43,410 nt of DNA from Perkinsus olseni. Taxonomy: Eukaryota. Position 1 is the stretch's first letter; each line of letters starts with the position of its first letter. The notes under the pieces were generated by a model. It worked only from the letters and a program-made list of their open reading frames with translations, was not told the DNA's origin and did not search any database. The DNA lies in the NCBI GenBank assembly GCA_013115125.1, contig JABANN010000044.1:62001-105410 (forward strand), written 5' to 3'. Shown here piece by piece: positions 1 to 43,410 of this stretch. The translations under genes were made by a program, and so were the position numbers.

Positions 1-362
1 ACAGCGTACCCGAGCAGGAGCAGTCGGTAAAGATCCACGTGTTGGGCCATGCCTTCTCCAGTCAGGATGACGGTGATGTCGATCGAGCGTCCAGCGGCGT
101 GGCCGGTGAGGGTTCGAACCGACCACCAGCGAGAGAAGCTGACGGTGGTGTAGAAGCCAAAGAGGAGGCCTAGGATGATCGAGAAGACGTTCCAGAGCTT
201 CTCGAGGGAGGCCAAGTGGAGGATGAGATTGTCCGTGAGGGGGGCGTGGACGAAGGTGCCGAGAGCCGTCACGTAGAGGAGGGAGGGGATGATGAAGGCC
301 AACGGGGAGACGGTGGTGGGGCCGGCAGCGGTAGCAGAAAAGGGGTAGGGCAGAGACATCAT
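1..362 (-). CDS. Bestrophin-family anion channel, 5' part (runs off the window start)
   Basis: Manual translation from ATG 362 (or 359) is open to base 1: MMSLPYPFSATAAGPTTVSPLAFIIPSLLYVTALGTFVH...LWNVFSIILGLLFGFYTTVSFSRWWSVRTLTGHAAGRSIDITVILTGEGMAQHVDLYRLLLLGYA. The 'LFGFY...RWW' motif after two hydrophobic segments is the bestrophin signature. Not in the ORF track. Confidence 0.8.
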   Translation of the reverse strand, partial: MMSLPYPFSATAAGPTTVSPLAFIIPSLLYVTALGTFVHAPLTDNLILHLASLEKLWNVFSIILGLLFGFYTTVSFSRWWSVRTLTGHAAGRSIDITVILTGEGMAQHVDLYRLLLLGYA

Positions 363-436
363 AAAAAGGCTGTTGGCCGCCTCCCCCAAATTAATGATAA
401 ACCAATACCACACCATCCTCATCGAAATGTAACACT

Positions 437-497
437 AGAGATGCTGTCCTCCCCTGGCGCGTGACGAGCTTGCCACCAGAGGAATCATTCGCTCTCC
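437..497 (-). promoter_or_regulatory. SECIS element (eukaryotic selenocysteine insertion sequence) in the 3'UTR of the selenoprotein gene
   Basis: Minus strand reads GAGAGC-GA-ATGAT-TCCTCTGGTGGC-AA-GCTCGTCACGC-GCCAGGGGA-GGAC-A-GCATCTC. AUGA core (488-485) faces GA (within GGAC, 449-446). Helix II pairs TCCTCTGGT with GCCAGGGGA (9-10 bp incl. G-U). Unpaired AA (471-470) lies 12 nt after the quartet. Helix I is GAGAGC/GCATCTC. Confidence 0.82.
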
Positions 498-523
498 TCC
501 TGAACAGTTGTGGTTTCCGTCAC

Positions 524-1611
524 CTATCGTCGTCAGCCTCGACTCGGCCCCTTCCTGGTCGGCCTGTACGACGGCAACTCCCCGCCACCACCGCTGCCGC
601 CGTCCCAGAAACCTTTACTCGCCCTGTTCACCGTGTCACCCTTGTGTGGCCGCAGCCCCCTGCCGAACACGAACAGTCCTTCGTTCACGGACAACGCTAC
701 CTCGCTGACCTGTGGGACTCCTCCCTTCGCCGCTCTTCCTCCTTTTCTTTCCACTCATCACTGGCCTTGATACGAGTAGCATCCGCCTCCAGTCGATCGA
801 GGTAGGCCAACCGCTCCTTCGGCGGTTCCTGATGCTCTGGTGCCCCTCCTGACAGAGATGCTGGCAGCCGAGTGGCGCATTTCCTCCCCACTCACCATTC
901 CTCGCCTCAGCCGGTGCGGAAGGTGCGGTAGATCTTCCAGCGAAGTGATGGTATGCCAAGTACCCCACTATACCGCAGAGAATGATACTTATAGGTGATA
1001 TTGAGGGCAGCCACCGGCCACTCTCACGGCTTGGCTTGGACGGCCTCCCTGAAGTCACCAATGGCCATGATGACAGCGGGTGAGGGAAGACCACCGAAAC
1101 CCACCCTCTTCGATCGACTCAGCATCATCACCCTCCTCAGAAACACTTCCCTCCTCGCCAAGCTGACGACAAGTAGATGAAGTCGAAGGTCATTATCATT
1201 GCCGCCTACCTCTGAGGCGAGGCACTCGATACTGTGCATCCCGCTGAGCCTCAGTAGCCGTTGCTCGCCGCCTTGCTGGGGTAGGGGTAATGCCGGCACA
1301 ACCCCTGGCAACAGCCCTACCATCCCAATCGGCCTGGCACCGTCGACCCACCTTCAGGCTTCTCTTCTGCGGCGAGGGAATCCACTGGGACACACTCCGC
1401 TGGTGATGAAGGAGGGTAGTGGAGACAGCGGCCAGGGGGGCACAGGTACTGTACTTGTTGCCCTGATACCGAGAGAATCAGAGTCAGCGCAGCGCCTTGC
1501 GACGTGCGACTGTTCCCCTGTCTTACCCTGGCTAGAGAAGGCGAATTCCTTGCCGAGGCAGCAGCTGGGAGCGCCGGCAAGGACGGCACTCCACACAATA
1601 AGCGCTTTCAT
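524..1611 (-). CDS. SELENOS: Selenoprotein S/K-like ER membrane protein (7 exons, ~262 aa, Sec at UGA 535-533, true stop TAG 526-524)
   Basis: Exons 1611-1527, 1462-1352, 1316-1210, 1162-1105, 1048-896, 848-710, 659-524 all have GT-AG junctions, are phase-consistent and total 789 nt. Product: signal-like N-terminus (MKALIVWSAVLAGAPSCCLG), one TM (ISIILCGIVGYLAY), charged helix (KERLAYLDRLEADATRIKASDEWKEKEEERRREE), and tail GFWDGGSGGGGELPSYRPTRKGPSRG-U-RR*. The tail resembles the SelS C-terminus (GGGACSWRPGRRGPSSGGUG). SECIS lies downstream. Confidence 0.8.
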
Positions 1612-1789
1612 TTTATAAGAGTTGAAAACTAATCGCCAAGAACGAGTGCAGCGCGTCACAGATCCCCCAGCTCAGACGCGGCTTTCAGAGCATAGGCGAA
1701 TGGCGGTGTTCCTGCTGGACCTGCCCCCCTCCCGCTCCCACACAACGCCCCCTCTCCGCGGAAAAGTCTGCTGCATTACACTTACGTGT

Positions 1790-4700
1790 CTAATTGAAAT
1801 CCCCGAGTGATTTCCCAGCCCGAAGCTCCATCGTGCCGGGTTTAAACAGCATCTTCATTTCCTCCAAAGTCAAGCTTCGACCTTCGTCCTTCTGCAGGGC
1901 GGCCGCGTCGCTTGCGTCGAAGGCCATATTAGTGAGCCGACTCTTGCCAGCTTGAAGACTCATGATTCGCTGGTCGATAGAGTCGCGTACGACGAAGCGA
2001 TAGATCCTGACGGTGTGTTGCTGGCCCAGCCGATGCACTCTCATCATGGCCTGCTCCTCCACAGCCGGGTTCCACCAAAGGTCGAGCAGGTAGAGGGTCC
2101 GACCGGCGGTGAGGTTGAGGCCGACACCGCCAGCTCGTAAAGATACCAGCAACACTTTCCCTTGTGTCGCGCTGTCCCCCTCATCCTCTGGCTCCGATAC
2201 CTCAACATCATCACAGGCGTCCAGATGGTTAGGCAACACCGGGGCGAAGTCCTTCTGGGGGCTCCTGTGGTAGAACCATGCCACGTTGTTCTGCCGTTCA
2301 TTCTGATTCTGCTTGCCCGTGATGAGCCTGTAAGGGACTTGGTTGACGTCAAGCATGTGCGATATCATCCACAAGTAGGAAGTCCATTGAGAGAACACCA
2401 CCACGTTCCACCCACGACGAACGTCCCTCTTCACATACCGCAACAACTTCATCATCTTCGAACTCAAACGGAATTTGTATTCCACCCCTCGCTCCTCCTC
2501 GTTGGTGGCCTGCTCATCGTCCGACTGCGTAACAGCATTGACCATCGCCTGCGTTGGTATGACCTGCAGGGACTCCACCGAGACCGGGGCCCGGCATACA
2601 GGACAAGAGCCGGCCCGCTTGATGCAAGCATTGGCGCATGGCTGACACATCGTGTGACCACACACCGTCAGGACAGGTTGCTTCTTCGCGTTATCGCTGG
2701 TGAGAGCTTCCAGACAGATGACGCATTCCGGCAAGGACTCGGATATTTTCAAGTCATCTATGACCTTCTTCAGGTAGTCCTTCCGGTGAGGAGACGTATC
2801 CTTCGGGCCACCCATGAGTCGATCATAGAGCTCGTCAAGATTCTCCGCCATACCGGAATCATCTTCCGGGCGAGCGCTATTATCTTCATCATCTACCGGC
2901 ACTTTGCCCATGACCTGTCCAGAGAAAAGAGTTTAGATGCGGAGACGAAGCGATAACATAAATAGAGCACTAGATTGATGCATTGAGACCTTCTTCTCTG
3001 ATGACGTGTTACCGTCCCAAGAGCATCATCAACCTCCGCGGCTGAGGCCTCACCTTGGCGAGTCTCGGTGGTAGACAGAGTATCGGGTGGCAGAGGGCCT
3101 GGCGGAGCCTCAGGATAAGGTTGAGTATCTATCAGTTACATGACTACTGAACGACTGCTGCCCACCTTCATCCTGTGTAGAGTCTCCGAGCGTTCGATGA
3201 AGCTGTTGAATTCGAGGTGACTCCGCCAGAAAAGATGGGTATAAATCTCCTCTTCCTCAGCGGCAAGAGGAATCTCCAGGGTGTGTACCAACTGACACAC
3301 AGAAGATAGTTTCTCTTTTTCCGATTCCAAAATTGATGGCTAGAGGTGCCAGAAAACACGCTCGTGAAGTGCCATCGGTGGTCCAACCTTGTCCGGCATC
3401 TGCACTAATGGTTGTCCATTAGAATCTTTGGTCTCCTTAGTTCTCCTAATCATTATGCGAGATAGCATGTTGTGCAACGCCGCGCGGCCGGCTTGATCTC
3501 CCTCCTTCACGGGGTCAACTATATGCCTCTTGAAGAAGGCGAACGACGACCACGGCTCGACGTGGAGGAACTGATGAGGAAAAGACATTGCCTTCTTAAT
3601 ACGTACCACGGGTGGAGGCTAGCCATCGGAATTCCCTCAACGCGGGACTTCACCAGGACAGTGAACAGTTCCTACCTGTATTATCGGGAAGAGGTCTTCT
3701 AGAGTGTTCTGTACAGGAGTGCCTGCAGGCAACAGCTAACCCAAGCATATCGAAAAGTGAGCTCACCCGACAAGCACCAGAGACGATCTCCATGCAGGCA
3801 CGTCCGCACTACTCGCGATATCGCCGTTACCCGGGACTTGATCAGATGACACTCATCTAGTACTACACGTCGCCATCGAATGTGCTGAGTGATGGACGAT
3901 ATACCAAGAGGGCAGGCACGTCGCGGAAGGGACTGCTTACTTTCATGATGTCGGGCCCATCACGGGTAACTACTCCGTAGGTGGTCATCACCAGGCCGGC
4001 CCTGTCCGCGGCTGCAACGAGCTCCTCGGGACTTCGCACTCTCTCGTTGCCGTAATACTGGAAGGGTTTACCTGTAGATTATCAATGGCCATCGAAAAAG
4101 AACTCCCAAAGTGCTCACATACATTAAAATGCAGTCAAAACGAGGACTAAAGAGGAGTAAGAACTCGAGAGACATAAGAATAGAGACATTCTGCATAGTA
4201 CACGAGAAAGCTACGAGATATCGTCAGGCTGACGGCGTCAGCATTAGCATGTCAGTTTCGCCAGGGAAACAGGCAATTCTCATGTAGTTGTGGGTATCAG
4301 CCTGCCACCAGCATTAGTCCCCACCCGATCCAAAATAGGGCCCTGGGTTGACCAGGGTGTAGTCAACATCGATACTGCTAGTGCGGTGTAATGCAAAGTG
4401 GACGGGAGCCGCGGCATCGCCTCGAGCCGTGCATATCCGGTATGATCGATTAGAATACCGAATTCAGTCTGCAGCCTTGTAGACCGCAGTTCCTGCACCT
4501 AACTACTGTCGCTGAGCAATTTCGACCCACCTCTCTGTGCTTCCTTCCCAGCGAGTGCAAGCCTCTGTTGCTTTGCTGTGGATTCACGCTGGGCAATTGC
4601 CGGTGATGTGTCCGGGATTGGTGCATTGGTAGCAGATGCTCTTGCCCGAAGGCTCGCTCACACGGTTCGAGGCGGTGTTTCATTAGTTCATCGACCTTTT

Positions 4701-7633
4701 CAAACCTCGGGCCTCGGTCCACAGCCGGCGTAGCACCGAGTGCCATGGAGGGCCATACCCCCAGGAGGCTGCGAGGCTATCCTCTGAGGGTAATTCTCAG
4801 GTGGGCTCCTGTAGAATATGCATTCAGCTGGCTCTTCTCAAATTGACCGATGCATCAGGCGGGGTTTTATCGACATAAAGCCATTATCCATTCAGTTGCA
4901 ACCTACTGTCAAAAATCTCGACGCAGAATACGAGTAGTTCCCGCACGCTGGGTGGCTCCAAAGGGTCGCCCCGACGTTGCAGATTACAGGAAGCAGTTGC
5001 TGCTGCTCCGCCCGCCAGAAACCAGACCCTATTGTATACTGGATGACGAAGCAATAACAGCAAGTGTCCTCGCTTCCTCCCGAGGACTCAGGTAGGACAT
5101 GTTTCACGGCACAACGGGATGGTACGAGTACCATCATGGGACTTCTGCTAATACAAACCTTATATTCTACAGAGACTAGCTCAGATGATTTTTGCCGAGC
5201 GGCTACTAAAATTTCGAGTCTGAGCACGATCCGTACCGCATCGTAAAGACTCCCACGATGCAGCTCACCTTACCAAATGTCCTCGAGTCTCCCATATGCT
5301 CCACCGCTTCACTCTGCCATTGATTCAATAGCGAGAGAGGGACAACGATGAGGGTGGCCTTGGTGCTCAGCCGACAGGGACTCGAAGTTTCCTGAGAAGA
5401 TCTTCGGACGAATCCTTGGACGTGATGTGATGACGACGGCTGCGGTCGGACGAGCGAAGATGTCAATTGTAGGCTAGCTTGCAGAGCTAGCCGCCCACCT
5501 TTCCAGAGACTTTGGGTTGTAGTTCCACACCCTGATCTAGCAGCCACCGATCCGTCGCGATAAGTGATAGGGCCATTATGGTCTTCCCGAGCCCCATCTC
5601 ATCAGCTAGTATCCCACCCAGGCAATCCGGCGCTGCGCCAGGAAATTCCACAGAAGCCTCTGCTCTTGATGCATGCAGATATAGCCTGGCATTGGGTGGA
5701 CTGGAAACTGATCCTAGTGACATGTCTCTAAGGCCCTACTTCGTGTTAGGATCTTTGGTCGGAAACTCAGCCCAGGAAGGATGCAGTGTGACTTCCGACT
5801 TCTCAACCTCAGCGCTCTCATGCGCATCTACAGTGTGACGGCTGGCGCGAGTGGCGAAGGCTCCAACATACCGACTGCATCCGCATACAGGGCGATCGCT
5901 TCCTCAGGAAGGCCGCCACACTCTGCTGGCCACTCTCGCTTCATCATCCATCCCAGAGCTTGTGCCTGCCAACGACAAGGTTACGCTTACCGCCAGAGAC
6001 CATTTCCTACTTGGTAGGGTTTCAGCTCACACGCCATCACTCCTGATGGAGGGTACATCCCCGGTAAATTCAATCGTGCCAAGTACTCAGTTGAGCCATC
6101 TCTAGCCTTGAGAACCTTTAAAGGCATGAGGATAGTCTTACAACCCCATTGCGTTCTTATCAGAAGCGCAACTATCACTCTGGGCCATTGACGATTTCCC
6201 TCGCCAAGATGACACAGGCGAGCTTACTTCCTGCATTTGAGCGGACATCTCGCCCTCTGCCTCATCAACCTCCTCATCCTCAGTCCCTTCCCCGGAAGGT
6301 GACGCCAACGACTCCGTCTCAGGTGACGACACGGCCTTAGCGTCACCTATGTTCCAACTCGCCTGACAATAACGACAACATGTACCATCCCCACCGTCTC
6401 CCAAGGCCTTACAGCTTTCGTTGGCATCAAGTCAAGACATTCCCCATCGGTGAGCAGCGACCACCAGCAGTCTCTTAGCTTATCATAGACGCCCTCCTGG
6501 TCAGCTGCCACTTCGAAATATCTCGCGAGATGCCTCCTATCGGTAGTAGCCTTCAGCCCGTGACTATCCACCATGACCGTCAAGGTGATGGGTATGTTGT
6601 CGCCCATCCGTACAGGGCCGCCGATGACCCCAGCATACGCTGCCAGGGCGCCTACTCTAGCTGTCACTGATAGCCCCAGATCCAGCATCACCAAGGGTGA
6701 TAGAACTTGCGCGATCGACCCAGGCAAATTTCCAACCTCATTGCTGGGAGGACTCAGCTGAGGCTGGCTGAGACGGGCTATGGCAGTCCCTCGAAGCACC
6801 CGGTCCCCGAGATTCACCGTCTTCCTTCTGCCACCGGTTCGTCGGACTCCTTTCGGCTCCTTGAAAGTGCACGTCAAATTTAATGCCTTGCCGGGCTTCA
6901 TTCTATTCTCGTCCGCCGACATCGGCCGGGTGCACATACAGAAAGTATTGATTTCTCCCAATACAATCCCTGTGCTCTTCAGCTCCGATGAAAGATTCTC
7001 TCCAGAGTTTCCGCTCGAAACGGGACTGCGTGGGCTGGATGCCTCGCCCCTCATCCACCTCAGTAGATCCACGGGTTTACGCTCACGACTACTGCTGGAC
7101 GATTCGAAAAAATTCTTCCCGCTTTTCCGCTCCGCTGACTGCCGGCTCCGTGAATTCGGCTCTGATATTCTCCGAATACTCTCCGAGCCACTGTGACGCG
7201 CTCTCATCACATACTGCGCAACCTTCTCGGAATCGATCTGATCGACAACTTGGAGACTCCACCGGGCTCTCGCTAGTGAGGACCGCAATGCTATCACAAA
7301 ATAGTGGCCTTGCGAGTAAGTTCGATTGTCGAATTCTGACATCTATGCTCATAACGAGTTAAGAGCTAGAGGTGTCAGAAAATTTATCTTGAGCAATGGC
7401 TTGACGCAGGACGTATCACACCTGCCACACCTCACCTGGGCGAAATATAAGTCAACTGCCTTTTCCAGGTTGCCCTTGGCGGCGCTGAGTAAGTCTTGTA
7501 GTCTCTCCTCAGTTGGAGTGTTGCCGACCAGACTTCTAAACATCGCTATAGTCTCCGAGTCCACACCACCCGCTACACGGAGCCGCTTAGTTGGGGGCTG
7601 GGATGATGATGAGGAGGAGGAGGAAGAGCTCAT
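1790..7633 (-). CDS. RAD5: RAD5/HLTF-type SNF2 helicase-RING E3 ligase (multi-exon)
   Basis: N-terminal UBA/CUE-like segment (LLSAAKGNLEKAVDLYF), HIRAN-like region (EVGNLPGSIAQVLSPLV), SNF2 motif I GGILADEMGLGKT, motif Ia TLIVVPLSLLNQW, IMIRRTK, C3HC4 RING (CVIC...CGHTMCQPC...CPVCR), and helicase-C motifs VVFSQW, LLVSLRAGGVGLNLT, DLWWNPAVEEQAMMRVHRLGQ. Confidence 0.92.
4072..5273 (-). mobile_element. Oversized 1.2-kb RAD5 intron carrying an eroded retroelement gag (zinc-knuckle) fragment
   Basis: Donor GTAAGG at 5273 and acceptor CAG at 4074-4072 join in frame (..SRTF-G-KPFQYYG..). Inside is CYQCTNPGHITGNC (CX2CX4HX4C, 4634-4593), flanked by stops, plus a second degenerate knuckle CRNCGLQG near 4497. 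Confidence 0.65.
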
Positions 7634-7773
7634 GGCACACGCTGCCTCGCTCGAGTATATAAACTACCCCGCAGCCCTGTGACAAGCCCCAAGCGCTGAA
7701 CTCGGCAACATCAGAGCCTATCTCCGACCGAAACATGTTGTATCATTACCGCTTACGGAAGAGTATCATGAAC

Positions 7774-8188
7774 TCAAACATGGTGAGAGCTCCCACCATG
7801 ATCGATCCTTGCACAATGTTGCCACTTTGCCCCCTTAGTGTTCGGTACCGTACGCACTGGACGAGGGCCGTCCCTAGTCCCCCGAAGACGCCTGAGATCG
7901 TTCAGTTGCGCCGCCCTACGGCATGCGACCTCCCAAGGTACTACATCCGCCAGCAAACCATTTAGTCCATCTCTTGTAGCGTTCCCTCCTAGCGAATCCC
8001 ATCCGAGGGCCCGTTCCACCCCGTCCTAGTGCTGCCTCCTCCTTCTCCCACATGCCCTCCGGCAGCTTGTAGCCTGCCGATTGCTCATAAAACGGCATAA
8101 TACTAAAAGGAAGATCATCGTCATTGTTGAAGCAGTCGCCTTCGACTGCAGGGGCCCGCCTTGAACAGCGGCGTTGTCGTTGCTCGTA
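7774..8188 (-). CDS. 3' exons of a hypothetical gene; 5' end unresolved (possible further exons to ~9070)
   Basis: Spliceable frames ...GDCFNNDDDLPFSIMPFYEQSAGYKLPEGMWEKEEAALGR / GGNATRDGLNGLLADVVPWEVACRR...HHV*. Another AG/GT-bounded mini-exon (LLLEEDFPGLT) sits near 8955-8989. No family recognised. Confidence 0.35.
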
Positions 8189-9121
8189 CTATCAAATACT
8201 TGTTACTCAGAGCTCCTCGAGGAAGTTCCTCGAAGTAACGATCTTTTACGTGAGCCCATACGACTTCGCTCTACCGTAAAGTGCTCACGGGAAGTACCCG
8301 GCGTTATTAATATTACATGGGGCTTGGCTGAAGCGCGAGCATGCTCTACGCACGGCAAGACCGTTGGTTGTTAATCATGACTAATGAGCAATCACCCTGC
8401 GCATCACCCCGGAGAACTACAAGTACGGCATGCGTATGGCCAAACTAGGATGCCCTCAATGGACTAATTACGATAATTTCCCGGCCACAACTCTCCTAAC
8501 CGATTCGGCTTTCCCATACAACACGAGGGCACCACAATCTGTGCAGCACGCATGCACATGCCCAGGTTTGATGATATGTCCCTGGACCCTTGCTGAACTC
8601 AACCAAACCAAGACATTATTCTTCTGAAATTTTCAGACTAAAAATCGGGCGCAACTTCCGATAAAAAGAAAATTATACTGAACCCACCAAAGAAAATTGC
8701 CCGGAGAGCATTCGAAAAGGATATCTGCCGAGCAAGTGCGAGCCAGAGGCATCGCTACGGTGCAATTCTGGTGCCTTTTTTCGAATGGGATTGAAATTTC
8801 AGCCCACAGTATGCAGGCCGATACCAGATTTTCGACAACTCGTCTTAATCTCGTCGATCTCCCCTCGAAACTCTCCAAGATCGAGAAGTCGAGACCCTCT
8901 CGCGTTCTCGGGTCGCGATAGGTGTGCCGCGTCGTGGTGACCGCGAGGAGTACCCAGTCAAACCGGGGAAGTCTTCTTCCAGAAGCAACCTAAACGTGCG
9001 AAGAAACTTCATAACATCGAGTTGATTTTGTCCATTGCACATAACCTTACCAAAGTCCCTTTGGCGCTGGCTGAGCGGCTCTCAATGAGAGTCGGGGGCC
9101 TGGGGGCCTGGTCACCAGGCC

Positions 9122-9172
9122 CTCTCACTTCTGTGTAGGCACCAGGCCCTGGTGCCTACACAGAAGTGAGAG
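9122..9172. repeat. Perfect 25-bp inverted repeat with 1-nt spacer
   Basis: CTCTCACTTCTGTGTAGGCACCAGG-C-CCTGGTGCCTACACAGAAGTGAGAG. Confidence 0.97.
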
Positions 9173-9720
9173 CGGCGGATAGAACCTAGTGTTCAGGTTA
9201 TCAGTCAACGGAACTATGGCGTGTTAGGCATTCGCGGTGACAGCCCTCGGTTGCTGCTACAGTAGTTCAAAATCATAATTGTTGACCAGATAACCCACCG
9301 GGAAACTCCAAGGGCTCGAACCTGGAGTCTCGCTTCCGGCCTTCTGCAATTTTCCGGTCTCGATGATAACGAAACTCATTCAATGCGCAGGAGTTGTCCA
9401 TGGAACCTGAATCAGAGCCCGCTTAGTCCACTAAGCCTCAGTGGACTTCTCATACTTGAAGACCATCTAATACAGCGGTGCGCACGTGAAACATACTGTC
9501 AGTGCTAGGCCAGTCAGGCGAGTCAGATGTTTCTGTTATTCATTGCATCGCTGAGTGATGGACTTGAAGCATCGAACCGATGCCTGCCTTTCTTCCGATA
9601 ACTAAACACTTGTCCGCAGAAACGAAGCCACAGCTCAAGCTGGGCTGGAGACCTTAGTGGCTAGGTCTGGCAATAACAGGCCAATACTCAGTGAGAATTT
9701 GTGAACAAAGAACAAATAAA

Positions 9721-11274
9721 TTATTTCACTGGTTGATACGTATAAAACCTCAATAAAAGCACAGATACAACGAACAAAGCGATGCATCCGCTCAGCCACA
9801 GAAACGCCTCATCTAGCGGCCCGCCTAGCTGGCATGGGTACAGTGGATGGTCGAGAAGTCGAGAGCCACATATCGTGTTCGTTAAGGCACTGTACGCAGC
9901 GAAGCACATGGCGAAAGTGATACGAAGGCACCATCGTCCAGACCCATTAGGCTCCCAACTAGTAGCAAGCTTGTGTCCTACGAGTAACATGGAGGGCGCA
10001 CGGAGAGCCATCATCATGTGTGGAATGATCGAAGAGCGGAAGGTCCATAGCCTTGCGAGCACATGACTGGGCACAGAGTAATGGGGAGGACTACTTGACG
10101 GAGTCCCGGGTAAACAACTAGCATTGCTGAACCCAGGCACCACCGTGGGTTGCAAAGGGATCAAAGGCATAATATGACGGCCAATATTGAGCATAGAATA
10201 TAGAGTAGTTGCAACAGCTAGAATTGTATAGGGTGCGCATATGAGTCGAAGAGACGACCTGCAGAACAACCAGCTTGGGATCTGATCCTCGCTGCCTTCA
10301 CCTAACCATAGGCCTCTCACGACTTCCGCGAATCTTGCTTCCGAGCCGTACATGCCAGTGATGCGCTGCTTCAGGGTGTTGTGGTCCGCTGATGATGAGC
10401 ACTTTGATCGGCGAACGCTGAAGCTCTTGACTCCGGAACAAGACTTCTGCCAGTCCTCACCGCAACGGAAGGCTCCCAGCCCTATCGAGAAAGCTGATGC
10501 CAGCCCTAAGGCATACCCGGACAACATGTTTAGCTCGTCACTATCGAAGATACACCTCTCCAGGCGCTGAGTGAGAATACCCAACCACTGCAAGAGCATC
10601 AGCGATACGCAGAGCTTGAGGTGGTTCATGTTAACCAAGATAACATCTTCCTTCTTGTGAGTCCGCAGGAAGACGGCCAACTCGTAGACACACCAGAGGC
10701 GATCGAGGTAATCAGGAGACCAGAGTATCAATAACTTGTTCGATACATGAAGATAGTCTGCTAGCCTGGATATACCATAGGACTTGGCAATGGGGTCATT
10801 CTGTGGTATACAACATTTATCGAGAAATACCATCGTGTTACGATGCTTATATAACGGGATAATGATAAGAGCGAGTAGGAATGATACAAAACCGAAGAGG
10901 AGCACAATTATTTCGAAACGCAGTTGACAAAGCTCTGCGGAGCAGAACAGGTAGGCTCCCAATAGAGAAGATATCAACATCACCGCGTAAGTCGCTGGAC
11001 TACCGCAACAGATGAAGAGAGATATCTGTTTCCAAAAGCCACCCGTTGCCCACGAATGGCTCAAGAAAATGTCGATCGACTTGACCGGAGCCGATGCAGC
11101 GTGTGCATTGACGTGACTCTCGGCATTACGAAGGAAGGATGCATCTCGCAAGATAGTGGATAAGGGACAACCTTGTAGGCGAGCATCAATCAATCCCACC
11201 CGGGAACTCGACGACGATGGCCTTCGACCGTCGATAGCGGAACGCGTAGACATTTGTGAGCCAATATCCAGCAT
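9721..11274 (-). CDS. Intronless multi-pass membrane protein with a split TIR-like domain
   Basis: Single long ORF, open to 11406, first ATG at 11274. TIR-type motifs DIFLSHSW, VFLDKCCIPQ and LLILWSPDYLDRLWCVYELAVF. Two hydrophobic helices lie between the first two motifs, with several more C-terminal. Confidence 0.78.
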   Translation of the reverse strand: MLDIGSQMSTRSAIDGRRPSSSSSRVGLIDARLQGCPLSTILRDASFLRNAESHVNAHAASAPVKSIDIFLSHSWATGGFWKQISLFICCGSPATYAVMLISSLLGAYLFCSAELCQLRFEIIVLLFGFVSFLLALIIIPLYKHRNTMVFLDKCCIPQNDPIAKSYGISRLADYLHVSNKLLILWSPDYLDRLWCVYELAVFLRTHKKEDVILVNMNHLKLCVSLMLLQWLGILTQRLERCIFDSDELNMLSGYALGLASAFSIGLGAFRCGEDWQKSCSGVKSFSVRRSKCSSSADHNTLKQRITGMYGSEARFAEVVRGLWLGEGSEDQIPSWLFCRSSLRLICAPYTILAVATTLYSMLNIGRHIMPLIPLQPTVVPGFSNASCLPGTPSSSPPHYSVPSHVLARLWTFRSSIIPHMMMALRAPSMLLVGHKLATSWEPNGSGRWCLRITFAMCFAAYSALTNTICGSRLLDHPLYPCQLGGPLDEAFLWLSGCIALFVVSVLLLRFYTYQPVK

Positions 11275-13463
11275 GGGCCTGAGAACATGAATTGGACCCC
11301 AGTACGGTAAAATTGCTCCCGGGTGGGGTGGGGCCACCCTACCCGGCTCCAGTGAACTCCTTCCATCTTTACATGGAATGGACCCTCCCGGAGCAGTCGT
11401 CTCCAAGCGTGTTACGAAGAAGGCGGTCCGCTCGGGCTTGCACGCAAGTGCAAAGGACGTCGGTCAGCTTTCGATCTTCAACAGAACAGTCCGCACACGA
11501 ATCGTGTCAAAAAACTCGTAAGTATAAACTGTAACGGCGGACCTAGCTGCCACTACAGTATGATGAGGTCTTGAGCTCATAATGAAGGCCGACCTACGAG
11601 AAAACTCCCTCGGAGCAATACTGGAGTGGTGGGATGGTGGGGACGCGGCGCTAGCGTCTCCGGGACAGCCTGTGACAGGAGTTACTGGTCCCATCAATCA
11701 CTTCCCCAAAGGCAAGCAAGATCAGGATATAGCGATCGCAAATATAGAGTTACTCTGTTCGAGAATAGCCGGGCGAGAAAGGAGCCCACAACCGTGACTC
11801 GGGTGAGCAGCACAACCCACAGCTCGAAACTCGGGTGGACGCTAGCACATACATAGCCACAGGCCAGAAGCGTCCCCAGCCTGGTAGAATATGGGTTTAC
11901 CAAAAGAATGCAGCAGGTAGAGTGAAGTGACATCGCCAGAAGCTCCAGCCTAGAGAGCACTGATGTAATCACCTGTGCCAAGACTCCTGGCACTGTCAGT
12001 GACGGAATGTCAATACCACTGGAGCCCCACTCGGTGTCACCGAGCCTGTGAGCCCCACTGCCGTTACTATTGCGGCACTTCGGTAGTCCGAGGGTAACAG
12101 CATCGACCTGTACTCAACCTCCGCCCAATGAACGAGAGAGTTTCAAATGATTCCATCGACTCAATAACTATAGGATTCATCGTCGCAGTTCCCTCTGAGA
12201 TTTCCATATCACTACTGAGACGTTCCTAGTGTCAGTGCCCCGTCTCGCGATATGCCCGTATCGTGTTTGCCTCTCTGGTCGTGTGGTTCCACTCGAGTCG
12301 ATCCAGATGTTTGTGTTAGATTCCAAGTTCGGGACGGCGTCCCTGGGACGCAGCTGAATCAGATTTTGCACGGCTTTTCTTCATCAGGTTTCCTGAATCA
12401 GAACTTCGAGGTAGCACGGGCGGTGACTCAGGCAACATTTGCTAAAGACGAGAGTGTTCCGGGATGGCGCAGTCTCCAGCACTGAGGCGGATAGCGGCGA
12501 GAGCATCCTTCGGCGGCGAAGTGCATCGGAGTACTCCCAAGCACTTCCCATGCCACCTAAACTTCGAAGGGAACCAAGAACTGCATCTTCGACTGCTGCA
12601 AGACGACGGACCGTCCCAGTACTGCTGCCCTGAACTTGGCTCAGTGGACTCCCAAGAAGACCACCACCTCCTCATTTTGACTTTCACCCGTAGTCCATTG
12701 CGCGTCGAGAAAGCGAATGATACAGAATATCCGTGATTCCCGCGTCGTTCACGCCGGTCCTCCTATATAGGATTGCTACCACGTTCGTTAACTAAGTGAG
12801 CCCAAACTTCACTCACGTATATGGAACGCTTCGCGGGGCGCGAGGCTCACGCTGACGCTAGGGCCACAGCGTCTTGCCCAGTACCGTCGACGATACTATG
12901 GGCAGCTTCGCTTCGTCGTCTGGCTCCAACAATCGTGTATAAGACGGTATTACCGAAGAAGCTTTGCCCCCTGACTAGCCTATACTCAGACGAGGCACTA
13001 CTTCGATGTGGTCCCGTTAAGCAAGCCCCGAGCTTAGAACCACCTGCCAGCTTAAATCACTTCAGACCATCAGCCAGTCGGGCAACGCACAAGATGAATT
13101 GGCAGGGACCACAGAACACGAGCCTCGAGACTCGAGATTGCCGTCCCAAAGACAGAATCGCTCAACCTCGTAGTTCGAACTACCGTAGCTCAGATTGAAC
13201 GGTCGCAACACGGAACAGCATCCGCCGAGTGAGGGCCGCCATCAGAGTCTAGGGAGGAACCCGACTGCCCAGCCTCTCATATCGGATAGTTTGTCTGAGG
13301 CCGGGGCGCTACTGGGAGGTGTCTAAGCCATCTCCGAACAAACGGGGGAAGCTTTCGATAGCCTACAGACACGCCAAGTCACTTACTTAGACCTCCTCTC
13401 CCGGCACGTTGATTGAAGCAGTGAACTCAACACAGTCCATCTGCTCAGGGACGCAACAGGCTT

Positions 13464-13761
13464 CTATCGTACCAGAGAGCCAACGGCAAGAATGGTACCC
13501 ATAAATAGCGCACTCGGGCCAGCGTACTTCATACAGCCTCTCAACGTACCCGTCTGCACAGCATAACCAGCGATACCCGCCGAGGCACCGATGAGACCTG
13601 ATACGAAGCGAAGTGAGCCATCGCCTCCACAGTCCATCAATATGACCTCCCTGCATGAACATCATTCCCATCTGTCGCGCGTAGAAGCCAACCTTGCTCG
13701 GTTGGTGTACTTGATACTGCTGCTGCTGCTGCTGCTGCTGCTGGTGATGCGAGAAGCTCAT
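13464..13761 (-). CDS. ROMO1: ROMO1/Mgr2 mitochondrial inner-membrane TIM23-associated protein (2 exons, 82 aa)
   Basis: Exons 13761-13647 and 13597-13464 with a 49-nt GT-AG intron give MSFSHH(Q)nYQVHQPSKVGFYARQMGMMFMQGGLIGASAGIAGYAVQTGTLRGCMKYAGPSALFMGTILAVGSLVR*. The Gly-rich TM and the C-terminal 'FMGTILAVGSLVR' match the Romo1/Mgr2 pattern. Confidence 0.82.
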
Positions 13762-13894
13762 TGGGACACGAAATAACTACAGCCGAGATGAGACGCCGCC
13801 ATAGGAAGCGTCAAGGCAATAACAGGAATTACGCATGAAACTGATACCAGCACACATTTTGAAATGATAATATTAACATCACACTCGAAGATTC

Positions 13895-16800
13895 CTAGTC
13901 TGCAAACGTCCCCCTCACAGCCATCTCCTTGGCAATGACTTCGTTCAACAGGGCCCTAGCATCGGAACCCCTCTCGGAGGTATCATCGACCTTCCTGCGG
14001 GGCATGACTAGAGCTCTCCCGACGTCCTCGTCCATACACCAACACTCAGCCAAAGCTCCCTTAGCAGACCCCGGATCAGACAGCAGTACTGCATTCACCA
14101 TCCTGCTCAGCCTTCCGAGGTCGCAATACTCACTATAAGCCTGTCTATCGTGGCATACCCCGCCACAGGGGTCCTCATCCGACCTCCAGCCGAGCAGGAC
14201 CTCTTCCACCTCTCTCGCCCTCTGATTGGCAGAATCTATCCGTGTGGCCACCTGAAGCAGCTCAACCTCGCATTGCTGGTCATTGACGGTGACCCCAACT
14301 TGAAGGGGGGTCAATTTGATGCTGTGCAGCGTCGCCGGATCCAGAATATCCTTCTCAGTGCGGACACCGTCATTCTCCTCCCGCCTTACCCCCACCGCAG
14401 CCCCTCTAGGGACTACGTCAAGAAAGGCACATGAGTTCAAGGGTGGCTGTAGGGTATCGAATCTGGTGAGAGTTGTGGATGGGTACGCTTGCTCGAATGA
14501 AGACTCCGTCTCTTCAACCTTCTCGCAGCCTTCATCACTATCCTCGGCAGCAAGACCAAACCATGAGGGAATACGTTCTGGTAGGACCTGGGCGAAGGAC
14601 CGACTGGCTGCCATCTTGAAGGCTCGAAGAGGATCAGTCCACCAATCCGTACGGCTGTCCATAGGGTCATCCCCTAGAGGTTTGTGATGTACAAAAGCAT
14701 CGACATCACAGTCGGTCTGCCACGGCCGAGGCAAGGCCCTGATGGGCGAGTAAAGGCCGAGGAAGAGGTTCACAGCGTGCTGCTTCTCCTGGTCCGAAAC
14801 ACTATTAGCGTAATGGCGATGGAGGGAGATGAGCAGCTCCCTGCTAGGGGCCGATAAGGCAACCCAATCCGTGTCACCACTCCCACGCGGCATCACCCGT
14901 CTATGACCACCCAGGGAACCGGAGGCGCTGGCATGCCCCTCAAGAGACTGTCCAGCGGCCATAATGTTAGCGTACTTCTTATGGGCCTCACTACCAGCGT
15001 ACTGCCATGCCAACTGATCCCCCATCTCTTCATACATCCTCGTGAGTTCTCTCATCATCATCAGTGGTGGCGGCTCCCCGGCCTCTGGGACACCTATCAA
15101 GCCTTGCTCCCTCAGCTGGGAGCATAGGGCTGCGCAGCCAATATGATACTGAAAGACGTTGGTTCGATCCAGGCAGTCCACACAGCTCGACCGCGCCACG
15201 CCACTTTGATATCTTTTGACCTCACCATTAGCATGAATGTGAAGCCAACCCGTAGAGAGGGCCAGCCACTCGGACAGGATACCCAAATGGTCCACCAAAT
15301 TCTGGCCGCCCCTCCGCAACCTAGCCTGAGCCACCAGATGCTTACTATAGGCCTTCAGATCGAAGACAACGTAGCGGATCTTGACCGCTGAGGGCAGGTC
15401 GGCGTTCAGAGCATTGACCATCTTCTGATAATGTGACCCGAGCAAAAACTCTTGTTCGTTCTCTACCGTGGACAACGACCTTTGTCCTTCTTCCGACGGC
15501 TTCTCCTCCTCCTCTTCTTGTACTTCACCCTCTGCATGGCGCATCAAATTTACCACCAAAACCGGTGCGCCATACCGTCCCAACAGCCCCGAGAAATGCC
15601 GCCTCGACGCCGTGTTGTTCCTGTCTGTTCTCTGGAACCGAATCGGTGGTTTCGGCTTCACCAGACTCAGCTGACTCTGGTCTTGCATCCAGAATACCGG
15701 AGCGCTGCCTCGAACCTGGACGAAGCTGGAGAAGGGCTGACGACCCATCCCACCAGTGGACAGGTCGATGAGTATCTGCTCTGTCTCCACCTCATTGGCA
15801 GCATCACCGTCGGTGTTGATGCCGCGCTTTCTATACCGAGTCCCCGCGTAGAAGCGAGACCGTCGGCTGATGAGAATGATGCTGAGCACTCGGGAGAGGG
15901 CCGATATTTCGCGCGCCGCGAAATACCCGTAGATAATCGGCACATACCATTGCCGTACTCGTTGGTCAGGGTGATCACGAAGACCTTCGCTGTGCGTCCA
16001 GTTCCACACAAAACGGGACAGCGAAGATTCCGCTAAGTTGCTTTGCGCACTTTGAGAGATATCGTATGTATGGCAGTAGTAGTAGCCCCTAGAAGCCTGC
16101 ATGTCCTGTATCAAATCGATGAGGCGACGCTCGTCCTTGGCGAGCTGGCGTTGGTGTAAGATGGACCCGCCGCTCCCGGACGTACCACTGCCAACCACCG
16201 CCGCGGCCGACTGTTGTTGCTGCTGCTGCTGCTGGTCAGAGCTGCTGGCTGCCTTGAGCGGCAATAAGACCGTTTTTTCCGTACTCCATACCTAGGGGAG
16301 GATACCAACATTGAGCCATTGCCTCTAGTAGCGGAGATGATATTGAAGGGGAGCTCTATACGACCAGTCCACGACATTCACGACTATAACGAACGGAAAC
16401 CGGAGAGTTAAATGGTTGACAGATTCGTAAAGGTACACTGCGGAACAAATTCTTAGGAAATCACGGCTTAGCGCGGGCAGTAAAATCGCTCATTTCAGCC
16501 ATGAAGAACAATTTAAATTCTGAATCACTCTAAGCACTTCGCGGCAATCGAGAAAGCACCTAAAAACTAAACTGGTCCAGAAACATCAGGTATGGGGCTC
16601 TGGAAGGACAAAATGGTCGAAAAACCCGATTTTCTGAGAATTCGTTGCGCAGTGTATGTTAGGTTCTTTGGGAACTCTAGTTCTAAAGCCTAGGATTTTT
16701 GCTGAGTTGAAACTGCCTTTCAAACTAGGTGTTTGGTTCGCACCTAGAACAGACAGGTTCCCAAAACTCGGTGAGTCAACGAGTCCCAAAATTTTTTCAT

Positions 16801-17426
16801 CCATCACCGCGGAATTTTTTGCAGACAAGTTTTGAAGAGAAAACGACCAATGGCGCGAGGAGCGTTGGAGCGGGCACCGTGAATGGAGGGAATGCTTTAC
16901 TTGGCATACTGATCATTACCTGATGACAGCCTCGGCCACCGATCCATCCGACGGGTAGAGCCTGTGATACCACTACTAGATAGTATCCTTGGAGAAGCTG
17001 GATCAACCCAACCACCGCCTGAAGGTATCTTAGGTCAGAGCGTGCAAGATACAGAATAGGTGAGAATGAATGTCACCTGTATATCACTAGCAAGTCGCTT
17101 GTCTGAAGAGTCCCTTATATCCCTATCAGTTGCATATATTAACGGTCTGGAGTTAACATGCCCAGCCTGTCTCGTGATACACAGATACTCCGCCTCCTCC
17201 CCACCCTCCCCACGCCTGAATGATGATGATGATGATGGCCATCATGAGCCGGTAGTAGTTATTACCTTCTAAGGCCTCTTACATAGACCACCTCATTGGA
17301 CTGGTAAACATCCATCTTGTCGAAGTCGCAGAAGCCTTCCCTGCCCCTCACTGGTCGCAATGGATGGGACTTCCTAGTCATATTAACATCATCACTAATA
17401 CCTCTCTGTGCGAATCTTAGGTCCAT
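13895..17426 (-). CDS. FIG4: SAC-domain phosphoinositide phosphatase, FIG4/Sac3-like
   Basis: Large last exon with ISRRSRFYAGTRYRKRGIN, ANEVETEQI, SFVQVRGSAPVFW, catalytic CVDCLDRTN (CX5RT), GDQLAWQYAGSEAH and DQEKQHAVNLFLG. 5' exons include GLIQLLQGYYLVVV (~16990). Start ATG 17426 is tentative. Confidence 0.9.
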
Positions 17427-17866
17427 CCGTGCACTACTCGAAATATAATGATTATTATTGGTATGATACACCCCTCATTAGACAGTAAAATACAATTTCC
17501 CAAGACGTATACACTACATCGACCTCCACCTACGCTCAGGGAATCTTAGCTTCACCAATGCATTTTGCATGATACGCCATGCTTACTCTGCTTTTCGAAC
17601 CTGCTACCACAACTTTCCTTTCGACTCCCACACGCACACAACGCCTGTCCCCAAGCTCAAGCTTCACCAGCCAGGCCCTTGCCGCTGCCGCTCTTGTATT
17701 TTCTTATCAAACTAGTACCAAACCATGCACACTACAGCGGCCATTATAAATCTCCCACGACTATCAGCAGCCGCTATCAACGACTCATGCCCTTCATCAT
17801 AATCGTAAGCATCTCTCAGACTCAACCACCCAAGGCTACCAGAAACGTCATCATAGCGCAGACATG

Positions 17867-20782
17867 CTAGTAGGGACGGGGACCCTTCCTGTTGCCGTAC
17901 TTCGGCTTCATTGTTGGTTTGCCGATAACTTGGTCGGACATCTCTCGTTCGAAGTCTTCAACCTCCCACTGCTCGGCCTTGTCCGAGTCCGGTTTGTTCC
18001 CTTCGAAAGGGTTACCGACAAAAGGATTACCTTTCCTAAAGAGGGAAAAGCATCAATAGGTCGGCTGTGAAAGATACAAAACAGGTCAAGTTCTTACCCA
18101 ACCCCATACATCTCCCTCAGAGTAGACAATGAAGGTATCGACTCCTAAGCCACAAACCTCTGCCCTCACTGCACTCCCTTCACACGATGACTACTTCCTT
18201 ATCATCCAATAGCTCCTTCAATGATGCCGCTACTTTACTCTTCCTCAGCGGTGCCGCGGAATACTTAGATTCTGAGTCAAGACAATCTTGCTTCGCTATA
18301 GCCAGCCACGAAAGACTCATGCTTGCTCCTAGTACTACCAGTGGCAGTACTAGGAGCAAACGTGTTAGTCTACCACCCAGTAGTCAGTTAGTAAGCGCTC
18401 ACACCCATCAAAGATGGGCGTCTCTAATACCTATGAATTTACGCAATCACGATTTATCCATAGCCTGCTTCTGAACGCGCTTCCATACATCACCACGAAC
18501 GTCAAAAGACTGCTTAACCTATTACCATCAAAAGCGATCGCCTCGGCCATCTGCGTAGCGCCCTCCACTGCGTCCTCCCCCAGTAAGACCTCATCATCTT
18601 CTTCGAGTAAATCAGCCTCATCATCATCAGCATCAAACTCGTCGTCAGCATCATGCATGGGGTCTAGCATCTCTGCAGCCTCGAGACCTGCCGTGTGCCG
18701 TCTCTGCTGCCTTGGGGACATACTCGATTCGGTACCGCCCCACCGGCGATACTTCGAAGGGCGCAATTTGCCCACCAGAGCCGCACGCTCTTGCTCGACC
18801 TTCATGAGCAAAAAAGTTTCGCGGGAGAATTTTAAACGGAATTCACGCGAAAAATATCGAAGACATTGAATCAAGAGAATTCTCCCGATAAATTGAGAAA
18901 ATTTGGGGATGGGTTCGAAAGTCGCTCACGTTGTCTCGACTCGGATCTGTGGTCTGCTCCTTGATCCAGTAGAAAAACTTCGAGTAAATTTCAGCGGGAA
19001 ATAGTGGAAATTGTCAATTAAACTTTCAACTGTGAAAGAGAAAATTTCTTGCCATACTATCCACAATTTTTCAAGATTTTTGCTACCTCCAAGCGCCTGG
19101 GCATCTTCATCAAAGTTGGTATCTCCTCCTCCCGACCAGCATCCTTATACTCCTGCTTCAACTTACCAAACCGAAAACTGCGGACTCGCGATAGAATCCT
19201 CCGCAAATGTAATTCCTGAGAAGACAACAGTGAACCTCGCCCTCCTCCTCCTCGAAAGCACCAACCCTCAGCTCCGCCTCCCGCTGCCTTGAGTAAGCGA
19301 GCCCGTTCGGATAGAGGGGATTGGGCCTCCTGTTGCTACCGAATGCTGGTATTACGGCAGAGTTCCAGGCCATAGCCATCTCGACCTGGAGAGAACTTCA
19401 GGACTGCCTTTTCATACAGCTGCAACTACTTTCTGTTGCTCTTCGAGCTTCTTCCGCCGGTCTCGGAACTCTTCTTCGGCCCTGAAGCATGCGTGAACTA
19501 CATTGACGTGAACTCAATCATGATGACAGAGAGGGCACGGCGGGGGTCGATGACGGACTGTGTGAACCCCTTCCAAGTGGAAAAGTAGACGAGTTCACGA
19601 ACGAGATTTGTGAACACTATCGGGTGATAAGACGCCTGCGGAGTCGAAGCGATTCAAATTCTCCGGAAAGCGCTGTGCGAAATCTCGGAAACGACTACGT
19701 CCAATTTCGCCGAGATTTCAGAGCAACAAAGATAGGCTTGTTGCTGTTGTTTGCAACATCGCCAACTCGACGAGTTAATACATCGCAACGATGAGTTACG
19801 GATGTTATGGTATTACTATCGACGAGGGAAAAAATCGAACCGCCAACTATTACTGTTTGAAGGCCCTACTCCGGTCCATGCCGTTATTCATGAGCTGAAG
19901 CTGTCGTGCTACGAACTGCATCACTGGGTGGTCATCTCTGACAAGAAAGTATCCTCCGCCCCTTCCCAGGAAGTGGCGATGAACCTGTATGTGTCGTTCC
20001 CTCTCGTCCACTGATTGCCCTCGACGAAGCAGTCCTGGAAGCGCAGGTCGGGGTACTTCCGCAGGAGAAACTTCACCAATTTTGGGTACGGATTCTTAAC
20101 CTTACGCGTCTGAAGAGGAGAACAGTGATAGAAAATTAATACTGACAGATAATCGCCTTAGGAGGAGGCCCCCTTTCAATAAACTAACTCTGAAACGCAG
20201 AATTGTTTCTGGGAGTGATTTTCAACGTTAAATGCGGTTCCAGAAATCTGAGTTTCAAGATGATTTTACTGAACACCCTCAGAATCGGTATATTTTGCAA
20301 GATACGTTCCCGGCTGAGTCGAGACAATCCACCCTATTCAACGGATTCTAAAGCAACGGCGAGAATGCGGTTCCAGAATCAATCCTGAATCAATTCAGAA
20401 TAGGTTTCCGTCGCTGCAGGAGTCAGAATTTCGAAACGGAATGGCTCTGACGATGAGCTCGAACCTAGAAATACCCTCATTGGCCACTCATCTCTATGCG
20501 ATAATATCGTCTAACCGTGGGAGTGTACAGAAGCTTCCTTCTCCGATTTTCAGGTAGAGTCTACTTGAAAATTAATATTAAGATTCTCCATCGGAGGCAC
20601 GCGTTCAGCGCTTTGCATCCAGGGGGGTCGTTGAGTGAGCCTGAGAAGGGGAAGGTGTGGTATCTTTCGGGTAGGTCGGCCTACATCCCGGCTTCGGCTA
20701 GTCGGCGTATCCTACCGACAATGTCGAGCTTATAACCGCGATAGAAGTTGGTACCATAAGGATGGATATGGCCATAAGTCAT
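17867..20782 (-). CDS. MRPS23: Mitochondrial small-subunit ribosomal protein mS23-like with long acidic C-terminal extension (multi-exon)
   Basis: Spliced N-terminus MTYGHIHPYGTNFYRGYKLDIVGRIRRLAEAGMLTQRPPWMQSAERVPPMENLNINFQ-TRKVKNPYPKLVKFLLRKYPDLRFQDCF...DDHPVMQFVARQLQLMNNGMDRSRAFKQ-AEEEFRDRRKK fits the mS23 pattern (R..L..G...PxW...PP; QF...L...G...AF). Downstream exons are acidic and end ...KPKYGNRKGPRPY*. The 3' linkage is less certain. Confidence 0.68.
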
Positions 20783-21039
20783 TGAAAGGAAGAAGAATAC
20801 AGACCACTGGAGAAAATCAATTTTCTCAGAGGCGTTGCCGGGGTTCGAACCTGGGTTGAAGGATATTGCTGTGATGGTTGAGTGCTCTACCGTTCGGCTG
20901 AAACAGCCGAAGCGACTCTCGTGAATCGATCGGCCGCTGACCATGGAACTCAAAAGAGAGATGACTCGATACCTACGACCATCAACCTGTGTATCAGCCC
21001 ACTAGTGCCTCCACCTCTCGACACTACTATTGCCACTCT

Positions 21040-21064
21040 CCCGTGACGGGCGGCCCGTCACGGG
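21040..21064. repeat. Perfect 12-bp inverted repeat with 1-nt spacer in the divergent promoter region
   Basis: CCCGTGACGGGC-G-GCCCGTCACGGG. Confidence 0.9.
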
Positions 21065-21150
21065 CCCCGTCCTTATCGATAGTAGCCCCTCGTTCTCAGT
21101 TGGCCGTCCTCCTCTTGTGTGTGTTGTGCATCCCCCTACTCGGCCTACTA

Positions 21151-24100
21151 ATGGACGCGGCTTCCTTGGCTCAATTTGAAAGGCTCTGTACGGAGTTCTA
21201 CAACCCTCCCAATGAGCAGGCTCAAAGGCATGCTCATGAGGTCCTCACGCCCCTACTCAACGGCATTGACTCGGTACCACAATTACAGTAATACGCAGCG
21301 GCCGGGTCAACCTTAGTCAAAGACGGATTTTTAGATACGTCTTGGCGAACTCCTCCAACCAACAAGCGCTTGTTTTTGCCTCTACCGCTTTGACTAAGGT
21401 CGCCACTGCCAACTGGACCGCTGTTACTGAGCAGCAAAGGGAGGATATGAAGGTGATAACCACGGCAGCCAGCTCGGGCCATTACCATTGCCTTCACTTT
21501 CTTCAATAACATCCAAGTTTAATTCGTCCAAAGTGCGGAGCTGGATGGAGCGTTCACGTGTATTTCCCTTGACTACGTCTACGTGTCGATTCTTGCTCTT
21601 GCCTGTCCTATGCGAGTGGAGGCTCTTCCTTCACCCGCGACTCTCCCTTGGGGAGCCGTACTCGGGATACTCAGAAGCACAATTCTGGAGAGTATTCTGA
21701 TTCTGGAGTATCTCAGTACTCGTTTATGAGTTCCCGTGCAAATCGAGCGTCTTTGGCTGCTCTACAAGTGTCTATGATATATGCTTGCCATCACACCATA
21801 AACTCGGTTCAATTTTCCTTCACAGTACTTGTCGAGATTCCACTGCGTCCCCTTGAGATATCCCTGTGTTCTTTTTCAGAATTTCATGCTTAATTATCTC
21901 TTCCAGAATTGCGAGGCTCTCCAAAACAGCGCTCCGTAAGTGCTCGCTCTATCGCGCGCATGCGTACGTCATTTTCTATCCGAAGGTACGCGGTGTCCTT
22001 CCTGGTTCGCTTTCTCTGTCGTATTGTGAAGCTCAGCTGGCTTGAGGGACCTCAACATCAGACTATTGTCAGCGATGTAATATTTTTCATGAATTGGGAA
22101 AAGTTGGTATACAAATATTCCACGGGCAGGTACAAAAGTTCCTCTCGGCATCTACTCGCCATTGGATCCTTGGTCTGGACATCTACGTTCAGCTAACTGC
22201 GGATATCCAGCCCACCGTTGGACCGGGGATGTCCCGATTTAGACGTACAAAGGAAGGCGTTACTGGAATACTCTTGACGAGTGTTTTTACAAAAATCCCA
22301 TCAGTTTTTACAATCATCAGCATGAGGGAATTAATCACCAGCGATCAACTTCCTATTGAACAGTGTGCATATTCTTTCCCCGATAAAATTCTGAATTTCC
22401 CATGAAAAGCAGAATGATTGTTGGCAAGGAATTATCTTGTGGAAGAAGTCGTTTTCCTTGTCAGGCACGGCACTCTCGTTTCGGGACATAGCGCTTCCCC
22501 AGATCTTCACAACGGCAGTGGATATCCTGACTCAGATGTATGAGGGGAAACTACGGATTGATGATAAAATGGATGAATTCAAATTGGTTAAGAAAGTAAT
22601 GTGGAGGGCGAAGGGAATTGGAAGAAGTATGGTTTGCGTGCCAGGTGCTGCAGCTGGCTTATAACTGCTTGAGCTTTGATTTCATGGGTAAGTGCCGTCG
22701 GGAAATAATACTCCGACGCAATACCACATTTTCCCGAACTTGTGCATCTTCGGGTAGAGGGTCCCGCTGGGCGATCTACGCAGAATTATGCGAGGAAGGA
22801 TGTTATCGAGTGTCCGCGTAGTATAACAAGATGATGGCTCAGCACCGAGCGTGATAGAGGTGTGGTGTTTTGAATTATTATCAACGATAGTATTTACAGT
22901 ACCATGAATCGAGTAAATATATTTATAATATGGTATTATATGTTATGAATAGATTACTGACCGATAGTATTCTCATAGAGCAGGTACTATCCCTGATGAA
23001 ACTTCCGAGGACCAGACAACAGTGATGGTGCCGCATAACTGGACGGTGCTGAAGGATAATATCATACCGAAGTTGTAGGAAGGAGGCTGATGAGATTGGA
23101 CGAGGAACCGTCGGACGTACTGTCGTTGTTGGTAGATTCTTCCAGTTGTACGACAGCAGCTGCAAGAATGGTTGGAAGGATTGCGCGATGTAGTATTGGT
23201 GGAGTGGCAGGAGTCATGTTCGCAAGTCGGGGCGCGTGACAATGGGTTTTTCTTCTATATCACAATCTGATACAGTTATCGAAATCATACTGCCATGCAG
23301 TCGATTCAACAGAATTGATGATCGAATGTATTGGACTCTAAAAGGTCTCAACAGGCGCAACTGAAGCAGGCATCAATTGGAGTCACGATTGAGGGCTCCG
23401 ATCGAGGACGTATCTTTTCTCCACCCTGGTATGAGAGGACTTTCTCGACGTATCACAAAAAAGGAAAGGCTTTCTGTTGATGCTTCCTGAGGCTCGTTTA
23501 GCGTGTGGGTTGGGCGTCTCTGGTTCAATCGCCATGGCCTCTCTGCACGTGTGTTGTGACCAGGGTGTTATGATCGTCGCATGCTTCTTTTGTTGGTGTT
23601 GTTCAGATACTGTCTACAGTGCTTGGTACTTCTTAGTTCGCTAAGACGATCATTCTTCCAAAATGAAGAGGAAAGTACTAATTCAGGGGCTAATAACGGT
23701 TATTATCTGAAATCGATCGGCAGGGCGCGCGCTACGTGCATGCATAGATATCACTATGCTTGATTTCAGAAACAGCACTGTTGCAGAGTATGATGGAAGG
23801 CACTGCTCATTTGATATCTAATAAAGTTGGATTGTCGGATCCGCAATGTCTTCATGAGACGTGTCGGCTGATCGGAAGAATCAATACTAGTAGTCAATTC
23901 AAGGAGCTCAAGCAGGTGTGGCAAGGGGCAACCTAAGATACGCCCGGAAGATATGTCCTAGGTACCAAGCTTTGAGATGTGGTTGGAGCAGGTCTATGGC
24001 TTCACCATTGACGCAATAAAGAATTGGCAGGTGGGGGTCTGTTGGAGAGGAGTCGGGGGAAATTTGGTATGAGTTTTGGCTTTAGATACTCCCGAACAGT

Positions 24101-27100
24101 AAGCATTATCTGTTGCAATTCTGGGCGCAGCTTGTGATGCCTATTATGAACGATAAGGATAAAACACCGGGGTTTCATACTAAATTAGAGGACTACATAT
24201 ACACCATTACTGTGAGGTAGTAATAACAAGTACCACACCAACCAGTAATTATCCCTGAGAAATACCTTACGGAACCGCCAGGGATGTCTTTTCAAGGACT
24301 GGGAATATCTTTTGAAAGGACTGGGAATATCTTCTCAAAGGTTGAGAATATCTTCTTGAAGGACTGGGAATATCTTCTTGAAGGACTGGGAATATCTTTT
24401 GAAAGGACTGGGAATATCTTCTTGATGGACTGGGAATATTCTCTTAAAGGACGCTAGTTCGGAGTATGCTGTATCCACTTCCTCTGTACTCAGCTCTGGT
24501 CACAGAGCGTTCGACAATGTAGATCTATTGGGCAAGCTAAAGATATTCTCCTTCAGCTACATAGACTCGAGGCTGTTCCTGGCGGACATGGCAGCACGGG
24601 GCGAGGACTCGATGGATGACGAGGGCTTTGAAGATGCTCTGCAGGATGAAGTGTTGAGTAATATGTGCATGCGTGCTAGTACCACACCTTCCGCAAACTT
24701 CTTCTTTATTCAGGAGGGGAGCAATTGGATGTCATAGCCCAATTGGCGAGGTTGAATTATCAGAAGACAGCACAGCATGTAGTGCTCGGGGAGGGGGTTG
24801 GGGAAAGCTTTCGATTTATATTTCCGAGAAAAGTTTGGTAGCGTAGACGATCGTGGGCCAGAGGTTGAACCTGGCAAGATACGAGTGAGGTTGAAGTCAG
24901 CGTATCTTGATATTACCGTTTGGTGACTCTGGTCCACGTGGAACTCGCAGGGGATCAGAACTCGGGCTTGAGAAGCGAGGTTGCTTGTCCAGCATTATAG
25001 TCTGATTGCAGGCGTCGCGCGCGATTGAGGGTCTTCTGGTGGAGAGGAGCATGTTCTTGAGATGCTATGAAACGTATCTTTGGTCAGGTCTTGGAGTTGT
25101 TTGGAGGTTGCACTTCGGAAGCGAACGTGAATGAACATAAACTAGCATGGTTGGTATATATTATGGGAGCACTTGTTGGTGGAAATACTGGAAGTGAGTA
25201 TCAAAGGTTGAAGCATGGAAGATACGAAATGGGTTGGATTTTAGGCGCAAGCAGTATGAGGGCTCAACAGCAACAGCAACCAAGTGGCTCTCAACCTCTG
25301 CATGTAGGAATAACAGCAAAGTCCCTCGTGGTATTCTTCCTTGCCACCGACTTTTACAATTTCTCGGAAATGAATCTTGCAGGTGATCAACGGTGAAATT
25401 GCTGGCCGGGTGTTCTCCCTTATGAATCAAACGGACGCCAATACGAACCTGCCACCGGAATCTAAGGACCCAACAAATTTAGAGACCCTTGAACTTTCGT
25501 AAGGGAATCTTTCCCGTGCGTAAAGTATCTTAGGTTGGCTCTTGACAGATATCTTTATTTCATGGAACAGTTCAGGAAGGTTTATATTGGGGAGCATGCG
25601 AGGCAGCTGTCAGCTAGTAATAATATCGTGAAGGGCAAGTTGTGTCGTGGGGCTTCTGGACCGGTGATTTCTAAATCGTATTCTGAGAATGTTATCATCA
25701 CTTGAAGAAGGGGTTCACATAGGGCGACGGCCTCGGCGATTATCCTCGCCCTCAGTAATCCTCAATATTGGAATATTATCCGGTTCTGCGGGAGTTGTCT
25801 GAGGGGAAGGGGGACGGCTCTTCCCAAGGGAGACGATAGTGAGGGACACCCCTCGAACCAGGGTGCGCTCTTCCCGTCCTTCCGAGCAGTTTTCTCTTGG
25901 AAATTTCTATACTTGAGTTCCTGCAAATTCGGAAATTTCCGTACTCCTTTCAATAAGTCTCTCAATAATTTCCCTATCTAGGGCTCTATGTATTTGGTAA
26001 TTTCCGTATGTGTCCTAGTAGGTTACTCGTACTGTCGCTTAGGTGCACCCCCGTCTGCCTTATCGCGTGGGGACGTGTCGATGGCCTCGTCTGAAAATCC
26101 GAGTAGAGTGGTACAGGAGAGAGTTTGTAAGTCGAGGAATCTGAGGTTGATGCTTGATTGATACGGATAAGGTACGGTGCTTGGTTTGAAGGATGAAGAT
26201 GCTATTCTTGGAATATTGATCAAGAAGATCGTTACCAACCTGCAGCATCGATACACGCTGGAGGCGGTCCTCAAGAGTAATAATTTCGTGGCGCGCGAGA
26301 AAAGGTCATTTCAAAATGAATGCAGAAAATTGTAATCCTGGATTGTGATTTCGCTTTTTTGCTGAGGATTTTTGTCCGCAGAAAAGTAAATTTTGACCAG
26401 GTTTTTTTTTCACTCTTAGGGACCCTTGCATATTTCTATGAGTTGGCTGCTGGTGTGAACATCGTCCATTCCGTCGACAAGATGAGTCCACATCTCATCA
26501 TCAGTGGAAAACTGTTGCTCAAGAACGATACTGTAATAGTGGGACGGTTGAGGGGAACGCTCATTTGGGTTCTGCTGTGCTTTGCGAGAGGCTCACCGGT
26601 GTCTTGTAGTAGTTTGCAAGATGCCGGGGAGCATATATCCCTAGCAAATACTAAGGGAGCTTCATTGTTGGCAATAGATGAATACCGTTACACGTGATTG
26701 TGGGCATTTCTCTTCTGTGCTTGGCTGGAGGTTTAATGGTATCTTGTAGTACTTGAATAGTGGCGGGAAGTGTTTTGGAGACATTTGTAGTTCTCGAGGG
26801 GTTCCCGTGTCATCCTGTTATCGTCCTGCTGAGGGCTATGTAGTGCAAAAATGCATTTTGGGCTTTCGTGTATTGGTTACTTTAGAGAGTATCTTTCGAA
26901 GGTTTTAGTTGAATTTTTTTGACGTTGTGTAACCTTTCAGGTTCGTCATTTGATGGCAAATCATGCCAGCTCTACTTTGGGATTCCTTCATGCTGGCCCA
27001 AAATACGGACGATATCGTAACGATTATAGGAGGGTATAGAATTCCTCTTACGGACTTCTTCCCTCAGGTACGCAATACTACGCGACTCTTGGGAAGCTGC

Positions 27101-29307
27101 TGTTCATGGAGTGCCGAGATGGCAGTACCAGCACGACTGCATTGGAGACTTTCAACACTTTTATGATGCCCCAGTATCAGGTGGGAAAAATTCCGGGAAA
27201 TTTTCGGGGAAATGGGAAATTTTTGGTGCAGGTTTTGGAGCAGCTTTGGCAAGCTGCTAACACCGGGGACGGATCGGCACTCCGCAGCGAGCAGCTGAGG
27301 CTGCCGTTGATTGGACTCTGCCGAGATTTGAGAGGAATCTGCCAGGCTTGTGTGTCACACGATATGTAATAATGGGTGATTTATCGACGAATCAGGAATT
27401 TTTGACGCTTGTTTAATCGTTTGGAAGGTACACGATCTTGTTTAACTGGTTGGTGGACAACCCGAAGCAGCCGCAGAACTGCAAGATTACCGTCTTCTCG
27501 GCAGCACTCAACTTCTACTGGGATGATCCAGAAGTCACAACTCCTCTCCTGAAATTCGTAAGCCGCGGGTTCGATACCTGGTAGTGACATTGGATTTTTT
27601 CCCCTCAACAGAGTGCTAGGTATCTTGCAATCTTGCAATTTCTCAACGCCTTGGCTTGTTCTCAGGTGGCTGAGTTCGTATATAACAAGGCGCAGCGTAT
27701 CAACTTCGACCAGAACTCCCCCAATGGTATCCTCCTCTTCAGAGAGGCATCTAAGATACTGGTAGCATACAGTCAGAGGATGCTGCAACGCGAACAGAGT
27801 CAAGTACTACTGCAAGGGGATGACAGTGGCCACTGGTGTGGGTTCTTTGGCCTTGATTCCGAGCGGGTGGTCATAGATCATGAATTGGGCTTCCCTCGAC
27901 TATAAAGGTCGAACGCGCTGAGTAGGTTGTTTTTTGAGAAAAGATGTGGAGCTCTGAATCTTTGATTCTTTTGCTTGGGATTTGGCGACATTTGTCCGTG
28001 TGTTAAACGGACGATTCTCGCGTGGTGTGGTATGTTGGATGGGGTGTAATGCTTGGAAGGGAGTATCTTTTGTGCTGAGGTTGACCTCATTGGTTTCAGC
28101 CGGTGTACGAAGATATTTATCGTGAGAAGTACAAGGGTATCGGATGTGTGTTGGAGCTCTTCAGCAACGCGCTTCACGGCAACTACACAAACTTTGGTGT
28201 CTTTGAACTGTAATATCAAGGGAGGGGTTCGAACTATGGACCTTCGGGATGTCAACTAGGGTTTTTATCATGCTGAGCTATTCGAGCGGTTGCAGGTATA
28301 ATGACAATTCGTTGTCGATGTCACTCTCGTTGGCATTGAAGTTATGCATGTCAATTCCGATAGCGGATCTGATGAGCTACTTGAAGTGTCTCAAACCGTA
28401 AGCGGCGAATTCTGTCCTTCAATTTTCGGCAATTTTTTTCTTCGTAGATTCTTCATGTTCTTGGAGTTGGCCACGAGGAACCATGCGAAGTTAGTTTGCG
28501 AAGTTGCCGAGTCCGCGGAGCATCTAGGTAACATTAATCGATCACTGGGGCGAGCGCTATTTGCTTTTGTCAATATCGTCGTGTTCAGCTGGCCTGATTC
28601 GGGCGTTGGAGGAAGGCCTCACGTCGTTTGATTCGAGCGTTTGCATGCAGTGCTGCGCCAGCATTGACAACCTCTGCACATTCTTCTACGATATTGCTCA
28701 CACTGGAGTGGGGTCTTCAGTTGGAGGAGGTAACTGTTATGAAACGGTTGATCGATTTGTAATTGTTATTGCTAGGTACGGCTGCTACTGCTGAGGATGT
28801 GGCGCGGGTGACTCAAGGATTGTTGGTACCGGGCGGTCCAGTCGACGCGGAACTGCGAAGGGTGTTGAATTTGATGCTCCAATTGATAATGGCGGGAGAG
28901 TTCAATTCGACCTGGAGTATATCGAGACCAATATTGGCGTTGATTCTAATGTGAGGGGGTGCATGATTTGGGGGAGATCTGGTATGGGAAATTTGTGCGC
29001 AGGTACAAAGACACGTATACTCAAGCTCAGGAGTTGATAGTGAGGCAGCAGCCCACAGAAGATCGCCAACAGTAAGCGGCCGATCTGTCAATTCTTGCGC
29101 TCTTGCAGTTCCTCAACGTAGGTACGTTGGCAAGTGCTTCTCTGAGCTGATGGTGGGTGTGACGGATAGCCTTCAAACGAAAAATCGCGATCACTTCACG
29201 CGGAATATGTAAGTGCTGGCATCCGGGAGGTCCCTGGTTCTAATCTTGGCGGGGATGCTTTTCACGGAAGGTACCACTTTGCCCAGGCAGTGCGGTCTAC
29301 TTCCTAG
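21151..29307 (+). CDS. XPO7: Exportin-7 / RanBP16-17 family nuclear export receptor (many short exons)
   Basis: Exons encode MDAASLAQFERLCTEFYNPP, RIVKLSWLE, SFRDIALPQIF, CLSFDFMG, TIPDETSEDQTTVMVPHNW, LHETCRLIGR, LIGLCRDLRGI, AEFVYNKAQRINFDQNSPNGILLFREASKIL, FSNALHGNYTNFGVFELY, WSISRPILALI and LQTKNRDHFTRNM-YHFAQAVRSTS*. These are characteristic XPO7 motifs. Confidence 0.93.
24294..24452 (+). repeat. Intronic minisatellite, ~7 copies of a ~22-bp unit
   Basis: Head-to-tail AAGGACTGGGAATATCTT(C/T)TTG variants with no spacers, inside an XPO7 intron. Confidence 0.92.
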
Positions 29308-29792
29308 AAGTACTATAAAGCTGATAATGACGACGTTACTGTTAAAAACAACAACTGGACTACGCTGACTGTTGATGCGAGTTTCCTTTCGAAGTCGTGA
29401 TAGAGTTGGGTTCAGTGCTACAAGAATTGAGCTTCGGAGATTCGTCCAATTAAGTAGTGTTGCCCCGTGGTTACAGATCGTTAATGACTACCTGCTGGGT
29501 GCGAAGAGCTGAAGTGCATTCAGTCGATCACCTTCCTCGCAGGAACGCAGCTGTGAGTAGGGACTGGCATCTCTCGTAACTCCACTCGTCACTGACGAGT
29601 CGTCGGTCCTTCTGCACAAGCATGTTGGAATGGATGGCGGGGATGGATCGTTTAAGCCTTGATACACGCTAGTTATGGCGGGGCGTAGAGTCTGCGCCCC
29701 ATACCGTGTCTTCCGAGATTTCCGGCCCACTCAAACACTTTCAACCCCGCAGCGATGCCTGGATAAACATTTCAAGAACATGTCCAAAATCT

Positions 29793-30639
29793 TCATATAC
29801 TCTTGAGTTTCCCGACGTCTCCAGCTAGCTGCAATGCCTTGGCCATCTTGTCATTGAGGAATTTTTTCATCCAATCCCATCCTGCCTGGTATCCTTCAGG
29901 AGGGGTCCTCTCTAGCAGATCGATCATGAACGTGCACGTCATCTCATCCTTGGAATCCGTAGAAGCCTTCATGATCATGTCGGTCAAGTTGTTGGACAAG
30001 GGGAAAATGTTGGCAACCCTTCTCGGCATGTCGATCAAATTTGCTTTGATCTCCCCCTCACGGTCCGCGTCTTGGAAAATGATAGTAGTCCATTTGCTGG
30101 GACGTATACTGAGGCTCGGCAAAAATGTGAATTATCAGGAGGTGATGACCATGAAAATTACCTAGCGCTGAAGTACAGCTCTCGTGGGTCAGTCACCCTC
30201 CAGGAGACGGTCTGAATATCGTCCTCCCAAGACACGGTAATATCACCGTCTACATAGTGACCAACACACCTTTTTGGCTGTGCTTCGATCTGCGACAGAA
30301 CGAAGCTGTGATAGCCTTAGGGGAATGCCATGTGTGGCATTTCTTGCACCTTCCGTGAGAAGCTCATTAACTTGGACAACTTATTTGTCTGGCTTGATAC
30401 TAGGCTGGTCAGCTTGGATACTTGCTTGTTTAGCTTAGTCACTTCACTGGCCAAGTTAGCCACTTGAACGTACACGTTTATGCCCTTCGATTCCTGTGCA
30501 TGCGGATGGGTATAATCATCCCTCACCTGAGGACGGACTGTTGCTGAGTTACTCTCACCTGAGGGTTAGCCTGCAGGGCCAGGGTCACTGCTGCAAGAGT
30601 CAGCCCGAACGATAATACACGGATGATGAGGGTGGTCAT
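29793..30639 (-). CDS. Lineage-specific putative secreted protein, paralogue A
   Basis: Signal-like MTTLIIRVLSFGLTLAAVTLALQA, heptad segment VANLASEVTKLNKQVSKLTSLV, and last exon ...MTCTFMIDLLERTPPEGYQAGWDWMKKFLNDKM. GT-AG exon boundaries are visible. Confidence 0.65.
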
Positions 30640-31487
30640 AATCTCACGAGGGATGATATCACTGATGATTCGAAAGTTCGGACCTAACACTGTGTATTCT
30701 GGCGGGGATCCCGCCAGAAGGTCGAATACTGATTGCCCGTCCCCTGACTCGCCATCTGTTGGGCCCCTAATACTGCAAGAGTCTCTTGAATGATTTGGTA
30801 CACAACAGTTGGTTTTTCAATCATGACTGAGGATGGATTCTTTACTTCTCTGAGCCAGAATTCTCGCTAGCCGAATTGAAGCTCGCATGAATTCCCGACG
30901 TGTGGTTAGAGACGTCATCTGGTGGTGACGACGTTGCAGGCCCTTCGAACCTCAAGAAGCTGTGGACGGCTACCAGTAAGTATGAAGTCGCCTTGGATAC
31001 TCTGATAGAAGGAGACTGCGAAAGGTTGGCATCGACAGCCGTCTCGTCTCCAAATAAGTACGGTGTGGCCTTCTTGGTTAACGGACTTAACTCGACGTGT
31101 AGATATCCTTATGCGGTAATGAGCAGCAGATGTGCAATTACCGAGTGATCGGATAACAACTGCAATGAGTAAACGACCATAGCTAGTAAAAAGGTAACGC
31201 TCGAGGAGACGCTTACGTTAGCCGTCTCCGAGACTGTCTCGAGACAGCACGTGAAAGGCGCACGCCGTCACGGGCGAGCGACAGGTCTCAACTTGAGTGA
31301 TATGAAGTGAAAAGGATGAGTAGTCGGTACATATGGGGCCTCCGAGGCCGGATGAGCCACACGGCTCAGTAGTGTCCCTCTCCAGGAAGAGGTGCACCGT
31401 AGATGCCTTGGGATAGACCGACACTTCCATGTCCAATTAGTGTTAACAAGGATAACACCACATCATAATCTTAGGTAAACATGAACA

Positions 31488-32230
31488 TCACAGTTCCACC
31501 AAGTTATCATGATCAATACACTTCAAGCCTGGATCCTTCCAGGCTCTATCCATCTTGGCAACTAGGAAATCCGCCATCCAATTTCTTCCAGGTTGGACAC
31601 TCGGAGGAGGAGTTTCTTGAATGGTATTGATCAGACTTGAGCAGTCATATTCATGCATATCCCAGTCTTCCAATTCCTGCTTGATCGTGTCGACCAAGTG
31701 GGCAATGGGATAGATTTCGGCGAACTTATTTTTGATCTCTTCGAATGTCCCCCGTATTTCGGCAGCAGACTCGCGGTCGCCGTCCCAAAACCTGATACCT
31801 GCACCTCCCATGAATTGTAGCCTGAGAACACAGCCGCTTAAACCGGTTAATGAGCCATACAACAACTGTGTACGTAGAGTACTCAGTTGATAGGGATTTA
31901 GCTAGTTGAAGATGATTACTACCAAGATGAGAAGCCCATCTCTCGTGGTTCATGCACGGACCATCTAAAGTGATGTTCATACAAAGCAGAGCTCAGCTCA
32001 CTGCCAGGTCACCGTCAATGTAGCGAGCTTCGCACTCTCCACGGCGCACCTTAATCTAGAATGGCAAGATGAATAGGCGATAGCTTTGGACAGTTAATGC
32101 TACTGTCCAGTTATGGTTAGCGGTACCTTTTGGGTGAAGTGTATTAACTTGGACATCCGATCGTTCAACTTGGACATTTGGTTCAACAGCCTACCATACT
32201 TATCCGACCCAGAACTATCATCCTCCTGAT
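31488..32230 (-). CDS. Paralogue B of the same family (5' end not resolved; possibly decayed)
   Basis: Exons LLNQMSKLNDRMSKLIHFTQK / IKVRRGECEARYIDGDL / ...IYPIAHL...YDCSSLINTIQETPPPSVQPGRNWMADFLVAKM. Confidence 0.55.
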
Positions 32231-33840
32231 CAACAGGAGTTTATGATGAACTTCGGCGGGGCGGGATCTTGAGTCTCAGAGGCGTGGTATGAGGACCGTA
32301 GAGGTAGCGTGGCTGCAGCATACGAAGAAGTCTAACGCTTTTCACGCTGCAAGGACTCATATCAGAGTTTGAGATGATAGTGGATTGCTGCAACGAGCCA
32401 AGTCTTAGAGGAACATTGTAAGATCACATAATACCCGATCGACAGGTTATGAATGGAGGTTCGAGACACCGTACTTCATAGCCCGTAAATCCCATTCAAA
32501 AAGAAGTACTGGAGCCGCTCTAGACTAGAGCCTCTAGTGGAGCGTAACGCTCCGAGCGTTGCCGAACTCCATGCCCCCATCTTGTGAAACAAGACTTGTG
32601 GTCAACTGTTGGAGGTCCTGATGTTTTCGTTGGCTGCCGTGAGAAGAGAACTCAATAATCAGGACTACTTCGGGAAAAGTATCATAAGCGCCGAGACGGC
32701 CATCGGAGTGGAGACGAGACGGCTGGAACGGCTGTTGGCGACCGCAACGGCGTTTCGTGACGAGACTCTCGTCTTCGTCGTAATGGAGTCGCTCCACGGA
32801 GCGAGATCGGTGTCGTGCGCCGCAGATTCAACAACCTACGCCATATGTTGAGAGTAAACTCGATTGAAAATACTGTAGTTACAAACTATTGAAGCACCAT
32901 AAAATAACTCTGCATGTACGCTGTTCAATGGTGATGACTATACGCCCCTCAACAGTCTATGCTTCGCAGTTTATAACCTCGGAGTTTCAACTTGATACTT
33001 TCGAGGCCTAAACAATTCAGGTCAAATCTTCGCAGTTGGTTGGAACTCGACAAATCGTAGGAAATTTCCATTCCGCTGATGTCGACTGTCCGTGAAACTG
33101 ATCGACATCTCATCATCGAGGTGGATTTGGAGGATGATCGGTGTGTTGCGCTGCAGGCGCGTATTTTGTGATATTATCATCAGTATTACAAGGAACCTCA
33201 GGTCATGCGCCGTGGCTGAGTCACGTCCACACAGCCATGGCATCATCCTGAAGGTGACGAGACGTTTCGGTTGAGAGAGATAAGTGGCTGTCTGAGTAAT
33301 GGACGGAGCAATGCCCAGGGCAGCGCTTGGTTTGGGATAACGCTGCTGCTCAGCTACTACGGTAGTACTACCACCGCACCTCCGGCTGAGGAGTCTCAAC
33401 TTTGACATCAAATAGATCAGCTCAAGCACTTGATCATTTAGAAGAGTGCTCGAATCAGAACGTTATGCCTCGAAAAGTGGCCGTCAATGACGTAATTTGG
33501 TATTTGCTGCTCGCGTCGGGCTTGGTGGAAGTCCTCTGAGCCATGGTTGAGCTAGCGTAGACGTCAATGACAGAACGTGTACGGCGTACACTGTACGCCG
33601 ACATTCACCATTACCCAAAAAGAAAGTCGAGTGCCAGGATAGACTTTTCGTGCTCGGGAGCTGCGCGGAACAACCATCGTCAAGAGTGGAGCGGTCGACA
33701 ATGCGGGGAAGCGGGTCTCAGGTCCTGAGCATGTGTCGTCATGGTCTGGTCATGTGTCGTCCTGAGCCTCAGGACGGGTTGCACATGTATCAGACTCGAC
33801 CTTATCTCCGATAACCACAACACATCTGATGATCATTACG

Positions 33841-35129
33841 TCACGGCACGCATGCTGGAGGCACTCGGAACGTCACATTTCGCATCCGGACAGCCCCTAC
33901 TTTCCCATATCTTTTAGCATGGGACACCGCGTCGTTCATGTTGTTGGAGATGAATTTCTTCATCCAATCCTTCCCAGGCTTGTACCCTTTAGGAGGAGTT
34001 TGTTCGATCGTCTCGATTAACTGTGAGCAAGTCAAGGTATACATGCAGTGCTCCAGTGCTTTGTAGATCTCCTTCAGTAGATGGCCAATAGGATAAAGTC
34101 TACCCATTTTCCGGAGGATTTCCTCTGAGTCGCCCTTGAACTCGACCTTGGTGTTACTATTGGAGTCCGCGAAGTGATTCTCATCGAATCATTGTAGTGG
34201 AGCCTAAGGAATTGGACGTTGAGTACATGGAGCGGGGCATACGGGGCCCTTGATTCAACGCTGGAGTTGATGATGAGTGTTACTGTAACACTGTTACACT
34301 GTAACACTGTTACAGCGATTCGAAGGATGTCATTTTTTGTCCCAATTCTTTCTATCCGCTTCGTGGCTCATACATCTCCCAGAGAACTCTATGGCGGGAC
34401 ATATCATTGGACACGGATATGAAGCTGTCCAAGCGACGAACTGTGCACCGGCCAGGTTCAGTCTCTACCTGAATGCAATATGACAGAACGATTGATTACA
34501 AGGAATGTTGTCGAGTGGCCACTCATATACCTGTTCGTTGAAGGACAGCAGCCCGGACACACGGGTATCGAGTTTCTTCACTTCTTCTCTCAGCCTCTTG
34601 TTCTCATTATACAGCTCAGACACCCTAGCGGAGGATGCATCATCCTGCGCCAGACTCTTAGTCCGCGCAGTACCTTCCGTCTGATGAACAGTTATTGAAC
34701 GCCTAGGCCATGCCTCTTTCATACCTGTAAAGTGAGGGACTGTGGTTCGGGCATATTATGGCTGAACTCAGACGTTTCTCCTTGTCTCCTTCCATCGTGT
34801 ATCTCCGACACTTGCTTGGTTAAGGTGGCCACCTTCTCGGTCAGTTTGGAGAACTTCTCGGACATCTTGGTAACTTTTTCGGTCAGTTTAGTCAACCCAT
34901 TGGACAGCTTCGACACTTGTTCCTTCAGTGTGTCGGTGTGATCCAAGGACGCACACTCCGCCTGATGAGCCCGAAGAGGTGTTGCAAAACTCTGAGAACC
35001 TTGTTCTATGACTACCGGCTCTCGTGATGGCCTGCGACGCCCACCCGAGCCCTTGGAAGCGGCTCGTACTGTCATCCACCGGGTCATTATCGTCATGCAT
35101 GGCAATGCCCAGTGAGCAAGACTCACCAT
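33841..35129 (-). CDS. Paralogue C of the same family
   Basis: Probable start MVSLAHWALPCM, heptads LKEQVSKLSNGLTKLTEKVTKMSEKFSKLTEKV, and C-terminal LYPIGHL...LTCSQLIETIEQTPPKGYKPGKDWMKKFISNNM. Confidence 0.6.
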
Positions 35130-35340
35130 TACAAAAAGGACAAGTATAGCACTGTTCAAGTTCGCAGTCTTCGACGTAATACCTGTTCGAGGTCGAGGAT
35201 AATCATAACTTCGATTCGGATGTGGCACCGATCGTTTTCTTTCAAGAAGAGAATGTGGCAACCTCAGTGTAGGCTGCCGGCAGGGCATTCTCCAACAATT
35301 TGTGAAAAATCCGGAATACGAATTTCGCGCGTAGTAGGCT

Positions 35341-35383
35341 CTCGCCCAAAAGTGGCTACTATTAGTAGCCACTTTTGGGCGAG
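35341..35383. repeat. Perfect 21-bp inverted repeat with 1-nt spacer
   Basis: CTCGCCCAAAAGTGGCTACTA-T-TAGTAGCCACTTTTGGGCGAG. Confidence 0.97.
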
Positions 35384-36035
35384 CGGGAGAAGTGCATTGG
35401 TCTTGTGGAGGGACTTACACAGTTCCATAGGGGAGTTTCTGACATGACACTCGTTGCTTCGGACTTTCTAGATAAATCGGCCCCTCAGGGCCGGTTACGT
35501 TAGGAGCCACGTGAGTCGGGTGATCCCTAAGGGTCCCATTTTGACGCGCGTTGGGGACCCTCATGATTCATTTCTCAGCGGGATATTGGACTTGGGGGAG
35601 AATCAGTATGCTCATGTGCCAGTATAGACTAGTTGCTCGGATCGGGGATGTTGTCGAGATCATCCGTCAACATAACCATGAGTGAGTGCAAAAGGCCTTT
35701 ATCCGATTGCTCTTGCTGGTACGGGGATATGTCTAGTAAAACGGTTGGGCGGGCGATCTTCACACGAATTAATTATTCGCAGGCGATCTGACTTGTTTAC
35801 TGATTGCTAGTCTTTGAGTAGCCGTATTGAGAGCTTGGTCGCTGCCCCTGCATCTTTGATGCGATGGGCGAGCAGCCGACCGTTATCCCTATGCCAAGAA
35901 CCCGCGTAGGATCGACCCGCACGCACGGCATTCTGTGTAGAGGGACACTTCAGAGCGGTTTCAAGGAGATCCGCAGCTCCTTTACGAATTTGCGTGAGTG
36001 ACAGATATTTTGGTCGACACTGAGTGACTGTTTCA

Positions 36036-36138
36036 CGCATGATGAGAAAACCGCTTAGCCCTAAGTGGCACTTAGGGCTAAGCGGTTTTCTCATCATGCG
36101 GAAAAACAACTGTAACTGGGCACTTAGTAAGTGCCCAG
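36036..36138. repeat. Perfect 32-bp inverted repeat (1-nt spacer) followed by an 11-bp one (1-nt spacer)
   Basis: CGCATGATGAGAAAACCGCTTAGCCCTAAGTG-G-CACTTAGGGCTAAGCGGTTTTCTCATCATGCG (36036-36100) and CTGGGCACTTA-G-TAAGTGCCCAG (36116-36138). Confidence 0.97.
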
Positions 36139-37095
36139 AATTGAGCCTTCAACGGGAGGTGAATGGATGGTCCCTTCGGCGCCGAGCCCACGTCACGCCT
36201 CCTGCTCGAAGTCCGCTCGAAATTTTCAAGAATATCTTGAGTGGGTGAGGAGGTTAAGATGGGGCCTCATAAGTTAGGTCTCAATTCTCAAGGCGAGGCT
36301 GCCTGAATTAAGGTCATCCAGCGCCCCTGCTTGATGCGCCTTGTGAACTGCGTAGATCATCAACCGTCAAACATCATCTTCAACTTCCATCATGCATGTC
36401 ACGGGAATACTCGGGGACCTCTTCCGAGCATCTGCTGCCGCCAGCACCGTTGGATGATAGCCGTGCATAGAACGTAGTCGGCCCGAGCTACCATCGGTGA
36501 ACTCACCAAGCGTAATCTTGAAAAAAAGTCAAAATTTTCCGTCGAGTAAGACCCGGCGATATCTGGATATCTCGCCCAGCAGATGGCCCGACTACTTCGG
36601 AAGATGTGTGGATTGCGTTACACAGTTTGCGTGTTCGAGCTCGCAATCGCTAACGAGAGCTCTGCCGCCGAGCAGAGCCTCTGCGGTTGCTTCTCGTCGA
36701 CAGTGAAAGACCAGCGGTAGGTATCATCGTGAATAGACTGTTGCCAGGCAGGCACGAGACACGCGCTAACGTTTTTACCCGGTGGAAGCCATGCGTCATG
36801 CGCAGTTGCTCATCTTCGTGGACCGCCTTTGAAATTCAGAATCAGTCTGTTGGAGACCCCTAAGAATAATTTTGGCGGAAAGTTTGCCTGCTGTGTGAAA
36901 TTTGCATTGGAGAGTCGACAGGCCTCCTTAAGATAAAAAGCCTCGTTGGCAGCATCTTCAATCAGCACTGTGCCATCTTCTAGTGGTTTGGGGAGGGCTG
37001 CCAGAGGTGGTAAAGGCGTGCAGCAGAGCAGGTGTAGTTACAGGCGTGTGACATAACGAGCATCCCTCGTGCAGTTTTTTGTCCATCATTTTTTG

Positions 37096-40000
37096 ATGTC
37101 ATTCTGGAATTTCCTGGGATTGAGTGGGGAGGAAGAGGTGCAGAAGCCGCCGGCACCAGTGCAACAACAGCAACAGCCAGCTGCCACGGTAGCAGCATGG
37201 GTAGATAAACTGATTTAAGGTCGTGGAACGCGATACCGCCTTCGATCATGTGGTCGCAGGATCCTCACGGCGGGGCATTAACGCGAGGTGCCCTATGTGC
37301 AACGCCAGTGCTGGTTTTGGCCCTGCGCTGATTCCGTAGATGAGGTCTGGCGTTGTCAGATTTTTCTTTCAGACTCAACAGCGTCCTCAAAGTAAATCCC
37401 CAGGGATGGTGCGGACGACGGTATCTCCGAGTGTGGCCACTGGTGGTTACGCGGCACCAGCTGTACCACTACCACGGAGGCCCCCGCAGGTTGCCCATCA
37501 CCAAGGCGATGGGAGATCAGCCGCTGCTAGGAGTAGTAGTCGTGGAGAGGACGTAGATGTAGCGTATGCAGACCGTAGAGCGTGTTGAGCTCAGCCGAGT
37601 CGATGAGAGAAGGCGAGCCCCTGCTGTCAGGTTCCTCGATAAGTAGCAGCGTCACTTCTATGACGTCCAAGACGCCATCGTTGGGGGGTCGGGCCGCGGG
37701 AGGGCCCAGTCGGTTTAGTTTTGTTAACAAGCCTCCGGTTGCGGCGTCCTCGAAGAGTGGCCCGAGTGCCTTTGGTTTTATCAACCGCCCGAATCAGAAA
37801 GTGGGGGAGAAGCCTCCCCCGCCGCCGCCTCCACCCCCGGCAAGAACGCCAAGCCCGTCAGCTGGGGCAGCTTCGCCTGCTAGCTCAATTGGCGGGCCGG
37901 GCGTGATGGGCTGTGGGAAGGATGACGATTCGGCAAACAATAAGGGAACCGGTCGGCCGCTGCAAAGTCCGAGGTCGACGGGGAGCATCAATGCGGAACT
38001 GCCAAGTGTAGTAGTGGGCTATTGGGCTGTGCTAGCGCGCATACCACTCCTTTGCTAACTCCTGACGGTGCTTGTCAGACGCGGAAGCTGTACCGTGATG
38101 AGAAGACTCAGCTGAGTGTCCGACGAAAGTCTAGCCTGGCGGAGTACAAAACGGCCGTTCTGAGCATCTTGAAAAGCGCGTCCCGGGAAAACGACGTCAT
38201 TAATCAATTGAAAGATGTGCTGGACCGGCAGAACCAGCTGGTGGAGGAGGTAGGGCTCTCACTACCTCAGCTGGAGAAGCGTCTCGCCGTCATCCCTGAG
38301 GGCACGCGTTCGTTTCCTATCGAGAGCATTTCACGGCGCATTAGCTCGGCAGTGAATACCCGGCGCTCTCGGTCCAGTGGATAGCACCGCCCAACTTGAC
38401 TGCGGAGTACGCGCTTCTTGACAGGAGCAGTTTGATGAGGCGTCCGAGATGGAGAATGAGGTGACCAGTGCTCGAGAGGCCTTCATCGATCTCTGGCGAG
38501 GCATGGCGGATCGGGCAGGGCAAATGCGGTCAGTGGGGGTAATATAAGGGTTGGGGAAAGGCCGCCAGAAGGAGGGATGGTAGTGCGATAAGATCTTACG
38601 AGAGTAGTCGCATATTTCCTCGAAAAAGGATAGTGAACGCCCTGATTAGCATGAATAGATGTTGTGGCGAACGTCCTCTTCCCGATACCAAAATGATAGT
38701 CGCCAGCCCTGCGGCGGATGCTAATTCTTCACTTAGCGGAAGCCTAAAACTGATTGACCCCTGTCCCTCGCGGTCGATGGTTGTCACATTTTGCAGAGTG
38801 ATTTCCTCGATGAGTGACTCGTATGGACTGCCTTGCCAAGTGCATTATTGTGTCCCACGGACGAAAGCCTAGGGGTGTTGTTTCAGACGACTCTCAGGGA
38901 TCTCGATGACAAGTCCATGCAAGTAACGGCTGGGCGGATTACTGTAGTTCAGGAGTAGTATGGGGGATAAGAGGCCCTTCGCTCCACCTGCGGAGATCAT
39001 GGTCGGACGCTTAGAGTCAAACTATGATGGTCGAATTGAGTGTCGGTAGTGCTGCATCTACTGTCGTCGGTAGCTCGATGTTTCGAGCAACTTTATCGGA
39101 TCGCACTCGTCCAGGGCCGTAGCAGATGTGGGCAGCTGGTCGGAATTCTCAGGCAGCTAGCTGCCCTGCATAGTGGTGAAGGAGAGCCTGCTGCTTCCTC
39201 CATCCGTGATGAAGATGGGCGTCTACAACAGCAACGAGCGGTCTTGGAGGCCGACTTGAAGAGTCTAGAGGAGATGAGAGCGGCGAATGAAGCCGAGGAG
39301 TAGTGCGGGGGCAGGAGTTACTTATCGATCCTCTTTCGCCACGCCATGAGCATAGCAAACTACTACCGGAATACTCACGCATCGTTGATGATGAGAAATC
39401 CGTGGCGCTGTTACGCTTAGCTCAGCTGTCGGCCCGTTTTCAAGGCTGTCCTTTGGACCATAACGATGGGGGTAGAGTCGTTAAAGGAGGCTTCGAAAAA
39501 TCAGAATTGTTGAACACAAACCGGTGGTTTGGACGCGGGCAATTTTCAGGGCGGAAATAAGAGCCGCTCGAAGCTCGGTAGAGGATGCTATTGAGGAAGT
39601 CACCGGGCCGGTCGACGAGGAGCGGCGGCAGGTGATGGAGGAAAGAGATCAGATGGACGACAAGATCAAGCGGCTCCAGGAAGAGTTAGCTGAGGCACAG
39701 TAATAACCGCGTTTTCGTCACGCGCCACTCGCCAATTGCGGTTGGTACTGTAGAGCGTACATAGCACTTTGGAGACCTCATGGAGCAATGAGTGCTGCGC
39801 GGCTATCGCACGATCCATGAGCGGAGCGTAGCAGTATTTGTTTGCTGTCTTATCAGGGCGAAGAGAGATGAGTGTGACGAGAAGATGAGCCGGTTGGATG
39901 GGGAGATATCAGCCGCCCGTGGGAAGGTACGTAGTTGCGTTTGAGTAGGTGCGGGGCAATGGCTGGGTGATCGGTTGAACTCCCCACACCAGTTTTGACG

Positions 40001-42523
40001 CGGTCGAGGCAACATTCGCATTGCCATTCCAGATGATTGCTATTATCTCTCTATCGTAATATTTTCATATTCGCTCTGAGCGTTGGTCAACCTCGCGATA
40101 GATCTCCTATGTGGCTGTTTATTCAGTTCCGAGATCAGCTCAGTAATGTCGAGGCAGCTGAAGAGAAGTTCAGTAGGAAGGCTAAGGCGATGGAGTTGAA
40201 GGAGGAGATCATCGACCAGCAACGGAAAACCATTCAGAAGCGGTAGTAGCGGTTGCGCTTGCTCATAGGAGACAATTTCGTGGCGCCGCGGTCACGACCG
40301 GCTGGGAATGCATTTCCGAGCACATCCGGGTTTCATATCTTTCTCTATAGAAATCAGACATTCTATCGGTGAAGTTTTCGGAGTCTTGCGTAACCTCTTC
40401 AGAGAAGACGATATTAAGCAACGGCGAGAGGAGAAGTTGGAGAACCGTCGGAAACTGGAAGAGGAGCTCGGCGCCCTCGACAGCACTCGCAAGGCCAGTG
40501 GGCAATGGGTAAGATTCCCAGTCCGCGGCAAGCGCCTGCATTCGTCATCCCCGATAGTCGCGTTGTTACGCTGGGGTCGATTCCAGCTAGTCGCTGCGGC
40601 GATCTTTCCATCGCTTCAGCTCGCGTCATCTGATAAGTTGGGGCCATCTGCAGAGGCGGGCGTTGATGCCATCGTTGAAGGCGCTGAGTTCAGGGCAAAG
40701 CTCAGGCGGCAGGTGAGTCCAGAAGAGTAGAACAAACGGGCTTTCGCAACATTCTGGCGGCATTTAGCGCGCGCCCTGCGCCTTAGGTTGCTGATGTCGC
40801 GGATAAACTGTCATCATTGGATCTTGAGATTGGTCGGGTGAGAAGCCAACTGAATCTCTTGCAGCAGCGGCGACCTCAAGTGAGCGAAAGATTTCTCTTT
40901 TTCGAGACGTAGAATTGACGATCAGATTGAGGAAGAGAAGCAGCAAGCAGTTCGCTCTCGGATGTTTGCAGAGGCCAAAAAGCTATCGGTAGGTTCAACT
41001 CCGATGATGGCTCAGAATACCAACGCTCCTGTGAGTGGTCGCTAACTTGCGCTCCACCGCCTGCGATTCCGCCGTCCACGGGGAAGGGAGGTTGGAGAGA
41101 AATATGAGGGGATAAATTGTACATTATGTTTGGCTTGGATCGAGATTAGTAATTTGGACGTGTTTTCTTTCCTTCTCCGGTCGAATTAGAATTGGTTTCG
41201 GAGTATCGGGATAGAATTGGGACCGTTAGACTGATCGGTGGGATGGGCTTGGCTGGTCAGGCCGAAGCCAAGTCCGTCGATGAGTCGATCACAAGCACTG
41301 AGACGTCCCTGAGAGATTTGCGGGACCAGAGCGCGGCCCTACGCCAGCAGCTCGACGAAGCTCAATCGAAAGAAGACGGACTCTTAGACGGCAGTACAGG
41401 TCAGAGGAAGAGCGGGCTTCGCTCCGCTGTATTCGGGTGTCATCTGTCAGACGCCCCGGGCTGTGGAGATATCCTCGAGAAACTAGCCCTGTCAGTGAAG
41501 GCCAGGCTGAAGGTCGTCCGCAGATTTGCTGAGGAGAAGGAACATGGGCTGAAACCAGAGATCGAGATGTGAGTGCTCGACTGGCCGTGAGCAGCTCATC
41601 TCCTAAGTATCTCTTCGGTGCTACACCGAGGAGGTGCCTCGCCAATGCATCTCACTCAACCATTGCGGCTTACGAATCATTCCCGCCATAGATAGTTGTT
41701 CGTGGGAGCTGGACGTGGAAATAGGACCGATCTAGCACTTCAGGTTGGAAGCATTGGACGCTCACATAGCCAAGCATTTGACGCCGGAGACTGAGGAGAA
41801 GTTGAAGTCACAGCTCGCTGATCTTGTCGACTCGTGGTCTCCCCAAGAGGAGGAGGAGGAAGCATCGAAACACGATGATGAGGCGAAGTGACGGTTCTGA
41901 GGTGCGCTCTCATTATAAGGTTGGGTCTGGCCAGGTCACCCGACAGCTCAGAAGGGGAGCCCCTCACATCAGGCGATGACGTGGGGGCTACGGGCTCTGA
42001 CAGCTATGCACCAAGGTCATCCAGTAACGATGATACCGTGAAGACTGTGAGCATCTTGCTCTCTTGAGTTATCTTGCATTTTCTCAAACCTGGCAGGTAT
42101 CGCCACCGGAAGATCGAGAGGAGGAAGACTCGAAAAATGTTTCCCAGCATGCAACTGAGGTTAGTATCAGTAGCTGCCGCTCGGGCCAAGACCCCCTGGA
42201 GCCATTCCGTTCAGGAGGTCACGAGTACTCGCGTGGACGTGTTGGAGTCCGAGCTTGCTCAACCATCGCACGCCGTGGGCGGTGTGGATACTCTTCGTTC
42301 TTCCGGCGGGAATGCTGAGGGAGCTCCGAGCGAGGGCGAAAGCGATACTGTTGACGCTGGTGAAGTGGAGACAGAGAAGACCGGCGAAACGATCGAAGAG
42401 CGGCAGCCTGCCTCAAAATGCGTGAGTTGGAAGTGCTATGCAGGGTTGGGATTGACTAGTTGCCTGTGTTAGCCATCGCCGCCACCAACAGCCCCCGAGG
42501 AGACTGGACAGTCGAATGCTTGA
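37096..42523 (+). CDS. Large multi-exon coiled-coil protein with low-complexity N-terminus, function unknown
   Basis: Start MSFWNFLGLSGEEEVQKPP, then a Ser/Pro-rich region with FSF/FGF motifs (SRFSFVN, SAFGFIN). Many heptad exons follow (DVINQLKDVLDRQNQLVEE-EQFDEASEMENE; DQLSNVEAAEEKFSRKAKAMELKEE; SLRDLRDQSAALRQQLDEAQ). Last exon PSPPPTAPEETGQSNA*. Confidence 0.65.
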
Positions 42524-42853
42524 ATCGATATGCTTGCCTTTCAGTTCGTGTACTAACTTCATCCATCGAGACAATTGCGTTTTCACCCTTTCTCGGATGT
42601 TGTTGAGTTACATTCCAGTAGGGTCACAGTAGACGATATAAAGACGCGATAACTTTCAAGTTGCGTCCCGGCGGTGACGATGATATTGACACTTAACACA
42701 ACACGAATCGATGAAAAGGACAACTTAACATCAGTAAGAAGTTCTTCTTATCTCCGAAAGGGATTCTCCCCCAACATTATCAGATTTGGCTGATCAAATG
42801 AGGGAAGGAGAAGCGAAAACTGAACCCGTACGAGAAGCTTCTGAATGTCACAC

Positions 42854-43410
42854 TTAGCACCTAGTAAGAGTGGTATCGATGAGGGCACCGATGCTGACGT
42901 GAACGTCATTGGCGTCGATGATGGTGGCCTTGACGGCGTCGATGTGCATCATATGCATCAACTTGCTGAGGGTCTGATCGTAGTTGGAGAACTCCATCTC
43001 AGAACCATTCACCTTGTAGTCGGCGTGCATCTTCATACCCATCACGTTGATGGTAGCCTGGCCATTCTCGAAATTGATGTTGAAGCTCTGACCCATCACG
43101 TTACCACAGAAAACACCACCGAAAGCAGGGGATGTAGTGGTAGTGGTGGTAGGAGCCTGGGTCGTGGTGGTAGTGGGCTTGGCAGTAGTAGTGGTAGGAG
43201 CCTCGATGGTAGTAGTGGTGGGGGCGGCAGTGGTAGTCACAGGGGCCTCAGTAGTAGTCACAGGGGCCTCAGTAGTAGTCACAGGGGCCTCAGTAGCAGT
43301 CACAGGGGCCTCAGTAGTAGTCACAGGGGCCTCAGTAGTAGTCACAGGGGCCTCAGTAGTAGTCACAGGGGCCTCAGTAGTAGTCACAGGGGCCTCAGTA
43401 GTAGTCACAG
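42854..43410 (-). CDS. Mucin-like Thr-rich repeat protein, 3' part (runs off the window end)
   Basis: (VTTTEAP)n repeats followed by a ~90-aa domain bracketed by two Cys (GVFCGNV...TTLTRC*). Strongly biased codon usage; no intron in the visible part. Confidence 0.85.
   Translation of the reverse strand, partial: VTTTEAPVTTTEAPVTTTEAPVTTTEAPVTTTEAPVTATEAPVTTTEAPVTTTEAPVTTTAAPTTTTIEAPTTTTAKPTTTTTQAPTTTTTTSPAFGGVFCGNVMGQSFNINFENGQATINVMGMKMHADYKVNGSEMEFSNYDQTLSKLMHMMHIDAVKATIIDANDVHVSIGALIDTTLTRC
43228..43410 (-). repeat. 21-bp coding tandem repeat (~9 copies)
   Basis: Plus-strand unit CAGTAGTAGTCACAGGGGCCT, encoding VTTTEAP. Confidence 0.95.

Follow-up and report, generated by a model that had tools for sequence, protein, structure and literature searches.

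In bacteria, plants and animals alike, immunity and cell death depend heavily on TIR domains. The glutamate of helix alphaC is catalytic in NAD+-cleaving TIRs such as SARM1, AbTir, SPARTA and plant TIRs; animal receptor TIRs are classically adaptors. To our knowledge, all well-studied TIRs are contiguous soluble modules activated by oligomerisation. Membrane-tethered NADase TIRs and Glu-dependent algal TIR enzymes have precedent in PMC13142454 and the preprint 10.64898/2026.04.20.719644. A literature search found no description of a TIR interrupted by membrane helices, and no paper on Perkinsus or dinoflagellate TIRs of such architecture; the supplements of PMC13142454, PMC12489294 and 10.64898/2026.04.20.719644 may list members of the present family among their TIR clades.

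The window analysed here is a 43,410-nt stretch of Perkinsus olseni DNA (contig JABANN010000044.1, positions 62,001 to 105,410). One of its genes probably encodes a TIR domain, with putative TIR chemistry, woven into an integral membrane protein of about eight helices (Table 1). The coding sequence begins with ATG and is covered by contigs of runs X1, X2 and X12, with no internal joint. The stop-to-stop frame of 580 codons, second longest in the window, is far beyond chance length. An earlier note on this DNA had drawn the gene to 11406, an end that falls 5' of the start codon (11274), and had called it the only long intronless gene; a frame at 13895..16291 (-), with a SacI-homology domain, is open for 798 codons. 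"Intronless" itself holds for the coding sequence but fails just 5' of the ATG. The joint 11277->11342 occurs in one contig of X1 and one of X2 (presumed RNA runs), with the unspliced form also in X1; the spliced leader has an in-frame stop 30 nt 5' of the ATG and no in-frame upstream ATG. Because positions 11278-11341 are skipped and an in-frame stop follows the splice, only the coding sequence is intron-free and the gene has a leader intron. Exact-match contigs are also found in RNA-Seq library X12. Computation thus shows the gene to be transcribed and its leader intron spliced.

Table 1. Features of the TIR gene, in window positions.
Feature	Position	Strand	Remarks
CDS	9721..11274	-	517 aa; stop 9721-9723; single exon
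5'-leader intron, 64 nt	11278..11341	-	GT..AG ends; cut shiftable by 1 nt
betaA, motif IDIFLSHSW (residues 67-75)	11050..11076	-	Strand 67-73 in model
First hydrophobic hairpin (residues 93-141), alphaA position	10852..10998	-	Helices 93-111 and 117-143; hydropathy
TIR core: betaB, BB-loop, alphaB, betaC, alphaC, betaD (residues 148-215)	10630..10833	-	Pfam, phmmer, AF2
Glu198 codon in W194-C-V-Y-E198	10681..10683	-	TIR catalytic Glu position
Second hydrophobic hairpin (residues 216-268), alphaD position	10471..10629	-	Helices 216-243 and 246-283; hydropathy peaks
Third TIR piece (residues 285-324)	10303..10422	-	Short strand and two helices
Four further hydrophobic helices (residues 339-508)	9751..10260	-	Less conserved; model and hydropathy

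The TIR fold reaches from residue 67 to residue 324, about 258 aa with two hydrophobic hairpins inside, and is not a contiguous domain of about 130-170 residues. These two interruptions are what makes it a variant, and are no argument against homology. The motif order given earlier stands in full: betaA near 11075, two hydrophobic helices, VFLDK (in VFLDKCC, residues 149-155), then the Glu codon at 10683-10681 (in SPDYLDRLWCVYEL, residues 186-199). The "further TMs" placed after it are correct in that more hydrophobic helices follow, but residues 216-268 are a second hairpin inside the TIR fold. The third piece carries the motif F285..C292....D297.......I305....G310....F315.

Both insertions occur in every alignment row that spans them. 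The first is present in 155/155 such rows (56-119 aa), with two hydrophobic segments in 118/155. The second measures 62-101 aa in 172 rows and has two hydrophobic segments in 113/172 at a threshold of 1.5 and in 140/172 at 1.2. Eight hydropathy peaks are seen family-wide. Transmembrane status is assigned from hydropathy and AF2 helices: helix 117-143 has a Kyte-Doolittle value of 3.02, the highest in the window, and the hydrophobicity of helices 93-111 and 216-233 is no more than moderate. Occupancy of the C-terminal helices falls to 25-110 of the 186 family alignment rows, and the loop 364-403 is poorly predicted by AF2. PDB profile matches to NuoJ and sensory rhodopsin (E 0.011-0.03) concern this hydrophobic C-terminal part and look compositional; matches including EAAT3 (E 0.011-1.7) were likewise put down to hydrophobic composition. 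All TIR pieces are separated by an even number of hydrophobic helices, and K+R reach a density of 0.127 on the side of the TIR pieces versus 0.059 on the opposite side. Hydropathy, helix counts and charge bias agree with both TIR halves lying on the same membrane side; all three pieces are most likely on one face, the cytosolic.

The only Pfam matches of the window protein at E<=10 are three TIR families, each below its cut-off: TIR_2 at 17.7 bits (cut-off 28), TIR at 15.8 (21.3) and ThsB_TIR at 13.9 (21.2), all confined to residues 161-218, and those of TIR_2 and TIR to 169-217. Owing to the hairpin interruptions, a linear profile has just some 50-70 contiguous residues to match. In the first alignment, at E<=0.01, 23/31 members match TIR_2 and 16/31 match TIR (best 8.6e-8); among diverse members at E<=1 the figures are 68/84 and 48/84. 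Precomputed Pfam TIR matches exist on relatives P0010, P0016 and P0026-P0028. The TIR Pfam clan is STIR (PF01582, PF13676, PF08937). A phmmer search of the PDB with the 74-aa core (residues 144-217) gives TIRs in 10 of 11 hits, best IL1RAPL2 (E 0.0045), then TLR15, TLR2 and IL1RAPL1.

All three motifs of a TIR (betaA, BB-loop, alphaC W-x-x-x-E) are found, and align residue by residue with TLR2 and IL1RAPL2, the alphaC motif pairing with WCKYEL in TLR2 and with WSIFEL in IL1RAPL2. F-L-S-H-S-W, F-L-D-K-C-C-I-x-Q-x-D and W-C-x-x-E are each kept in 96-100% of rows. Counts over family representatives clustered at 50% identity are as follows: in betaA, F70 154/154, S72 153/154, H73 154/156, W75 154/156; in the BB-loop, D152 176/176, Q158 175/176, C155 170/176; in alphaC, Trp194 175/177 and Glu198 176/177; in the third piece, F285 170/176, C292 158/176, D297 165/173. 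The alphaC Glu, at the TIR catalytic position, is thus conserved, in line with the earlier note.

AF2 predicts the whole protein with pLDDT 80.9 and pTM 0.81, and residues 60-335 alone (130 sequences) with pLDDT 92.7 and pTM 0.86. Strands lie at 67-73, 148-150, 178-185 and 211-215, with helices between, and one TIR fold is assembled from three segments parted by two hydrophobic helical hairpins. When VIA-align compares the core model with 48,161 representative chains, TIRs fill the first 7 rows (Z 7.3-8.2, 113-127 residues aligned, rmsd 3.3-3.7); Z 7-9 is middling by the tool's own note. Matches run over model range 3-7..266-276 and therefore cross both hairpins; the alignments reach core-model residues 264-276, that is, protein residues 323-335. 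A second structural comparison lists TIRs in 50 of 50 rows at similarly middling values (Z 6.9-8.9, 100-141 residues aligned; 11 chains at Z>=8), among them AbTir with 3AD (Z 8.9, 110/134 aligned, rmsd 3.0), SARM1 (Z 8.8, 110/139, rmsd 2.8), MapSPARTA (Z 8.4) and RUN1 (Z 8.4). The first 16 rows listed by Foldseek for the core model are all TIRs (probability 0.75-1.00), and no Foldseek match to the PDB reaches E<=1e-3 with the whole or core model. VIA with the whole model lists TIRs in 19 of 50 rows; its APH-1, ABCG, LptFG and GPCR-like rows were put down to generic helical-bundle likeness. A flavodoxin-like alpha/beta fold superposable on solved TIRs is thus found in predicted models with middling Z values. 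As no single score is strong, the case rests on agreement across hit lists. On these models the TIR fold is well supported, and the proposed assembly across a transmembrane hairpin is borne out by AF2 and VIA-align, with the Foldseek caveat above. Pocket geometry, membrane position and the stand-in for alphaA and alphaD are read from secondary-structure order and alignment ranges. A homodimer prediction (residues 31-517, two copies) scored 0.00, gave no verdict and is uninformative on self-association.

The family comprises at least 1255 cluster representatives (50% identity, E<=1e-30), with named members in Perkinsus olseni, P. chesapeaki and dinoflagellates, and is old within perkinsids and dinoflagellates. 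A profile search of a second protein set added more Perkinsus paralogues and no new taxa. The exact window protein is absent from the protein collection searched; the closest named relative is 89% identical across 62% of the query. Residue 34 is Gln in the window copy and Arg in at least 90% of relatives. In public records the majority of named members carry the label "hypothetical" or "TIR domain-containing", and several deposited models begin at the second TIR piece. The nearest ESM Atlas clusters (score 0.97-0.98) are eukaryotic, with Haptophyta the commonest label. As the earlier note had it, no functional characterisation of the family was found in the literature searched.

The surroundings in the window had been described as a degenerate island, with possible spread by retroposition. 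Nothing was found that marks such an island: no further copy or fragment of the family was found elsewhere in the window, no meaningful repeats were found, and the GC dip is small (0.50 versus 0.51-0.54). Named Perkinsus records, as distinct from the window's own genome, give 13 FOZ60 and 11 FOL47 locus tags for paralogues. Their tags are adjacent, which points to tandem duplication. Since paralogues are in tandem, and neither a poly(A) tract after the stop nor a target-site or flanking duplication around the gene was found, retroposition is unsupported.

The protein is best read, with modest confidence, as a TIR enzyme embedded in the membrane, with NAD(P)+ as its substrate on the cytosolic side and its own membrane helices as its control. 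In the predicted arrangement, betaA (67-73) is followed by a membrane hairpin in the usual place of alphaA; the contiguous betaB-betaD core (148-215) holds the BB-loop motif F-L-D-K-C-C-I-x-Q-x-D and W-C-x-x-E; a second hairpin takes the place of alphaD; and a short strand and helices (285-324) finish the fold, with four membrane helices after it. Glu198 would be used to cleave or cyclise NAD(P)+, yielding ADPR or cADPR-type products, or depleting NAD+. Two helices returning from the membrane may extend into the domain at the usual sites of alphaA and alphaD. Since these helices would be shared between membrane bundle and domain, a change in the bundle (ligand, lipid, tension, partner) could switch the pocket on or off. 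Candidate roles lie in defence or cell death, or else in signalling by second messengers and Ca2+.

That the protein is instead a non-catalytic receptor or adaptor, whose bundle senses and whose TIR surface recruits TIR proteins in the style of Toll/IL-1 receptors, is unlikely. The closest core sequence matches are the animal receptor TIRs named above; the Pfam TIR model (PF01582) matching 48/84 members is, according to PMC13142454, mostly an animal model; and the family is multi-copy, as receptor families often are. Near-invariant Glu198, Trp194, D152 and Q158 nevertheless speak for a pocket rather than for a surface where partners dock, and the structurally closest chains are the active NADases AbTir with 3AD, SARM1 and SPARTA. 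Moreover, animal receptor TIRs are themselves reported catalytic in a 2026 preprint (10.64898/2026.04.20.719644), so likeness to them is no argument against catalysis.

A more specific form of the enzyme reading, distinctly improbable as a whole, would have the family supply the missing molecular identity of the membrane-bound ADP-ribosyl cyclase in perkinsids and dinoflagellates, gated by membrane cues and driving cADPR-Ca2+ signalling. A TIR pocket at the membrane face would be gated directly by the interwoven helix bundle, and mechanical stress, a lipid or a ligand would be turned into cADPR-type messengers. Sensor and enzyme would then share one polypeptide, with TIR control by intramembrane coupling, a mode we know of for no TIR. 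Signalling through cADPR and Ca2+ is described for dinoflagellates in PMC9959387.

A HET-like cell-death or self/non-self module, killing from within the membrane on allorecognition or infection, is a long shot. The motifs of HET appear similar to F-L-S-H-S-W, F-L-D-K-C-C-I-x-Q-x-D and R-L-W-C-x-x-E, and a long insertion separates the first of them from the second in HET too. PF06985 is the sole non-TIR family matching more than three members (5/84, best E 0.04), and the Perkinsus family is expanded and tandemly arranged. PMC10197012 calls HET a remote TIR homologue that is sufficient for cell death. Against this, the window protein has no HET match even at E<=10, and TIR models match 68/84 members versus 5/84 for HET. 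The idea overlaps the NAD(P)+ enzyme reading, as HET may be an NAD-processing TIR relative.

Very improbable is a transporter, or a membrane enzyme of another kind, with cytosolic loops that simply form a Rossmann-like sandwich such as that of nucleoside 2-deoxyribosyltransferase, the TIR likeness being convergent or too remote to predict function. Every Z value is middling; the top whole-model row is gamma-secretase APH-1 (Z 8.8, 197 aligned, rmsd 6.2), followed by ABCG and LptFG membrane domains (Z 6.6-7.0), and nucleoside 2-deoxyribosyltransferases appear at Z 6.2-6.8. By the tool's note, however, helical bundles need Z of about 13 to exceed a common arrangement; the fold-independent sequence evidence points to TIR only, and no transporter family matches more than 2/84 members. 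A decaying retrocopy or annotation artefact without a function of its own, to which the intron-free coding sequence, the near-invariant Arg replaced by Gln, the absence of the exact protein from the collection and a best relative 89% identical over 62% might point, is hardly credible against an intact 517-codon frame with all core invariant residues, exact-match RNA-Seq contigs, a leader intron spliced in two runs, and no poly(A) tract or target-site duplication.

A membrane-embedded TIR enzyme of this kind, threaded through the membrane with the helices at alphaA and alphaD positions continuous with membrane helices, would represent a different route to TIR control. The interleaved design is not a one-off, occurring in a genus of oyster and clam parasites and in ecologically dominant dinoflagellates, and the family would be a natural test case for the TIR fold's tolerance of interruption. 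If activity is confirmed, it would open a way into the NAD-derived signalling or cell death of these protists.

Among known systems, CD38 / ADP-ribosyl cyclase, a membrane-bound maker of cADPR from NAD+, offers at most a possible functional analogy; its fold is unrelated, and its family profile has no Pfam match on the window protein at E<=10. Fungal HET (PF06985), a remote TIR relative weakly matched in 5/84 members and not in the window protein, also forms expanded, variable gene families, according to PMC10197012. Unlike the window protein, HET is found in fungi, is soluble and is often joined to NLR parts. Published algal TIR proteins are described as having more than one membrane helix, a conserved Glu and a TIR that is detected over a short stretch (76-128 aa). 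By that description their helices precede the TIR whereas those of the window protein split it; some of these algal TIR genes may belong to the present family, as the nearest ESM Atlas clusters are eukaryotic and most often labelled Haptophyta. Dictyostelium TirC, according to PMC13142454, is a eukaryotic NADase TIR at the membrane whose membrane part is argued to restrain toxicity; it is described there with a single predicted N-terminal helix and an intact TIR that came recently from bacteria, whereas the window TIR is interleaved. The TIRs of TLR2, TLR15 and IL1RAPL1/2 are closest to the core by sequence (K-C-C-I-P-Q-N-D...W-C-V-Y-E-L aligns with K-L-C-L-H-K-R-D...W-C-K-Y-E-L of TLR2). Toll/IL-1 receptors share with the window protein a membrane protein with a cytosolic TIR, predicted in the latter. 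In the animal receptors a single membrane helix precedes an uninterrupted TIR, and there is a large ectodomain; the window protein has no ectodomain and carries membrane helices inside the TIR. The best structural matches are the NAD+-cleaving TIRs (SARM1, AbTir, SPARTA TIR-APAZ, plant RUN1/RPP1), which have the same fold and, judged by sequence, the same W-x-x-x-E on alphaC, its Glu near-invariant in the window family. Sequence identity to them is only 14-18%. They are contiguous, soluble and 130-170 aa long, whereas the window TIR is cut twice, by hydrophobic hairpins of some 50-90 aa, and continues into four further membrane helices.

The window protein very probably has a TIR fold assembled from three separate pieces, residues ~67–75, 148–215 and 285–324, fold and topology being judged jointly on sequence and predicted structures. 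Two hydrophobic helices lie between successive pieces; four more precede the C-terminus. In the models, the second helix of each hairpin would come back from the membrane and continue into the domain at the alphaA and alphaD positions.

Features of the TIR gene, its protein and neighbouring sequence (nucleotides of the window; residues of the 517-aa protein)
Feature	Position	Strand	Remarks
Open frame / CDS	9721..11274	minus	ATG start, 517 aa, single exon
IDIFLSHSW	residues 67–75	minus	
VFLDKCC	residues 149–155	minus	
SPDYLDRLWCVYEL	residues 186–199	minus	Glu198 codon 10681–10683
AF2 elements, first part	strand 67–73; short helix 79–89; long helices 93–111, 117–143		
AF2 elements, core	strand 148–150; helix 167–177; strand 178–185; helix 193–205; strand 211–215		W194 and E198 within helix 193–205
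AF2 elements, second hairpin and third piece	long helices 216–243, 246–283; short strand ~291; helices 295–309, 312–324		
AF2 elements, C-terminal	helices 339–363, 404–439, 446–468, 486–510		
Family-averaged hydropathy, 8 peaks (approximate)	90–110, 120–140, 216–238, 250–266, 340–360, 410–432, 450–468, 490–508		
SacI-domain frame	13895..16291	minus	798 codons; first 257 residues match Syja_N (E 2.3e-59, profile positions 32–271 of 305)
Short CTG/CAG trinucleotide run	13712–13747		Near end of SacI-domain frame
Perfect palindrome	9122–9172		Two 25-nt arms, 1 nt spacer, ~550 nt downstream of the TIR gene's stop
Open frame with RING finger and Helicase_C	1790–2932	minus	Architecture of SNF2/RAD5-type proteins

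In Pfam, the window protein matches TIR families only, all below cut-offs and limited to residues 161–218. Among 31 family members, TIR_2 is matched by 23 and TIR by 16 at E ≤ 0.01 (best 8.6e-8). Among 84 diverse members, at E ≤ 1, TIR_2 is matched by 68, TIR by 48, HET by 5, ThsB_TIR by 3, and every other Pfam family by at most 2. When a 74-residue core is searched against all PDB sequences, 10 of the 11 matches at E ≤ 10 are TIR domains, the best being IL1RAPL2 (E 0.0045); in the alignment of the core with TLR2, K-C-C-I-P-Q-N-D...W-C-V-Y-E-L stands opposite K-L-C-L-H-K-R-D...W-C-K-Y-E-L.

The AF2 model of the whole protein (31 sequences) has pLDDT 80.9 and pTM 0.81, and that of residues 60–335, the core model (130 sequences), has 92.7 and 0.86. 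Compared with 48,161 representative chains, the core model finds TIRs in all of rows 1–7 and in 15 of the best 50: SpbK (Z 8.2), IL-18Rbeta (7.8), SARM1 (7.6), RPP1, MyD88 and RPS4/RRS1 (7.5 each) and TIR-1 (7.3), a Z of 7–8 being commonplace by the search tool's own warning. These seven alignments take in 113–127 residues and run from model residue 3–7 to 266–276, so that they cross both hairpins, which bears out the fold across a membrane insert proposed in the earlier note. In a second look at Foldseek candidates all 50 rows are TIR entries, the best two being AbTir with 3AD (Z 8.9, rmsd 3.0, 110/134 aligned) and SARM1 (Z 8.8, rmsd 2.8, 110/139 aligned). Foldseek ranks TIRs first for the core model, with probability up to 1.00 yet E of just 0.03–0.4; for the whole model E is 0.3–1.5. 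In the VIA search with the whole model, TIRs occupy 19 of the best 50 rows. The whole model has a short strand near 513 and its alignment range extends to residue 517, so the C-terminal tail may pack onto the TIR domain. No fold or sequence score is strong by itself; the TIR claim is carried by the agreement of independent sequence and fold evidence.

Interruption by hairpins is a hallmark of the family. When the window protein was aligned to the family profile together with 180 family members (181 proteins in all), 186 aligned stretches resulted. The segment W75–F150 measures 56–119 aa (median 89) in all 155 rows spanning it; of these rows, 118 contain two hydrophobic segments, 32 a single one and 5 three (19-residue Kyte–Doolittle, threshold 1.5). 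The segment from residue 215 to F285 measures 62–101 aa (median 72) in 172 rows; 113 of these contain two hydrophobic segments at threshold 1.5, and 140 do so at 1.2. Conservation is far lower in the last four helices, which are frequently missing from aligned rows. The loop at residues 364–403, between the first two of them, contains an N-A-S site. Should all eight helices span the membrane, the TIR pieces would all share one face with both termini. K + R density is 33/260 on the side of the TIR pieces versus 5/85 on the other; by the positive-inside rule, a crude test, this is consistent with a TIR facing the cytosol.

Residues kept in the aligned rows are F70 (154/154), S72 (153/154), H73 and W75 (154/156 each), D152 (176/176), C155 (170/176), I156 (169/176), Q158 (175/176), W194 (175/177), E198 (176/177), F285 (170/176) and D297 (165/173). 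They stand at, or just past, the C-terminal end of each of strands A, B and C and in the first turns of alphaC. The NAD+ pocket of TIR enzymes lies in this region. Near-invariance across representatives no more than 50% identical argues for a pocket under selection, beyond a mere docking surface. N-terminal residue 34 (11173–11175, motif L-R-G-x-x-L) is Gln in the window copy versus Arg in at least 90% of the family; contigs over its codon show no alternative letter.

An enzymatic role is somewhat favoured for the window protein. Glu198 would be the catalytic residue, and NAD(P)+ would be cleaved or cyclised at the cytosolic face of the membrane. Because two of the helices flanking the domain continue membrane helices in the models, a shift within the helix bundle could gate the pocket. 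Soluble TIRs are controlled through oligomerisation and BB-loop movement. The output would be either NAD+ depletion and death or a messenger. The former is argued for membrane-tethered TirC of Dictyostelium (PMC13142454). A Chlamydomonas TIR makes the messenger 3'cADPR, and its clade reportedly takes in dinoflagellates and haptophytes (10.64898/2026.04.20.719644). A non-catalytic receptor or adaptor is possible at distinctly lower probability: the core resembles the TIRs of TLRs and IL-1R, but the invariant pocket residues and the best structural matches, which are active NADases, weaken it. A HET-like death module, which overlaps the enzymatic role, is improbable; in its favour are the 5 weak HET matches among 84 diverse members and HET motifs, which we take to resemble those of the family. 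A transporter whose loop only resembles a Rossmann fold is very improbable, being contradicted by the sequence evidence.

That the gene is a dead retrocopy is scarcely credible, as it is intact, transcribed and spliced. The three motifs are all found in the translated frame where the earlier note put them. The gene end given there, 11406, is not upheld: upstream, the frame remains open as far as 11463, which accounts for it, but the stretch 5' of the ATG is noncoding, and the spliced leader has an in-frame stop 30 nt before the ATG and no in-frame upstream ATG. Contigs of the public runs X1 and X2 pass directly from 11277 to 11342; the 64 nt left out have GT..AG ends when read along the gene, and the unspliced form is also present in X1. 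The declared RNA-Seq library X12 has exact-match contigs over 13/30 bins. Contigs compared with the gene show no joint within the CDS. The skip is read as a leader intron, X1 and X2 being RNA by guess only; a 64-bp deletion allele with chance GT..AG ends is less likely. From this joint and the stop before the ATG, the CDS is a single exon in a transcript with a leader intron, so the description 'intronless' holds for the CDS and fails for the leader.

Upstream of the intron the spliced X2 contig extends at least 459 nt (11342–11800, minus strand); the leader is long, or this contig derives from precursor. Within the final 40 nt ahead of the leader splice site there are two ATGs, both out of frame. 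X1 contig depth rises about tenfold at 10615–10890, over the conserved TIR core, and at 10890 contigs of X1, X2 and X12 diverge from the window sequence, all continuing in the same 30 letters. The pattern suggests a paralogue that has the core in common and is collapsed onto it.

Retroposition, suggested earlier, is unsupported: no poly(A) run follows the stop codon, direct repeats flanking the gene are short and at chance level only, the leader has an intron, and relatives occur in tandem. Nor is this the only long open frame in the window, the SacI-domain frame being another. By its domain match the latter is a predicted phosphoinositide-phosphatase-type gene, upstream of the TIR gene on the same strand; earlier exons must exist, because the frame begins mid-domain.

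Every one of the closest proteins comes from Perkinsus olseni or P. chesapeaki, the best being 89% identical across 62% of the query; marine records and the dinoflagellates Polarella, Crypthecodinium, Durusdinium and Prorocentrum come next. The exact window protein is absent from the protein collection searched. Record names are mostly 'hypothetical' or, in UniRef, 'TIR domain-containing protein'. When the profile of 31 members was scored against 1.84 billion cluster representatives, 4769 were found at E ≤ 1e-3, 2816 at ≤ 1e-10 and 1255 at ≤ 1e-30; some entries at the low end may be ordinary TIRs or noise from hydrophobic sequence, and 1255 is therefore taken as a conservative family size. In the ESM Atlas the nearest clusters (0.97–0.98) are eukaryotic, most commonly labelled Haptophyta, a lead only. 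Named assemblies hold at least 13 (FOZ60) and at least 11 (FOL47) locus tags of the family, minimum counts since copies more than 90% identical fall into one cluster; FOZ60_000178/000179, FOL47_002563/002564 and FOL47_010494/010495 are adjacent. The window holds one copy. Deposited Perkinsus models P0011, P0012, P0014, P0018 and P0026 start exactly at the Met of M-V-F-L-D-K, without betaA and the first hairpin, and are probably truncated; the family architecture is thereby hidden in public records. The relatives P0021 (Perkinsus olseni) and P0043 also carry an mRNA-capping enzyme beta subunit domain (PF02940) and a ubiquitin domain (PF00240), respectively, which may be true fusions or merged gene models.

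The window protein belongs to the TIRs by homology. Its domain is not contiguous, unlike the usual TIR, and the copy does not reach the Pfam TIR cut-offs. By profile it is a member of neither HET nor CD38. The literature searched yielded no TIR interrupted by membrane hairpins and no account of the family; members may be listed in the supplementary tables of three TIR surveys. In TLRs the membrane helices, and in TirC of Dictyostelium the helix, lie outside an intact TIR, and the description of haptophyte TIR genes (PMC12489294) likewise places helices outside an intact domain, whereas in the present family the hairpins lie within the TIR.
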